Assembly: GCA_963976795.1 (NCBI GenBank)
Contig: CAXBLT010000004.1
Coordinates: forward strand, 107,939-171,938
DNA from: an uncultured Gammaproteobacteria bacterium
Lineage (GTDB): Bacteria; Pseudomonadota; Gammaproteobacteria; Eutrophobiales; Eutrophobiaceae
Direction: 5' to 3'
Length of the DNA: 64,000 nt
Position numbers and translations under genes: made by a program. Of the stretch, positions 1 to 64,000 are shown piece by piece (the stretch's first letter is position 1; each line of letters starts with the position of its first letter). The notes below the pieces were generated by a model. It did not search any database. It had not been told where the DNA came from and saw only the letters and a list, made by a program, of their open reading frames with translations.

Positions 1-10
1 GGTTTTCCTG

Positions 11-562
11 ATGCCATTAACCAATCCTGTTGAACGTGAATTGATTCATGAGCGAACTATCGAATGTAAAGGATATAAACGTAAGGATGATCTATGGGAT
101 ATAGAAGGCCATCTCGTTGATATAAAATCCTACGAATTCCCTAACTATGACCGAAATGGAATTGCAGCTGGCGAACCTATTCATGATATGTGGTTACGAA
201 TAACAGTTGATAATAACATGCTCATTCACGAAGCCGAAGCTGTTACAGATGCGTCTCCCTTTAATATTTGTCCGAACATCACTTCTAACTTTACCCAACT
301 AAAAGGCCTTCAAATTAAACAAGGCTGGCGCGGGTCGGTTAATAAAATTGTCGGAGGAACTCAAGGGTGCACACACTTGGTGGAGCTATTGAACCCACTT
401 GCTACCACCGCGTTTCAGACTATATACCCATTAGTGTCTCAAGAAATGACCTCGTCTATCCCAGGCAAAAAGCCTCTGCTTCTTAATAGTTGCCATGCTT
501 ATGCTGCTAACAGTTCGGTAGTGAAAAGGCAATGGCCAACATTCTATGAGGGCGAAGAATAA
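11..562 (+). CDS. DUF2889 family protein
   Basis: 183 aa; H-x-R-x-I...R-x-D-x-L-W-D-I-E, PIHDM-x-LR, GCTHL-x-ELL and C-terminal CHA motifs typical of DUF2889. Confidence 0.8.
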   Translation: MPLTNPVERELIHERTIECKGYKRKDDLWDIEGHLVDIKSYEFPNYDRNGIAAGEPIHDMWLRITVDNNMLIHEAEAVTDASPFNICPNITSNFTQLKGLQIKQGWRGSVNKIVGGTQGCTHLVELLNPLATTAFQTIYPLVSQEMTSSIPGKKPLLLNSCHAYAANSSVVKRQWPTFYEGEE

Positions 563-644
563 ACCTAAAATGCAGTTAGCCCGAGGATAATATCGGTAAA
601 TAACAATCCAGTAACACGAGTGATTAAATAGTACTTTCAGGATA

Positions 645-1430
645 CTAATTGCCTGAAAAGATTGGTCTCTTCTTCTCAATGAAGGCGTTCACACCGGTAG
701 CGTAATCCTCCGTTTTAAAAAGTTCGGAAAATAAGCTTTGTTCCAATTTTAATCCATCTTCGATAGAGAGTTCACGCATTGCATTGATAGATATTTTTGC
801 ATTTGCAACAGCAAGTGGCGCACGTTGGGCTATTAAGGTTGCAATCTTTATTGCTTCCTCCAACAATACATCCGGCGAGTATAATTTTGATACCAAACCC
901 CATTCATAAAGCTCCTGTGCAGAATAAATATCGCCTGAAAATGTCATCATCTTTGCTCGGTGTACACCAATGCTTCGAGCTAATCGTTGTGTTCCACCAT
1001 ACCCGGGGATTAGCCCGAGGCTGACTTCGGGCAAACCGTACTTGGCTTTGTCACTCGACAGAACAAAATCGCACGCCAGAACTAACTCCATTCCACCACC
1101 TAAAGCAAAACCATTGACGCATGCGATGACAGGGATAGGTAGATGTTCTATCGCATTAAAAATTTCCTGTCCGCGGTTTGATAATATCCTGGCTTGATCA
1201 GGAGATATGTTTTGCATTTCTTTTATGTCTGCACCTGCAACGAAAGACTTTTCTCCCTCGCCAGTTACAATTAGGCAGCGTAAATTATTATCTTTGAATA
1301 TATTGTCTATAAAGTCCTTGAGCTCATTTAAGAGTTCTTTATTCAGGGCATTTAAGGCTTTTGGGCGGTTAATCTTTAATAGTCCAACGCCATCGACACA
1401 GGTTTCAAAGTTCAAGGTATTAAATGTCAT
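645..1430 (-). CDS. crt: Enoyl-CoA hydratase (crotonase)
   Basis: NRPKALNAL, FVAGADI, NGFALGGGMEL, GLPEVSLGLIPGYGGTQRL crotonase motifs. Confidence 0.9.
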   Translation of the reverse strand: MTFNTLNFETCVDGVGLLKINRPKALNALNKELLNELKDFIDNIFKDNNLRCLIVTGEGEKSFVAGADIKEMQNISPDQARILSNRGQEIFNAIEHLPIPVIACVNGFALGGGMELVLACDFVLSSDKAKYGLPEVSLGLIPGYGGTQRLARSIGVHRAKMMTFSGDIYSAQELYEWGLVSKLYSPDVLLEEAIKIATLIAQRAPLAVANAKISINAMRELSIEDGLKLEQSLFSELFKTEDYATGVNAFIEKKRPIFSGN

Positions 1431-1468
1431 TTAGACTCCTTAACGGTCGTTCCAGTAAAATGGATTTT

Positions 1469-2311
1469 TTAGTAGTTATAAAAACCACGGCCTGATTTTC
1501 GACCCAACCAGCCTGCTTCTACGTATTTAACTAATAGAGGGCAGGGCCGGTATTTGCTTTCGCCAAGTCCTTCGTGCAAAACATGCATTATTGCAAGACA
1601 TGTGTCTAAACCAATGAGGTCCGCTAATGCTAAAGGCCCCATCGGTTGGTTGGTTCCTAATTTCATAGCCTGATCGATATCTTCTTCGTTAGCAATACCT
1701 TCGCTAAGGGTAAATATTGCTTCATTAATCATAGGCATCAATATGCGGTTCACGACAAATCCAGGGCGATCATTAGCTTCAACAAAAACTTTTTCCAGGG
1801 TTTCTGTGAGTTTCCTTACTTTTTTGAAAGTATCATCAGAAGTTTGAAGACCACGAATACCTTCTACCAGTTTCATCACGGGTACGGGATTCATGAAATG
1901 CATACCACAGACTTGTTCTGGGCGTTTTGTTACTGCAGCCATTTTTGTGATAGAAATCGATGATGTGTTCGAGCAAAGCAAGGCTTCGGTTTTACAAATA
2001 TCATCTAATTGTTTGAGGATATTGAGTTTTAAGTCTACATTTTCTGTGGCTGCTTCAATTACACAATCACATTGGGCTAGATCGTTTAGTTGGGTGGTGA
2101 TTTTAATATTGTCCAGAAGTGCTGTTTTCTCCTCTGCATTCATTTTTTCTTTTTTTATGAGGCGATCACAATTTTTGCCAATGGTATTCAACGCTAAATC
2201 CAGGGCATCTTGACTAATGTCTGACAATATAATTTGGTAACCTTTTTGTGCCGCAACCTGAGCGATACCATTGCCCATTTGTCCTGCACCTACTACACCT
2301 ATTTCTTTCAT
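1469..2311 (-). CDS. hbd: 3-hydroxybutyryl-CoA dehydrogenase
   Basis: GAGQMGNGIA Rossmann motif, SNTSS, GMHFMNP, GFVVNR, PMGPL-x-LAD-x-IGLD. Confidence 0.92.
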   Translation of the reverse strand: MKEIGVVGAGQMGNGIAQVAAQKGYQIILSDISQDALDLALNTIGKNCDRLIKKEKMNAEEKTALLDNIKITTQLNDLAQCDCVIEAATENVDLKLNILKQLDDICKTEALLCSNTSSISITKMAAVTKRPEQVCGMHFMNPVPVMKLVEGIRGLQTSDDTFKKVRKLTETLEKVFVEANDRPGFVVNRILMPMINEAIFTLSEGIANEEDIDQAMKLGTNQPMGPLALADLIGLDTCLAIMHVLHEGLGESKYRPCPLLVKYVEAGWLGRKSGRGFYNY

Positions 2312-2390
2312 GGTTTTCCTGTCCTTAAATACTATTTTTATTGTGTATAAATAATGTTGGTTTTTAAATTAACTGAAAAATTACTTTTTG

Positions 2391-4058
2391 TTACATATTT
2401 CCATAATTGGGTCCACCGCCGCCTTCGGGAGTAAGCCAGGTAATGTTCTGAGCAGGATCCTTGATGTCACAAGTTTTGCAATGAATACAGTTTTGGGCAT
2501 TAATCTGAAACTTGTTTTCCCCGTTTGCCTCCTTGATAACTTCATAAACACCTGCTGGACAATAGCGTTGAGCTGGTTCGTTATAAAGAGGTAAGTTCAT
2601 TTCAATCGGAATCGCTGGGTTGTTCAATTGTAAATGGCAAGGCTGGTCTTCTTCATGATTGGTGCTCGATAAAAATACCGATGACAACTTGTCAAATGTC
2701 AACACGTTATCGGGCTTTGGATAATCAAGTTTAGAACTTTCGCTTATTGGCTTTAGCGTAGCGTGATCCGGGGTGGTGTTATGCAAGGTGAAGGGTAGTT
2801 TTCCAGATAAAATATTTTGATCAAACCATGCAAAAGCGCCACCGATAAGTGTGCCAAATTTATGCAAAGCTGGACTAAAATTACGCGTTTTATACAACTC
2901 ATCATAGACCCATGAATTACGATAGTTTTCGTTCATTGCTGTCAATTCCTTACCAGAAACATTTTCAGCTTGCATTGCCCCAAAAATTGTCTCTGCCGCA
3001 AGCATCCCGGTTTTCATTGCCGTATGATTACCTTTGATTTTGGCTCCATTCAAAAATCCTGCATTGCATCCGGCAAGTAAACCGCCTGGAAAACTTAATT
3101 TAGGGACGGATTGCATTCCACCCTTATTGACTGCGCGGGCGCCGTAAGAGATTCTCTTGCCACCCTTAAGAAAATAACTGATTTTTGGATTTAATTTCCA
3201 GCGTTGCATTTCCTCAAATGGATTCAGGTGAGGATTGCTGTAGTTTAATGCGACAATAAATCCAAGAGCGATCTGATTATTTTCCATGTGATAGAGAAAA
3301 CCGCCGCCCTCAGTTTGATTGTCTAGTGGCCAGCCAGCAGTATGCACGACCAAACCTGCTTGATGTTTTTCAGGTTCGATTGACCATACTTCTTTTACGC
3401 CCAAACCATAATGTTGTACATCGACATCTTTGCGCAGATCAAACTTTTCCATCAACTGTTTGCCAAGATGTCCACGGCAACCTTCTGTAAATACGGTTTG
3501 CTTAGCCAGTAATTCCATCCCCGGCATATAGCTATCTTTATGCTTACCTTTTTTGTCCACACCCATGTCACCAGTCAAAATACCTTTTACACTATCATCT
3601 TCGTTGTAAAGTATTTCTGCCGCTGCAAAACCAGGGAATATATCAACACCCATCGCTTCGGCTTGCTCTGCTAACCAACGACAGACATTAGCCATACTGA
3701 CAATATAATTGCCATTGTTGTGCATCGGTTTTGGGACAAGAAAAGACGGGGCTTTAATACCTTCATCTTGTGTTGTTAGATAATAGACTTCATCAGAGCT
3801 GACAGCTGTGTTTAACGGTGCACCTTTTTCTTTCCAGTCAGGAAAAAGTTCATTCATTGCCGTTGGCTCGAGTACTGCGCCAGACAAGATATGTGCTCCG
3901 ACTTCGGAGCCTTTTTCAATGACACAGACCGTTAGTTCAGTCTTATCTTTTTTCGCGAGTTGCATTAATCGACAAGCGGCTGATAATCCTGCTGGACCGG
4001 CACCTACTATAACAACATCAAACTCCATCGATTCACGTTCCATACCGGATTCCTTCAT
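2391..4058 (-). CDS. Electron transfer flavoprotein-ubiquinone oxidoreductase
   Basis: GAGPAG FAD motif, GAHILSGA, C-terminal CPAGVYE and NCIHCKTCDIKDP 4Fe-4S motif; true start may be the second Met. Confidence 0.95.
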   Translation of the reverse strand: MKESGMERESMEFDVVIVGAGPAGLSAACRLMQLAKKDKTELTVCVIEKGSEVGAHILSGAVLEPTAMNELFPDWKEKGAPLNTAVSSDEVYYLTTQDEGIKAPSFLVPKPMHNNGNYIVSMANVCRWLAEQAEAMGVDIFPGFAAAEILYNEDDSVKGILTGDMGVDKKGKHKDSYMPGMELLAKQTVFTEGCRGHLGKQLMEKFDLRKDVDVQHYGLGVKEVWSIEPEKHQAGLVVHTAGWPLDNQTEGGGFLYHMENNQIALGFIVALNYSNPHLNPFEEMQRWKLNPKISYFLKGGKRISYGARAVNKGGMQSVPKLSFPGGLLAGCNAGFLNGAKIKGNHTAMKTGMLAAETIFGAMQAENVSGKELTAMNENYRNSWVYDELYKTRNFSPALHKFGTLIGGAFAWFDQNILSGKLPFTLHNTTPDHATLKPISESSKLDYPKPDNVLTFDKLSSVFLSSTNHEEDQPCHLQLNNPAIPIEMNLPLYNEPAQRYCPAGVYEVIKEANGENKFQINAQNCIHCKTCDIKDPAQNITWLTPEGGGGPNYGNM

Positions 4059-4078
4059 AGTTTTTCGTCATGTCCGAT

Positions 4079-5023
4079 CTAGCTCAACGCTTTTTCAAGC
4101 TCAGGGATAATCTCAAACAGATCACCGACTAGACCAAAGTCAGCAATTTCAAAAATCGGAGCATCCGGATCTTTATTAATGGCAACAATCGTTCCTGCAT
4201 CTTTGATCCCTGCAAGATGTTGGATCGCGCCGGATATCCCAAAGGCCATATACAATTCGGGAGCAATGATTTTTCCAGTCTGGCCGACTTGATGGTCATT
4301 AGGAATAAACCCTGCATCAACTGCAGCACGTGATGCGCCAACTGCAGCTCCCAGTTTGTCAGCTAATGCATAGATTGTTTTAAAGTTCTCTTCGCTACCT
4401 AAGCCGCGTCCGCCAGAAACTACTTTTGTTGCCGCTTGCAGATCAGGACGATTATCGCCGCCATTTGTTTCCAATTTTACAAAACGGGTATGCGATGGTA
4501 ATTCGATATTGATTTCACGCTTTTCGATGATCGCTGACCCCGTCTTTTCTGCTTCTGGGAAAGAGGCCGTTCTAACTGTTGCGACGACGACCCCTTCAGG
4601 CACTTCAACGGTGACAATTGCATTCCCGGCGTAAATAGGGCGGTCAAATATTCTTGAGCTTTCGACGCGCATAATGTCGCTGATTTGAGGAACACCAAGC
4701 TGTGCAGCAATACGTGGTGTTAAATCTTTTCCGAATGTTGTGCTTGGTACTAGAATATGGCTGTATTCACTCGCCAGCACTTCAATCTGAGGGGCGAGGA
4801 TTGCCGCTAAGGCATGCTCATTAGCCGGGTTTTCGATCAGTAACACTGTTGTTACTCCGTTTAAAGTAGCAGCTTGTTCTGCTACGTTGCTACCATCGGC
4901 GGCAAAAATAGCAAGTTCTACTGATTCTGCGGAAAGTCCTTGGGCACATGTTACGGCACGTGCGGTTGATCCGTTTAGATGTTTGCCATCATGTTCGGCA
5001 ATGATTAATACCTTACCCATCAA
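4079..5023 (-). CDS. etfA: Electron transfer flavoprotein alpha subunit
   Basis: [35 protein letters not shown] motifs. Confidence 0.95.
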
Positions 5024-5766
5024 ATCACCCCTTTTTCTTGTAGTGCTGTAATCAACTCAGCTACAGTTTCAACTTTGATTCCCGCCTGTCTTGTGGCCGG
5101 TAAGCTTGTTTTTAATACTTTTACCGAAGCCGCTGGTTCAACACCCAGATCTGCAAGTGTGAAAGTATCGATCGGTTTTCGTTTTGCTTTCATGATATCG
5201 GGCAGTTTAACGTAGCGTGGTTCATTTAAACGTAAGTCAGTGCTGATAACGGCTGGTAGTTCGACCGCTAGCGTTTCCAGTCCAGCATCAACTTCACGAA
5301 TGACATTGGCAACATTGCCATCTATATCAATCTGGGAAGCAAAGGTTGCCTGAGGCCAATTAGCCAAGGCAGCTAACATTTGAGCCGTTTGATTATTGTC
5401 ATCATCAATCGCCTGTTTGCCGAGCATTACAATCTTCGGTTCTTCTTTCGCAATGATAGCATTTAAAATACGAGCACCAGTCAAAGGTTGAACATCTTCA
5501 TCAGTCTCGACGTGTATTGCGCGATCTGCGCCCATTGCCAGCGCGGTGCGTAATTGTTCCTGACTTGTTTTTGTACCAATAGTAATGGCTATTACTTCAT
5601 CGGCTTTACCTGCTTCTTTAAGTCGCAGTGCCTCTTCAACAGCAATTTCGTCAAATGGATTCATACTCATCTTGACACCATCAGTTGCAACGCCTGAACC
5701 GTCAGCTTTAACCTGAATGCGAACGTTGAAATCAACGACTCTTTTTACACCTACTAAAATTTTCAT
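5020..5766 (-). CDS. etfB: Electron transfer flavoprotein beta subunit
   Basis: KRVVD, MNPFDEIAVEEA, GKQAIDDD, DLRLNEPRY motifs; 4-bp overlap with etfA. Confidence 0.95.
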   Translation of the reverse strand: MKILVGVKRVVDFNVRIQVKADGSGVATDGVKMSMNPFDEIAVEEALRLKEAGKADEVIAITIGTKTSQEQLRTALAMGADRAIHVETDEDVQPLTGARILNAIIAKEEPKIVMLGKQAIDDDNNQTAQMLAALANWPQATFASQIDIDGNVANVIREVDAGLETLAVELPAVISTDLRLNEPRYVKLPDIMKAKRKPIDTFTLADLGVEPAASVKVLKTSLPATRQAGIKVETVAELITALQEKGVI

Positions 5767-5788
5767 AATTTTATTCTCTCAAAGTCTT

Positions 5789-7534
5789 TTATAGCCAATC
5801 TTCTTCAGCACTCATAACCGATTCTGAACCTGCCATAATTATCGGTGCAAGCCCATAAATTCGAGGTAAAATTTTGTTTGCAAAAAACTGTGCTGTTACT
5901 AATTTGCCTTTATAAAAATCGTCATCCTGTTTACCCAATGCAGCCTTGGCCGCTTTGACCCAGAAGTGACCATGTGTTACCAATGAATACAGGGTCAAGT
6001 ATTCAACGGCAGTAGCGGCAGGATTTTGTGGGTCTTCCTGAGCAGCTGTAGTTAACCATTCTGTTGTCTCATCAAGTAGTTTAAGTGCTGTTTTCATTGG
6101 TTCGACAATGAAGTTCAATTCATTATTGTTTGATTCTGCCGCAAGATCATTAACCATTTCTTTGATAAAGATTTGGGGAAGATTCATTTTCATTTTTCTG
6201 CCAACCAGGTCGAGTGACTGAATGGCATTGGTGCCTTCATAGATGCAAAAAATCTTGGCATCACGGATATATTGTTCCATTCCAGACTCACGAATATAGC
6301 CCGCACCACCGAGGACAAGTACACCAAGGTTAGCGACTTCACAACCCACGTCTGTAGCAAAAGCTTTACAGATCGGGGTCATTAACTCGACACGATCGTT
6401 AGCTGTTTTTCGGACTGATTCATCTGGATGTGCTTTGGACATATCGTATTGTTTAGCCGTGTCGTATGCGACCATCCGGCAACCTTCGGTGAGTGCCTTC
6501 ATTGTCATTATCATTCGTCGAACATCTGGGTGGTGAATAATCGTAGCGCCACCGTTAATGGCTGTCGCCTGCTTGCGTTCTTTTGCATATTCAATGGCTC
6601 CTTGCGTAGCGCGTTCTGCAACCCCAAGTCCTTGTAGTCCAACCATTAGACGCGCCAGGTTCATCATAGTGAACATATAACGTAATCCTTCATTGGGATT
6701 GCCCATCAGATAACCAGTTGCATTTTCAAAGTTCATGACGCAGGTAGATGAGCCATGTATTCCCATTTTTTCCTCGATGCTGGCACAAACGACCGGGTTT
6801 CTTTCTCCCAGATTTCCGTCACTATTAATCATGAATTTGGGTACCAGAAACATACTGATGCCTTTAACACCTGCGGGTGCATCAGGTAGACGAGCGAGTA
6901 CCAGATGAATTATGTTGTCAACAAAATCATGCTCTCCACCTGTGATAAAAATTTTGGTTCCCTCAATCAGGTATGTGCCGTCATTTTGGGCTATTGCCTT
7001 GGTTCTCACCTGACTTAGATCACTTCCAGCCTGTGGTTCCGTTAGACACATGGTTCCTGTCCATTCGCCGGTGGTAAGCTTTTCCAGGTAGGTTTTCTGA
7101 AGTTCCGGGCTGCCGTGCTCTATAAGTGCTTCACAAGCGCCATTAGTCAGACCCGGGTAAAGTGAGAAGGCATCATTGCCCGCACTCAACATATCAGAGA
7201 CTGCTGTTGCGAGAGTGTAGGGCAGGCCTTGACCACCAAAATCAGTCGATTTATCAAGCCCGGTCCAGCCACTTTCAGCATAGAGTTTATAAGCTTCTTT
7301 AAAACCAACAGGTGCTGATACGCTACCATTATCAAACTGGCAACCTTCACGATCTCCGGTCTCATTTAAAGGTGCAATCGTATTTTCGATAATTTTGGCT
7401 GCCTCATCAATCACACCTTGAACGATGTCTGGTGTGGCATCCTCAAACGCTGATAATTGGGCTAACTCAGAAACATTGATCACTTCATTTAATACAAACA
7501 TCATGTCTCGTTGAGGGGCTTTATATTCTGGCAC
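5789..7534 (-). CDS. Acyl-CoA dehydrogenase (about 580-aa DmdC/FadE5-like class)
   Basis: GTMCLTEP-x-AGSDL, GTKIFITGGEHD, KMGIHGS, IYEGTN; substrate not determinable. Confidence 0.9.
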   Translation of the reverse strand: MPEYKAPQRDMMFVLNEVINVSELAQLSAFEDATPDIVQGVIDEAAKIIENTIAPLNETGDREGCQFDNGSVSAPVGFKEAYKLYAESGWTGLDKSTDFGGQGLPYTLATAVSDMLSAGNDAFSLYPGLTNGACEALIEHGSPELQKTYLEKLTTGEWTGTMCLTEPQAGSDLSQVRTKAIAQNDGTYLIEGTKIFITGGEHDFVDNIIHLVLARLPDAPAGVKGISMFLVPKFMINSDGNLGERNPVVCASIEEKMGIHGSSTCVMNFENATGYLMGNPNEGLRYMFTMMNLARLMVGLQGLGVAERATQGAIEYAKERKQATAINGGATIIHHPDVRRMIMTMKALTEGCRMVAYDTAKQYDMSKAHPDESVRKTANDRVELMTPICKAFATDVGCEVANLGVLVLGGAGYIRESGMEQYIRDAKIFCIYEGTNAIQSLDLVGRKMKMNLPQIFIKEMVNDLAAESNNNELNFIVEPMKTALKLLDETTEWLTTAAQEDPQNPAATAVEYLTLYSLVTHGHFWVKAAKAALGKQDDDFYKGKLVTAQFFANKILPRIYGLAPIIMAGSESVMSAEEDWL

Positions 7535-7623
7535 TGGTTTCTCCTGATAAAATACTTAATAACGCTACTAAATTATAAAAATATTACACAATACGACTAT
7601 GTGGAAATCATATACTTAACCTT

Positions 7624-8394
7624 TCATTGATGGAATTTGGCGACAGCCTCTTTCAACAACCTGAATCCCTCAACTAATCGCACAGAAGGCCTGCCTAAAA
7701 AAGCTTCTGAAACAGGAATGATTCGCTGATGTTTAACCGCAGAGACTGAAGATAATAACGGATTATCACTAATGACAGAGGAACGGTATTTTTCTTCTCT
7801 TACTCCGCACCATGACATGACGATTATATCCGGATTCAATTCGGCAAACTGAGTAAACTCCAGAGGAGCACTGGTTTCTTCAAATGTTTCTAAACTATTG
7901 CGACCACCGGACATTTCAATAAGATCATGAACCCAACTCTTTTTTCCTGCAATAATAGGCGGTTTTGGCCACCATTGTATGGCGATAGAAGGGGGCGAAT
8001 TTTGTTTTTTTACCGGTTGGATGTGTTCGCGCATCTCTTCGACCAGCCTTGACCCACGATCAGGCACATCTAGTAATTCTGAAATATCGATAATGTCATC
8101 ATATACGGCTTCAAGTGATTCTGGCGCAGATGATCTGTAGGATAACCCTGCATTGATCAGAGAATCGATTACCTTGTCATGTCCTGGAACAGTTAAAGAA
8201 GCCAACACCAGATCGGGCTGTAGCTGAGAAATGACTTTCGTATCGACGTGTAGGTCGGGTCCGACTTTCGGCAAACGGGAAACTACTTCAGCAGGGTAAT
8301 CTGAATGATTGTCAACACCAACGAGATATTGTGCGCAATCTAAAGCGCAAACAATTTCCGTGTTGGAACAGGTAGTAGAAACAATTCTCATCAT
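7624..8394 (-). CDS. BtuF-like cobalamin/metal-chelate binding protein without signal peptide
   Basis: RIVS-x3-SNTEIV-x-AL, LVGVD-x2-SDYP, PDLVL, NPDII, RPSVRL motifs of the helical-backbone receptor fold; directly downstream of icmF. Confidence 0.75.
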   Translation of the reverse strand: MMRIVSTTCSNTEIVCALDCAQYLVGVDNHSDYPAEVVSRLPKVGPDLHVDTKVISQLQPDLVLASLTVPGHDKVIDSLINAGLSYRSSAPESLEAVYDDIIDISELLDVPDRGSRLVEEMREHIQPVKKQNSPPSIAIQWWPKPPIIAGKKSWVHDLIEMSGGRNSLETFEETSAPLEFTQFAELNPDIIVMSWCGVREEKYRSSVISDNPLLSSVSAVKHQRIIPVSEAFLGRPSVRLVEGFRLLKEAVAKFHQ

Positions 8395-8404
8395 TATTTA
8401 TTAA

Positions 8405-11400
8405 CTACATATTTCGGCGATACTGACCACCGACCTCAAAGAAGGTGTCAGTAATCTGCCCAAGCGAGCAGTGTTGTACCGCGTCCATTAGTGCAGCGAA
8501 TACATTTTCGTCGTTTTGAGCGGCTCTTTTTAGTTTCTCTATGTGAATTTCACTTTGTTCGCGATGACGCACATGAAAATCATCCAATCGATTTAACTGA
8601 TTTTGTTTTTCTTCTTCTGTGGATCGCGCCAATTCGATTGTTGTTTTATTTTCACTGGCATCGGGATTCTCGAAAGTGTTCACGCCGATGATAGGTAATT
8701 CGCCAGTATGTTTCAGCATTTCATAATGCAATGATTCATCCTGAATCTTGCCGCGTTGATAGCCCGTTTCCATCGACCCGAGTACACCACCACGTTCTGA
8801 CATTCGATCAAATTCCTGTAATACAGCTTCTTCAACAAGGTTTGTCAGTTCTTCGACAATGAACGAACCCTGAAGTGGGTTCTCATTTTTGGCTAAGCCG
8901 TACTCTTTATTTATGATGAGTTGTATGGCCATTGCGCGTCGAACCGATTCCTCTGTCGGTGTTGTGATCGCTTCATCATAAGCATTAGTATGCAGGCTAT
9001 TGCAATTATCGTTAATCGCAATCAAGGCTTGTAATGTAGTACGAATATCATTGAAATCCATTTCCTGTGCATGCAATGAACGTCCTGACGTTTGGATGTG
9101 ATATTTCATTTTCTGTCCACGTTCATTTGCACCATATTTAAAACGCATTGCGGTAGACCAGATGCGGCGAGCCACACGACCCATCACGGTATATTCAGGA
9201 TCCATCCCGTTTGAGAAGAAGAATGACAGGTTAGCAGCAAAATCATCGATATCCATTCCACGCGACAAATAGGTTTCAACGTAGGTAAAACCATTCGCTA
9301 ATGTAAAGGCTAATTGGGAAATAGGATTCGCACCGGCTTCTGCGATGTGATAACCCGAGATTGAAACAGAATAGAAATTCCTGACTTTTTTGTGCACGAA
9401 ATATTCCTGAATATCGCCCATTAATTTAAGGCTGAACTCAGTGGAAAAAATGCAGGTATTCTGCCCCTGATCTTCCTTAAGGATATCGGCCTGAACGGTT
9501 CCGCGAACGTTTTCCAATGCCCAGTCCTTGAGCTTCAGTTTTTCGTCATCAGTAGGTAGCCTGTTGTTTTCTTTCTCAAACTTGAGGTATTGCTGATCTA
9601 TGGCCGTGCAAAGAAAAAAGGCTAGAATTGTCGGTGCCGGACCATTGATTGTGAGTGATACCGAGGTTGATGGAGCACATAAATCAAAACCATCAAACAG
9701 CACTTTCATATCATCGAGCGTAGCAATAGATACGCCGGAGTTTCCTATCTTTCCATAAATATCAGGTCGCACACCAGGATCATTTCCATAAAGTGTTACA
9801 GAATCAAAAGCAGTTGAAAGACGGGTTGCTTCTGAATTTTTAGAGAGGTATTTAAAACGTCGATTGGTGCGGAATGGATCGCCTTCACCAGCAAACATTC
9901 GAGCCGGATCCTCTCCCTCGCGTTTGAAGGCGAATACACCTGCGGTATAAGGGAAGCTGCCCGGAATATTTTCTTCGAGCAACCAGCGTAAGATTTCACC
10001 TTCATCCTGATAACGAGGTAATGAGACTTTTGGAATTCGGGTATCAGATAGCGAACGACTTGTTATCTTGGTATGTAATTCTTTTCCGCGGATATTGACG
10101 ACATATTCATCGCCAGAATAATCTTTTTTAACTTGCGGCCATAACTCAAGTAATTTTCTGCAACGGACGTCAAGTTTATTTTCACGTTTTTCGATTAGCG
10201 CATCCAGATTACTGCTCTCTTGTTCAGCAGCATCGAGCATTTTTTTTGATTCAACTAGATATTGTCGTTCACGAGCAATGTTGACTTGTTCCTCTGATGT
10301 TTTGTGATAGTTGCGTACAGTTTCTGATATTTCAGCCAGATAACGTTGGCGTTCCGGAGCAATAATGACAGTTCGTTTGCTTGAAAATTTTGTTTCGATC
10401 GGCGAAAAGAATGAACCTTGCCAGTTATTGAATCCCTTCTCTTTAAAAATAGCGAGCATTCCCTGATACAAGGCGGTTAGACCATCGTCATTAAATTTGG
10501 AAGCTATTGTTCCATAAACAGGTAATTCCTCTGGCATCGTGGTAAATAATTCACGGTTACGCTGATATTGTTTACGAACGTCACGTAAGGCATCTTGACC
10601 ACCCTTACGATCAAATTTATTGATAACTACCAGGTCAGCAAAATCAAGCATGTCAATTTTTTCAAGCTGACTTGCGGCACCAAACTCAGGCGTCATTATG
10701 TACATCGACACATCAACGTAAGTGACGATGCCTGCATCACCCTGACCGATACCCGGGGTTTCTACGATGACCAAATCAAACTCAGAGACCTTACATAGGT
10801 TAATAACATGCGTTAGAGAAGGCGGTACTTCGCCTGATGTTTCGCGCGTCGCAATCGAACGAAAATAGATGTTGGGGCAATTCAAGGAATTCATTCGGAT
10901 ACGGTCACCCAAGAGTGCTCCGCCGGTCTTACGCTTGCTTGGGTCGATTGCAATAATAGCAATCTTCAGGTCTTTAAGATCAAGACTAAACCGACGAATT
11001 AATTCGTCGGTTAACGAAGATTTGCCCGCACCGCCAGTTCCGGTAATACCTAAGACGGGTGTTTTGCTGAATTTTTGAGCTTCTTTGGCAAGATGTTCAA
11101 GACGATTATTCGCGATTGTGTTTTCGTCCAAAGCGGTAATTAAACGTGACAGTCCTCTATAATCTTCGTTTAATCCGGTATTTTTATCTGGAATATCTTT
11201 GACTGAAAGATTGACGTCAGTCTTCTTGAGCATATCATCTATAATGCCCTGTAGCTGCATGCGTTGCCCATCTTCGGGTGAGTAAATACGGGTGACACCG
11301 TATTGCTCAAGTTCAGCAATTTCTTCAGGTACGATCACACCGCCGCCGCCGCCGAACACCTTGATGTGCTCTGCGCCGTTTTCCTTGAGCAAATCGACCA

Positions 11401-11677
11401 TGTATTTGAAATATTCAACATGACCACCTTGATAGGAACTAATAGCGATGCCTTGAACATCTTCTTGAATGGCGGCATTGACGATTTCGTTGACGGATCG
11501 GTTATGACCCAGATGGATCACCTCTGCTCCTGTTGATTGTAATATGCGACGCATGATATTAATGGCTGCGTCGTGTCCATCAAATAGACTGGCTGCGGTG
11601 ATAAAACGTACGTGATTCTTCGGCTTGTATTTTTCAGGCTTTATATTTTCACCAATCATCTTTGCTGCTGTTGCCAT
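8405..11677 (-). CDS. icmF: Fused isobutyryl-CoA mutase / MeaI G-protein chaperone
   Basis: 1090 aa; N-terminal B12 domain ([13 protein letters not shown]), [10 protein letters not shown]-loop and NKFD, mutase domain with RMFAGEG, C-terminal GGQYRRNM. Confidence 0.95.
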
Positions 11678-11707
11678 TTAGTTCTCCTGTTCTCTGTACA
11701 GTTTAGG

Positions 11708-11875
11708 CTAAATTAATTCAAGACGTTTTTTACTTGAATTTATAATCACCATCTTTTGTTTATCACTGACATTGTTCCAATCTGATATCTCATCAATTAC
11801 TCTCCCACAACCGATACAAATACCATCCTTATTTAAAGTGCACTTGTCGATGCATGGTGAAACAATTTCCTCCAC
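11708..11875 (-). CDS. Small Cys-rich DUF1289 (YdhL-like) protein, absent from the ORF track
   Basis: Manually translated 55 aa MEEIVSPCIDKCTLNKDGICIGCGRVIDEISDW...; SPC-x3-C...C-x-GC-x-R-x3-EI-x2-W signature; GTG start abuts the TAA of the upstream synthetase. Confidence 0.8.
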   Translation of the reverse strand: MEEIVSPCIDKCTLNKDGICIGCGRVIDEISDWNNVSDKQKMVIINSSKKRLELI

Positions 11876-13507
11876 TTACTTACCTTCTTCGGTCCTGAGT
11901 TCAATACGGCGAATCTTGCCAGATACTGTTTTAGGCAATGTTTCTCGATACTCGATCTCACGCGGATATTTATACGGTGCAGTTATTTTTTTCATGAATT
12001 CCTGAAGCTCTTTCGTTAAAGCTTCGCTCGCTTCATAATTTGGGGCAAGCACGATAAAAGCTTTAACGATCTCTCCGCGGATTTCGTCTGGTTTACCTAT
12101 GGCGGCTGACTCTTGAACCGCAGGATGTTCTAGCAGAGCGCTTTCAACCTCAAATGGACTGATTCGATAGCCAGATGATGTTATGACATCATCTGAACGA
12201 CCAACAAACCAGAAATAACCATCTGCATCGATCGTTCCGGTGTCTCCCGTGTAATACCATCCATGTTTGAAAACCCTTTTTGTTGCTTCGTCATCTTCCC
12301 AGTAACCTGCAAACATACCTGGTTGCAGGGGGGCAGTAATGCGTATAGCGATATGTCCAATGGAGTTGATTTCAACCGGATTACCATCTTCATCAACAAT
12401 CTGTACATCAACTCCTGGGACGGGCTTACCCATCGAGCCTGGCTTGACTGATAGAACGGGATAATTGGCGACGATGTTAATTGTTTCAGTTTGACCATAA
12501 CCATCATAGATGTTCGAACCGGTTGCTTCACGCCAAACTTTGATTACCTCTGGATTAAGTGGTTCTCCAGCGCCAATCGCATGACGAATTGAACTCAAAT
12601 TGAATTGAGAAAGATTCATCTGCGCAAAGACACGATAAACTGTAGGCGGTGCACAAAAAGTAGTGACAGCTAGTTTTTCAATCAAATTCAAATGTAGCTC
12701 AGCGTCAAACTTTTCGCCATTGTGCAGCACCATAGTCGCGCCCATTTGCCAGGGAGCAAATAACATACCCCATGCTGCCTTGGCCCAGCCAGTATCCGAA
12801 ACTGTCCAGTGCACATCATCTGCATCAAGATCCATCCAGTAACGACCGGTAATCTTATGGGCAAATGCATAAGATTGATCTCGAGGAACCATCTTCGGCA
12901 TGCCTGTTGTGCCAGAGGTAAAGTAGATAATCATCAGATCAGATGAACGACTCGGTTCGAGTTTCGATTTATCAAGAACGCCGGAAGATGCAGAGGTTAT
13001 TTCTGAATATGTCAACCAACCTTCTCTTGGTTCACCTATGACAATAAACGTTTCCAGAGTAGGGCATTGATGTCGAATTTCATCAACTTTATCAGCATTC
13101 TCTGAGTTCACAATAACCAACTTTGCCTTCGAAATATTGATACGGTATTCAATATCTTTTGCAGTTAGAAGGTTAGTCCCCGGCATGGTCACGACACCTA
13201 ATTTACAACAGCCAATCATGATGAAATACCATTCAGGGATGCGCGGCAACATAACAAAGGCAAAATCACCTTTTTGTGTGTCTGTTGAAAGGAGAGCGTT
13301 TGCAAACTGATTGGAAGCTAAATCAAGATCGCTAAACGCATAATGTTTGATGCTTTCGCCTGGTCCATCGACAGCTATAAAAGCGGTCTTGTCTTGTTCT
13401 ATCGCTCGTTTTTCAATGACATCAAAACCAAAATTATAGAATTCAGGAACCTTTAGTTCTAGCTGACTCTTGATTTCATCATAATCTCGCATTTCAGGTA
13501 ATTGCAT
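11876..13507 (-). CDS. Short/medium-chain acyl-CoA synthetase (ACSM-like)
   Basis: YFTSGTTGMPK, DTGWAK, AGEPLNPE, DGYGQTET, GRSDDVI, PKTVSGKI-x-R. Confidence 0.9.
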   Translation of the reverse strand: MQLPEMRDYDEIKSQLELKVPEFYNFGFDVIEKRAIEQDKTAFIAVDGPGESIKHYAFSDLDLASNQFANALLSTDTQKGDFAFVMLPRIPEWYFIMIGCCKLGVVTMPGTNLLTAKDIEYRINISKAKLVIVNSENADKVDEIRHQCPTLETFIVIGEPREGWLTYSEITSASSGVLDKSKLEPSRSSDLMIIYFTSGTTGMPKMVPRDQSYAFAHKITGRYWMDLDADDVHWTVSDTGWAKAAWGMLFAPWQMGATMVLHNGEKFDAELHLNLIEKLAVTTFCAPPTVYRVFAQMNLSQFNLSSIRHAIGAGEPLNPEVIKVWREATGSNIYDGYGQTETINIVANYPVLSVKPGSMGKPVPGVDVQIVDEDGNPVEINSIGHIAIRITAPLQPGMFAGYWEDDEATKRVFKHGWYYTGDTGTIDADGYFWFVGRSDDVITSSGYRISPFEVESALLEHPAVQESAAIGKPDEIRGEIVKAFIVLAPNYEASEALTKELQEFMKKITAPYKYPREIEYRETLPKTVSGKIRRIELRTEEGK

Positions 13508-13548
13508 TGTTTATTCTCACGTAATGTTTTCGTTGATTGGATATATAA

Positions 13549-14223
13549 TTAATTTATTAATTCTGGTATCGGTACAGGCATAAGGAGTGTTTCCATTGTG
13601 CGTTTGAGTCCTTTATGCAGTTCTTCGATTTCATTCATTGAATCAGGGCTGACCAACCATTGATAAACGATGCCAACCAGGGCGGAGCAAAATTGCGCTG
13701 CGACAGCTTCTATATCGTTAACATGAATAGTAATCATTTTTGTTTTTATACCCCGATGAATCCACTCAATCACATCACGTTGCCGGCGCTGATGAATTGC
13801 GGCAATAACTTCTTTTGTTTCAGAACCCGGGGTGATAGATTCAAACCAGAGAATATAAAATGCGCGCACATGATCTGGTGCCTCCAGACAAAAGCGGTAA
13901 TGGGCATCGGTGGCTGCTCGGATTGCCTGAATACCGAATTTTCCTTCGGTTACTTTTTTCAATTCCTGTAACCACTCTTCGCTAATAGCATGAACGACAA
14001 AACTGAATAGCCCCTGCTTTGAACCAAATCGATATCCTGCTAAACCTCTACTATAGCCAGCAATTTCACCAACTTCTTTTAGGGTGGTTTTTTCAGTACC
14101 ACGCTCGATGATTAATTTGATTGCAGCTTCCAACATACGTTTATCTGACAATGCGGTGCGTTCCGTTTGTGAGAGTGAAGTCTGTTTTGGATTGATAACC
14201 TTTTTATGGGCAGTTTTTGACAT
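13549..14223 (-). CDS. TetR/AcrR family transcriptional regulator
   Basis: N-terminal HTH (RMLEAAIKLI...TTLKEVGEIAGYSRGLAGYRFGSK); ATG at 14223 preferred over the ORF-track start at 14259. Confidence 0.85.
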   Translation of the reverse strand: MSKTAHKKVINPKQTSLSQTERTALSDKRMLEAAIKLIIERGTEKTTLKEVGEIAGYSRGLAGYRFGSKQGLFSFVVHAISEEWLQELKKVTEGKFGIQAIRAATDAHYRFCLEAPDHVRAFYILWFESITPGSETKEVIAAIHQRRQRDVIEWIHRGIKTKMITIHVNDIEAVAAQFCSALVGIVYQWLVSPDSMNEIEELHKGLKRTMETLLMPVPIPELIN

Positions 14224-14280
14224 AACGTCACAGTATATATACTTGTTTGCGACAAGCAAGTGTATATACTGTGACGTTAT
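14222..14280. promoter_or_regulatory. 59-bp palindrome containing mirrored divergent sigma70-like promoters and a probable TetR operator
   Basis: 28-bp arms (26 Watson-Crick pairs, 2 mismatches) around a CGA centre; TTGTTT-N16-TATACT on +, TTGCTT-N16-TATACT on -. Confidence 0.7.
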
Positions 14281-14302
14281 TTAATTTATTTTTTAACATT
14301 AA

Positions 14303-14980
14303 TTGAGAAACCAAATGAATATAACTGAGATTATACGTGATCGCATTTCAACTCGTGCCTATGTCAACAAAATGGTTTCCAGAGAAACTATTACACATAT
14401 TCTCGACACAGCTCGCTGGAGTCCCTCAGGCACTAACACACAACCATGGAAGGTGGTCGTTGTACAAGGCGAGACCAAGCAAGCGATAAGCAACGCGCTT
14501 CTGAATGCTCAAAAGCAGGGTGTTAAGCCCAACCCCGATTATGATTATTATCCAACCGAATGGGTAGAACCATTTAAAAGTCGTCGGTTTGAATGTGGTA
14601 TGGCATTGTACAAGGCATTGGAAATTGGTCGTGAAGATAAGGAAAAAAGACTAGAGGCCGCATTGGCGAATTATCGTTTCTTTGGCGCACCAGTCAGTCT
14701 TTTTTTCTTCATTGATAAAGTAATGCAACAAGGATCCTGGTTTGATATGGGTATGTTTTTACAAAGCGTGATGTTAGCGGCGGAAGAACAGGGACTCGGT
14801 AGTTGTCCACAGGCGTCTACCAGTGATTATCCTGATTTGGTGAGGGAAATTTTAAGTGTTTCAGATCAATTTTCCCTGATATGCGGTCTTTCTTTGGGCT
14901 ACCCAGACACTGAGAATCCAGTAAATAATTATCGTACCAGTCGGGAAGAGGTCGATACCTTTACCACATGGTTTGATTAA
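14303..14980 (+). CDS. Nitroreductase family protein (NfnB-like)
   Basis: R-x-S-x-R, ARWSPSGTNTQPW, D-x-GMFLQSVML-x-A, GLGSCPQ, LGYPD; ATG at 14315 is an alternative start. Confidence 0.85.
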   Translation: MRNQMNITEIIRDRISTRAYVNKMVSRETITHILDTARWSPSGTNTQPWKVVVVQGETKQAISNALLNAQKQGVKPNPDYDYYPTEWVEPFKSRRFECGMALYKALEIGREDKEKRLEAALANYRFFGAPVSLFFFIDKVMQQGSWFDMGMFLQSVMLAAEEQGLGSCPQASTSDYPDLVREILSVSDQFSLICGLSLGYPDTENPVNNYRTSREEVDTFTTWFD

Positions 14981-15047
14981 CTATGTATATCGAATTAGTG
15001 TTCAGCGAGGGTACTTGAGTCGGGCAACGCAAATAGGGTGGTTATTT

Positions 15048-15884
15048 TTATTTTAACTCAACCAAAGGAATATCATGCTCATTCGCCCAGCTGACCCACT
15101 CTGTGGCAGTACGCGTTTTCATTTTTTCCGCTAAAATCGCTTTTGTCAGGGATTCCAGTTCCAGTTTTTCCTGTAATCGCTTGCGAAAATGAGGTTCAAG
15201 TGCAGCAATGGCTACCCAACCGGACTTTGTTTCATATAGAAAATACTCAGGAAGTTCACCAGCCAGAAGCGCGCCGTCACTGGTCAATCCGTATTTTATT
15301 GGTTGAGCCATGTATTCCACCGCATCTGAAAGCGCGACCAGTCGCTGTTCCCCTTGCTGCCCCGCTTTCCGCCCCATTAATAGCGCAAGCGACTGAATTG
15401 TTGTTTGTTCAGCCCCGGCTAGATCCGCAATCAGTGTTTTTGGCATATTAGGTGGGATAATTAATCCTTGGGTTGCTTGATAAGTCAAATCATGACCAGC
15501 ATGTTCTTCCATTGGTGAGGGATAACCGACAATGGCAACATTATTCAATTGAGGATGACATTTATGTAATGTTTCCCAATCCAGATTCAGTCTTTTTAAT
15601 GCAGCAGGTCGTTGGGCAGTTAATAATAGGTCTGCTTCGGACAATAATTCGGCAAGTTCTGTTTGTCCTTCGCCTGATTTTAAATCGATCATCAGACATT
15701 GTTGTCCGTCTTTCATATCTCGGTACCATTCTGCACAATATTGCGCAAAAGGATCACCCGATGGCGGTTCAATTTTGATGACGGTAGCACCTAATTCACA
15801 GAGGCGTTGTGCGGCAAGTGGGCCGGGCAAGTTTAGCGCGAGTGTCACAACCCGCATATCGGTTAATGGTTTATATATAGTCAT
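15048..15884 (-). CDS. Short CaiB/BaiF family III CoA-transferase / acyl-CoA racemase-like protein
   Basis: NLPGP-x-A, LGA-x-VIKIEPP-x-GDP, DLKS, AGHDLTYQA, AIAALEPHF. Confidence 0.85.
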   Translation of the reverse strand: MTIYKPLTDMRVVTLALNLPGPLAAQRLCELGATVIKIEPPSGDPFAQYCAEWYRDMKDGQQCLMIDLKSGEGQTELAELLSEADLLLTAQRPAALKRLNLDWETLHKCHPQLNNVAIVGYPSPMEEHAGHDLTYQATQGLIIPPNMPKTLIADLAGAEQTTIQSLALLMGRKAGQQGEQRLVALSDAVEYMAQPIKYGLTSDGALLAGELPEYFLYETKSGWVAIAALEPHFRKRLQEKLELESLTKAILAEKMKTRTATEWVSWANEHDIPLVELK

Positions 15885-16123
15885 AATGAGTTGAAGAATC
15901 TACTATTTGTCATATTTAGTAAATAACGTAACGAGATTTTTTGCTCCTGCTATCGTCAAATTGGTGGTACATATTTCTGAGCAACATTTTCCTTAATGAC
16001 TGTGAGGTTTTAAAATGGATAGTGTTAAGCAACGGCATTGTTAGCGGTTCTAGGAAAAGTATGACAGCACACTATACATGAATAAGAAAATGTAACACAT
16101 TGAATATAAAAGAATATTTTTGG

Positions 16124-16289
16124 TGTCGTATAAATACAACAACTTAACTTCGTTTTCTTGCTGTCTACATAAAAGTCAATATAATCCAAGCAATGCTAAT
16201 ACATATACAATACAGGTGCTTAGCAAACAGATTGTTGTATAAATGATACTTTTTTGTAGGATTCTCCAGTATGTTGTAAAAAAATCAAA
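16124..16289. promoter_or_regulatory. Three related TGTYGTAWAAA boxes upstream of the porin gene
   Basis: TGTCGTATAAATACAACA (16124-16141, quasi-palindromic), TGTTGTATAAATGATACT (16233-16250), TGTTGTAAAAAAATCAAA (16272-16289). Confidence 0.45.
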
Positions 16290-16487
16290 TAATGTTTGCA
16301 AGGCATGGAATTCTGTAGTAATTTCGCGTTTATCTTATCAATGGCTTCTATAGAGCTGTGTAAGGTATAGCTTCAAAAGACTTGTGGAATCTAAAATGTT
16401 AGGGGAAACGAGGCTGGGGAGGCCGATTTTTATCTCTAGAGATGTAAATTATAAATAAATTGTATTTTCTTAAGGAGGATATACAAC

Positions 16488-17759
16488 GTGAATAAAACAA
16501 TTAAAGGGGCTTGTCTTGTTGCTGCGACTGCAATGCTTCCACTATCACAAGCAGCGACAGCCGGGGAAGTGAATATCTCAGGTTGGATTAACGAAAGCAT
16601 GATGTATTACGATGATGGTCAAGGTAGTGATATCGTTCAGTCTGTTGATAATGGTACGACACTGAATAGTCGTCTCAGCTTTACCGGTAGTCATGAATTG
16701 CCGAACACAGGCTCAAAGGCCGGATTCGAAATCACCATCGAGCCAAACAGTGGTTTAAATGGTAACAATGCTTTCGGTAACAGTAACTCTCCGCTTGCCA
16801 CAAGTCCTAGCGGCGCGCTAACGGGTTTATCAGGAGGAGCGTTTGGCGATACCAACGGATTTGGTTCCGATGTTGGATTACTGGCCAGCAATCTTTGGCT
16901 CGGTGGTGCCTGGGGTAAGGTGACCATGGGTACGCAAAGTATGCCGACTGATAATATCGCGGTACTGGAAGATCCTTCCGTGACCTTGTGGACTAACGTT
17001 GCCCCCGTGTTCCGTGGAGGTTTCTTCGCAATTCAGGGCTTAACAGGCGCTGCGGCCGGACAAAGTTATCAAAGCTTTTTACAATGTCTAGGTGTAAACG
17101 GAGCGGGTCTTGGCATAGATTGTAATGGTGTTTATCGTAACGGTCTTCGTTATGACCTGCCTACCTTTGCTGGAGTCGATATTGCTGTTGGTTATGCCAA
17201 TGATGATATCTATGACATCGCCGCTAAATACAAAACCACCCTCGCCGGTTTGAATGCTAGTCTGGCGGTAGGTTATAGCATCAACCAAGGTAGTGCTGGC
17301 GTTGGTGCAACCGAAGCTGAGACCTTCCAGACGGCAGTAGGCTTGATGGATCCGGGTACCGGTATTTTTGGTTCATTCTCTTATCAACATGAAGATGGTG
17401 AAGGTGCTGCTGCTGGTGCCGGTGATGACACCGCTGCCTATTATGTAAAGGTGGGTATCAAGAGAGCATTTAACAGCCTTGGTGATACCTCTATTCATTT
17501 CGCTTATGGCAGTTATAACGACCAGTTCGGCACCACCAACGCCGGTGCCACTTCTTTCGGAGCTACTGATGTTACCGGTTCTGAAATCGAGCGTTTCGCT
17601 TTCGGTGTGACCCAGTACTTCGGTGCTGCTTTCCAGATCTACGGTAACTGGGAACAGTTGGATTTGGATGTTGATTGTACCAGTTTAGCATGTACGAATG
17701 CTTATGCCGGTGCAGAAGAACTCGACATGTTCAACTTGGGTGCAGTCTACTTCTTCTAA
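16488..17759 (+). CDS. Outer-membrane porin
   Basis: Signal peptide, SRLSFTG, G-K-V-T-M-G strands, C-terminal aromatic (GAVYFF); strong RBS TAAGGAGG. Confidence 0.85.
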   Translation: MNKTIKGACLVAATAMLPLSQAATAGEVNISGWINESMMYYDDGQGSDIVQSVDNGTTLNSRLSFTGSHELPNTGSKAGFEITIEPNSGLNGNNAFGNSNSPLATSPSGALTGLSGGAFGDTNGFGSDVGLLASNLWLGGAWGKVTMGTQSMPTDNIAVLEDPSVTLWTNVAPVFRGGFFAIQGLTGAAAGQSYQSFLQCLGVNGAGLGIDCNGVYRNGLRYDLPTFAGVDIAVGYANDDIYDIAAKYKTTLAGLNASLAVGYSINQGSAGVGATEAETFQTAVGLMDPGTGIFGSFSYQHEDGEGAAAGAGDDTAAYYVKVGIKRAFNSLGDTSIHFAYGSYNDQFGTTNAGATSFGATDVTGSEIERFAFGVTQYFGAAFQIYGNWEQLDLDVDCTSLACTNAYAGAEELDMFNLGAVYFF

Positions 17760-17801
17760 GTCTTTATCAGGAAGAAATAAGGCAGCTTTATAGCTGTACA
17801 T

Positions 17802-17828
17802 AAAAGGGCCTCTTCGGAGGCCTTTTTT
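17802..17828 (+). terminator. Rho-independent terminator after the porin gene
   Basis: AAAAG-GGCCTC-TTCG-GAGGCC-TTTTTT; UUCG tetraloop hairpin followed by a U-tract. Confidence 0.9.
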
Positions 17829-17976
17829 ATTTGTTTATTATAAAGACAAAAGCCTTAAGGCTTTCTCTTAGCAAAGATTTCATTAGATGTCTATTTGTTG
17901 TAAACTTCCTGCCGATTAAACACTCAAAGAGTGTACATTTTCTAATTCCAGTAAGGTCACAGAAGCAATTCTCCGT

Positions 17977-18921
17977 ATGATGAAATTATTTAAATACCAA
18001 ATTTTTACCTTGTCTTTTGCCATTTTTTTTTCCAGCGCGATTTTCGCAGCGGGACTTTTTGATAAAGAAGAAGGGGTTCTTTGGGAAGCGGGATATAATC
18101 ATGTCATTAAATACGACAAACAAGATTCCACCAGTTTTGGTAAAAACGATCACCCCGTTGATCTGGCTGAAAAAGATATCATTGCTGCATTAAAGTCACT
18201 GGAATTCAAGGATAAAGGCTTGCTATCAGGCGAAACGATAGATTCCGTCTTTAGCTATCGGCAAATAGTATTGCTTGGCGAATATCTTGCGAAAGGCTTG
18301 AAAAATGCAGCACCGGAGCAGGATATTATTTTTGTCTTGCCCGGCTCAAGTAAATCATTACTTATCTTAACCAAGAGGTCATTTATTGCCGGCCGTGCAT
18401 TTTATAAAGAAGGCAAACTTAATATTATTATTGGCGAATATGACCTGACTCGAAACGATGCAGTTGAAAAGGTCATCGATCCTTCTGATAAGGGTCGGAT
18501 AAATTACTCTTTCAATCACGGCAAGCGTTCAACAAAATCGAATCGTTTTAAAGGTAATATTATTGGTATTCCCGGTGTTACGCAAAATAGTGCAAAAGGA
18601 AAACTACGTCACGACTGGCTCATCATAGATGTGAACCTCGCCGCAGAAGCCTATATGGCCAAAATAAAGCATGAAGAAAATCCCAACTTAAAACAAGAAC
18701 AGGCCTTACAGCTTGAAGCAGCGAAGATGGCTAAGCAACGTCGCGAAATGCGCGCTGAAATGGCCCGCATGCGAAAGGATATGAATAAGCAAAATAATGC
18801 TGCTTCTACAACTAGAAGTATTGAGGAGCGAATTACAACATTAGATGAGTTGCTCGCAAAAGAATTAATCTCTAAAGATGAATATACTGTAAAAAGAAAA
18901 GAAATACTGAATGATATATAA
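17977..18921 (+). CDS. Exported protein with C-terminal coiled coil and SHOCT domain
   Basis: Signal peptide; C-terminal EERI-x2-L-x2-L-x4-LIS-x2-EY-x2-KRKEIL SHOCT motif. Confidence 0.7.
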   Translation: MMKLFKYQIFTLSFAIFFSSAIFAAGLFDKEEGVLWEAGYNHVIKYDKQDSTSFGKNDHPVDLAEKDIIAALKSLEFKDKGLLSGETIDSVFSYRQIVLLGEYLAKGLKNAAPEQDIIFVLPGSSKSLLILTKRSFIAGRAFYKEGKLNIIIGEYDLTRNDAVEKVIDPSDKGRINYSFNHGKRSTKSNRFKGNIIGIPGVTQNSAKGKLRHDWLIIDVNLAAEAYMAKIKHEENPNLKQEQALQLEAAKMAKQRREMRAEMARMRKDMNKQNNAASTTRSIEERITTLDELLAKELISKDEYTVKRKEILNDI

Positions 18922-18948
18922 GCAATTTAATTATTAATTCTATTTGAA

Positions 18949-19899
18949 TTGAAAACACTTTATCCTGAAATAGAGCCTTTTAAATCAGGTTATCTAAAAA
19001 CAAATTCATCACACCAAATTTATTATGAACAGGTGGGCAATCCAGATGCGCCAGCTGTAATATTTCTCCATGGTGGACCGGGCTCAGGTTGTAATGAGAA
19101 TCACCGTCGCTATTTTAATCCAGATAAGTATAGAATAATTTTATTCGATCAGCGTGGAAGCAACCGATCAACACCAAATGGTCATGTTGAAAATAATTCA
19201 ACACAGGATATTCTCAATGATATTGAAGCCATACGAAAAACGTTAAATATTAATAAGTGGTGTTTGTTCGGTGGTTCATGGGGAGCTACTTTGGCACTGC
19301 TCTATGCAGAACAATATCCACAGCATGTTGAAGGCATTATTCTGCGAGGCACCTTTTTAGCAAGACAATGTGATTTTGACTGGTTTGCAAAGTCGGGAGT
19401 AAATAAAATTTTTCCTGAATATTGGCATGAATTTGTCACGCTCTTTGGTGAAGCTGAAAAGAAAGATTTATTAGGTGCGTTGTACCAACGTATTTTTTCC
19501 GACAATCAAGAAATACAACAGGAGGCCGCGAAGGCATGGGCTTTATGGGCGGGCAGGGTTGTCACCCATAGTTTTGTTGAAGATTACGTGCTTGATGCTG
19601 AAGATATCAATAAGTTAATCAACGAAACTAAGATAGAAATGCATTACGCCAAGAATAAGTATTTTATTAAAGAAAACCAAATTATAGATAATATTTCACA
19701 GATACCGGATGTGCCCATTTGCATAATCCATGGGCGCAAGGATCTTACCTGTCTTCCTGAATCATCCTGGTTTGTGCATCAAGCGCTTGGAGTTTCAGAT
19801 CTAGTTATTGTTTCTGCCGCAGGGCATTTAGCAGGTGAGCCTGCAATGATAGATGCACTAATAACAGCAACAGATCAAATGATTGGCAGCATTAGATGA
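18949..19899 (+). CDS. pip: Proline iminopeptidase
   Basis: LYPEIEP, HGGPGSG, FDQRG, GGSWG nucleophile, LRG-x-F, AGH. Confidence 0.93.
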   Translation: MKTLYPEIEPFKSGYLKTNSSHQIYYEQVGNPDAPAVIFLHGGPGSGCNENHRRYFNPDKYRIILFDQRGSNRSTPNGHVENNSTQDILNDIEAIRKTLNINKWCLFGGSWGATLALLYAEQYPQHVEGIILRGTFLARQCDFDWFAKSGVNKIFPEYWHEFVTLFGEAEKKDLLGALYQRIFSDNQEIQQEAAKAWALWAGRVVTHSFVEDYVLDAEDINKLINETKIEMHYAKNKYFIKENQIIDNISQIPDVPICIIHGRKDLTCLPESSWFVHQALGVSDLVIVSAAGHLAGEPAMIDALITATDQMIGSIR

Positions 19900-20717
19900 G
19901 CATTCTGCATCGTGATGGACCATTAATCATGGGCATACTTAATGTCACTCCTGATAGTTTTTCTGATGGTGGCCAATTTAATAATATTGCAGCTGCAATT
20001 AATCATGGTAAACGGATGATTGATGAAGGTGCTGATATTATTGATATAGGGGGAGAATCAACGCGACCTGGTTCTAAACGCGTTAGTGTTGAAGAGCAGA
20101 TTAAAAGAGTAGTGCCTATTATAAATGCTATTAGCGAGACACTACCTAGTCATGTTGAAATCAGTATCGATACTACGCAGTCTAAAGTAGCGGATGCAGC
20201 GCTTAGCGCAGGTGCTTCTATCGTTAATGATGTATCTGGCGGTAACGATGATGCTGAGATTCTTAAGTTATGCGCAGATAAGAAATGCCCTTATATTCTT
20301 ATGCATATGTTGGGTTCTCCTGAAACAATGCAGTCTGATCCAGTTTATAATGATGTTGTTTCAGATATAAAATTGTTCTTGGAAGCCAGAGCAGAAGATT
20401 GTGTAAAAGCTGGTATTGATAAGGATAATATTGTCATCGACCCCGGTATTGGTTTTGGTAAGACGCGTGAGCATAATTTAGTTTTGTTGAAAAATTTGCA
20501 ATTGTTTGTAGATACTGAGTATTCAGTTTTATTAGGAACCAGCCGCAAACGATTCATGGGTAGCATATGCTCTGTCAATACAGCCGAGGAGTTGATAGGT
20601 GCGACGGCTGCAACAACAACGTTAGGTGTTCAAGCCGGTGTTAAAATATTTCGAGTTCATGATGTAAAACCAAATAGACAAGCAGCAGATGTTGCTTGGG
20701 CTATTTCAAATAGTTGA
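19896..20717 (+). CDS. folP: Dihydropteroate synthase
   Basis: GILNVTPDSFSDGG, DIGGESTRPG, DPGIGFGK, SRKRF, RVHDV. Confidence 0.95.
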   Translation: MSILHRDGPLIMGILNVTPDSFSDGGQFNNIAAAINHGKRMIDEGADIIDIGGESTRPGSKRVSVEEQIKRVVPIINAISETLPSHVEISIDTTQSKVADAALSAGASIVNDVSGGNDDAEILKLCADKKCPYILMHMLGSPETMQSDPVYNDVVSDIKLFLEARAEDCVKAGIDKDNIVIDPGIGFGKTREHNLVLLKNLQLFVDTEYSVLLGTSRKRFMGSICSVNTAEELIGATAATTTLGVQAGVKIFRVHDVKPNRQAADVAWAISNS

Positions 20718-20730
20718 GACAAGCTGACTC

Positions 20731-21900
20731 TCAATTCGGTTCTGTTTCTTTTGTTGTAAGTTTTTTAGAATTTTTCATATTCCTAAATACAAGAGGTTTT
20801 GCTTCGGTTGTTTGTGTCGACTCTTCTTTCGCTAGTTTAGCTATTCGTTCAACATCATCGATTAACTCCTGATGGTGTGGCGATTTATCACACACTGGAT
20901 CGGTATTTGCTGCATCACCGGTCATCATGAATGCCTGACATCGACACCCCCCAAAATCTTTTTCTTTTTCATCACAGGAGCGGCAAGGTTCTTTCATCCA
21001 TTCGAAACCGCGGAAATGATTAAAACCGGGTGAATCTTTCCATGCTTCTTCAACACTGACATCTTTCACATTAGGAAAATCTATTGGTAATTGTCCTGCT
21101 TCGTGACAGGGCAGAGCAGTACCGTCTGGCGCGATAGTTAAAAAGATTGCTCCCCAGCCATTCATGCAGGGCTTAGGACGGCTTTCAAAATAGTCAGGAA
21201 TAACATAGATGATTCTAGACTTTCCTTTCATTCTCTCCTGATATTCTTTAGCAACGATTTCAGCTTTAGCTAATTGCTCTCGCGTCGGCAGGAGTTGGTC
21301 AACATTGATTCGTGACCAACCATAATACTGTGTGCTGGCTAGTTCAACATAATCTGCCTCTAGCTCAACAGTCATTTCAAGAATATCTCGGATCTGGTCG
21401 ATATTTTTACGATGAATAACAATGTTTAAAACCATTGGATATTCATATGCCTTAACAATACGCGCCATCTCCTTTTTATGTTGAAAGGTTTTGGTGCCGC
21501 CGAGAAAGTTATTTAACTCTTCATCACTAGCTTGAAAGCTAATCTGAATATGATCTAATCCTGCGTCTTTAAAACGTTTAATTCGTGCTTCATCCATACC
21601 AACGCCAGAGGTAATCAGGTTGGTGTAAAAACCAAGGTGTCTTGCTTCTTGAATAAGCTCTTCAAGATCAGGACGTACTAATGGTTCTCCACCAGAAAAA
21701 CCAATTTGAGCAGCACCCATCTTGCGTGCCTGTTGCATAACACGAACCCAGTCTTCGGTAGAGAGTTCATTTTGATATTTGGCTATCTCAAGGGGGTTTG
21801 AACAATATGGGCATTGTAACGGACACCGATAGGTTAGCTCTGCGAGCAACCATAGCGGTGGTTTCACATCATTTTTTGTTTCTAATCCAGCCGGTGTCAT
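20731..21900 (-). CDS. pqqE: PqqA peptide cyclase (radical SAM/SPASM)
   Basis: [38 protein letters not shown]. Confidence 0.96.
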
Positions 21901-22144
21901 AGGCGACCTCCAGGAATTTTATGACGTCATCTTCCAGGTTGTTTTCTGAAAATGTGATTTCTAAATCTTTAATTATGGTATCAATGGATTGCTCTCCATC
22001 AACCCTTTTCATGATTTCTCCAGCACTTCCGCTAAGTTTAACCATGCCTTCCGGATAGAGCACAACATAACAATCTTGTACCTCTTCCCATTGGACACGA
22101 AATGTTGGTGCGACTTCTGGTATATCAGCTTTATTTATAGTCAT
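21869..22144 (-). CDS. pqqD: PqqD peptide chaperone
   Basis: RVQWEEVQ...[10 protein letters not shown]-x2-SA; located between pqqC and pqqE. Confidence 0.95.
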
Positions 22145-22154
22145 AGAGATAATC

Positions 22155-22877
22155 TTAACAATTATGAAAGGGAGGTTTTTTTTCTATATAGGCCATCCAC
22201 ATGCAATCAAGCATAGTCCATAGAATATCCAGTTTTAATTGTAAAATATCTAAGGCCCGTTCTTGGTCTTCGCGGGTCTTAAAGTAATCCAGAGTGATTT
22301 GCAAACCATGCTCAACATCACGGCGAGCTTCACTAAGTCGTTTCCTAAAATAGATATAACCGTTTTGGTCGATCCATGGATAAATTTCTGGCCAATTATC
22401 TAATCTTTTTTGATGGATCTTTGGTGCGAATAATTCTGTCAATGAAGAACAAGCCGCTTCTTGCCAAGTGGCTCGCCGAGCAAAGTTTAAATAGGCGTCA
22501 ATTGAAAAACGGACGCCAGGCAGCACATGTTGATAAGATGTTGTTTCTTCTCGACTCAAACCGACTGCTTCAGCCAATTGTAACCAAGCTTCAATACCGC
22601 CATCTTCACCTTCAACGCCATCATGATCAATGATTCGCTGAACCCATTGGCGACGTACATCACGTTCAGGACAATTAGCCATGATAGCAGCATCTTTGAT
22701 GGGAATGGTCGTTTGATAGTAAAAACGATTAGCAACCCAGCCCTGAACGGCTTCTTTATCCAGGCCGCCTTCATTCATCAAATGATGAAATTCGTGATTA
22801 ATATGATAATACTTTTCTTTTGCACGAAGTTGGGCTTCAAATTCATCACGTGACCAAGGTGTTCTTTGTTCTGTCAT
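22155..22877 (-). CDS. pqqC: Pyrroloquinoline-quinone synthase
   Basis: WVANRFYYQ-x2-IP-x-KDAA, RI-x-[13 protein letters not shown]. Confidence 0.96.
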
Positions 22878-22895
22878 TTATTAGTCCTCCAAGTC

Positions 22896-23810
22896 TTATA
22901 TATGAATATCCATACCATCGAACGAAACTTCTATTCCAGCTTCATTTAATTGTTTTCGTTCAGGTGAATCTTCATCTAATATTGGATTAGTATTATTGAT
23001 ATGAATCAATATCTTGCGAGGTTTTTTGAGACTACTTAGGGTTTCCATGATGCCGCCTTTACTAGATTGATCAAGATGCCCCATTTCACTGGCTAATTTA
23101 TCGCTGATTCCATGTCGTGACATTTCGTCATTGGTCCAGACTGTGCCATCAACCAATACAACATCGGCATTTTTCATATATTCATAGACATGATCTTCTA
23201 TTTCACCTAAGCCAGGGGCATAAAATAGGTTTTTTCCTGTAGCGGTGTCTTCAACCTTATAACCGACGTTATCACCGGGAACGGTGTTATGTCTGTGAGG
23301 AGAATAGGGTGGTGCTTCGCTTTTTAATGGCACCGCCGTAAAAATGAGATTATCTGCTTTTGGTATAGTGAATGATGTCTGTTCAGTACTAACTTCGTGC
23401 CAATTAACACCACGAAAATGTCCTAAGATATTAAATATTGGATAACCTGTTGTCATATCTTCATAAACACTTTCTGTACAATAGACGTCCCAGGGCTTGT
23501 CGTGTTCACGAAGAATAATTAATCCAGTTGAGTGGTCAATTTGACCATCACAGAGAATTATTGAACAAATCCCGGTATCGCGAATTTTTCGAGCTGGTTG
23601 CAGCGGTGGAAAGGATTCGATCTGTGCGCGTATATCGGGAGAAGCATTAAATAATACCCAGTCTTCACCATTTCCACTAATCGTAATAGATGATTGTGTT
23701 CGTGCGGAGCTTTTTATTGTGCCTGATCGTAATCGTTTGCAGTTGTCGCAGTTGCAGTTCCATTGAGGAAAGCCGCCACCAGCGCCAGTGCCTAATAAAT
23801 GTATATGCAT
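22896..23810 (-). CDS. pqqB: PqqB metallo-beta-lactamase-fold protein
   Basis: LG-x2-AGGGFPQWNCNC-x2-C, RTQSS, NASPD, IHINNTNPIL. Confidence 0.96.
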   Translation of the reverse strand: MHIHLLGTGAGGGFPQWNCNCDNCKRLRSGTIKSSARTQSSITISGNGEDWVLFNASPDIRAQIESFPPLQPARKIRDTGICSIILCDGQIDHSTGLIILREHDKPWDVYCTESVYEDMTTGYPIFNILGHFRGVNWHEVSTEQTSFTIPKADNLIFTAVPLKSEAPPYSPHRHNTVPGDNVGYKVEDTATGKNLFYAPGLGEIEDHVYEYMKNADVVLVDGTVWTNDEMSRHGISDKLASEMGHLDQSSKGGIMETLSSLKKPRKILIHINNTNPILDEDSPERKQLNEAGIEVSFDGMDIHI

Positions 23811-23906
23811 AGTTTTAAAGTGATTTTTATTTTATAAAAGTATCGGGATGATAAGCGTGTTGCTTGGTTAGTGCGAGTACTGAAGCCGCGCAAATACAAC
23901 ATAGTA

Positions 23907-23932
23907 AAAGATACTGGTTTGCCAATATCTTT
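23907..23932 (-). terminator. pqqA-pqqB intergenic hairpin (partial terminator or stabiliser)
   Basis: Minus strand AAAGATATTGG-CAAA-CCAGTATCTTT with one G-U pair, followed by T-rich sequence. Confidence 0.55.
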
Positions 23933-23977
23933 AAACACTTAGATAACGAATTTATTTGAAATTAATTTTGAGCAGAC

Positions 23978-24052
23978 TTATTTATTATTAATATACATGG
24001 TAACTTCAAAGCCAAAACGGATATCGTTATATTCGGGTGTAGACCATTTCAT
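23978..24052 (-). CDS. pqqA: PQQ precursor peptide, absent from the ORF track
   Basis: Manually translated MKWSTPEYNDIRFGFEVTMYINNK (24 aa) with E-x3-Y; RBS CAGGAG; upstream of pqqB. Confidence 0.97.
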   Translation of the reverse strand: MKWSTPEYNDIRFGFEVTMYINNK

Positions 24053-24094
24053 TGTAGTTCTCCTGAAGGGTGAAAGTATTAATCCCTTATACAG

Positions 24095-24110
24095 AGCTAT
24101 ATTCGTGCCA
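24095..24110 (-). promoter_or_regulatory. Sigma54 (-24/-12) promoter of pqqA
   Basis: TGGCACGAATATAGCT versus consensus TGGCAC-N5-TTGCW; IHF-like box at 24149-24164. Confidence 0.7.
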
Positions 24111-24315
24111 GTCTATATTAAACGTTGAAATTATATTAAAAAATAATAAAAACAATGAGTTATGTCAATAACTTAAAGTTAATAATAGATTTGTTTAACC
24201 TGTCATTAGGACATCTATGGATGTTATTATTCGTCCATTATGGTTCATATTAACCATATTTTTAAATAAAAATAGTACTCTCAAATCACGGAACAGCTGC
24301 TTATAATGCTTCGCA

Positions 24316-25794
24316 ATGCACGAATCTAACCAAGAACACATCTTGTTTCTCACTGGAAAGCTCGCGCAAAAGCGTCTGCAACGAATCCTCGAGGATATGG
24401 CACCATCTGAATTTACATATGAGATTAGAAATATTGGTGTCAGTGTCGCCGCTTTGATGACAGCGCAGATGCTCACGCGGCGTCTGTCCAATTTGGACGA
24501 CGTAAATCGTATTATAGTGCCTGGTCTATGCCGTGGTGATTTATCTGTTACCGCAGAAACATTGGGAGTTGAGTGTTTGCGAGGGCCAATTGATTTAAAA
24601 GATCTACCAATGTTCTTTGGGCGTGACTGTAAGCCGCTTGATCTCAGCCAGTATAGTGTTGAGATATTTGCTGAGATTGTAGATGCTCCCATGGTTTCGG
24701 TAGAAGAGATTTTGAAACGAGCAGAAAAATATCGGCGGGATGGCGCAAATGTCATCGATATAGGTTGTTTGCCTGATACCCCTTTTCCTCATCTGGAAGA
24801 AACTATACAAGAATTACAGGATGCAGGTTTCAGGGTGAGTGTAGATTCGCTTGAAGAGGACGATTTATTACGCGGTGGTCGGTCAGGAGCCGACTATTTG
24901 CTTAGCCTAAAAGAAAGTACGCTTTGGATAGCTGATGAAGTAGCATCAACCCCCATATTAATACCAGAAACACATGGGGACATGCCTTCTTTATATCGTG
25001 CTATTGAACAATATGCAGAAAAAGATCAACCTTTTTATGCAGATGCGATATTAGATCCTATTCATTTTGGTTTTACTGAATCCATCATTCGCTATCATGA
25101 ATTACGTCAAAATTGTCCAGATATTAAAATCATGATGGGTGTTGGTAATTTAACAGAGTTAACTGAAGCAGACACTACAGGCATAAATGCGATGTTGTTT
25201 GGTTTAATTTCTGAAATGCAGTTGGATGCAGTATTAGCGACAGAGGTTAGCCCACATTGCCGTTCTGCTGTTAGAGAAGCTGATAGAGCGCGTCGTATGA
25301 TGTACGCTGCGAGAAGAGACAGTAGTTTGCCTAAAGGTATAGATAGCTCATTATTAGGCATGCACGCACGCAAGCCTTTTCCGTATAGTGAAGAAGAAAT
25401 TAATGAGATTTCTCAGGAAGTGAAAGACCCTAGCTATAGAATTCAGGTGAGTGAAGCAGGTATACATGTATATAATCGTGACGGTATAAATACAAATGAA
25501 AACCCTTTTGAGTTGTTTCCTAAACTAGACTTATTACAGGATGATGCACCACATTCATTTTACATGGGCGTAGAGCTAGGCAAGGCTCAAGTTGCCTGGC
25601 AACTAGGTAAGAATTACATGCAAGATGAAGAACTTGATTGGGGCGCCTCTGTTGATAAAAAAACAGAAGAACAAAAAAATGATGATTCGCGAGCTGCGCA
25701 CGCAATGAAAAAGTTGTGTAAAGAGACAACAGAATATAAAAAAGCAGGTAGCACATTAAAAGCGAGCCGCATAAAAAAGAAAGAAAAAAAATGA
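24316..25794 (+). CDS. Dihydropteroate synthase-related protein (DUF6513 / pterin-binding / DUF4346; Orf20-type of methanopterin-linked C1 clusters)
   Basis: LFLTGKLA N-terminus, EIFAEIVDAP, IDIGCLP, DPIHFG, GNLTELTEAD, FYMGVEL-x-KA...Y-x-QDE-x-L-x-WG. Confidence 0.8.
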   Translation: MHESNQEHILFLTGKLAQKRLQRILEDMAPSEFTYEIRNIGVSVAALMTAQMLTRRLSNLDDVNRIIVPGLCRGDLSVTAETLGVECLRGPIDLKDLPMFFGRDCKPLDLSQYSVEIFAEIVDAPMVSVEEILKRAEKYRRDGANVIDIGCLPDTPFPHLEETIQELQDAGFRVSVDSLEEDDLLRGGRSGADYLLSLKESTLWIADEVASTPILIPETHGDMPSLYRAIEQYAEKDQPFYADAILDPIHFGFTESIIRYHELRQNCPDIKIMMGVGNLTELTEADTTGINAMLFGLISEMQLDAVLATEVSPHCRSAVREADRARRMMYAARRDSSLPKGIDSSLLGMHARKPFPYSEEEINEISQEVKDPSYRIQVSEAGIHVYNRDGINTNENPFELFPKLDLLQDDAPHSFYMGVELGKAQVAWQLGKNYMQDEELDWGASVDKKTEEQKNDDSRAAHAMKKLCKETTEYKKAGSTLKASRIKKKEKK

Positions 25795-26366
25795 TCCAGG
25801 AAATTATAGTTACGACTACTAATAAAGATGGTTCTACTCATATAGCGCCAATGGGTATTAGAGAAGAATCAGATTTGATAGTCATCGCCCCATTTAAACC
25901 TTCCGCTACTTTGAAAAATATCCAGCGTAATAAAACAGCCGTAGTCAATCGGATTGATGATGTTCGTGTTTTTGCCGGGTGTCTGACTGGCCGAAAAAAT
26001 TGGCCATTAGCTCCAGCTGAGAAAATAAAAGAGCATCGTCTAAAGGGAGCATTGAGCCATCTAGAACTGGGGCTGGAGAAAATTGAAGATGATGAGTTGA
26101 GACCTCGCTTTTATTGTAAGCAGATTGTTGAAATGAATCACAAACCATTTCAAGGTTTTAATCGTGCACAGTTTGCAGTGCTGGAAGCAGCAATATTAGT
26201 TAGTCGACTAGATATGTTGCCGCAAGAAAAAATAGAACAGGAATTGGAATACTTAATGATTGCTATCGATAAGACTGCTGGGGAAGATGAGAAAATCGCC
26301 TGGAGTTGGTTAATGGAAAGAATAGAATCATATAGGCAAGAATCTGCTAAGGAAAAAATAACATGA
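25791..26366 (+). CDS. DUF447 family protein (methanopterin cluster associated)
   Basis: MI-x-E-x-IVTT, HIAPMG, PF-x-PS-x-TL-x-N, GFNRA-x2-AVLEAAILVSRL. Confidence 0.8.
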   Translation: MIQEIIVTTTNKDGSTHIAPMGIREESDLIVIAPFKPSATLKNIQRNKTAVVNRIDDVRVFAGCLTGRKNWPLAPAEKIKEHRLKGALSHLELGLEKIEDDELRPRFYCKQIVEMNHKPFQGFNRAQFAVLEAAILVSRLDMLPQEKIEQELEYLMIAIDKTAGEDEKIAWSWLMERIESYRQESAKEKIT

Positions 26367-27106
26367 CCGGTATGCTTGCAAGTGTGACATCGATAAAAGA
26401 AGCGCAACTTGTCCATAAGAATGGAGTTGATATTATCGACTTGAAAAATCCTGAGCTAGGAGCTTTAGGTGCACTTGATACAAGTGTTGTTTCAAATATT
26501 GTTGACTCAATTTCAGATGTGATTCTTACCAGTGCAACCATCGGAGATATTGAACCTAATGATCCGTTGTTATACGAGCGTATAGTCAGTATGGGGAATA
26601 CTGGTGTTGATTATGTCAAAGTAGGTTTATTTGCTGACTATGCAAATGAGTATTTCATTGAAGTACTAAATCAAGCCGTTAAAAAAAATATAAAGATAAT
26701 AGTTGTTCTATTTGCTGAAGACTATGTTAGCTTAACTTCATTAGAAGATTTGATGACGAGCGATATAAGTGGCGTCATGTTGGATACAAAAAGTAAAACA
26801 GATAAAAATTTACTTTCTTTATTAAACCGCCAAATATTAGATGGGTTTGTTCGGTTAGCAAAATCATACGGCTTATTAACAGGGCTTGCGGGATCTTTGC
26901 AGTATGAAGATATAAGTGCATTGTTAGATATCGACGCTGATTATTTAGGGTTCCGTGGAGCATTATGCGCTGAAAACAATAGAGTGAGATCAATTGAGAT
27001 TAAAAATCTTGTCAAGATAAGAAAAGCAATTCCGCGACAAAGAAACATTGATTATGGTGATGAAGAATATAGAGAAGAGGTGTTAAGCAATGGCACAATG
27101 GCGTAA
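26363..27106 (+). CDS. mfnB: (5-formylfuran-3-yl)methyl phosphate synthase (DUF556)
   Basis: LASV-x4-EA, DIIDLKNP-x2-GALGA, SATIGD, DYVKVG, MLDT-x2-K, GLAGSL, LGFRGALC. Confidence 0.85.
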   Translation: MTGMLASVTSIKEAQLVHKNGVDIIDLKNPELGALGALDTSVVSNIVDSISDVILTSATIGDIEPNDPLLYERIVSMGNTGVDYVKVGLFADYANEYFIEVLNQAVKKNIKIIVVLFAEDYVSLTSLEDLMTSDISGVMLDTKSKTDKNLLSLLNRQILDGFVRLAKSYGLLTGLAGSLQYEDISALLDIDADYLGFRGALCAENNRVRSIEIKNLVKIRKAIPRQRNIDYGDEEYREEVLSNGTMA

Positions 27107-27479
27107 AGCAGGAAAAGATGAAACCTACACCGAAGAAGAAATAGAGGCGCGTTTGAAAGAAGAGCTGCCTGAGTGGCATTTCGAAGGTGGTTGGATACGA
27201 CGAAAATATAAAACTAGTGGTTGGAAATCAACCTTAATGGTTGTGAACACAGTTGGTCATTTAGCAGAAGCTGCCTGGCATCATCCTGATTTAACGGTTT
27301 CTTATGCCTTTGTTACGGTTAAGCTCATGAATCATGCCGCAAAAGGTATAACAGACAAAGATTTTGAATTAGCCTTGAAGATTGAAGAGGTGGTCCAATG
27401 GCAACCTGGCAAAGAAGAGGCTAGCGCTCTTGATGGGACACCTGAGGATCCGAGATTTAAATACATTAAATACGATTGA
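27090..27479 (+). CDS. Pterin-4-alpha-carbinolamine dehydratase
   Basis: AEAAWHHPDL, H-x-A-x-GIT-x-KDFELA. Confidence 0.9.
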   Translation: MAQWRKAGKDETYTEEEIEARLKEELPEWHFEGGWIRRKYKTSGWKSTLMVVNTVGHLAEAAWHHPDLTVSYAFVTVKLMNHAAKGITDKDFELALKIEEVVQWQPGKEEASALDGTPEDPRFKYIKYD

Positions 27480-27507
27480 TGTCCGCCAACTACTAGGACA
27501 TCAATCG
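27473..27507. terminator. 12-bp stem-loop between convergent genes
   Basis: CGATTGATGTCC-N11-GGACATCAATCG overlapping the stop codon; no clear U-tract. Confidence 0.45.
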
Positions 27508-27535
27508 GTAGTAATAGAACAGCGAGTTTAATTTA

Positions 27536-27823
27536 CTACGCTATTTCCCCGCGTTCAAAATTGTATTCTGTGATAGCGCCTACGTTGTTGATCATGAATG
27601 TGCAGTTGCTGTTGAAGGTAGTTGCTGATTTGGTAAATTTTATAGCTTTAGCACCGCCAGTTAAGTCTACTTCGTCTTCTGGCACACCGAAATGTGCGAC
27701 TGCTTTTTCTATGTGCCTGCCAACAAAGTGATCCAATATATTAATAAATTCGACTTCAGTACGAGGATATTTAAGAATACCGTGACTTCTATTAGTACTG
27801 CTATCGGTTTTATATGTGCCCAT
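27536..27823 (-). CDS. Hypothetical protein
   Basis: 95-aa ORF with GGAG RBS filling an intergenic gap; no recognised family. Confidence 0.55.
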   Translation of the reverse strand: MGTYKTDSSTNRSHGILKYPRTEVEFINILDHFVGRHIEKAVAHFGVPEDEVDLTGGAKAIKFTKSATTFNSNCTFMINNVGAITEYNFERGEIA

Positions 27824-28009
27824 TATTTAAAATACTCCATACATATTTCTAACATAAAAAGTGTCAAGTGTTATTACCTGACTTTTGATTCTTTATGAGG
27901 ACACTCTAAAGTGTAGAACATTATTGTGTCTTAAAAAAACTACAATAATTATAGTTACTTACGTTAGTTTTAGTCAACTACATAATATGCAATCAGGCAA
28001 TGTTGATTA

Positions 28010-28483
28010 TTAACGTTTCCAAGTCCCTGATTTACCGCCCGATTTTTTAGTTAATTGGATATCAGTGATAGTCATACCACGATCAACCGCTTTACACATA
28101 TCATAAATGGTCAGCAAGCTAATTTGAACGGCAGTTAACGCTTCCATTTCTACGCCGGTTTTGCCCTCTGTTTCTGCCTGACACACGCAGAGAATTGACG
28201 AGTTTTCTTCATTAACGGTTAAGTCGATATTGATGTGCGTAAGTGAAAGAGGATGACAAAGTGGAATTAGCTCAGAGGTTTTTTTTGCACCCATAATACC
28301 CGCAGTTCTTGCTATACCGAGGACATCCCCTTTTTTATGACCACCTTCTTTGATTAGTGACAATGTTTCTTTATGCATAGAAATGGAACCGCTCGCTACC
28401 GCAATTCGCTGAGTAACGGGTTTTTCTCCAATATCAACCATATGAGCTGCACCCTGATCATTAAAATGCGTTAATTTAGACAT
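28010..28483 (-). CDS. moaC: Cyclic pyranopterin monophosphate synthase
   Basis: LTHF...A-x-[32 protein letters not shown]; ATG at 28483 preferred. Confidence 0.95.
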
Positions 28484-28546
28484 ATCACTATTATCTCTTT
28501 GGTATAATTGGTTAATACTACTCAAATAAAGACTTTAATCAATAAT

Positions 28547-28783
28547 ATGCAAGTATCTGTTAAATATTTTGCCAGCCTGCGTGAAGTGATAGGCGAGGCC
28601 GATTCGATCTTGGAAATTGAAGAAGGCACTTCGGTAAGTTCTCTTTGGCAGTCTATCATTGGCAGGAAGAGTATCGAGTTCGATAACGTCATGATGGCAG
28701 TAAATATGGAGTATGTGAAACCAGAACACCAACTTAAAACCGGGGACGAGGTGGCTTTTTTTCCACCGGTTACTGGAGGTTGA
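28547..28783 (+). CDS. moaD: Molybdopterin synthase sulfur carrier
   Basis: VKYFASLRE, DEVAFFPPVTGG with C-terminal GG; ATG at 28547 preferred. Confidence 0.95.
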   Translation: MQVSVKYFASLREVIGEADSILEIEEGTSVSSLWQSIIGRKSIEFDNVMMAVNMEYVKPEHQLKTGDEVAFFPPVTGG

Positions 28784-28786
28784 ACT

Positions 28787-29224
28787 ATGTTGATCGAGGT
28801 TCGAAAAAAGCCGTTTCATGCCTATGCGGAAATGCAATATTATTTGGATAGTCTAGATATCGTTGGAAAATATGGGGCAACGGCAAATTTTGTCGGTTCA
28901 ATGCGTGATTTTAACGAAGACAAAAAAGTAACACATATGACGCTAGAGCATTATCCCGGCATGACAGAAAAACATCTGGAAGCGATTGCTAAAGAATCAA
29001 TTGAAAAATGGCAGCTGCTTAATGTATTAATATTGCATCGGGTCGGCAAGGTAAATATAGGCGAAGATATTGTTTTAGTTGCAACATGGTCTGCGCATCG
29101 CAAAGCTGCTTTTGAGAGCTGTCGTGCAATAATGGAACAATTAAAATCCGGAGCGCCATTTTGGAAAAAAGAAGAAACGAGCTCTGGTACAAAATGGGTC
29201 GAAAAGAACACTCCTGGTTATTAA
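28787..29224 (+). CDS. moaE: Molybdopterin synthase catalytic subunit
   Basis: GA-x3-F-x-G-x2-R, LEHYPGMT, HRVG, SAHR-x-AAF, APFWKKE. Confidence 0.95.
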   Translation: MLIEVRKKPFHAYAEMQYYLDSLDIVGKYGATANFVGSMRDFNEDKKVTHMTLEHYPGMTEKHLEAIAKESIEKWQLLNVLILHRVGKVNIGEDIVLVATWSAHRKAAFESCRAIMEQLKSGAPFWKKEETSSGTKWVEKNTPGY

Positions 29225-29230
29225 ACCCAT

Positions 29231-29582
29231 ATGACATTCAATAAACACCCTGATTTTCTAATTATTGGGGCGGGCATTGTCGGGCTTACAATTGCCTTGG
29301 AAATTAAAAGGCAATTTCCAGATGCAACAATTTCTATTATTGAGAAAGTAAATCAACCAGGCATTCATGCTAGTGGTCGAAATAGCGGTGTATTGCATGC
29401 TGGTTTTTATTGCACAGCAGATTCATTTAATAAATATAAAAACCAAACAATTGGAAATGGATTTTAAGTATGAAGGCGATGATAAATCATTTCATGTGCT
29501 GAACGCTGTATCACCTGCATTTACCTGCGCGTTACCATTTAGCAAATTACTGGTGAGTGAAATTAAATTAAAAGTTAATTAA
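29231..29582 (+). pseudogene. Internally deleted L-2-hydroxyglutarate oxidase-like FAD oxidoreductase
   Basis: N-terminal IIGAGIVG...HASGRNSGVLHAGFY joined out of frame to C-terminal LEMDF...HVLNAVSPAFTC; the middle is missing. Confidence 0.8.
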
Positions 29583-30847
29583 ACAAGTCCATGAAACAAT
29601 TGTACGTCAACCAGATCTTCTGGGCTCACGCCATTATTTTCCAATGGTAATATAATAAAACAATTTGCATCAGCCATGGAACGTAGTATTCCTGAGCCTT
29701 GAGCACCTGTCTTACGCACAACCATGCGGCCGTTCTTATCATGTTCAAGTATGCCGCGTTGATATTCAACTCTGCCTGGGCGTTTCTTTAGAGTTGATAC
29801 ACAAGGCACCTTTATCATGACTGGCATGGTTGATCTTTCACCTGCCATTTTTTTCAATGCAGGTTGTACAAATTGGTAAAACGTCACCATGACGGAGACG
29901 GGGTTACCAGGTAACCCAAAAAAATAAGTCGATTCTAGTTTTCCAAAGGTAAGAGGACGGCCGGGTTTCATGGCAACCTTCCAGAAATCTACCTCGCCAT
30001 GTTTTAATAAGGTTTCTTTGACGTAATCGGCTTCTCCAACCGAAACGCCACCCGATGTAATTAAAATGTCAGAATTACCTGTCGCATCTAAAAAGGCTTT
30101 GTCCATTAATTTTTGGTCATCCTTAACAACACCCATATCAATAATATCGACGCCTAATCGTGATAGCATTCCGTATAGAGTGTAGCGATTACTGTCATAG
30201 ATCGCGCCGTTATCCAGTTGCTCACCGACCGAACGTAATTCATCGCCAGTAGAAAAGAATGCGACTCGGAGTTTTCGGTAAACATCTACTTCAGCAAGAC
30301 CCAATGATGCCAATAGCCCAATATCTGCGGGAGTAAGTTTCATTCCTTTTTCGAGAACAAGATCACCAACCCCAAGGTCTTCTCCTGCTTCACGAACGTT
30401 GCTCCCGGGCTTAGTATCAATACCAATGCTAATTTGGTCTCCAGATACTTCAACTAGTTCTTGCATGACAACAGTATCAGAACCATCAGGCAAAATTGCG
30501 CCAGTCATAATCCGGATGCATCCTCCCTTTTTAAGTTTTATCTCAGAGGGTTTGCCAGCAAAGCTTGAGCCTATCATTTTTAGAGTATGTGTTCCTTCGG
30601 TGGGGATGTCTGCCGCATTAATAGCATACCCGTCCATCGCGGAATTACGCCCTGAGGGGACATTAATCTCAGAAGTGATGTTTAGAGCAAGTACACGACC
30701 CAGTGCTTCGCGTATGGGAATAGACTCTGTTTCAGTAGTGGCGGATATGGTGTTAAATATTCTTTTTAATGCTTCATCAGGCAAAATAGAGTTTGGATCG
30801 TAATCGTCCATGCAACTGTAATCTTTGTTGATATTGTTTTCAGACAT
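29579..30847 (-). CDS. moeA: Molybdopterin molybdotransferase
   Basis: NSAMDGYA, RIMTGA, STGDEL, TSGGVSVG, KPGRP, GLPGNPVS. Confidence 0.95.
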   Translation of the reverse strand: MSENNINKDYSCMDDYDPNSILPDEALKRIFNTISATTETESIPIREALGRVLALNITSEINVPSGRNSAMDGYAINAADIPTEGTHTLKMIGSSFAGKPSEIKLKKGGCIRIMTGAILPDGSDTVVMQELVEVSGDQISIGIDTKPGSNVREAGEDLGVGDLVLEKGMKLTPADIGLLASLGLAEVDVYRKLRVAFFSTGDELRSVGEQLDNGAIYDSNRYTLYGMLSRLGVDIIDMGVVKDDQKLMDKAFLDATGNSDILITSGGVSVGEADYVKETLLKHGEVDFWKVAMKPGRPLTFGKLESTYFFGLPGNPVSVMVTFYQFVQPALKKMAGERSTMPVMIKVPCVSTLKKRPGRVEYQRGILEHDKNGRMVVRKTGAQGSGILRSMADANCFIILPLENNGVSPEDLVDVQLFHGLV

Positions 30848-31387
30848 GATGAATTCCGTTAGTTATTAATAGCAGCGTTATGAATTTCACTATCGCAGTA
30901 TGATTATCTAGATCAAGAATAATCAAGTTTAATTTTTCAGTGATTGCAGCATCCGTAGTAAGCGTAATGGCACTCTCACCCGAATTGCAAATCAAAGTCT
31001 GACCCAGATTCGAATGGTATAATTCTATTTTTGGAATTGACTCTGGCTTGAAGCCTTCAACTAAAACAAGGCTTTGCTTAGACTGATCTAAATGGGAAAT
31101 ATGTTCCAGTAATCGCATTGTTTGTTCTGTTTCTTTTTGCTCTATCATCAAGGGACTTCTCTTTTTTGAACCAATTAACATTTGGTCTGAGCCAGTTTTT
31201 TTATTTTATGACTATCTTTGCTGACTTGATCTATCTTAAAGGTATGGTGCGCATGTTTAATAACGCCGACTTCTAAACCATGTTGTTTTAATAAAGGTAT
31301 TAAGTTCACTAATAAGGTCGTTTTCCCCGTTCCACTATATGCGGAAAAACCTAAAATAGGGACATCAGATTTTATTTTCATATTCAA
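30840..31387 (-). pseudogene. mobB: Frameshifted molybdopterin-guanine dinucleotide biosynthesis protein B
   Basis: N-terminal half GFSAYSGTGKTT...IKHAHH and C-terminal half LVLVEGFK...PKIEL lie in different frames; the break is at an A7 run (31196-31202). Confidence 0.8.
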
Positions 31388-31983
31388 CGGCTACGTAATT
31401 TTGACAGTGCACTCTGAACATCTTCATGTGTGTTGATATTCTCAAATGTTTCCGGCTTGTCTGAAAAATCGACCATGGTAAAGTCATGTTGCTCAAACCA
31501 GCGATCAATTTTTCTATCTCCAGCAGCTAAATAATCTACCAGTGATTGCAAGAGCGTTTTTTTTAGCATGCAGAAGACAGGTTGAATACGTTCGCCATCA
31601 TGAGCAACACTAATATCAACTGATTTATTCTTAAGCGATTCGGATAATCTATGAACCAAATCAAGAGGTATGAAAGGGGAGTCGCAAGGTGCAGTAACCA
31701 TGTAGCCAGTATTTATTATCTTTAGCGCGCTTGCCATTCCAGCGAGTGGACCACAAAAACCAGATAATTCGTCTGCAACCAATTCGAGGCCATATCGTGA
31801 ATAAAGATCGTGATTTCGATTGGCATTAATAAGTAGTTTGGCAGTCTGCGGTTTAAGTATGTCAATGATGAGCTCAATCATGGGTTTTCCATCAAGCATT
31901 ACCAGCCCTTTGTCTTGCCCGCCCATCCGCCGAGCCTGTCCGCCTGCGAGAATGACGCCTGTAACATCTGATTTAATATTCAT
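31384..31983 (-). CDS. mobA: Molybdenum cofactor guanylyltransferase
   Basis: ILAGG-x2-RRMGG-x-DKG, NANR, GPLAG, PCDSP, F-x-NINT. Confidence 0.95.
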   Translation of the reverse strand: MNIKSDVTGVILAGGQARRMGGQDKGLVMLDGKPMIELIIDILKPQTAKLLINANRNHDLYSRYGLELVADELSGFCGPLAGMASALKIINTGYMVTAPCDSPFIPLDLVHRLSESLKNKSVDISVAHDGERIQPVFCMLKKTLLQSLVDYLAAGDRKIDRWFEQHDFTMVDFSDKPETFENINTHEDVQSALSKLRSR

Positions 31984-32042
31984 TCTTCTTGCTCAATTGG
32001 CATGTCTAGTTACAACGATGTTGCGGAATTATAAAATGATGT

Positions 32043-32897
32043 TTACTTTACTACATTAGCGACTTCTCGTTTGGGGGGAAGTTCGACATCAAATTCAATA
32101 TTTTCTGCGCCATTGTAAACCAGGAAATGTTTGCTCTTAGCTCTGGATAGTAGCGTGATATTCATGTCACGAGCCAGATTTAATCCCATCTTGGTGATGC
32201 CTGAACGAGACAATAATACAGGGATCTCCATTTGCGCTACCTTTATAACCATTTCCGAGGTTAGTCTGCCAGTGGTATAAAATATTTTGTCGTTACCAGA
32301 GATATCTTCTAACCACATCTTGCCAGCAATAGCATCAACGGCATTGTGACGACCAACATCTTCGATGAATATTAGTGGTTCGGTATCATGGCAAAGTGCG
32401 CAACCGTGAACGGCGCCTGCATTTTTATAGACATCGTTATAGACATTCAAATTTCTTAATAAGGTATAAAGATGGGATTGTTTTATTTTTATCGATTGAA
32501 TATCGAGGGCGTCTAGATGATCCATGATATCGCCGAAAACAGTGCCTTGGCCACAACCCGTTGTAACGATTCTTGGGCCTAGTTTATCTTTCCAGTCGTC
32601 GCGATTTTCGTATGTTGTGATAGCAACGGCGTTGACATCCCAATCAACTTGTATGGATTTTATTTCAGACAGCTGTTTTATTAAGCCTTGATTCTTTAAA
32701 TAACCTAAAGCAAGCATTTCAGGTTGTGTGCCCAGGGTCATTAACGTAACGATTTCAAAACTGTCAATATAGATCGTGAGCGCGCGTTCTTCCGCAACAT
32801 GGAGTTCACGAGTGTTCTGATATTCATCTGTGGCGAGAACAGCTTGAGTGGGGGAGAGACCAGCTTCCGTCATATCCGGACGATAATTCCTGGACAC
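32043..32897 (-). CDS. fdhD: Formate dehydrogenase sulfurtransferase accessory protein
   Basis: TTGCGQG, GAVHGCAL, EDVGRHNAVD, TGRLTSEMV-x-K. Confidence 0.92.
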   Translation of the reverse strand: MSRNYRPDMTEAGLSPTQAVLATDEYQNTRELHVAEERALTIYIDSFEIVTLMTLGTQPEMLALGYLKNQGLIKQLSEIKSIQVDWDVNAVAITTYENRDDWKDKLGPRIVTTGCGQGTVFGDIMDHLDALDIQSIKIKQSHLYTLLRNLNVYNDVYKNAGAVHGCALCHDTEPLIFIEDVGRHNAVDAIAGKMWLEDISGNDKIFYTTGRLTSEMVIKVAQMEIPVLLSRSGITKMGLNLARDMNITLLSRAKSKHFLVYNGAENIEFDVELPPKREVANVVK

Positions 32898-32899
32898 AG

Positions 32900-33913
32900 C
32901 TACCCTCCAGTTACATTCATATGCCGGAATATGATTGGTTTTTCCGTTAAATTGAAATCGTGCCCTTTAGGTTTGATTAGCATGGAGTCTCTAATGGTTT
33001 GTTTGAGTTTGTCCATGTCGCCCGGGTAGGTGCGGAGCGTTTTGCGCAGGTCTACAGAATGCTCCTGACCAAGACACAATAGTAATCGTCCTTCGCAAGT
33101 TAGCCTCACTCGGTTGCATAATTCACAAAAATTATGGCTGTGCGGTGAAATAAAACCAACACGGGTGCCGGTCTCTGTTAATTTGAAATACTTTGATGGA
33201 CCACCTGTTGTCTCAGTTGTTGGTACCAGAGTGAATACTTTTTCCAGATCCTTCCTGATGTCATCACTAGAATAAAAAACCTCAGCTCGGTCATGATCAC
33301 CAATAACGCCCAACGGCATTTCTTCAATAAAGCTGATATCCATACCGCGCTCACTGGCATATCGAACCAAGTTTATGATCTCATCGTCGTTACGATTTTT
33401 TAATATAACGGCATTTAATTTTATTTTTTCAAAACCAACGGCAATCGCAGCATCAATCCCGGAGATGACGTTATTTAATTCACCGACTCGTGTAATGCGT
33501 TTAAATTTTTCTGCATCAAGAGAATCCAGGCTTATGTTGATGCGTTTAACACCGGCATCTTTTAATGGTTGGGCCAGTTTAGTTAATTGTGAACCATTTG
33601 TGGTTAATACTAGTTCATCTAGCCCGGATAATTGACCTATGCCTTCAAATAACTGAATGACGTTGCGACGAATAAGAGGCTCCCCGCCGGTAATTCGAAT
33701 TTTTTTCACGCCGAGTTCGGTAAATGCCTGTGCTATTTGTGATATTTCTTCCAACGTTAAAAGTTGTGCGCGAGGCACAAACTGCATTTCATCATCCATA
33801 CAATAGACGCAACGAAAATCGCAGCGGTCAGTCACTGAGATGCGGACATAATCGACAACACGGTTAAATTTATCGATTAGTACTTCTTGGTGATTATTGG
33901 TTTTAATGCTCAT
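32900..33913 (-). CDS. moaA: GTP 3',8-cyclase
   Basis: RISVTDRCDFRCVYCM, TGGEP, FC-x2-CNRVRLT, C-terminal GG. Confidence 0.96.
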   Translation of the reverse strand: MSIKTNNHQEVLIDKFNRVVDYVRISVTDRCDFRCVYCMDDEMQFVPRAQLLTLEEISQIAQAFTELGVKKIRITGGEPLIRRNVIQLFEGIGQLSGLDELVLTTNGSQLTKLAQPLKDAGVKRINISLDSLDAEKFKRITRVGELNNVISGIDAAIAVGFEKIKLNAVILKNRNDDEIINLVRYASERGMDISFIEEMPLGVIGDHDRAEVFYSSDDIRKDLEKVFTLVPTTETTGGPSKYFKLTETGTRVGFISPHSHNFCELCNRVRLTCEGRLLLCLGQEHSVDLRKTLRTYPGDMDKLKQTIRDSMLIKPKGHDFNLTEKPIIFRHMNVTGG

Positions 33914-34079
33914 TTCTTCAAGATTTAGAAAATATTGTATTTTAACGATGGTACTTTCTGAAAAGGATTATCAACAATTATAGCGTACTCGTATATTTAA
34001 ACATATGTAAATACTACGATTCCATATGTGAAAAACAGTATAAAATAGAATACTGTAGGATTCTGCAACATAGTATGTG

Positions 34080-34547
34080 TCACCAGGTTTTATAGGGGTG
34101 AGTGACGAGGCAAATGTTGTAATAACGATAATCCTCTGTGACCTCTGCACCTACCCAGTTGGGTAGCGCAAAGGTTTCGTCGGCAGTGGTTAATTCTATC
34201 TCCGCGACTACTAAGCCTTCATTTTCGCCGGCAAAGACGTCAACTTCCCATACGTGTCCTTGGTGATTAACGCGATAACGCGTTTTGTTTATATAAGGGC
34301 GATCACATAATGTTGTAAGCATTTCATTTGCTTCATCTAATGGAATAGCATATTCGTATTCACTGCGTTGAGTGCCAATGGTCATGCTTTTGATGTTGAT
34401 GTTGGCAGTTTTACCATCAACTCGGATGCGAACCGAGCTTTTCTCATTGCTGCCCATATAACCTTGTGTGATCTGAATGCCTTCATCGGCATCATGTCGC
34501 CAACCATTATTAGAGATAAGAAATTTACGTTCTATTTCGATTGCCAT
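34080..34547 (-). CDS. CYTH domain protein (triphosphatase-like)
   Basis: EIERKFL, I-x-QGY, VRIR, KTRY, WEVD-x-F, AEIEL. Confidence 0.9.
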   Translation of the reverse strand: MAIEIERKFLISNNGWRHDADEGIQITQGYMGSNEKSSVRIRVDGKTANINIKSMTIGTQRSEYEYAIPLDEANEMLTTLCDRPYINKTRYRVNHQGHVWEVDVFAGENEGLVVAEIELTTADETFALPNWVGAEVTEDYRYYNICLVTHPYKTW

Positions 34548-34560
34548 GATAAGTAATGTG

Positions 34561-36093
34561 TTACTCGAATTTTAAATGTTTGTTAGCGAGATAAATAATG
34601 ACTAAGACAGGTAGTCCCAGCAAAGATGCAAATAAAAAGAAGTTTGTATAACCCACATTTTCGACAATGGAACCGGAGTATCCTCCAATAATTTTTGGAA
34701 AGAGTGTCATTAAGGAACTGAATATTGCGTATTGCATAGCAGTAAAAGAAATATTTGTTAATCGTGATAGAAAAGCGACAAAAGCTGCGCTAGCAATTCC
34801 GGCGGATAAATTGTCTGCGGAGATAACAAGATAAAGTAATTTAATATCATATCCTTTGACGGCTAGAAGCATAAATAACAAGTTTGTTAAAACGGTGAGT
34901 AGCGCACCTAGAAACAAGACCTTCATTACACCATGCCGTATTGATAAAATACCCCCTAAAAAACCACCTGCGATGGTCATAAACAAGCCAAACGTTTTGA
35001 CCACAGAGGCAATTTCTTTCTTACTGTATCCGAGGTCTTGAAAGAAGATGTTGGCAATCACACCAAGAACAATATCGGATATACGATAAAGCCCAATTAA
35101 AACTAATAATAATATTGCGAGCTTAATACTGTAACGTTGAAAAAAATCGAGGACAGGTTCTAGATAACTTTCAGCGATGATTTTGTTTTCAATAAATTTA
35201 AATTTTATGAGTGTAAATACAATTGATATAAATACTCCTGTTCCAAGAAAAAGACGAAAGAACTCAACGCAAAAATTAGATAGTGTTTTATTATTTAATA
35301 TTTCTGATAGATTATTTTTCCAGGATGCAGCAAATTCAGAGCTAAGGTGAAACGAAATTACAAAGCCGATTACCGCAAGAATAAAAGTCAGAAAAAACTT
35401 AATGTATGTGACATTCGAATACTTATACTCAGTGATTCTGTTTTTTTCTGGTTCTTTTATACATAACGTCGTAATAATGCCGGTTAGCATTGCTACGGCC
35501 ATACAACTATATGTGATTTGCCATGCATAGTAATTATATGAATTTAGTTCTGAACCCAAGGAACCGGCAATAAACAAACTACCTGCACCAGAGAACAACA
35601 TCCCGATACGATAGCCTGCTATATAGGTTGCAGACATCAGAGCTTGTAGTTCAGATGAAGCCGATTCAATCCTGTAGGCATCAATAACAATGTCCTGTGT
35701 GGCAGCAGAAAAACCAAGCATGACGCAGGCCAGAGCCATTATTTTCAGGTGCGATGTACTGTTAGCAGGATCAACAAATGCCATTGATAAGATTGAACTG
35801 ATGATTGCTATTTGCGACAACAACATCCATGCACGTCGTCTGCCCAATTTATGGGTTAAAAAGGGGATAGGGAGTTTATCTGCTATAGGAGCCCAAACAA
35901 ATTTGAAGGAATAGCCTAATGCCGCCCAACTAAAGAAGGTGACAGCAGATCGTTCTATACCTGCTTCTCTTAACCAAAGACCTAGAGAAGAAAATATCAA
36001 TAACAACGGGATGCCGGCAGAGAAGCCAAAGAAAAGCATAGTGAGCACTCTTGGATGCAAGAATGCCTGAAAACTGTTTTTCCAATTCCCCAT
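34561..36093 (-). CDS. ampG: AmpG family muropeptide MFS permease
   Basis: GFSAGIP-x2-L, KFVWAP-x2-D, GRRR-x-W, SATQDI-like AATQDIVIDAYRIE, TAMQYA-x-FSS. Confidence 0.88.
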   Translation of the reverse strand: MGNWKNSFQAFLHPRVLTMLFFGFSAGIPLLLIFSSLGLWLREAGIERSAVTFFSWAALGYSFKFVWAPIADKLPIPFLTHKLGRRRAWMLLSQIAIISSILSMAFVDPANSTSHLKIMALACVMLGFSAATQDIVIDAYRIESASSELQALMSATYIAGYRIGMLFSGAGSLFIAGSLGSELNSYNYYAWQITYSCMAVAMLTGIITTLCIKEPEKNRITEYKYSNVTYIKFFLTFILAVIGFVISFHLSSEFAASWKNNLSEILNNKTLSNFCVEFFRLFLGTGVFISIVFTLIKFKFIENKIIAESYLEPVLDFFQRYSIKLAILLLVLIGLYRISDIVLGVIANIFFQDLGYSKKEIASVVKTFGLFMTIAGGFLGGILSIRHGVMKVLFLGALLTVLTNLLFMLLAVKGYDIKLLYLVISADNLSAGIASAAFVAFLSRLTNISFTAMQYAIFSSLMTLFPKIIGGYSGSIVENVGYTNFFLFASLLGLPVLVIIYLANKHLKFE

Positions 36094-36260
36094 GACAGAT
36101 CGATTAGAGCGTTGTAATTATAATCAGAAGGAGGGGATTATACCATTGTAGGCTGTTTTAAATTGAATTTTGTTTATATGCTTTATCGTAGTTTAATTAT
36201 TATGAAAAACAGGTAGCAATAGATTGTTAATTCGAACTCATTTTTAAAGTTTGATGCATT

Positions 36261-36662
36261 TCATCTATTTCTATTATTCCTTTTAAAGCGTCGTCCGTCA
36301 TTAAAACCCTGTGCATAACCCTGTTGGTAGCGCCGATTATTGCTACGGCGAGAGTTAGAGTAGTTTTTCTGGTATTTATTACGGTAATAATTAGCACGAT
36401 CATACGCATGTTTATTACCATGACGACTGTATAGATCGGAGAGATTATTGTATCGGCGATTTGAATAGGAATTGTTGTATTTATAATCAAGGTTATTCTG
36501 TCTTTGATAGTTTTTCTGTGGGTAGTAATTATGTTTGTAATGGCTATAAATGGGCACCCCCAGAATTATTTTTATCTCCGCCTGTGAACTCAGAGGCAAT
36601 AGCATTAATATAGTAGAATAGAATATTGTTCGATAGGGTAGTGACATATCTGCCTCCAGCAA
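36261..36662 (-). CDS. Hypothetical exported Tyr/Asn/Arg-rich low-complexity protein
   Basis: Signal peptide ending SQA, followed by a Y/N/R-rich body with YQQGYAQGFNDG; start probably 36647. Confidence 0.55.
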   Translation of the reverse strand: MLEADMSLPYRTIFYSTILMLLPLSSQAEIKIILGVPIYSHYKHNYYPQKNYQRQNNLDYKYNNSYSNRRYNNLSDLYSRHGNKHAYDRANYYRNKYQKNYSNSRRSNNRRYQQGYAQGFNDGRRFKRNNRNR

Positions 36663-36697
36663 CTGGGATTTAAATGATTAGAGGTATTTAAATAGGA

Positions 36698-36985
36698 ATG
36701 GTTGCAAAAATAAATACTCCAAGGTTAGAAATCCATTACTGCACTCAGTGCCGTTTTATTCTGAGGGCAAATTGGATGGCCCAAGAACTGCTAATGACAT
36801 TTGGTGAGAAGCTGGGTGAGCTTGTGCTAGTGCCCTCTACTGGTGGTGTTTTCACAGTTTTATTGGATGGGAAAGAAATATTCTCTAGAAAAACAGAAGA
36901 AAGATTCCCTGAGTCTAAAGAGTTAAAGCAACTAATACGTGACAGGATTGAACCTGACATGTCGCTTGGGCATAGTGACAATTAA
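36698..36985 (+). CDS. SelT/SelW/SelH (Rdx) family protein
   Basis: I-x-YCTQC, RA-x-WMAQELL-x-TF, GG-x-F-x-V, FPE-x-KELKQ-x2-RD. Confidence 0.9.
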   Translation: MVAKINTPRLEIHYCTQCRFILRANWMAQELLMTFGEKLGELVLVPSTGGVFTVLLDGKEIFSRKTEERFPESKELKQLIRDRIEPDMSLGHSDN

Positions 36986-37013
36986 CGCTAAAAGATAAGC
37001 AATCGTAACGAAA

Positions 37014-38954
37014 TCAGGGGACTTCTCTGACAACACGGATACCTATGTGGTCATAGGCCTTATCAGATTTGAATTTATCTCGTTTTGCACTACGTGTTGA
37101 TTGTGGCGGTGTGCTATATGCTCCACCTCTAACGACACGGTAAGAACAATCTCCACCTTCCCAAACGTCGGCAGATTCTGGGGCGCCTTTGTAATTGTCA
37201 TGCCAGCAGTCATGTACCCATTCTCCGACGTTGCCTGATGTGTCATAAAGACCAAATGGGTTAGCCTCGAAGCTACCTATCTTAGTTGGTTTTCGGGGAT
37301 CGAGGTTAGTACCACAACCGAAGCAATGAGCGCGATTAGGTTCTTCATCATAGCCCCACCAAAAGGTGGATTTTTTACCTGCTGAAGCCATGTATTCCCA
37401 TTCTGCTTCAGTTGCTAATCTATACTTCTGGCCGGTTTCTTCTGAGAGCCATTTTGTATAGTAGTAGGCATCATCCCAAGAGATAAAGATAACAGGATGC
37501 GTTTCTCTGTCTAGATAAAGCGAATCTGGTATTTTTTTACCTTCTGCTTTGGCAAAAAGGTCATATTGCGCAAAGGTGATTTCATATTGGCTGGCAGCAA
37601 ATTGTCTTACAGAGACATCATGCCGCGGTCGTTCATTTGAATTTTTGGAACTAGTGCTACCCATGGCGAATTTGCCCGCGGGAATGACGATCATTAGCGG
37701 ACCCTTGCCACCGGATTTCAAGTTGTCTTGAATTGTCTTGCCAACAACAGTCGTGGTCTTCTCTGGTTTTGGTTCGATAACTGGCGCTACGGGTTCTTCA
37801 ATGACAGCCTCTGGTTCTGAGGCGGCTAAAGATGTTTCATCCTCTTCATCAACAATGGCTTCTTCTATGACTTGCTCATCAACGGCTTCAACTTCAGTTT
37901 TTACAACGGCTGGTTCAGGTTGTTGTGCTGGTTTTTCCCCCATCATAGTGAAGGCTACACCGCCAATAATCAGAATAACTGCGGCGGCTATGCCAATCAT
38001 CATGCCCGTTTTGCTTTTGGGTTTCTCAGCAAAGCTATCTGTTTCAGGTTCGACAAAAGCAGGCTGCCCTGTCTGTTGCTGTGGTTCTGGCGCTGGTTCT
38101 GGCTCCACTTCTTCCGTTGAGACATCGGCGACAGACATTTCTGCAGTCGATTCGAGTACATCTTCAGTTACAGTTTCCGCTGGTGCTGCTTCCGCAGTGT
38201 CTTTTACGTTTACAACAACAGCAGTGGTATTGTCCTGACGCGGCATATTGGCTTCTTCAACTGCTGTCATTAACGCATCAGCGCATTCCTTAGTGGCTTC
38301 AGACCATTCAGAATATTGAATAATCTTACCGGCGCTTAGGGTATCAAGCCCGTCACTGCATAAAATAATTCGGTCACCGGCCTGAAGTTCGAAAGGGTTG
38401 GCAGGGACATCTATTTCATTGATGTCTTCGCCAGTAATGGCACTCATCAACATATTGCGGGATAGGCCCGGTTCTGGTTCTACCGGTGTGCCGTCAGCTT
38501 CCATTCTGTCGAGAAAACCACCATAGCTATGGTCAGCATTCTTTTTTGTTAATTCTCTATCTCGAACAAGATAGCAATGACTATCGCCAACGCTAGCCCA
38601 CCACATTTTTCCATCTTCAAGAATGGCAGCCACCATGGTGCAACCCATGCCCGCGAGGGCTGGTGTTTCTGCTACGGTTTCCTTAATGGAGTTGTTGGCT
38701 TTGACTACAGATTGTTCGAGAATCTCAGACGGGTTTTCAGTTGGGTAGTTTGCGGATACATGTTTGTTAAAGGCTTGTACAGCCATATTACTGGCGACGT
38801 TGCCCGCTGCGTGGCCACCCATGCCATCGGCAATAACAACGAGAGCGCTAGGTCTGCCATTAGCATCAGTCAGGTGGGTGATAAGGAATGCATCTTCTTG
38901 ATAGTCTCTTGCGCCATCAATTTGTGAACCGGCTAATTCAAATTCAAGTGCCAT
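37014..38954 (-). CDS. PP2C-family phosphatase - transmembrane - FGE-sulfatase domain fusion
   Basis: G-x-R-x2-QED, ADGMGGH, VGDS, CSDGL, QDN-x-T; acidic Pro-rich linker; one TM helix; F-x-MGS, E-x-P-x-H, YRL-x-TEAEWEY, NPFGLYD-x2-GNV-x-EW, RVVRGG. Confidence 0.85.
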   Translation of the reverse strand: MALEFELAGSQIDGARDYQEDAFLITHLTDANGRPSALVVIADGMGGHAAGNVASNMAVQAFNKHVSANYPTENPSEILEQSVVKANNSIKETVAETPALAGMGCTMVAAILEDGKMWWASVGDSHCYLVRDRELTKKNADHSYGGFLDRMEADGTPVEPEPGLSRNMLMSAITGEDINEIDVPANPFELQAGDRIILCSDGLDTLSAGKIIQYSEWSEATKECADALMTAVEEANMPRQDNTTAVVVNVKDTAEAAPAETVTEDVLESTAEMSVADVSTEEVEPEPAPEPQQQTGQPAFVEPETDSFAEKPKSKTGMMIGIAAAVILIIGGVAFTMMGEKPAQQPEPAVVKTEVEAVDEQVIEEAIVDEEDETSLAASEPEAVIEEPVAPVIEPKPEKTTTVVGKTIQDNLKSGGKGPLMIVIPAGKFAMGSTSSKNSNERPRHDVSVRQFAASQYEITFAQYDLFAKAEGKKIPDSLYLDRETHPVIFISWDDAYYYTKWLSEETGQKYRLATEAEWEYMASAGKKSTFWWGYDEEPNRAHCFGCGTNLDPRKPTKIGSFEANPFGLYDTSGNVGEWVHDCWHDNYKGAPESADVWEGGDCSYRVVRGGAYSTPPQSTRSAKRDKFKSDKAYDHIGIRVVREVP

Positions 38955-39142
38955 ACGCTAAGAAAACCCCATTCGTGAAAAGTAATATAATCAATTTTAT
39001 CGTTTATTATTTGTAGTACTTAACGCAGAAAATACTGTCTGGATTAATTTAATATTTTATGTTTGATTATCCTACCAGTCCATCAATAAATTACAAATAA
39101 ATACTTGATTCGAGTCAATAAATTGGGATTAGTTTTATATTA

Positions 39143-42100
39143 ATGCATAGTCTTAATATTGCTGTAAAAGACATGAATAGGAAAGGCATGACATCGTTAG
39201 AATTAAAAAATATCTATGACCGTTTATCAGAAGCGCGTTCTTCAGAACAGTTTCGTTTAAAACGTGACTTTAATTGTTTAAAAAATATCAACAATGAGAA
39301 TAAAGCTGAATGGGAAGCCTTAAAACGAAACATAGAATTATCAGTCAAGAGCAAAGCAGATAGAGTAAATCGTCTCCCGGAATGTAATTTTGATGATAAT
39401 TTACCGATAAATCAGCATGTTGATGAAATATCTGATGCCATTTTAAATAATCCCGTTACGATTATTTGCGGGGAAACAGGATCGGGTAAAACAACCCAGT
39501 TGCCAAAGTTATGTCTCAAGTTGGGACGTGGGATCGGAGGTGTTATTGGACATACGCAACCGAGGCGACTAGCCGCAAAAACGGTCGCGGTGCGAATTGC
39601 TGAAGAACTGGGAAGCGAGTTAGGCGATGCTGTTGGCTATAAGATCAGACATCAGGATGTAACTAACAAGCATTCTTACATCAAGTTGATGACTGACGGT
39701 ATCTTACTTGCTGAATTACAGCAGGATCGATATTTAAATCAATACGATACATTGATTATCGATGAGGCTCATGAGCGTAGTCTTAATATTGATTTTATTC
39801 TGGGTTATATAAAACAACTTTTGCCAAAAAGACCTGATCTCAAGGTCATTATTACCTCCGCTACAATTGACGTTACTCGTTTTTCTGAACATTTCGATAA
39901 TGCACCCATTATTGAAGTCTCTGGTAGAACTTGGCCGGTTGATGTTTTGTATCGACCAGTTGAAATCAGTAATGAAGATGAAGACCCAATCAGTAGGGAA
40001 GAAATTATCTTACAAGCAATTCGAGAGCTTACCTCATATGATATGGGCGATATCCTGATCTTCATGGAAGGGGAAGGAGAAATTCATGAGACTGATAAGT
40101 TTCTCCGCAAACAAAACTTACGCGATACAGATATTTTACCGCTATATGCTCGGCTCAGTTCCTCGAGACAAAATAAGATCTTTGCGCCACATAAACGCCG
40201 CCATATCGTGTTGGCAACTAATATTGCAGAAACATCACTGACCATCCCCGGGATACGCTATGTCATCGATACCGGTATGGCGCGCATCAGTCGTTATAGT
40301 TATCGCAGTAAGGTACAGCGTCTGCCAATAGAAAGGGTCTCTATGGCGGCAGCCAATCAACGCAAGGGTCGCTGTGGCAGAACTAGTGAAGGGATATGCA
40401 TTCGTTTGTATAGTGAAGAAGACTTTTCTTCACGCGGGGAATACACAGAGCCTGAGATCCTGCGTACCAACCTGGCATCAGTGATCTTACAGATGAAGGC
40501 ATTAAAGATTGGAAATATAGAAAAATATCCATTTATCAATCCCCCTGACAAGAAATTTATCAACGACGGGATGCGCTTATTGCGCGAGATTAACGCCCTG
40601 GATAAGGAAGAAAAATTAACACCGGTGGGTAGAAAGTTGGTGCGGTTTCCGCTAGACCCGAGGCATGCAAGAATATTATTGGCAGCGCATGATTTTCATT
40701 GCGTGCATGAGATATTAATTATCGTCAGTGCATTAAGTATACAAGATCCTAGAGAACGACCGATAGATAAAAAACAAAAGGCGGATACATCGCATCAACA
40801 ATTTAGCGATGATGACTCAGACTTTCTGTGGTTTCTAAATCTATGGGGTTTTTATCAAAAACAAATCAAACAACTCTCACAGAATAAGCTAAGAAAATTG
40901 TGTCAAACCAACTTCTTGTCTTATACGAAGATGAGAGAATGGATTGATATCCATAGACAGTTGCGTCACGTGTGTACGGAGATGGGTTTATTGTTGAATA
41001 CAGAGCCTGCTAGTTATCAAAATATACATTGTGCAATCTTGAGTGGCATGTCGAGTCATGTCGCGTTCTTGTCTGACAAACATGAATATACCGGGGCTCG
41101 TGATATTAAACTAAACCTGTTTCCCGCATCGGGGCAGTTTCATAAAAAACCAAAGTGGGTTGTTGCGGCTGACTTGGTTGAGACCACTCGATTATATGCC
41201 CGAAATGTAGCACTCATTGATTCCGCATGGTTGATTAGTGTGGCAAAGCATTTATTGAAACGCAGCTATTCAGATGCGCATTGGGATAGCAAAAGTTCTC
41301 GTGTCGTTGCCTTAGAGAAGATTAGCTTATATGGCATGAACCTGGTTTCAGGCAAAAGAATTAATTACGGTGCTATTAACCCGGTTGAATCTAAAGCCTT
41401 GTTTATCAGAAACGCATTGGTAGAGGGTGATTTAGAGTCGAGTGCAAAATTCTTCAAACACAACAATCAATTAATAGCGGAAGTCAGACATTTGGAAGTA
41501 AAGTCACGGCGCCCTGATATTCTGAATGAAGGAGCAGTCTATAAGTTTTATAGCAAAGCATTGCCAGCCCATGTTTATGACGGACAATCATTTGCTGCAT
41601 GGGTCAAGCAACTTAACAAAGAACAAAAACAAACTTTATATCTAACGAATGATTTAATCATAAATCGTGAGATTGATGATATTACGGAAATGACGTACCC
41701 GGATAATATCAAGTTTAATGGAATGCAATTGCCGCTTGAATACAAGTTCCTGCCTGGCACTAAAGAAGATGGAATAAGTGTTGATGTTCCGATTGAGGTA
41801 TTAAATCAATTCGATCAACACCACATGGATTACCTGGTGCCGGGCCTGATAGAAGAAAAGGTTATCTTGTTATTAAAGTCATTACCAAAGCCTATTCGCA
41901 AGACATTAGTGCCGATTCCGGAAACGGCAACGGAATGTGTAAATAATATTAAAAATCATTCGATCTCATTAAAACAAAATCTGATTGCATATTTATTCAA
42001 AACGCGAGCAGTAGATATCGCAATCAACGATTTTACAGAGGGCGCTTTACCCGAGCACCTCAGGACAAACTATCGAGTGGTAGACTCTAATAATGAATTA

Positions 42101-43063
42101 ATAGCCGAAGGCGATGATATTGTCGAACTGAAAAATAAATTGGCGACACAAATCGAACATGCGTTTACTGATTTATATCAGGCGACATTTGGCGAAGAAG
42201 AGATTACCTCATGGGATTTTGATGATTTGCCGATAGAACAGAAAGTAACAACTAAAGGAAATACAATAACAAGCTACCCGTCCTTATTAGAGGAAGATGG
42301 TAAGGTTTATAAATATGCATTCGATAACTTGCGCACGGCCGAATATTATCTGAAATTTGGTTTGCGCGGATTACTGAAAAAATCATTGTCAAAAGAGATT
42401 AAGTATCTGCGCAAGAACTTAAGAAACATAGATAAGTTAGCGCTGTTGTATGCTGGGTTTGGCAATAAAGAAGAATTAGTTGGGTCGATTATTAACCTTG
42501 TATTAGATGAAACATTCTTATATGAAAAAGTCTTGATTCGTAAACAAGGACATTTTTTGGCAGCACTCGAGCAGGGTAGGTCAGAATTAATCGGGAATGC
42601 AGACAGGGTTTGTGTGGTCTTGCAGAAAATACTGGAAATGAATTTGCAAGTTCGAACATTGCTCGCCGATCAAGCCATGCTGAAATATAGTCATGCGGTC
42701 AAAGATATTGAAGAACAACTGGAATATATGATGTTTCACGGTTTTATCGAAGATATTGAAACGGAATATTTAAAGCAATATCCGCGTTATCTGGAAGCTA
42801 TAATTAAACGTATGGAAAAACTTGAATATGGGCTTGATAAGGATCGTCAATCCACAGAGCAAATTCAACCTCATTGGGACAGAATAAAAAAACTGGTGGA
42901 TCATGCATATGAAACAGACGGTAATACAAGCTCATTTGACGAATACCGTTGGATGTGTGAAGAATTACGTATCTCGTTATTTGCACAGGGATTAAAAACA
43001 CGAATACCAGTATCATTGAAACGATTAGACAAGGCGTGGGAAAGATGTCAAAAAGAAAACTAA
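39143..43063 (+). CDS. hrpA: ATP-dependent RNA helicase HrpA
   Basis: GETGSGKTTQLPK, DEAHERS, SAT, ATNIAETS, QRKGRCGR, C-terminal EELRISLFAQ. Confidence 0.95.
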   Translation: MHSLNIAVKDMNRKGMTSLELKNIYDRLSEARSSEQFRLKRDFNCLKNINNENKAEWEALKRNIELSVKSKADRVNRLPECNFDDNLPINQHVDEISDAILNNPVTIICGETGSGKTTQLPKLCLKLGRGIGGVIGHTQPRRLAAKTVAVRIAEELGSELGDAVGYKIRHQDVTNKHSYIKLMTDGILLAELQQDRYLNQYDTLIIDEAHERSLNIDFILGYIKQLLPKRPDLKVIITSATIDVTRFSEHFDNAPIIEVSGRTWPVDVLYRPVEISNEDEDPISREEIILQAIRELTSYDMGDILIFMEGEGEIHETDKFLRKQNLRDTDILPLYARLSSSRQNKIFAPHKRRHIVLATNIAETSLTIPGIRYVIDTGMARISRYSYRSKVQRLPIERVSMAAANQRKGRCGRTSEGICIRLYSEEDFSSRGEYTEPEILRTNLASVILQMKALKIGNIEKYPFINPPDKKFINDGMRLLREINALDKEEKLTPVGRKLVRFPLDPRHARILLAAHDFHCVHEILIIVSALSIQDPRERPIDKKQKADTSHQQFSDDDSDFLWFLNLWGFYQKQIKQLSQNKLRKLCQTNFLSYTKMREWIDIHRQLRHVCTEMGLLLNTEPASYQNIHCAILSGMSSHVAFLSDKHEYTGARDIKLNLFPASGQFHKKPKWVVAADLVETTRLYARNVALIDSAWLISVAKHLLKRSYSDAHWDSKSSRVVALEKISLYGMNLVSGKRINYGAINPVESKALFIRNALVEGDLESSAKFFKHNNQLIAEVRHLEVKSRRPDILNEGAVYKFYSKALPAHVYDGQSFAAWVKQLNKEQKQTLYLTNDLIINREIDDITEMTYPDNIKFNGMQLPLEYKFLPGTKEDGISVDVPIEVLNQFDQHHMDYLVPGLIEEKVILLLKSLPKPIRKTLVPIPETATECVNNIKNHSISLKQNLIAYLFKTRAVDIAINDFTEGALPEHLRTNYRVVDSNNELIAEGDDIVELKNKLATQIEHAFTDLYQATFGEEEITSWDFDDLPIEQKVTTKGNTITSYPSLLEEDGKVYKYAFDNLRTAEYYLKFGLRGLLKKSLSKEIKYLRKNLRNIDKLALLYAGFGNKEELVGSIINLVLDETFLYEKVLIRKQGHFLAALEQGRSELIGNADRVCVVLQKILEMNLQVRTLLADQAMLKYSHAVKDIEEQLEYMMFHGFIEDIETEYLKQYPRYLEAIIKRMEKLEYGLDKDRQSTEQIQPHWDRIKKLVDHAYETDGNTSSFDEYRWMCEELRISLFAQGLKTRIPVSLKRLDKAWERCQKEN

Positions 43064-43089
43064 ATAATGGAATACTACTGGGACAATAA

Positions 43090-44259
43090 ATGACTGAGCA
43101 ATCAATTCAATTTTCAATATTTTTAATCTTTACCGGTGCTGCCATTTTTGCCACGTTTGCCTTATACGCAAGACAAGCAATGATTGTCGCCTATATCGCA
43201 CTTGGCCTAATCCTGGGGCCATCCGGGATGGGTTTCATTGATGATGCAGAATTAATCAGTGATATCTCTAATATTGGTATTATATTCCTGCTGTATTTAC
43301 TGGGACTGGATCTATTACCTCAGCAATTATGGCAAATGCTACGTGAAGCCACAGTTGTTACCTTACTGAGTTCAGCAGCATTTTGTCTGATTGGCTTTTC
43401 GATTGGTTTTATCTTTGGCTACGAATTATTGCAAGCAATGTTAATCGGTGCCGTCATGATGTTCTCCAGCACCATCATTGGTCTAAAGTTATTACCAACC
43501 ACAACGCTGCATCATAAGCATACGGGCCAGATCATTATCAGTATTCTATTAATTCAGGATTTGATCGCTATTGTGATTTTATTATTGCTGCAAGGGTATG
43601 GTAAGGGCGGTAACCTGATGGTCGATATTGCGATGCAATTAATTTACTTACCTATTTTGGTAGGGGTTGTTTATCTAATAGAACGATTTGTACTCATCAA
43701 GTTGATCCAACGTTTTGATGAAATACATGAATATATATTCTTGTTAGCCATTGCCTGGTGCCTTGGTATCGCCGAATTAGCGCATTATGGTGGTTTATCG
43801 CATGAAATTGGTGCGTTTGTCGCAGGTGTAACATTGGCCTCTAGTCCAATTGCATTGTTTATTACTGAACGTTTGAAACCGCTGCGAGATTTTTTTCTCA
43901 TCATCTTTTTCTTTTCATTGGGAGCAGGGTTTAATATATCTGTCATTAGTGAAATTTTTATTCCTGGAACAATCCTTGCTGTTCTCGTGCTTATTTGTAA
44001 GCCACTTGTTTTTGGCTGGTTGTTACAGAGGGAAGGAGAAAAGAAGTATGTCTCTTTCGAAACCGGGTTCAGGTTGGGCCAGATCAGCGAGTTCTCATTA
44101 TTAATCGCTGTACTGGCCGTCAATTCAGGTTTTATAGATGAAAAGACATCCTATTTAATCCAGTTTGCTACACTGCTAACCTTTATTGTGTCGTCATATA
44201 TTATTGTTTTGAGATATCCAACTCCCATATCGGTAAGAGATCGTTTACGCCGAGACTAA
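43090..44259 (+). CDS. CPA2 family cation:proton antiporter
   Basis: About 12 TM helices; FSSTII-x2-K, ILLIQD, GAF-x-AG, LRDFF, QISEFS. Confidence 0.85.
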   Translation: MTEQSIQFSIFLIFTGAAIFATFALYARQAMIVAYIALGLILGPSGMGFIDDAELISDISNIGIIFLLYLLGLDLLPQQLWQMLREATVVTLLSSAAFCLIGFSIGFIFGYELLQAMLIGAVMMFSSTIIGLKLLPTTTLHHKHTGQIIISILLIQDLIAIVILLLLQGYGKGGNLMVDIAMQLIYLPILVGVVYLIERFVLIKLIQRFDEIHEYIFLLAIAWCLGIAELAHYGGLSHEIGAFVAGVTLASSPIALFITERLKPLRDFFLIIFFFSLGAGFNISVISEIFIPGTILAVLVLICKPLVFGWLLQREGEKKYVSFETGFRLGQISEFSLLIAVLAVNSGFIDEKTSYLIQFATLLTFIVSSYIIVLRYPTPISVRDRLRRD

Positions 44260-44273
44260 TCGAGGAAGTTCTG

Positions 44274-44762
44274 GTGGATAAGAAGAAGATAAAAATATTT
44301 TCAACGATTATTGTTGCTGTTCTAATTATTGCAGTTGTATTTATAACGACAGATTACTTTGAGTTGTTTGGAGCAAAAATTGAAAAAAAACTCAGTTTTG
44401 CTGAAATTCGATTTCGTACACTAGATAAAGAAACCAGCGCCATAGTTTCCGATGTCGGTGTGCGTTGTTTCCAAAAACAGAACATGAATGCCTGTACCAG
44501 AAAAGATAGTCATCAGCTTGGTGTTGTCTCAGTGCACATACCGGTACAACGTGCAGTTAAAAGGACTCTCTTATTTAAAAAAGAAGAAGAAATTTATAAG
44601 TCGATTGATCCAAAAATAAATATCATGTTACTACATCAGAATTACCACAATCCAACAGTAACGTTAATGATGGAAGATATTTATTCAAATAAAATAGGTG
44701 AACAGACAGTAGAAATGCCACCCAGACATTGGGATGAACCAACGGAAGAAACAGATGAGTGA
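44274..44762 (+). CDS. Hypothetical membrane-anchored protein
   Basis: N-terminal TM segment, Cys pair; co-directional and closely spaced with neighbours. Confidence 0.6.
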   Translation: MDKKKIKIFSTIIVAVLIIAVVFITTDYFELFGAKIEKKLSFAEIRFRTLDKETSAIVSDVGVRCFQKQNMNACTRKDSHQLGVVSVHIPVQRAVKRTLLFKKEEEIYKSIDPKINIMLLHQNYHNPTVTLMMEDIYSNKIGEQTVEMPPRHWDEPTEETDE

Positions 44763-45378
44763 TGCACTAAACTATTTATTAAAGGTACGGAAAGACGCTG
44801 TCGAACCCTATTTTAAGGCACTAAAAGAAGGTGGCAAACACCTTGATGTTAAAACACGGTCGTTGTTATCAGTTATCACTAAGGTCGATGGACAAACCGA
44901 AGCGGGCTTAAAACAATACCTTGTTCGTGCATTAAGAGAAGGCAATAGTGCCGATGAAATTTTAGATGCGATGTTGGTATGTCTACCAACACTGGGCATG
45001 AGTAAGATCATTTGGGCGGTCGATATTATATTACAAATGGATCTCCCTGATTTTAATCCTGAACTAATCGGAAAGGAAAAACAGTGGCATAAATTAATAG
45101 CGGTGAATGAAATAGAAGAGGGTGTATCTCGTTACGACTATGATGGTCGAGCCTGTTTTATAAATAAAAAAGGTAATGACTACCAAGTCTACGATAGTCG
45201 TTGTCCACATCAAGCTACGGATATACCGCTGTCAATCCTCGAAGGGACAACATTGACTTGCTCAAAACATCAATGGAAATTCAATGTTGAAAATGGTGAA
45301 TGTATAGAAAACGGTAATCGACCGCTTAATAAAATTAAGCACAAAATTGAAGATGGTTGTTTTTTTATTTATTCATGA
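44755..45378 (+). CDS. CMD/AhpD-like domain fused to a Rieske [2Fe-2S] domain
   Basis: LD-x-KTR-x-L...RAL-x2-G-x-S-x-DEI CMD pattern; C-terminal RCPHQ...TCSKHQWKF (C-x-H...C-x2-H); ATG at 44755 preferred. Confidence 0.8.
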   Translation: MSDALNYLLKVRKDAVEPYFKALKEGGKHLDVKTRSLLSVITKVDGQTEAGLKQYLVRALREGNSADEILDAMLVCLPTLGMSKIIWAVDIILQMDLPDFNPELIGKEKQWHKLIAVNEIEEGVSRYDYDGRACFINKKGNDYQVYDSRCPHQATDIPLSILEGTTLTCSKHQWKFNVENGECIENGNRPLNKIKHKIEDGCFFIYS

Positions 45379-45422
45379 TGTTTTTTGAAATTATAAGTTA
45401 ATAAGCTGGAAGCAATAGAGTT

Positions 45423-47414
45423 TTACGTCTGTGAATCCAAGGTATCACTTATCCGTTTTTTTTCTGCTTTTTTGTCACCAAGTGGGTTAAATCGATACGC
45501 ATTGTGTAGTGTAATTAAAGGGTAATATTGCTCAGCCTTTGTGTCAGGCAATATTCGCTTTATCCATCGTGTTAATGTTTCCCCCGGCTGTCGACCGTCT
45601 ATCTTTAGCTCCAGTTTTTCTATAAGCGGGTAGAGTGGTGAGTCAGTTCCTAAACGATCAATTTTTGTATGAACATTGTTCGCGTTATCTTTATTTTCGA
45701 CTCGCTGTTTCGTATAAAAACGCCAGATTAAATAGGCACCTAATGGGATTAAGAACCACAACATCCAGTTAGTTGTTTCTTCTTTTTTAGATTCAATCGT
45801 TCCGCCAGTCGTTTTGTAACGCAGCCATGAAAGGAGATCCATTAGCGGCTCTAATAGTGTGCGATCTTCTGACTCCATAGGGGCCCATACTGACGGTGTT
45901 GTGTCCATGTTGTGCCATGCGCCATTGATATAATACTTTAGCCAGGCATGTGCATGTCTTGCGCGTACCAGATAGGAGCCTTGCCAGTGACTATATTCCT
46001 GTACGGAGTAACCTACCGTATAGCGCGTTGGAATGCCTGCTTCGCGTAATAATAAGGCCGTTGCCGTGGCAAAGTATTCACAGTGGCCTTTTTTATCTTT
46101 AAATAAGAATCTTGTCAGGTATTGGCTTTTTGTATAACGTTGATTTTGTGTGATTGAATAATAAAAGTTATCTTTGAAATACTGCTGTACGGAGCCAATG
46201 ATTTCCTCGGGTGCTTTTGAGTAAAGGTCTAACTTGGTAGCGATCTGTTCAAAGTCAGTCTTATAGTTGGGTGGTATTTCAAGATCTTTAGGGCTAGGCG
46301 ACACTTCTACAAAATCATGATCGGAAACCCCAAGGCGATAATTAATCCAGCCTTCGCGCGCTTCAATTCGTGTTGAACCATACACGTTGGTTTCAACCTG
46401 AATTAAATCTTTCCCTGCTAATGTATTGATGTTGTCAGGTACGGGGATAATGGCAGCTTGATCCTGTAGGTAAATCGCCACATCCATTGTTTCTTTGTCG
46501 AATTTATTGTTATTAAGTCGCCATTCATTTTTATTCGATGTTTTACCAATGATATCAAATTCAACTTTTGGATTACGCCAGCTACCATACTCATAAGTAC
46601 TGTAAGAGGTCTCTCGAAAATAGAGTGGGGTTGACGAAGGATTGTTTGCCTTAACGCGGAAGATAATACGGTCTGATAACTTTAAACGACCTAATGAACC
46701 TATTGATGTCGACGTGCGTTCCGGGTCGGTGCTTCTCCATCCATATTGTTCGAATAGCTTAAGGAAAAATGTCTCTGAGCTATTTTGTAATTGCTGTAAT
46801 CCGTTTTGAGCAAGATAGGAAAAGAACAACACAAATACGATAGAGGCAAACCAGGTGATTTTAGAAAAATGTTTAGCTCTTTGCGTTAATAATAGCCAGC
46901 CAATGATAACTGCGCATGCTCCAAAAAAGTAATCGCTATATTGGTTGCCTGAACTTGCCGATATCAGACAGATAAAGACATAAGGCATGCCAATATTTGT
47001 CGTATATAAGATGTCCGGGCCTGCCTTTTCTCCCAGACGGCGAATACTGATAAATAGAGCAGAGGTCTTTATCCCATTCTGGATGCCGTAGCATTGCACC
47101 AGCATGAGTAGTAATAGTACGAACGGTAATAGCTCAAGTATCTTATAAATGCCCTGGAATGAATAATTTACGAATACATAGATAGTTAAAATAAAAAAGA
47201 TAACGCCACTTAGATCGGCGAGTTGGTTGGTGTCTTTGTCACTAAAGTCTATGCGCCATTTAATAAACAGAGGTAACTCAAGTAATATCCCAATGACGAT
47301 GGCATATAGCATAAACTGTGTTTGCCATCCCCAGACTAACAAGCCAGCCATGATTAAGCCGGGAGGAGCCGGGCTTAATTTAGTATTTAACGTATTGTCG
47401 TTTAAGTTGTCCAC
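45423..47414 (-). CDS. Membrane protein with transglutaminase-like domain (TgpA-like)
   Basis: N-terminal TM bundle; GHCEYFATA, GIP-x-RY-x2-GY, HAW, D-x-TP triad. Confidence 0.88.
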   Translation of the reverse strand: MDNLNDNTLNTKLSPAPPGLIMAGLLVWGWQTQFMLYAIVIGILLELPLFIKWRIDFSDKDTNQLADLSGVIFFILTIYVFVNYSFQGIYKILELLPFVLLLLMLVQCYGIQNGIKTSALFISIRRLGEKAGPDILYTTNIGMPYVFICLISASSGNQYSDYFFGACAVIIGWLLLTQRAKHFSKITWFASIVFVLFFSYLAQNGLQQLQNSSETFFLKLFEQYGWRSTDPERTSTSIGSLGRLKLSDRIIFRVKANNPSSTPLYFRETSYSTYEYGSWRNPKVEFDIIGKTSNKNEWRLNNNKFDKETMDVAIYLQDQAAIIPVPDNINTLAGKDLIQVETNVYGSTRIEAREGWINYRLGVSDHDFVEVSPSPKDLEIPPNYKTDFEQIATKLDLYSKAPEEIIGSVQQYFKDNFYYSITQNQRYTKSQYLTRFLFKDKKGHCEYFATATALLLREAGIPTRYTVGYSVQEYSHWQGSYLVRARHAHAWLKYYINGAWHNMDTTPSVWAPMESEDRTLLEPLMDLLSWLRYKTTGGTIESKKEETTNWMLWFLIPLGAYLIWRFYTKQRVENKDNANNVHTKIDRLGTDSPLYPLIEKLELKIDGRQPGETLTRWIKRILPDTKAEQYYPLITLHNAYRFNPLGDKKAEKKRISDTLDSQT

Positions 47415-48745
47415 AGAGCATCAAGATCTTGTTGCAGGTTGTCGTGGTGAATCACATGAATTTCATTTTCTGTTTCAGCACTAGCTGTATTGCTTGATTC
47501 TTTTAATAAAAATAATTTAATAGGAATGTTTAATTCGGACAAAGCCTTAATCAATTTTAGCCGCTGTTCATCCAGCTCCAGCAGTATGCAAATGAAGGCG
47601 CTACATTCTCGACTATATCGATGAATCATGAGTTCAACTTCGGGTATATTGGATTCATAAACCGGTTGTACGCAGGCCAGTACTTCCAGAATATTTTCTG
47701 CCCCGGCAAGTCCTCTCCCGGATGTGAAACGATAAGACTTATTGCCGACAAACATCAAGTCGAGTAATGCATCTTGTTCTTTTTGTGAAGTCATAAAAGA
47801 CGCCGCGATAGATACGGCATCTTCAAATATCAGCTCCGGTTGTTTATCCAAAAATGTATCGAGTATCAAGCCATATCGGGTAAAGTATTCATCCTGATAT
47901 TCTTTAACAATCGGTTTGTTGAGTTTCGCAAAGCTGCGCCAATGTATTGAGCGGATAGGGTCGCCGGGATGATAGTCGCGTAGAGAAGTGAATTCTTGTG
48001 AGTCACCTACGATAGAGGCATTGTTTACGCCGCCATGATGATAGCTGCGCTTGCCCTGCAAGTTTAATCGAGGTGTTTTGTAGAGCTTTGGCAATATCAG
48101 CAATCTGTCTTTATTGTGAATGATTTTTTGTCCTTGAAATAAACCTAATGGGTCAGCCATTGCCAGTCTGGTTTTATCGAATTGTAAATAACCCCTGCGC
48201 AAGGGTGTGAGTTGTAGTGTTGCCTCTATTTCACTTTTTTCCGCGATATAATCAACAGCGATCGGTTTGATTGTGCCTCCACGTAGTTTTTGCATCGCAT
48301 TAACAAGGCGTGGATAGCCAATGAAACGATCTATACGATTTCTGTTTTTATCAAGTGGGTCTTTTGTTTTGGAAAACATCTCTATGCTGGGAAATTGATT
48401 CTTCAACTCATCGATAAGCACAATTCCTCTTTTTGCTGTTTTATTTTCATTGCGAATGATGCAAGCGTAGTTGAGCGGGGTTCCAACGCTACCATACTCG
48501 GGTAGCTTTCTATCGATAGAAAATTTACCTCGAAAAAATACAGCAAAGAACATCGAGGTGATTAGCAATGTCAATGTGATTGAAAATATCTGAAAAGAAA
48601 GTGTTGAACGCGTATCAAAACCAAATACCCCTGCAACCGGCATGATTAACAATATCAGCATTCCGGTTGAGGTAAATCGGCGACGTGTCCATTGGTTAAA
48701 ACGGTAAACCCGTTTGAAGCTAGCCAATATGAGTTTACGTAACAT
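47402..48745 (-). CDS. DUF58 family protein
   Basis: RRG, DPLGL, EF-x-SLRDY-x-PGD-x-IR-x-IHWR-x2-AK, VKEY. Confidence 0.88.
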   Translation of the reverse strand: MLRKLILASFKRVYRFNQWTRRRFTSTGMLILLIMPVAGVFGFDTRSTLSFQIFSITLTLLITSMFFAVFFRGKFSIDRKLPEYGSVGTPLNYACIIRNENKTAKRGIVLIDELKNQFPSIEMFSKTKDPLDKNRNRIDRFIGYPRLVNAMQKLRGGTIKPIAVDYIAEKSEIEATLQLTPLRRGYLQFDKTRLAMADPLGLFQGQKIIHNKDRLLILPKLYKTPRLNLQGKRSYHHGGVNNASIVGDSQEFTSLRDYHPGDPIRSIHWRSFAKLNKPIVKEYQDEYFTRYGLILDTFLDKQPELIFEDAVSIAASFMTSQKEQDALLDLMFVGNKSYRFTSGRGLAGAENILEVLACVQPVYESNIPEVELMIHRYSRECSAFICILLELDEQRLKLIKALSELNIPIKLFLLKESSNTASAETENEIHVIHHDNLQQDLDALWTT

Positions 48746-48767
48746 GCTTAACGACGATATTAAGTGT

Positions 48768-49700
48768 TTATACCGGCACAGGCGTTTTTGCTAAAATATC
48801 TTCAATGATCTTATCGCTGCTATTGCCTGAGAAGCGACTTTGTGAATTCATCATCAAGCGGTGAGAAATAACAGGGATGGCGATTTCTTGCACTTGATCA
48901 GGGCTGACGTAATCCATACCGTCAAACAGTGCTAGAGCTTGTGCCGCCTTCATCATAGATAATGATGCGCGTGGGCTGGCACCATTTAATATACCTTCTG
49001 TCTCTCGGGTCGCTCTGATAAGACTCACCATGTAATGTTTTATCTCGTCACTAACGTTAATATTTGTGACTTGCTGTTTAACCTTGATGACATCTTCTTT
49101 ATTTATGCAGGGTTTAAGAGAGTCGAGAGGGTGTCGCTCGTTTTGTTTTTCGAGGATCGATACTTCTTCGTTTTGAGTAACGTAACCAAGACTAAAACGC
49201 ATCGCAAAGCGATCCATTTGTGCCTCCGGTAGCGGGTAGGTGCCGTGGTATTCCACCGGGTTTTGTGTCGCAATCACAAAAAATAAATCGTCTAGTTGAT
49301 AATTGCTTCTCTCAATGCTTATCTGGCGCTCACCCATGGCTTCTAATAATGCAGATTGTGTACGTGGTGAGGCGCGATTGATTTCATCAGCTAATAGTAT
49401 GTTACTGAAGATAGGGCCGGGGTGAAATTCAAAATCTTGATCACGTTGATTGAATATGGAGACTCCGAGAATATCCGTAGGTAAAAGATCCGGTGTGAAT
49501 TGTATGCGTTGAAACTCGACATCGATCGATTTTGCCAATGCCTTGGCCAAAGTTGTTTTACCCGTGCCCGGTACGTCTTCAAGCAGCACATGACCGTCAC
49601 TGAAAAAAGCAGCAAGCAGTTTACGTATCGCAGGAGATTGACCTTGTATTACTTTTTCAATATTACCGAAAAGCTTTTGATATATTTCAATGTCTGACAT
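48768..49700 (-). CDS. MoxR family AAA+ ATPase
   Basis: DVPGTGKT, RIQFTPDLLP-x-D, LADEINRA, ATQNP, LPEAQMDRF; ATG at 49700 preferred. Confidence 0.93.
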   Translation of the reverse strand: MSDIEIYQKLFGNIEKVIQGQSPAIRKLLAAFFSDGHVLLEDVPGTGKTTLAKALAKSIDVEFQRIQFTPDLLPTDILGVSIFNQRDQDFEFHPGPIFSNILLADEINRASPRTQSALLEAMGERQISIERSNYQLDDLFFVIATQNPVEYHGTYPLPEAQMDRFAMRFSLGYVTQNEEVSILEKQNERHPLDSLKPCINKEDVIKVKQQVTNINVSDEIKHYMVSLIRATRETEGILNGASPRASLSMMKAAQALALFDGMDYVSPDQVQEIAIPVISHRLMMNSQSRFSGNSSDKIIEDILAKTPVPV

Positions 49701-49739
49701 GATGTTTATTTTTTGGGTGAGTCTGAAAAAGTCATCTTT

Positions 49740-49810
49740 CGTCACTCCCGTGAAAGCGGGAGTCTATGTTTCTAACACATGTATGGATTCCCGCCTGCGC
49801 GGGAATGACG
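49740..49810. repeat. REP-like inverted doublet (GTCATTCCCGCG...GCGGGAATCC type)
   Basis: GTCACTCCCGTGAAAGCGGGAGTC (from 49741) facing GGATTCCCGCCTGCGCGGGAATGAC (49785-49809); each unit is itself a hairpin. Confidence 0.8.
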
Positions 49811-49885
49811 AGAATCAGAGCTTACCGAGTTATTATTAAGTGTATTAATTGTGTCAAGCCTATCAAATCAGGAGTTGTATAACAC

Positions 49886-50497
49886 ATGTTTAATAAAGAT
49901 ATTGAGACAAAAGTAACGATTCATGAGCTTATCGCCGCGCGCTGGAGCGGGCGTGCCTATGATCCAGAAAAAATAGTCAGCCGCAAAGAGATAATCGCCT
50001 TAATAGAAGCCGCACGCTGGGCCCCATCATGCTTTGGTGATCAGCCTTGGCGATTTATCGTCTTCGATAAGACGACCAATAAAGCAGCTTGGGAAAAAGC
50101 ATGGGCTTGCCTTGCAGAAGGCAACCAGAGCTGGGCAAAAGATGCCCCTTTATTATTGTTGGCATGTGCCGATTCTGTGTTGTCGCAAAATGGAAAACCG
50201 AACCGTTGGGGACAGTACGATACTGGTGCGGCATCAGAGAACCTATGTTTGCAAGCAACCGCATTAGGTTTAATGGTGCATCAAATGGGCGGCTTCGATG
50301 CAGATAAAACAATTGCAGAGTTTGCTATCCCCGAGCAATTTACCCCGATGGCGATGATGGCCGTTGGCTATCAATTACCAGAATCGAAAATACCCGAGGA
50401 GATTAAAGAACGGGAATACAATGCTCGTGCCCGTAATACGTTGGATGAGAATTTCTTTGAAGGACATTGGGGAGATCCAATATCTACAGTAGTATAG
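49886..50497 (+). CDS. Nitroreductase family protein
   Basis: RWSGRAY, EAARWAPSC-x3-QPWRF, YDTGAA, HQMGGFD. Confidence 0.88.
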   Translation: MFNKDIETKVTIHELIAARWSGRAYDPEKIVSRKEIIALIEAARWAPSCFGDQPWRFIVFDKTTNKAAWEKAWACLAEGNQSWAKDAPLLLLACADSVLSQNGKPNRWGQYDTGAASENLCLQATALGLMVHQMGGFDADKTIAEFAIPEQFTPMAMMAVGYQLPESKIPEEIKEREYNARARNTLDENFFEGHWGDPISTVV

Positions 50498-50546
50498 ATA
50501 GCATCAAGACGCATTGTTGCTTTCCTGAAACCCTATATAACACCGC

Positions 50547-51875
50547 ATGACTATTAATAATCAACATCGCGCCTTTTGGTTACTCGCGGGGCCGATGATT
50601 ATTGGCAATGTCAGTATGGCCTTATTAGGTTTGGTCGATACTGCTGTTATTGGGCATTTAGACAGCGCCGTATTTTTAGGTGGCGTTGCTGTAGGCTCAG
50701 TTATTTTTGATTTCTTATATTGGGGCATGGGTTTTTTACGCATGGGCACGACAGGGATAGTCGCCCAAGCGCACGGTAAAAAAGATGCCACAGAAATCAG
50801 GACACTATTAATTCAATCGATTCTGGTTGGTTTAAGCATCGCAATATTTTTTCTGTTATTTCAAAATCCGATCTTCAATTTTGGTTTAACCTTGCTCGAA
50901 GGCAGTACCGAGGTAAAACACTATGCTGAGGTGTATTGTCGTTGGATGATCTGGGGCGCACCGGCCTTGATGATCTTGTTTTCAGTCAACGGATGGTTGT
51001 TAGGCATGCAAAATGCGATGGCCAGTTTAAGACTTGGTATAACGGTAAACGTCATTAATATTATTCTGGATATTATATTTGTCGTTTATATGGACATGGA
51101 TGTACGCGGAGTTGCTTTAGCCACGGTTATCGCACAGTACTGCGGGGTGTTGTATGCGTTTTTTATTGTGAGAAAACAACTCGGCGGTCAGGGTGGGGAA
51201 TGGCAGCTTGCTGAAATATTACACCTTGAAAAAATGAAGATATTTATGCGTTTAAATAGTGATATTTTTATCCGGACAATATGTTTGATCCTCGTCTTTG
51301 CCTTCTTTACACGAGAAGGAGCTAAATATGGCGACCTGACGCTTGCGGCGAATTCTATTTTGATGAAATTTTACTTACTCATGGCATTGGCGCTGGATGG
51401 TTTTAATCATGCTGCTGAAGCCTTAGTCGGAAAAGCTATAGGCGCCAGGAGTAAAGCCTCGTTTAAGAATGCTGTAGAGCTGGCGTTAAAATGGTCTTTA
51501 GCCTTTGGTTTGGCATTTACTTTGTTCTATTGGCTTGCTGGTGAGTCATTGGTGAATCTATTAACAGATCTTGAGGAGGTGCGAGAAACAGCATTAATCT
51601 ATTTGCCGTGGATGATAGTCTTGCCGTTAATCTCTGTGTGGTGTTTCTTGCTTGATGGTGTCTTTATAGGTGCAACTCGGGGTTCGGAGATGCGTAATGC
51701 CATGCTGATCTGTACCTTTGTCTTCTTTTTACCGTTCTGGTACGCCTTTCAATTTATGGGCAACCATGGCTTATGGTTAGCGTTTACTGTTTTCATTGCG
51801 GTACGCGGCGTGGTTTTGGGTATTTATTATTTTTGGATCGAGCGGCAAGATAGTTTCGTAGAGATAAATCGATAA
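50547..51875 (+). CDS. dinF: MATE family efflux transporter, DinF-like
   Basis: LLGLVDTAVIGHL, GFLRMGTTG, NIILD, FIRT-x2-L, DGVFIGATR-x3-MRN. Confidence 0.88.
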   Translation: MTINNQHRAFWLLAGPMIIGNVSMALLGLVDTAVIGHLDSAVFLGGVAVGSVIFDFLYWGMGFLRMGTTGIVAQAHGKKDATEIRTLLIQSILVGLSIAIFFLLFQNPIFNFGLTLLEGSTEVKHYAEVYCRWMIWGAPALMILFSVNGWLLGMQNAMASLRLGITVNVINIILDIIFVVYMDMDVRGVALATVIAQYCGVLYAFFIVRKQLGGQGGEWQLAEILHLEKMKIFMRLNSDIFIRTICLILVFAFFTREGAKYGDLTLAANSILMKFYLLMALALDGFNHAAEALVGKAIGARSKASFKNAVELALKWSLAFGLAFTLFYWLAGESLVNLLTDLEEVRETALIYLPWMIVLPLISVWCFLLDGVFIGATRGSEMRNAMLICTFVFFLPFWYAFQFMGNHGLWLAFTVFIAVRGVVLGIYYFWIERQDSFVEINR

Positions 51876-51878
51876 GTT

Positions 51879-52502
51879 TTAAATTGTCTTAATATCTTCT
51901 AATAAAATAACTTCGCAAGAATGACTCCCTGTGTCTTCGCGGGTCAGAGAACTGGTCCATGTCCAACCATTTTTGCCATCGACATGTACGAGATAACCTA
52001 TCAATTTTACGGTATCACCAGTCTGTATAGACTTCAATTTTGCTGCAACCGCACTATTGGCGGGAATGAAATGCATGTTTGCGCTGTTTGTTTCAATGTC
52101 ACGTCTTGGTATAGGGAATTTATCTGTTCGCCAGTGATACCAGCGATTTGACTGTGTGATAGTCAGTTTGTCTAATGTAGCTGGGTTTGCCATTGGCCCC
52201 CAACCCAGTGCTAAGTCAACAGGCGAGAGTCTAGACTCGCGATCAGCTCGATAACGCTCTGCACCAAGAACGCGCGCAACAAGTTGGAAGTTGGCTAGTG
52301 GTGTTATTTGGAATTCATCAAATTGAAATGCTTGTTTAGACTTATTAATCTTTTTTTGTATAGGTGACTTATCAATAGACAAAGTAGAAGCATATTGAAT
52401 GGGAAAAGAATCTGAAATATTTGAATCAATGGGTACGGGACTAGTACCTTGCCAGTTGTAGATAACAATCGTGGTAATAATGATTAGAATTAATTTCCAC
52501 AT
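51879..52502 (-). CDS. Conserved hypothetical exported protein
   Basis: N-terminal hydrophobic segment; SP-x-DLALGWG-x-M, Q-x2-RWY-x-W, SANMH-x-IPA, W-x-SS-x-TR-x-D-x-G pattern. Confidence 0.7.
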   Translation of the reverse strand: MWKLILIIITTIVIYNWQGTSPVPIDSNISDSFPIQYASTLSIDKSPIQKKINKSKQAFQFDEFQITPLANFQLVARVLGAERYRADRESRLSPVDLALGWGPMANPATLDKLTITQSNRWYHWRTDKFPIPRRDIETNSANMHFIPANSAVAAKLKSIQTGDTVKLIGYLVHVDGKNGWTWTSSLTREDTGSHSCEVILLEDIKTI

Positions 52503-52542
52503 AATGGATGCTTCTAGAATGCGCAGTGCGAGATCAGAGTGT

Positions 52543-52671
52543 CACTTATTTAAGGTCCATCGGCAATACTATTTCTCATTGTCATCCCCCGCAAGTGGGG
52601 ATCCAGTGAAAATAATGTCTCTTGCCTAACTGAATTCCCGCTTACACGGGAAAGTCGGGCTTAAATAAGTG
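52543..52671. mobile_element. MITE-like element: 12-bp terminal inverted repeats enclosing a degenerate REP doublet
   Basis: CACTTATTTAAG (52543-52554) / CTTAAATAAGTG (52660-52671); internal GTCATCCCCCGCAAGTGGGGATCC...AATTCCCGCTTACACGGGAA. Confidence 0.55.
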
Positions 52672-52729
52672 TCGTTTGAGTCAGGCCAAACTTTTCAAAT
52701 AATATCTACCGAGTAATTATTAACGCTTT

Positions 52730-53644
52730 TTAAATCACCGACGCAAGTGCAACACCAGAACGAAGGTTAACTTGCGGTCCAACGGGCGTAAAGTGTCCTT
52801 CTGTCGGCTGATTCCATGCCAGAAAATATCCGTCCTTAAAGGCTTGCACATCCAAAGTGTCACTAAAGGCTGGTAACTCACCAAGACGCGTAAGATAGTC
52901 GGTTATGTTTGGATAGTCTCGAATAAAGTGTTTATTCAATCGATAGAGAGAATGATAGGCCGCATCGAAGCGAGATAAATGCGGATAGGCATGTATATCC
53001 GCGAGTGTCAGTTGTTCGCCTGCGATGAAAGGGCCTGTCTCTCCGAGTCGTTTGTCGAGCGCAGTCAAACTGGAAAATACTTTTTCAAAATATAAATGAT
53101 GGGTTTGTTGATCCTTAGCGAAGCCTGCACGATAGATAGGGGTGATTAATTCATCAGCTAGTTCATTTATCAAGCTATCTATTAGCGATTTTTTGTTTTC
53201 TGGATACAGTGTCTTGTGATCAAAGTGTTGCGTTGCTACCTGATCGAATTGGCGGATTATCTCTGATGATTCATTATTAACAATGGTATCAGTCTTGGTA
53301 TCAAACAAGACAGGTACCGAGGCACGTCCGATATAACCCGCTGCTGCGAGTTTATAGATATCGGGAAGCCTATTTATGCCGGCAACAGGGTTGGCTGCGC
53401 TGTCCGCGCTTACATAACGTCTGTCGAGATCCCACCCTTGTTCCGTCTGTACTGCTCCGGCTATGGTGAGACCAATATGATCGGTAAGCCCAGTTAGCGC
53501 ACGCATAATTTCGGTTCGATGGGCAAAAGGGCACACTTTTGAAGTGAATAACCAATAGCGATCTTTTTCATACGGATAACCTTCGCTTCCTAATATATTA
53601 TGGAACGAGGTCATTTCCACATGACATATTTCATTAGCGCTCAT
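52730..53644 (-). CDS. Glutathionyl-hydroquinone reductase-like GST (YqjG/Xi class)
   Basis: CPFAHR, ASVPVLFD, IVNNESSEIIR, YRAGFA, RFD-x2-Y. Confidence 0.85.
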   Translation of the reverse strand: MSANEICHVEMTSFHNILGSEGYPYEKDRYWLFTSKVCPFAHRTEIMRALTGLTDHIGLTIAGAVQTEQGWDLDRRYVSADSAANPVAGINRLPDIYKLAAAGYIGRASVPVLFDTKTDTIVNNESSEIIRQFDQVATQHFDHKTLYPENKKSLIDSLINELADELITPIYRAGFAKDQQTHHLYFEKVFSSLTALDKRLGETGPFIAGEQLTLADIHAYPHLSRFDAAYHSLYRLNKHFIRDYPNITDYLTRLGELPAFSDTLDVQAFKDGYFLAWNQPTEGHFTPVGPQVNLRSGVALASVI

Positions 53645-53723
53645 TATTCATCTCCACTATTATTGACAGATATAGTTGTAATTTACACATTTTATAGAGT
53701 TGGGCCGGGTCAGTTTGTTCAAA

Positions 53724-54137
53724 TTATTCCTCCTTGGATATTCGTGTAAATCGAATAATCTCCCTTCGGTCCCGTTTAGTGGGTCTACCTATCGTCCTTG
53801 GGAAAGATGCTGCATCGGCTTTCATTTGTTTAGATAAATCTTCTCGTGTTTTGATGCTTTCCAGATCTTCCTCAAATAATAGCGCCGCCTGGCTTGCGGA
53901 GGCTCGGTTATTGATCAGTTTTAATATCGTGATGGTATATTTGAAAGGAGTCTTACGGATTTCTACCTTGTCGCCGACCTTGATACTTTTTGCAGCCTTT
54001 ATAGCTTGATCATTAACCTTTACTTTATGTCCTTTGATCGCGGATGCTGCGAGTGCGCGCGTTTTATAAAAACGTGTGCACCAGAGCCATTTATCCAGAC
54101 GCATCGATTCTAGCGGCTCGCCCCGTCTAGCCACCAC
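53724..54137 (-). CDS. hslR: Ribosome-associated heat shock protein Hsp15
   Basis: RLDKWLW-x2-RFYKTR-x-LA S4 domain, GRPTKRDRR. Confidence 0.93.
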   Translation of the reverse strand: MVARRGEPLESMRLDKWLWCTRFYKTRALAASAIKGHKVKVNDQAIKAAKSIKVGDKVEIRKTPFKYTITILKLINNRASASQAALLFEEDLESIKTREDLSKQMKADAASFPRTIGRPTKRDRREIIRFTRISKEE

Positions 54138-54202
54138 ATTTCACCTGTGTTTTTGCTGCCGCCTGCATTATTATTATCTGAAATTAATTTAGAAGTAATA
54201 TT

Positions 54203-54733
54203 ATGACTGAAAAGAAAACTGAAAGAGAGTTTATTCCACTGAATATAGCGGTGTTGACTGTTTCTGATTCACGTACGGAAGAAACGGATAAGTCAGGGCA
54301 GCGCTTAGTCAACCTACTTGAACAACAAGGTCACATCCTTTATGAAAAGAAGATCGTGCCAGATGATAAATATGCGATTCGTGCTGCAGTATCGCAATGG
54401 ATTGTCGATGAAGATATACAGGTGGTGTTGACGACGGGTGGCACCGGTGTGACCGGTCGTGATGGCACGCCGGAAGCGCTCAATGTCCTTTTTGATAAAA
54501 CAATTGATGGTTTTGGTGAGACCTTTCGTGCAATTTCATTTCAGCAGATCAAGACTTCGACAATACAATCGCGCGCGATTGCCGGCGTTGCTAATGGAAC
54601 GTATATATTCTGCATGCCCGGTTCAATGGGCGCTTGTGTTACTGCATGGGATGAGTTGATTCGTTTACAGCTTGATTATAGAACTCGACCCTGTAATCTG
54701 GTTGAATTGATGCCGAGGTTGAGAGAAAAATAA
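54203..54733 (+). CDS. moaB: Molybdenum cofactor biosynthesis protein B
   Basis: IAVLTVSDSR, TTGGTG-x3-RDGTPEA, IQSRA, PCNLVE. Confidence 0.92.
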   Translation: MTEKKTEREFIPLNIAVLTVSDSRTEETDKSGQRLVNLLEQQGHILYEKKIVPDDKYAIRAAVSQWIVDEDIQVVLTTGGTGVTGRDGTPEALNVLFDKTIDGFGETFRAISFQQIKTSTIQSRAIAGVANGTYIFCMPGSMGACVTAWDELIRLQLDYRTRPCNLVELMPRLREK

Positions 54734-54751
54734 TTAAACTCATACAAAGTC

Positions 54752-55828
54752 TTATTTTTCCGAAGAGTCCAGGCTAGGTATTTCGAAGTAGACAAGAAGG
54801 GTGCGCTGAAAAATATTATCATTGTCATCACTGATCATAAAAAAGCGATTGTCTTTATGCCATGCAATGCCTTCAAAATTTTCATTAAAGTAACTAGCTG
54901 AAGGGACAAGCTCCGATAATTGTTGCGCTTGTATTGAACCAGCTTCAAGTGTAATCAAATGAATAACACTAGCTAGGCCAGAAAAGATACTGGAATAAAT
55001 ACGTTCTAATGCAACAAGGCGATTATCAGGCAAGGTAGTTAATCCGACTAAAGAGCCATAATTTTCACTATTAGGTTTAAAGTTCCAGATATTCTCATTA
55101 ATTGTATGTAATGACAGCATGTTGTTATTCGTATTTTTTAAAGGACGTTCGGGGCCTGTAATTATGTTGAATATTGGATGAAGTGTAATTGCTTCTAATG
55201 ATTTATTGGCTCCTGCGTAGTTGTCTATATCATCCAGCATATTAGCGAGTATATATTGCGAAATATAATTTCCTTCAGAGGTGAACTTAATAATTCTTGG
55301 CTTGCGCTCAAAACTGATAACTAATTCTGTATCTCCTGCAATACCATTTTTTGCATTGTTCAATGCCAGACCTTCACTATCAGAAAATTTATATTTTAGC
55401 TGCTTTCCATTTTTATCTTTTAAGAAATGATAAGAATTGAGAACAAGGTTTACTAATCGGTTATTTTCAAAAGAGGGTGTTGTGTGAATGATGAAGCCAC
55501 GATCAGATAGAATCGTTAACTGTTTTTGATCGTGATCCCATGCCAATCCGGAAAATTCCATGAGGGGGAAGTCCGGGCCTGCATTTTGTTTGAGTTGAAC
55601 CAGCCCTAAAACTTTGAAATTGTTTTGCAGAAGTTGCTGTAATTGAGCTTGCGGTAAATTAATTGGGTCAGCAATATCTCGAGCTGCTAAGACGTGGCTT
55701 AGATATGTGCAGCAGAGAAACAGTAAAAACATCCTGGCCCATAAGGCAGAGACTGTTTGGTAATGAGTAAACCGGCTGCAATTGCCGTTTTCCTTTCCAT
55801 TTTTATCAAACAGATTATTAAATAACAT
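54752..55828 (-). CDS. Esterase-like activity of phytase family (beta-propeller) exported protein
   Basis: SGLAWD, LSDRG, DSEGL, ISFER, N-x2-LEA, NFEGI, ISDDN; start uncertain. Confidence 0.75.
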   Translation of the reverse strand: MLFNNLFDKNGKENGNCSRFTHYQTVSALWARMFLLFLCCTYLSHVLAARDIADPINLPQAQLQQLLQNNFKVLGLVQLKQNAGPDFPLMEFSGLAWDHDQKQLTILSDRGFIIHTTPSFENNRLVNLVLNSYHFLKDKNGKQLKYKFSDSEGLALNNAKNGIAGDTELVISFERKPRIIKFTSEGNYISQYILANMLDDIDNYAGANKSLEAITLHPIFNIITGPERPLKNTNNNMLSLHTINENIWNFKPNSENYGSLVGLTTLPDNRLVALERIYSSIFSGLASVIHLITLEAGSIQAQQLSELVPSASYFNENFEGIAWHKDNRFFMISDDNDNIFQRTLLVYFEIPSLDSSEK

Positions 55829-56013
55829 TATATAATGCTGTGAACCTTTAAAGTGTTAATAATCAAATTAATGAGAAACATTAGTTTTTCTAAATTATAA
55901 GAAGATGAATACGATGACGAGTACATTTTTTACACTAATATTATTGCCAAATTTGTTGCGTATTGGTAAATCTAAACGTGTTGTTATGAGCTGAGAAGAC
56001 TATTATTACCGTT

Positions 56014-57075
56014 ATGATGTTTTTTAGAAAGAATAGAGAGATGAAGAGAACTGATAAGGTTGTGATTTTACTTGGACTGTTAATCTGTTCCTTACCTAAT
56101 GCTCATGCTACGAGATATGTCCTGAGTGATTCAGGTGATACGCTGGTAGGCGAAATCATAAAAGTCAAAGCAGACCAAAGTGAAACATTATTAGATATTG
56201 CTCGTCGTAACGGTTTTGGTTATCAGGACATGAAACTGGTTAATCCAGATGTTGATACGTGGTTGCCGGTTCATGGAGAAGAGGTCACCCTGCCAGCACA
56301 ATTTATTTTGCCGGTTGCACCAATGAGAGGCATTGTCTTAAATATCCCTGAAATGCGCTTGTATTACTATCCTCCTAAAATGAAGGGTAAACCACAAGAA
56401 GTAATCACATATCCGTTAGGCATAGGCAGGGAAGGTTGGAGCACGCCTTACATGAAAACAAAAATTATAGAGAAAAAAACCAACCCAAACTGGTATCCCC
56501 CTGAATCTATCAGGAAAGAACATGAAGCAGCAGGCGATCCACTCCCTAAAATTGTTAAGGCCGGCCCCGATAATCCATTAGGTGCTTTTGCTATGCGCTT
56601 GGGCAAGCCTGATTATCTTATCCATGGCACGAATAAACCTTATGGCATTGGAATGAGAGTCAGCCATGGCTGTATTCGTTTATACCCGGAAGATATCGAA
56701 GCCTTATTTTCAGAAGTCTCCCTTCGGACTCCGGTCAATATAATTAATCAACCCTATAAGGTTGGTGTAAAAGACAACATAATTTACCTTGAAGCACACC
56801 CTTTTCTGGATGAAGACATAGAAAAATACGAAAATAACCTGACTAGTGTTGTCGCATTAATTATTGATATGTTAAATGATGAAGATTATGAGCTTGATTG
56901 GTCTGCTGCATATGACGCGATAAACAGCCCTAGTGGTCTGCCCATTGCAATAGGAAGACTATTACCGAAGGTGATGCAGGCAAAAGTTGGAGAAAGATTG
57001 AGCAAAGTACTGACTCAGGCAGAAAAGTTTAATTTACAATTGCAGTTAGATTCTCAGATCATTATTTCTGATTAA
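56014..57075 (+). CDS. L,D-transpeptidase (ErfK/YbiS/YcfS family) with LysM-like N-terminus
   Basis: NP-x-VD-x-WLP, NIPEMRLYY, YP-x-GIGR-x-G, GPDNPLG, IHGTN...SHGCIRL; start probably 56041. Confidence 0.92.
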   Translation: MMFFRKNREMKRTDKVVILLGLLICSLPNAHATRYVLSDSGDTLVGEIIKVKADQSETLLDIARRNGFGYQDMKLVNPDVDTWLPVHGEEVTLPAQFILPVAPMRGIVLNIPEMRLYYYPPKMKGKPQEVITYPLGIGREGWSTPYMKTKIIEKKTNPNWYPPESIRKEHEAAGDPLPKIVKAGPDNPLGAFAMRLGKPDYLIHGTNKPYGIGMRVSHGCIRLYPEDIEALFSEVSLRTPVNIINQPYKVGVKDNIIYLEAHPFLDEDIEKYENNLTSVVALIIDMLNDEDYELDWSAAYDAINSPSGLPIAIGRLLPKVMQAKVGERLSKVLTQAEKFNLQLQLDSQIIISD

Positions 57076-57187
57076 TTAAGAACGTCGTTTTTATGCGACG
57101 AAATATTGTTCGGTTCGAATTTTGTCATTTAAGAACGTCACTACTGCGCATTTATGCGTTCACAGCAGACAAGTAGATCCTATATAT

Positions 57188-57222
57188 AAAAAAAGCCCTG
57201 ATTGAATCCAATCAGGGCTTTT
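57188..57222 (-). terminator. Rho-independent terminator (probably bidirectional)
   Basis: AAAAAAAGCCCTGATTG-AATC-CAATCAGGGCTTTT between convergent genes. Confidence 0.88.
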
Positions 57223-57247
57223 AAGTATAAATTAAAGGTTTAATTTA

Positions 57248-57541
57248 TTATTTCATCATCGCTTTTTCAAACATACGATCAATCTTTGCTGAATTTGCAT
57301 TACAACATTCTAATGCCGAATCAGCCGTAGCCTGTGCCTTTGAAGCAGCAAGTGCAGCTTCCGATGCTATACCATGGCCTTTTGAAGCCAAATTATAAGC
57401 TTCCGTTGCCTTTGACATTGCCGCCGAAGCTGCAGTGTTAGCCGCATCTATATCAGCTTGCATTTGTTTCATGTTGCCACAACCACCAAGCATTGCGAGT
57501 GAAAGCGCAAGTACGCCAACTTTGATTATTTTTGTTTGCAT
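57248..57541 (-). CDS. Lpp/OprI-like alanine-zipper lipoprotein
   Basis: Lipobox LGGC, Ala-rich coiled coil, KIDRMFEK..K C-terminus with terminal Lys; ATG at 57541 with GGAG RBS. Confidence 0.85.
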   Translation of the reverse strand: MQTKIIKVGVLALSLAMLGGCGNMKQMQADIDAANTAASAAMSKATEAYNLASKGHGIASEAALAASKAQATADSALECCNANSAKIDRMFEKAMMK

Positions 57542-57699
57542 TGTTCGTCTCCAGTTAAACAATTGCTGAGGTCATCCCCAGATAAATAGATTTCGTCATA
57601 TGATAATGAACCATTTCAGAGTGTTAATCAATTTCTAAAAGCAAAAAAATGAGACCAATTTTACTTAATTAATGTCAGTTTATTAAAGCAAGAAAAGTT

Positions 57700-58068
57700 T
57701 TAGCGACCAGCACCTGATCCTGAAGTCTTCATCCGTTTGTCATAGTGGTCAAAGGTAAAGCTGATTAAAGCATTTTCCAGACCTGACATCGGGTTTTCTT
57801 CGCAATATTCGGTAAGCCAGCCGATGACTTCATCTTCTTTCATTCTTCCTGTAATACTATAAGTTTTTTCTGTAAATACATTGTACGCTGTTAAAAAACC
57901 TTTTATGTAATGTTTATATTTATCGTTTCCATCTTTTGTCATCGCCTTATTAAAACCGAAACAGGATTTTTTGCCGACCCCCCATACTGCATAATTCCCA
58001 CTGCTATCAACAGCCAATGTAATAGAGGGCATCAATAAGAGACTGATTAAAATTGTTATAGATTTCAT
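57700..58068 (-). CDS. Hypothetical exported protein
   Basis: Signal peptide; G-x-G-x2-SC, GFLTAYN, YC-x2-NP Cys pair (HdeA-like pattern); ATG at 58068 preferred. Confidence 0.6.
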   Translation of the reverse strand: MKSITILISLLLMPSITLAVDSSGNYAVWGVGKKSCFGFNKAMTKDGNDKYKHYIKGFLTAYNVFTEKTYSITGRMKEDEVIGWLTEYCEENPMSGLENALISFTFDHYDKRMKTSGSGAGR

Positions 58069-58120
58069 GAGTATTTCCTCATTAATTGTTATCATTCATC
58101 ATATACATTTCTGTGTCCGC

Positions 58121-59299
58121 TCATCTAATGATTCCTTTGAAACCAGCCAGTAAGCGTTTAATCCCTGTCTCAGATGCCCCCTTGTCCAGGGCCCCGTAGG
58201 CGATACGACAATAACAGCCGTCATTCATCCCGAAGGCTTCACCTGGGATTACTGCTACTTTGTATTCTTTGATTAGTCTCTCAACCACTTGCATGCCTGT
58301 CAGTGTCGTATTGAGTTTAACCAGAGAATAAAAAGCACCTTTGGAATCAGGTGTTGAACAGAGATTATTTATATCTTGCAACGCTGAAAATAAGATACTT
58401 CGAGTACGATCAATTTGTTTTAAATGTGACTGAGTATATGAACGTCCTAATTGCATGGCCGTAATCGCTGCATCTTGCGCAATACGGGTTGGGCAAATAA
58501 GGTATGTATCTTGTGCTTTTTTTACAGACAGCAACAGGTGTTCCGGACATATCATATAGCCAATGCGCCAACTTGCAAAACCAAAGGCCTTAGATAAGGA
58601 ATAAAGTGAAATAGTGTACTGTTCTGAATTAGGGATACTTGCAACTGAAAAATGTTGAACATCGTCATAGGTAAAGTATTCATAGGCTTCGTCAGAGATA
58701 TGATAGATGCCGTTATCCTGGCATAGTTTATTTATCTCACGTAATGTCGACTCTGAATAAACCACACCAGTAGGATTATTAGGGGACACGGTAACAATCG
58801 CTTTTGTTTTTGGTGTTATAGCGGCAGCTATAGCTTCTAGAGAAGGCTGGAAGTCGGTCTTTGTTTCGACGGTAACGGGTGAACAAGACAGCATTTTGAT
58901 AGCCATTTCATGATTGAAATAATAAGGGCGCAATAAGATTACTTCATCCCCGGGATCAGTAATCGCCATTAAGGCGTTCATGAAAGCCATATTTGCGCCC
59001 GCAGTAACAACTAAACTCTGAGAGTTATTGAGATGTATATCATTATCTTGTTTAAGTTTTCTTGAGATACAAGAACGTAATTCCGGTGTGCCTTCGACCT
59101 CAGAATACCAGTTAAAATCAACTGAATATTTTTGAGAAGTCACTCTATCGAAAACGCTTTGTGGCGGTGAGTAATAAACAACGCCTTGACCCAGAGAAAT
59201 CGTCCCAGGAGTTTTTTTAATTAAATTAGAAACAACGGGGATAACGGGTGATTGTATTTCCAGCATTCGATTACTGGCGGTAAATAGTTTACTTGGCAT
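58121..59299 (-). CDS. PLP-dependent class I/II aminotransferase
   Basis: SLGQG, SPNNPTG, SDEAY, SLSKAFGFASWRIGY. Confidence 0.9.
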   Translation of the reverse strand: MPSKLFTASNRMLEIQSPVIPVVSNLIKKTPGTISLGQGVVYYSPPQSVFDRVTSQKYSVDFNWYSEVEGTPELRSCISRKLKQDNDIHLNNSQSLVVTAGANMAFMNALMAITDPGDEVILLRPYYFNHEMAIKMLSCSPVTVETKTDFQPSLEAIAAAITPKTKAIVTVSPNNPTGVVYSESTLREINKLCQDNGIYHISDEAYEYFTYDDVQHFSVASIPNSEQYTISLYSLSKAFGFASWRIGYMICPEHLLLSVKKAQDTYLICPTRIAQDAAITAMQLGRSYTQSHLKQIDRTRSILFSALQDINNLCSTPDSKGAFYSLVKLNTTLTGMQVVERLIKEYKVAVIPGEAFGMNDGCYCRIAYGALDKGASETGIKRLLAGFKGIIR

Positions 59300-59366
59300 T
59301 GAGTCTAAGAACTAAAATCGAAAGATTATCAGAGTTCAAGCATCTTATTCGCAGATGAAAAATTAA

Positions 59367-59936
59367 TTATGGTGAAAAAAGCATTTTTCGGCCTGAAAAC
59401 TGACTTTTTAGAAACTCCATCTGATCCGCAAGAATTTTTCTATTTGATAAGGCAAGATATTCAGCCCAGTTCGGTACATAAGGTATCGCAAGTAAAGGCA
59501 TGTTAGCGCGTTCAGGCGTTCGATTCCCTTTGCGGGTATTACAATGGCGACATGCTGTCACAACATTTGACCAACGATCCCTGCCGCCCTTGGATATTGG
59601 AATAATGTGATCGCGTGTTAATGCCGCATCATTAAATTTGTGTCCACAGTACATGCATAAAGAGGCATCCCGCAAGAACAATTCACGGTTGGTTAACGGG
59701 GGAATAATACGCTTATTGTGTTTGGCTGGGTTGGAACGTTTGACGGCTATTATTGAATTGATCTCAACGGTTGAACGCTGGCCAGTTAATCGACTAGTCC
59801 CACCATGAAACGTAAACACGCTATCACCAGCAGTCCAGGCAATCATTTCTCTGCTATAAAGATTGACCGCATCTTGCCAAGGGATCCACCTGACGGGAGA
59901 ACCTGCTATATCAAGTCTTAATATTAATGGTGTCAT
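59367..59936 (-). CDS. HNH endonuclease family protein
   Basis: LF-x-RD-x3-CMYCG, TRDHIIP-x-S-x-GG, W-x-NVV-x-AC-x2-CN-x2-KG. Confidence 0.88.
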   Translation of the reverse strand: MTPLILRLDIAGSPVRWIPWQDAVNLYSREMIAWTAGDSVFTFHGGTSRLTGQRSTVEINSIIAVKRSNPAKHNKRIIPPLTNRELFLRDASLCMYCGHKFNDAALTRDHIIPISKGGRDRWSNVVTACRHCNTRKGNRTPERANMPLLAIPYVPNWAEYLALSNRKILADQMEFLKSQFSGRKMLFSP

Positions 59937-60007
59937 ATCGCTTTTGTTATTGGGTAGACTTTTGTAAAGTCATTCACCATAACATCCTTTCGGGATGAAA
60001 CTATAGT

Positions 60008-60865
60008 GTGATTGTTTTATGCGAAACATTAACCAAGGTCAAGCCTTTAAATAAAAATCTAATGAAAGAACTGGAAAGATTACTCGACATTATGAAGTTA
60101 CTCCGAGATCCAGACAATGGGTGTCCGTGGGATAAAGAGCAAACGATTGATTCGATAAAGGCATTTACTCTTGAAGAAGCATATGAGGTGGTGGATGCCA
60201 TTGAGCGTAATGATATCGAAGGGTTACGGGATGAACTGGGGGATCTATTGTTTCATATTGTTTTTTATTCTGAAATGGCCGATGAGAGTAAACATTTTAA
60301 TTTTCATGATGTGGTAAAGCAAGTGAATCAAAAACTTGAACGCAGACACCCGCATGTATTTTCAGACTTCAAGCTGGATAGTGTTGAAGAAGTTAAAACG
60401 CTTTGGGAACAAATAAAACAGCAAGAGCGTGATGCCGCCGCCAATGGTGCGGATAAGGAGCCAAACCATCTGCTCGATGATATTGGCAAACATATGCCGG
60501 CTATTAAAAGAGCTGAGAAATTACAAAAACGGACAGCGACTGTTGGTTTTGACTGGACTGATAGTCAAGATATCTTAAATAAGATAGATGAAGAATTAAG
60601 CGAGCTTCGACAAGCACTCCAAGAGCCGGATAAAATCGACAATATTTCTGAGGAATTGGGTGACTTGATGTTTTGCTGCGTTAATCTTGGCCGTCATTAT
60701 AAAATTGATTCCGAGGTTTCACTTCGAGATACGAATGAAAAATTTGTCAGTCGTTTTAATTACATAGAAGCAACCTTAAAAAAACAGAATAAATCGCTTG
60801 CTAATGCGACTTTGGAAGAAATGGATGCGCTTTGGGATGAAGCGAAGGCACTTGCTAGAAAGTAA
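60008..60865 (+). CDS. mazG: Nucleoside triphosphate pyrophosphohydrolase (two-domain)
   Basis: LRDP-x2-GCPWD, EEAYEV, ELGDLL, RRHPHVF, GFDW, second EELGDL; start probably 60062. Confidence 0.94.
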   Translation: MIVLCETLTKVKPLNKNLMKELERLLDIMKLLRDPDNGCPWDKEQTIDSIKAFTLEEAYEVVDAIERNDIEGLRDELGDLLFHIVFYSEMADESKHFNFHDVVKQVNQKLERRHPHVFSDFKLDSVEEVKTLWEQIKQQERDAAANGADKEPNHLLDDIGKHMPAIKRAEKLQKRTATVGFDWTDSQDILNKIDEELSELRQALQEPDKIDNISEELGDLMFCCVNLGRHYKIDSEVSLRDTNEKFVSRFNYIEATLKKQNKSLANATLEEMDALWDEAKALARK

Positions 60866-60868
60866 GTG

Positions 60869-61162
60869 TTATTTAATGCGATCTCGATCCAGATCTATGA
60901 TTTTACCGTTTGAATCAAACTTTATCTCAGTAATCCATTTATCAGAACTCTGAGGTGCAGGTATGAAGAACCAGCTTTTTCGTAATATATTGTGATGATA
61001 ATCAGTCTTTAGTGTTTCGTGATCTGGTGAGCCTAGCCTGTAGAGCACCTCTGCTTCTGACATCCCTTTTCTAAGCTTGATGTAATCTCGCATATCAATC
61101 GCATCAGCAGAGGCCAAAGTCCCATAAAGTAGAATTAAAGTGAGGAGGAGGAGTTTCTTCAT
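60869..61162 (-). CDS. Small exported SmpA/OmlA-like fold protein
   Basis: Signal peptide; L-x2-GMS-x2-EV-x3-LG-x-PD motif. Confidence 0.6.
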   Translation of the reverse strand: MKKLLLLTLILLYGTLASADAIDMRDYIKLRKGMSEAEVLYRLGSPDHETLKTDYHHNILRKSWFFIPAPQSSDKWITEIKFDSNGKIIDLDRDRIK

Positions 61163-61237
61163 GGTGTATTTATATTTATAAATTGCCTTTACGCCTAATA
61201 GAGTGACATTTTCCCGAGTGGTTCATTATTTCGGGAT

Positions 61238-61297
61238 AAAAAAAGGGTGCGGTTTTGAGCGCACCCAATAGTCTAAAGGGGAGGAGATAGTCTACTA
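61238..61297 (-). ncRNA. Candidate ~60-nt sigma54-dependent sRNA with anti-Shine-Dalgarno CUCCUCCCC motif
   Basis: Minus strand TAGTAGACTATCTCCTCCCCTTTAGACTATT-GGGTGCG-CTCAAAAC-CGCACCC-TTTTTTT; no ORF; sigma54 box at the expected distance. Confidence 0.7.
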
Positions 61298-61307
61298 TCT
61301 ATCCTAA

Positions 61308-61323
61308 AGCATTTGTCATGCCA
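61308..61323 (-). promoter_or_regulatory. Sigma54 (-24/-12) promoter of the candidate sRNA
   Basis: TGGCATGACAAATGCT with GG-N10-GC spacing; IHF-like box at 61344-61359. Confidence 0.65.
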
Positions 61324-61381
61324 TTTACGACATACTTTCATACAAAACAATGATTTATGAATATTATTGGCGTTTATCCCT

Positions 61382-61410
61382 TTGACTCACGTACATTAAT
61401 TTAGTATACT
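61382..61410 (+). promoter_or_regulatory. Sigma70-like transposase promoter with -35 inside the left TIR
   Basis: TTGACT-N17-TATACT. Confidence 0.7.
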
Positions 61411-61446
61411 GGTTATACATTAACTAGAACAAGGTTGAACTAAACA

Positions 61447-62310
61447 ATGGATGTACTTAATTTCTTTAAAGAATTTTCTGATGATGATAAGTGTTTACAT
61501 CATCTTATGGTCACTCGCTTCGGTGAAATCCTAGATTGCCCTAAATGTGGCAAAAATGGGAAGTTTCACAGGGTAAAGAGTCGTCCTGTCTACTCTTGCC
61601 AGTTCTGCCGTCACCAGATCAGCCCAATGAAAGACACGCCTTTTGAGCGATCTCGTACTCCTTTGCAGAAGTGGTTCTATGCTATGTATCTTTTCACTAC
61701 TTCCCGTCACGGCGTACCCGCTAAGGAACTACAACGCCAACTCTCTGTTACCTATAAAACAGCTTGGAGAATGGGGCATGAAATCCGAAAATACATGGCT
61801 GATGTAGATGGTGATTCCAATATGTCAGGTCATATTGAAGTCGATGAGTCTTTTCATGGTGGAAGAAGCGACAAAGCAGGCTTTCCTATTGAAAAGACAG
61901 CCGTATTCGGCATGATCCAACGTAATGGTGACGTTATAACTAAAGTCATTCCAAGACGAGCAAATGTACATATTCGCCCATTAATTAAACAGTACATTGA
62001 TAAAGGCGCGACTGTTAGCTCTGACGAATGGGGCGGTTATCGTAAACTTAAAGAGCTTGGTTACAATCACGGTATGGTTAATCATAGCCGCGAACAATGG
62101 AAAAACGGCGTTCATCATACCAATTCAATAGAAGGTTACTGGTCACGTATTAAGAACTCTATTCGTGGTACACATGTACATGTATCAGGTAAACATCTAC
62201 AAAAATATCTAGGTGAGTTCGAGTATCGCTACAATATGAGAGCTAATCCTTCTTTGATGTTTGATCTTCTTTTAAGGGCTTTTGCGTCATGCGGGACAAG
62301 AGCGAGTTAA
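61447..62310 (+). CDS. IS1595 family transposase
   Basis: Zn ribbon CPKC...CQFC, HTH region (KTAWRM), IEVDE, SDE, HTNSIEG-x-WS, HLQKYL-x-EFEYRYN. Confidence 0.93.
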   Translation: MDVLNFFKEFSDDDKCLHHLMVTRFGEILDCPKCGKNGKFHRVKSRPVYSCQFCRHQISPMKDTPFERSRTPLQKWFYAMYLFTTSRHGVPAKELQRQLSVTYKTAWRMGHEIRKYMADVDGDSNMSGHIEVDESFHGGRSDKAGFPIEKTAVFGMIQRNGDVITKVIPRRANVHIRPLIKQYIDKGATVSSDEWGGYRKLKELGYNHGMVNHSREQWKNGVHHTNSIEGYWSRIKNSIRGTHVHVSGKHLQKYLGEFEYRYNMRANPSLMFDLLLRAFASCGTRAS

Positions 62311-62410
62311 ACTTCTTCTTGCTTCCTTTAGTAGGATGTTGCTCTGCAAACTCTTTTAATTTGCCCTGTTTACGCGCTTCCTCAAGACTTAAATATTTGC
62401 CAGTAGACAT
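62243..62410 (-). CDS. Small basic IS passenger protein (55 aa), absent from the ORF track
   Basis: Manually translated MSTGKYLSLEEARKQGKLKEFAEQHPTKGSKKKFNSLLSRMTQKPLKEDQTSKKD; starts 2 bp after the upstream stop and overlaps the transposase 3' end on the opposite strand. Confidence 0.6.
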   Translation of the reverse strand: MSTGKYLSLEEARKQGKLKEFAEQHPTKGSKKKFNSLLSRMTQKPLKEDQTSKKD

Positions 62411-62412
62411 GA

Positions 62413-62889
62413 TTATTTTTTATTCATTAATTCATTTAACCCAACAAGTTTATTTATTGAGCCTTCTAAAATTACAATATTTTTATTTGTCTCTACGTTT
62501 TGCCTAGAAATAGATTCAAGTTCATTATTAATTTTATTAACATCATTCGTTATAGATATATTTAATACATCAAATTTATCATCCAATTCCTTTGATTCGT
62601 TTCCAATATGAACATATAAGCCAAGTAAACCCAATAAAATAGTGATGGCTACGCCTATACCTATATTCCTCATATCTCTAACATCGTCTTTAATAGACGT
62701 AATATCACCAAGTATATGCTCTACTCTAGTCTCTAAAACGGTCACTCTCTTGTCCAAATCCCCGCTTCCTCCTCCGCCTGTTGAACCCAAATTAGTGGGC
62801 GGATTCCAGTTACCCCCACTACCATGAATCTGAGTTACAGGAGAATAGTTACTACCTGCTCCTGTAGAATCTACATCAGGATTTGTCAT
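62413..62889 (-). CDS. IS passenger: single-TM coiled-coil protein (XhlA-like architecture)
   Basis: Gly-rich GGGGSGD followed by RV-x2-LE-x2-V-x-HI coiled coil, TM helix, second coiled coil. Confidence 0.7.
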   Translation of the reverse strand: MTNPDVDSTGAGSNYSPVTQIHGSGGNWNPPTNLGSTGGGGSGDLDKRVTVLETRVEHILGDITSIKDDVRDMRNIGIGVAITILLGLLGLYVHIGNESKELDDKFDVLNISITNDVNKINNELESISRQNVETNKNIVILEGSINKLVGLNELMNKK

Positions 62890-62890
62890 C

Positions 62891-63295
62891 TTAATTATCC
62901 TCGTCCTTAATCTCTGTAGCAGGGTAAGTACGATTTAATAAATCCCTAAGCTGAATTAGCGCACCATGAGGCATTGTTATTCTGGCTTTATTCTCTCTAA
63001 ACGACTCGGTATCATCTAGTTCAACAGTTGTTTGATAGCCAGCCAATACGCCGCCTTCATGCTCTTTAACATCGCCATCAACAAGCCTTGCCGTTTCACT
63101 AATAATTCCCACAACATCAGCATAAAAAATAATATGGTGCATACCGTCGCCAGTTGGGCCGGTTACAATAGCATTTGTAGCAAAATGACTAGCAAAATGC
63201 GGTGCTCGATGATGCGGTATTTTCATTTCTTTTGGAACTTCGCCATCGTCTGGCATTTTGCTCCTAACTGACGGCCTCTTATCTTTCTCTCCCAT
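62891..63295 (-). CDS. IS passenger: hypothetical soluble protein
   Basis: 134-aa ORF with AAGGGG RBS; first gene of a tightly spaced antisense cassette. Confidence 0.7.
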   Translation of the reverse strand: MGEKDKRPSVRSKMPDDGEVPKEMKIPHHRAPHFASHFATNAIVTGPTGDGMHHIIFYADVVGIISETARLVDGDVKEHEGGVLAGYQTTVELDDTESFRENKARITMPHGALIQLRDLLNRTYPATEIKDEDN

Positions 63296-63499
63296 TGAAA
63301 CGCCCCTTATAAAAACTCAGGCTAATTATACATATTTGAGTATACATATGGCTAAAATTAACTACGTGGCTCAACGGGATAATCGCCATATTATTTAATG
63401 TATTATATATTCAGTAACCATAGCAAAATATGAACAAAGAGCCAAAAACGCCGTTTTTTGACTACAAAAACGGAGCTTAATTAAGTGGAAAAGAAAGAA

Positions 63500-64000
63500 T
63501 CAGGGTTTTTCTGTGTTTTCTTTTTCTTTATCGCAAGAAAGCATAGCGTAAGCAGAGTGATTATGTATGGATTCAAAATTCTCTGATTCGATCGTATAGC
63601 CTAAAATTCTGTCATCTTCATTAAATTTTACTGCGACATCACGAACGATATCTTCAACGAACTTAGGGTTATCGTATGCTCGTTCAGTGACGTACTTTTC
63701 ATCAGGTCTTTTTAAAAGACCATATAGTTCACATGATGCAACTTTTTCAATCACATCAATGAGTTCTTCTATCCAGATAAAGTCAGCCATTCTAACGCAA
63801 GCTGTTATATGTGAGCGCTGATTATGCGCGCCATAATCAGCTATACTCTTCGAACAGGGGCATAAGGAAGTGACTGGAACCAGTACTTTTACTAACACCG
63901 CTGGTTTTGCGTCCTTAATCTGACCGATAAAAGATACTTCGTAATCCATAAGACTTTTGACCCCGGATACCGGTGCCGCTTTATTAACAAAGTATGGGAA
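63500..64000 (-). CDS. folE2: GTP cyclohydrolase IB (5'-truncated by the window edge)
   Basis: FPYF-x2-K-x-APVSG (in frame to the edge), [22 protein letters not shown]-x-VTE, NPKFVED, ESIHNH-x-A. Confidence 0.92.

Follow-up and report, generated by a model that had tools for sequence, protein, structure and literature searches.

A very probable small RNA gene with a sigma-54-type promoter and a predicted anti-Shine-Dalgarno-like loop in a family of uncultured marine Gammaproteobacteria

The minus strand between folE2 and a small open reading frame of an uncultured gammaproteobacterium raises the question whether it holds a gene of its own and, if so, what the product would do. An earlier note, made from the letters of the window (the whole stretch of 64,000 nucleotides that was analysed), had proposed an unannotated small RNA (sRNA) of about 60 nt here, driven by a promoter of the sigma-54 type and exposing a loop that resembles an anti-Shine-Dalgarno (anti-SD) sequence. 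The minus-strand features that it described were all found at the positions it gave, and the comparison with relatives strongly backs such a gene. We conclude that the locus very probably holds a genuine regulatory RNA gene of 60 nucleotides that had not been catalogued before and that a family of uncultured marine bacteria has conserved.

The predicted small RNA (61238..61297, minus strand; about 60 nt) is described from its sequence and predicted fold as a 5' hairpin with a CU-rich loop, followed by a terminator hairpin and a U7 tail. Its start would lie near 61297, as placed from the GC element of the promoter by the usual sigma-54 geometry. A terminator scan of the window gave 1 match against 0.3 expected, namely the intrinsic terminator GGGTGCG-N8-CGCACCC (61245..61266, minus strand), which has a 7-bp stem with six G-C pairs; the T7 run comes next, at 61244-61238. 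The fold energy of the 60-61 nt unit was -15.9 kcal/mol (z = -3.97), and none of 200 shuffled sequences was as stable. In the predicted fold, the C-rich stretch forms the loop of the first hairpin. The seed TATCTCCTCCCC (61278..61289, minus strand), with its core CTCCTCCCC at 61286-61278, has a predicted unpaired probability of 0.92, and the median over 24 homologues is 0.915. The RNA is present as a single copy in this genome. The unit had been called ORF-free, which holds in the sense that it contains no conserved ORF: the sole frame overlapping it (30 aa, TTG start, 61176-61268) loses its start in relatives.

Upstream of the unit lies the sigma-54-type promoter TGGCATGACAAATGCT (61308..61323, minus strand), with a -24 GG and a -12 GC separated by 10 nt. 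Within the window this pattern is not above chance, with 1 match where 0.57 are expected and at least one match in 47 of 100 shuffles; the case for a gene therefore rests on the comparison with relatives. The genome encodes rpoN (Sigma54_DBD match in a 492-aa frame, E = 2.5e-69) as well as hfq and 10 sigma-54 activators. The A/T-rich box AATCATTGTTTT (61344..61355, minus strand), some 20 nt upstream of the promoter, is a candidate site for IHF or another form of DNA bending. Most relatives in a 14-sequence alignment retain its core ATTGTTTT. The genome also encodes an ihfA-like gene.

Lack of conservation of seed and promoter in relatives had been named beforehand, together with lack of a transcript of about 60 nt, as the outcome that would speak against the proposal; seed and promoter were found to be conserved. 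In BLAST searches, homologues of the same genus spanned exactly the stretch from the promoter to the T-run, at 73-85% identity. A covariance model (R1) was applied to 126 genomes of one family, the only family in its order, and matched 32 of them at E <= 0.01 and 27 at E <= 0.001; the matches cover 17 of the 22 same-genus genomes and 10 of 34 genera. The RNA occupies the slot folE2 - RNA - small ORF - mazG in 27 of the 30 loci that were fetched. Promoter, seed and terminator recur in relatives of several genera with order and spacing unchanged. The strict sigma-54 pattern stands upstream of 22 of the 24 seeds found, and the distance from GG-N10-GC to the seed was 19-27 nt in the 14 homologues measured. 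The -24 GG is lost in one relative (G063), and the -24 element is weakened in another (G100). The -24 GG and -12 GC with their 10-nt spacing are thus kept at orthologous positions, as in a sigma-54-dependent gene. That promoter-like and terminator-like motifs merely coincide by chance in intergenic DNA, with no gene at all, has in its favour the expected frequency of the promoter pattern given above. We regard this as extremely improbable, since the comparison with relatives already contradicts it: at one syntenic site, at least nine genera have conserved the promoter together with the loop and the terminator, while the surrounding intergenic DNA has diverged.

Conservation is also uneven within the RNA. 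The element TCTCCTCCCC is invariant in 14 aligned homologues, as is most of the terminator stem, whereas the flanks are divergent. Distant homologues retain a CU-rich run with CCUCC, and the GGGUGC terminator is among the elements kept. Predicted lengths of the homologues range from 50 to 68 nt (24 genomes), and two hairpins are predicted in them as well as here. RNAalifold recovered the terminator, with seven pairs of which two show compensatory changes. It did not recover the first hairpin, for which no covariation was seen in a fixed alignment register; we attribute this to shifts of the hairpin register between clades. The stems of the first hairpin indeed vary by clade (GUAGU/ACUAC, ACUAUA/UAUAGU, AUAUCUC/GAGAUAU, GCAAG/CUUGC), while the loop is still CU-rich and unpaired. 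The direct repeat AGACTAT, which had been described as bracketing CTCCTCCCC, is present (61293-61287 and 61274-61268, minus strand) but confined to this genome, the first hairpins of relatives being made from other sequences. With its own promoter, an intrinsic terminator with a U-tail and a conserved, predicted single-stranded seed, the unit has the appearance of a gene for a trans-acting, base-pairing sRNA of the Hfq type.

A global scan with the exact pattern returned 19 loci, of which 18 belong to metagenome-assembled genomes (MAGs) titled Gammaproteobacteria, Proteobacteria, Pseudomonadota, Thiotrichaceae or (probably mislabelled) Enterobacteriaceae. The remaining locus, titled Dehalococcoidia, has neither the promoter nor a proper T-run and looks like a chance match.

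The downstream neighbour of the RNA is a gene for a 97-aa secreted protein (60869..61162, minus strand), which has a weak match to DUF3862 (E = 0.007, below the cut-off). Its position is syntenic, which need not imply a role in the function of the RNA. The ORF lies on the same strand as the RNA, 75 nt away, and accompanies it in 26 of 27 syntenic loci; no Shine-Dalgarno sequence is evident in front of it. These features would fit a cis-acting leader, in which the sigma-54 promoter serves the 97-aa gene, the hairpin and U-run act as a conditional attenuator and the short RNA is a by-product. We hold this arrangement to be quite unlikely. No conserved antiterminator pairing was seen, and relatives do not retain a local CCCGA/TCGGG hairpin past the terminator. 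Furthermore, in one relative (G120) the small ORF is missing from the slot while the RNA still sits between folE2 and mazG, and the most conserved part of the RNA is an unpaired loop rather than a switch. Between terminator and ORF lies a further conserved element of the alignment, TGAACC-N17-TCTAT (61198..61225, minus strand), which resembles the sigma-E consensus; it may be an ECF/sigma-E-type promoter and could serve the ORF separately. On the other side, folE2 has a terminator-like hairpin of its own, CCGTTTTT-N6-AAAAAACGG (63451..63472, minus strand), kept in close relatives, which indicates that its transcription is separate from that of the sRNA.

Metatranscriptome data are silent on expression of the sRNA either way, because they consist of contigs and are filtered. 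Eighteen sequencing runs were listed, five of them RNA, with a share of at most 0.07 in each RNA run. Of four metatranscriptome runs compared, two yielded four contig pieces, which come from relatives about 90% alike and cover only the small ORF (60915-61164), with none on the sRNA; the other two runs yielded none.

We return to an independent small RNA gene and its control. A sigma-54 promoter requires an enhancer-binding activator, and relatives carry a candidate site for one, GTCAAA-N3-TTGCCG, at a fixed distance of 86-94 nt upstream of the promoter. Exact copies of this sequence gave seven matches in five genomes, five of the seven at the sRNA locus, and the reversed control gave three. 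A weight matrix built from 13 upstream sites found, in a scan of the genome, no second enhancer-like site followed by a sigma-54 promoter. No NtrC-like motif was recognised in the site. Because it is near-unique, the activator and its signal should be tractable by experiment.

Among the activators encoded in the genome, a GlrR-like protein beside glmS and a hybrid kinase was attractive by analogy with GlrR-GlmY. It was rejected on two grounds. Its distribution does not match that of the RNA, since 24 of 34 genera have it, some of them without the sRNA, and it was not found in two sRNA-positive genomes (G111, 96% complete; G115, 85% complete). In addition, the start region of glmS contains no G-rich site.

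In the genome studied here, the counterpart of the enhancer-like site is the degenerate TTGTTCATATTTTGCTA (63421..63437, minus strand), which has been displaced to about 2 kb from the promoter by an IS1595-family element of 2,021 bp (61368..63388) inserted in the sRNA control region. At this position relatives have about 65 nt, compared with about 2.1 kb here. The element has inverted repeats of 37 nt (61368-61404 and 63352-63388, 78% complementary), and TATTAT is found on both flanks (61362-61367 and 63389-63394). It encodes a transposase (61447-62310, plus strand; Pfam DDE_Tnp_IS1595, 2.6e-39, together with an IS1595 zinc ribbon) and three passenger ORFs (62243-63295, minus strand), and is single-copy in the genome. 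This splitting of the upstream control region was absent from the earlier note.

With the element between enhancer-like site and promoter, induction in this genome is likely weakened, the RNA and core promoter being intact. The gene may even be poorly inducible or silent here, given that the site is both degenerate and 2 kb away. Its weight-matrix score of 5.4, against 15-25 for most sites, makes it the most degenerate among the 13 sites of the comparison. It is thus conceivable, if somewhat doubtful, that the locus is a silenced relic in this genome, the IS having uncoupled promoter from enhancer, while the family remains functional elsewhere. Against such decay, the A/T-rich box is intact along with RNA and core promoter, and the predicted fold still exposes the loop. 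The insertion may also be recent, as there is one copy of the element and both its end repeats and the duplication on its flanks can still be recognised. Sigma-54 activators can act from kilobase distances, with lower efficiency. The insertion amounts to a natural experiment on the distance that is tolerated between a sigma-54 enhancer and its promoter.

The earlier note had likened the RNA to known families with anti-SD loops. When Rfam was searched in gathering mode, no family reached its threshold; at E <= 10, the region 61100-61500 gave five matches. The best of these was RF00519 (suhB/MmgR), so that the suggested likeness reappeared, although below threshold (21.6 bits, where the gathering score is 41; E = 0.029; model positions 1-77). 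The alignment to this model runs end to end through UCCUCCC, AGACU and the terminator, but the first hairpin of the model shrinks to 3 nt on our RNA. MmgR is described as a short trans-acting, Hfq-dependent RNA of 77 nt with an anti-SD loop, three stem-loops and an intrinsic terminator, induced by NtrC and with both RpoD and RpoN promoter motifs listed (PMC7143759). The anti-SD loop is thus common to both RNAs, whereas the RNA described here has two stem-loops instead of three. The hosts of MmgR/alpha-r8 are alphaproteobacterial (Sinorhizobium and other alpha-rhizobia) and ours are gammaproteobacterial. In contrast to the NtrC-induced MmgR, the upstream site here has no motif that we could recognise as that of NtrC. 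Convergence is at least as likely as homology to MmgR.

A second group with similar loops are the cuckoo RNAs (among them CcsR/RSs0680, NfeR1/alpha-r14 and SmelA075), which PMC4615179 reports from 78 alphaproteobacteria; their CCUCCUCCC loops serve as anti-SD sequences, and their stems vary freely between lineages. This motif agrees with CUCCUCCC of our loop in eight of nine letters, in register. Cuckoo RNAs have two to four adjacent hairpins each carrying the motif (PMC4615179), while our RNA has one, with the loop CUCCUCCCC, and a terminator loop without the motif. Their founders in R. sphaeroides have an RpoHI/HII promoter and share their transcript with an upstream gene (PMC4615179), unlike the standalone unit with a sigma-54-type promoter predicted here.

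The likeness to the betaproteobacterial toxic small RNAs (ncS03/05/27/62 of Burkholderia cenocepacia) is real in size and layout, these being double hairpins of 57-67 nt with CU-rich unpaired stretches (PMC5688073); it does not extend to the Rfam model RF02278, which was unmatched even at E <= 10. Moreover, 3-5 copies per Burkholderia genome are given there, compared with the single copy here, and the term "sigma-54" is absent from that paper (PMC5688073), whereas our RNA has a promoter of that type. The promoter class is instead shared with Qrr RNAs of Vibrio (LuxO), GlmY of enterobacteria (GlrR) and CrcZ of Pseudomonas (CbrB), each an sRNA from a sigma-54 promoter with an activator of the response-regulator type. 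LuxO has a binding site that is near-unique to its sRNA locus, as the enhancer-like site here seems to be. Our RNA is smaller than these and has another seed, and the Rfam models for Qrr, GlmY/GlmZ and CrcZ gave no match in either search mode. LuxO and RpoN are both reported to be required for Qrr1-5. On our reading, the RNA would represent a family of its own, made up of trans-acting sRNAs under sigma-54 control, which work much like MmgR, cuckoo and "toxic" RNAs and belong to none of them.

How such an RNA might act can be outlined from its architecture. The sigma-54 promoter would fire under control of an enhancer-binding activator at the conserved site about 110 nt upstream, probably aided by a protein that bends the DNA at the A/T-rich box, and transcription would stop at the strong intrinsic terminator. 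The first of the two hairpins would then show the single-stranded CU-rich UAUCUCCUCCCC, like the 3' end of 16S rRNA. We infer that Shine-Dalgarno regions rich in purines (GGAGG with flanking G/A) in a set of mRNAs are paired by this loop and so closed to ribosomes, probably with the help of the Hfq encoded in the genome. That an independent small RNA gene of about 60 nt acts in this way in a single family of marine Gammaproteobacteria, most of them uncultured, is the reading towards which we lean, with modest confidence.

The search for targets gave little that is specific. None of the plausible gene starts in the window offers a specific complement of at least 8 nt; porin, icmF and pqqA, which had been put forward as candidates, carry generic GGAG-type sites only. 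In five relatives, the 9-mer complement GGGAGGAGA was found only in 23S rRNA, on the antisense strand of the sRNA itself and at scattered sites, and no conserved extended target site emerged from this search. Genome-wide duplex scans were dominated by matches within ORFs to GGDEF/GGEEF-coding sequence and by artefacts that the 5' stem produces. Complements of 7-10 nt to the RNA occur at the starts of fae, glnA and rubrerythrin. Of the sRNA-positive loci, 18 of 19 have the fae site GGAGGAGA, but so do 8 of 11 sRNA-negative loci, fae itself being carried by 105 of the 126 family genomes. The GGAGAUA site of glnA was seen in 8 of the 11 starts found, including two sRNA-negative genomes. Since both sites occur likewise in relatives that lack the RNA, the complementarity does not track the RNA. 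Nor is GGAGAUA enriched, ranking 13th among GGAG-plus-three-letter endings (16 against 50 for the commonest).

With no specific conserved mRNA target found, the RNA could be real and yet bind something other than ribosome-binding sites of mRNAs, as a titrator of a protein that binds CU-rich RNA, a competitor for Hfq or a sponge for G-rich RNA. The GGGUGC/GCACCC stem is more conserved than mere termination needs, and other sigma-54-driven RNAs are decoys or the like (GlmY is described as a decoy sRNA and CrcZ as a regulator of Hfq). We nevertheless judge such a role improbable. The sole universally kept element, CCUCC, is the exact anti-SD core, and the RNA lacks GGA or A-rich repeats, motifs that typify CsrA- or Hfq-titrating RNAs.

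Among the readings in which the loop does compete for ribosome-binding sites, one goes considerably further and is in our view unlikely. Here, marine C1-utilising Gammaproteobacteria would possess a dedicated module of activator, sigma-54 and sRNA with a logic like that of LuxO-Qrr, in which the only strong activator site is this locus and the 60-nt RNA, as a mimic of the 16S anti-SD sequence, beats ribosomes at GGAGGAGAUA-type sites (formaldehyde-activating enzyme, glutamine synthetase). If true, the module would couple a signal to a global throttling of C1 and nitrogen assimilation.

The covariance model could serve as the seed of an Rfam family and help to annotate such metagenome-assembled genomes better. 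The RNA would add a further independent case of an anti-SD loop on a tiny two-hairpin RNA beyond Alpha- and Betaproteobacteria, here wired to sigma-54, and would provide this mostly uncultured family of marine Gammaproteobacteria with its first regulator at the post-transcriptional level, one whose promoter class is clear.

On the minus strand, the predicted sRNA of about 60 nt (61238-61297) follows the layout described in the earlier note: an A/T-rich box AATCATTGTTTT (61355-61344), a sigma-54-type promoter motif TGGCATGACAAATGCT with GG and GC 10 bases apart (61323-61308) and, some 11 nt beyond it, a stretch without a conserved ORF, also as proposed. This stretch holds the C-rich run CTCCTCCCC (61286-61278) between two AGACTAT copies, followed by a 7-bp stem GGGTGCG/CGCACCC (61266-61245), recovered in a terminator scan, and a T7 run ending at 61238. 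The 61-nt stretch folded at -15.9 kcal/mol (z-score -3.97; 0 of 200 shuffles folded equally well), and the predicted fold places the C-rich run (the seed) in the first hairpin's loop. The 2.77-Mb source genome has one copy of the unit. By itself the promoter pattern was not significant (1 match in the window; at least one match in 47 of 100 shuffles).

We compared the unit with 126 genomes of the same family. BLAST matches within the genus ran from the promoter to the T-run at 73-85% identity, and those in other genera were shorter, spanning seed and terminator. In an alignment of 14 sequences, TCTCCTCCCC was invariant, the terminator stem mostly so, the promoter GG and GC as well as an upstream ATTGTTTT box were kept, and the intervening sequence drifted. 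A covariance model made from this alignment (R1) detected the unit at E <= 0.01 in 32 of the 126 genomes, including 17 of 22 same-genus genomes and 10 of 34 genera, and at E <= 0.001 in 27 of these 126 genomes, which represent an order consisting of this family alone. Among 30 examined loci, 27 shared one syntenic slot, folE2 - RNA - 97-aa secreted-protein gene - mazG (opposite strand) - HNH gene; the remaining three (G107, G088 and G124) lack synteny and are probably false matches.

The earlier note had made its proposal depend on conservation of seed and promoter in relatives, and both were conserved: the strict sigma-54 pattern lies upstream of 22 of 24 seeds located by seed pattern. The exceptions are two relatives, G100 with a weakened -24 element (TGGTGT) and G063 with the GG lost. 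At about 1440-1500 of the oriented loci (L058 for G063, L049 for G100) RNA and terminator are kept and the -24 element is damaged, which suggests promoter decay or a changed promoter class in some lineages. Three weaker syntenic matches kept promoter and terminator and carried variant CU-rich loops (UUCCUUCCUCCUCUU in G114, UUUCCCCCUCCUU in G123 and UUCCCCCCCUCCUU in G120), as did a stronger R1 match in G010 (50.9 bits; loop UUUCCUCCCCCCCC), so that the universal core is CCUCC within a pyrimidine run. It is this comparison with relatives that makes the unit count as a gene, for which the promoter motif in the window alone does not suffice. From sequence, we are fairly confident that it is a real, conserved sigma-54-type small-RNA gene.

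Structure predictions for 24 homologues spanned the inferred start through the U-run; G068, G017 and G063, which the terminator pattern had missed, were left out. Predicted lengths were 50-68 nt, and the mean unpaired probability of the seed had a median of 0.915 (range 0.60-1.0). The hairpin presenting the loop is made of differing sequences clade by clade. Because its register shifts between clades, RNAalifold recovered the terminator only (7 pairs, 2 with compensatory changes). The recurrent, differently built first hairpin is soft evidence, short of formal covariation, that loop presentation is under selection.

An exact-pattern scan of 185,579 species, with one genome per species, returned 19 loci. 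Eighteen were in MAGs labelled Gammaproteobacteria, Proteobacteria, Pseudomonadota, Thiotrichaceae or Enterobacteriaceae, the last label being probably wrong. The lone Dehalococcoidia locus was without a promoter and looks like chance. Among genera of the family that lack the RNA, the largest is g20; there folE2 was likewise missing from 12 of 13 genomes searched, and no RNA followed folE2 in the single genome that has it. This DNA was present in sequencing runs of marine or biofilm metagenomes.

The syntenic 97-aa secreted-protein gene (60869-61162, minus strand; weak DUF3862 match, E = 0.007) lies downstream of the sRNA, and one main rival to a trans-acting sRNA is that the unit serves as a cis-acting leader of this gene. 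Upstream of the gene is a conserved TGAACC-N17-TCTAT element (61198-61225, minus strand) that looks like an ECF/sigma-E-type promoter, and no Shine-Dalgarno sequence is visible upstream of the gene. Codons 4-8 of the gene are CUCCUCCUCC, which has the sense of the sRNA loop and is partly conserved in relatives.

Same-genus relatives carry a GTCAAA-N3-TTGCCG site 86-94 nt (hand count) upstream of the promoter, in the closest relatives as TTGCCAATATTTTGCCA, with the ATTGTTTT box located between the two. Read from sequence, this is the order in which an enhancer, a bend and a sigma-54 promoter classically follow one another. In its exact form the site is close to unique in each genome: 5 of its 7 exact matches in 5 genomes are at the sRNA locus, and the reversed control pattern gave 3 matches in the same genomes. 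Homology of the window with relatives runs from folE2 to about 63420, breaks, and resumes from about 61327; the break holds about 2.1 kb in the window versus about 65 nt in relatives. It contains a 2,021-bp IS1595-family element (61368-63388), single-copy in the genome, with 37-nt inverted repeats and TATTAT flanking both sides. The element encodes an ISXO2-like DDE transposase and, on the opposite strand, three small passenger ORFs (62243-62410, 62413-62889 and 62891-63295), none with a significant Pfam match; the 158-aa passenger protein is rich in glycine towards its N terminus and is predicted to contain a hydrophobic segment. The insertion leaves the local enhancer-like site, which is degenerate (63437-63421), about 2 kb from the promoter. 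Silencing of the sRNA gene by the IS in the source genome is a further main rival; however, RNA, core promoter and A/T box are intact despite the insertion.

The genome carries rpoN, hfq and an ihfA-like gene, together with ten strong sigma-54 activators. These are a true NtrC (the sole one over an NCBIfam equivalog cut-off), an NtrX-like protein, a GlrR-like protein, proteins of 454 and 476 aa encoded close together on contig C8 (likely a FleQ/FleR-type pair, guessed from adjacency and nearest families), two of 666-669 aa without a receiver-domain match whose best-scoring models are PrdR and DhaR, and three others. Outside the window, a Sel1-repeat protein, glmS, the GlrR-like activator and a hybrid histidine kinase are encoded in a row on one strand (G000:C1:231235-237970 of the source genome; L200 736-7471), and the GlrR-like gene adjoining glmS resembles the enterobacterial GlrR-GlmY-glmS circuit. 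We rejected the GlrR-like protein as the activator: many RNA-less genera have orthologues, and two sRNA-positive genomes yielded none. No site complementary to the sRNA loop is present in the glmS start region, and a search of the genome found no second enhancer-plus-promoter pair.

CCUCC complements every strong Shine-Dalgarno sequence, and only the flanks can therefore confer specificity. At plausible start sites of the source genome, complementarity is longest for fae (GGAGGAGAUA, 10 nt), a rubrerythrin-like gene (GGAGGAGAU), an integron-integrase-like gene, glnA (GGGAGAUA) and a DUF1302-like outer-membrane protein gene (GGGGAGGA). Of the genomes examined for the fae site, 18 of 19 with the sRNA and 8 of 11 without it retain the site; for glnA, 11 starts were located and 8 have its site, two of these 8 in sRNA-negative genomes. 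A GGGAGGAGA scan of five diverse sRNA-positive genomes revealed no mRNA site in common. Because such complementary sites are not distributed in step with the RNA, we treat the targets as candidates only. A main rival to repression by the sRNA is a decoy or sponge function of the RNA. For porin, icmF and pqqA, named as candidate targets in the earlier note, the window shows generic sites and nothing more specific.

The gene fae, present in 105 of 126 family genomes (G000:C1:130224-130733 in the source genome; orthologues L134-L163), has an unusually long ribosome-binding region that is highly conserved, reading UGGAGGAGA in 26 of the 30 family genomes examined. The source genome's glnA type was not found at E <= 1e-60 in 13 of 22 same-genus genomes or in any of 5 genomes of another genus (g25), which may have glutamine synthetase of another type. 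In three relatives (L102, L122 and L106), the seed-complementary 9-mer GGGAGGAGA is embedded in 45 nt of identical sequence. We take this context to be 23S rRNA, and its perfect 9-nt match to the sRNA loop is probably functionally irrelevant.

No Rfam family reached its gathering score anywhere in the window. The best permissive match was suhB/MmgR (RF00519), at 21.6 bits against a gathering score of 41; RF02278, Qrr, GlmY and CrcZ families were all missing from the permissive search. MmgR is a 77-nt, Hfq-dependent, NtrC-induced RNA with an anti-Shine-Dalgarno loop and is listed with an RpoN promoter motif (PMC7143759); we regard it as the functionally closest known RNA. The cuckoo family has the loop motif in common with this sRNA but differs by 2-4 motif-bearing hairpins and by occurring in Alphaproteobacteria (PMC4615179). 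Burkholderia "toxic" sRNAs have the same size and two-hairpin layout (PMC5688073). The likeness to suhB/MmgR and toxic sRNAs drawn earlier holds for the sub-threshold match and for size and layout, but by their defining tests the sRNA does not qualify as a member of any of the three families. In the literature on sigma-54 anti-Shine-Dalgarno small RNAs and CCUCCUCCC sRNAs, supplements aside, we found no published description or gammaproteobacterial counterpart.

We place the sRNA in a new family, of a type that is already known. Its most likely action would be translational repression in trans of the anti-Shine-Dalgarno type, and on balance we lean towards the combined reading of a real, conserved sigma-54-type sRNA gene whose product would act in this way.
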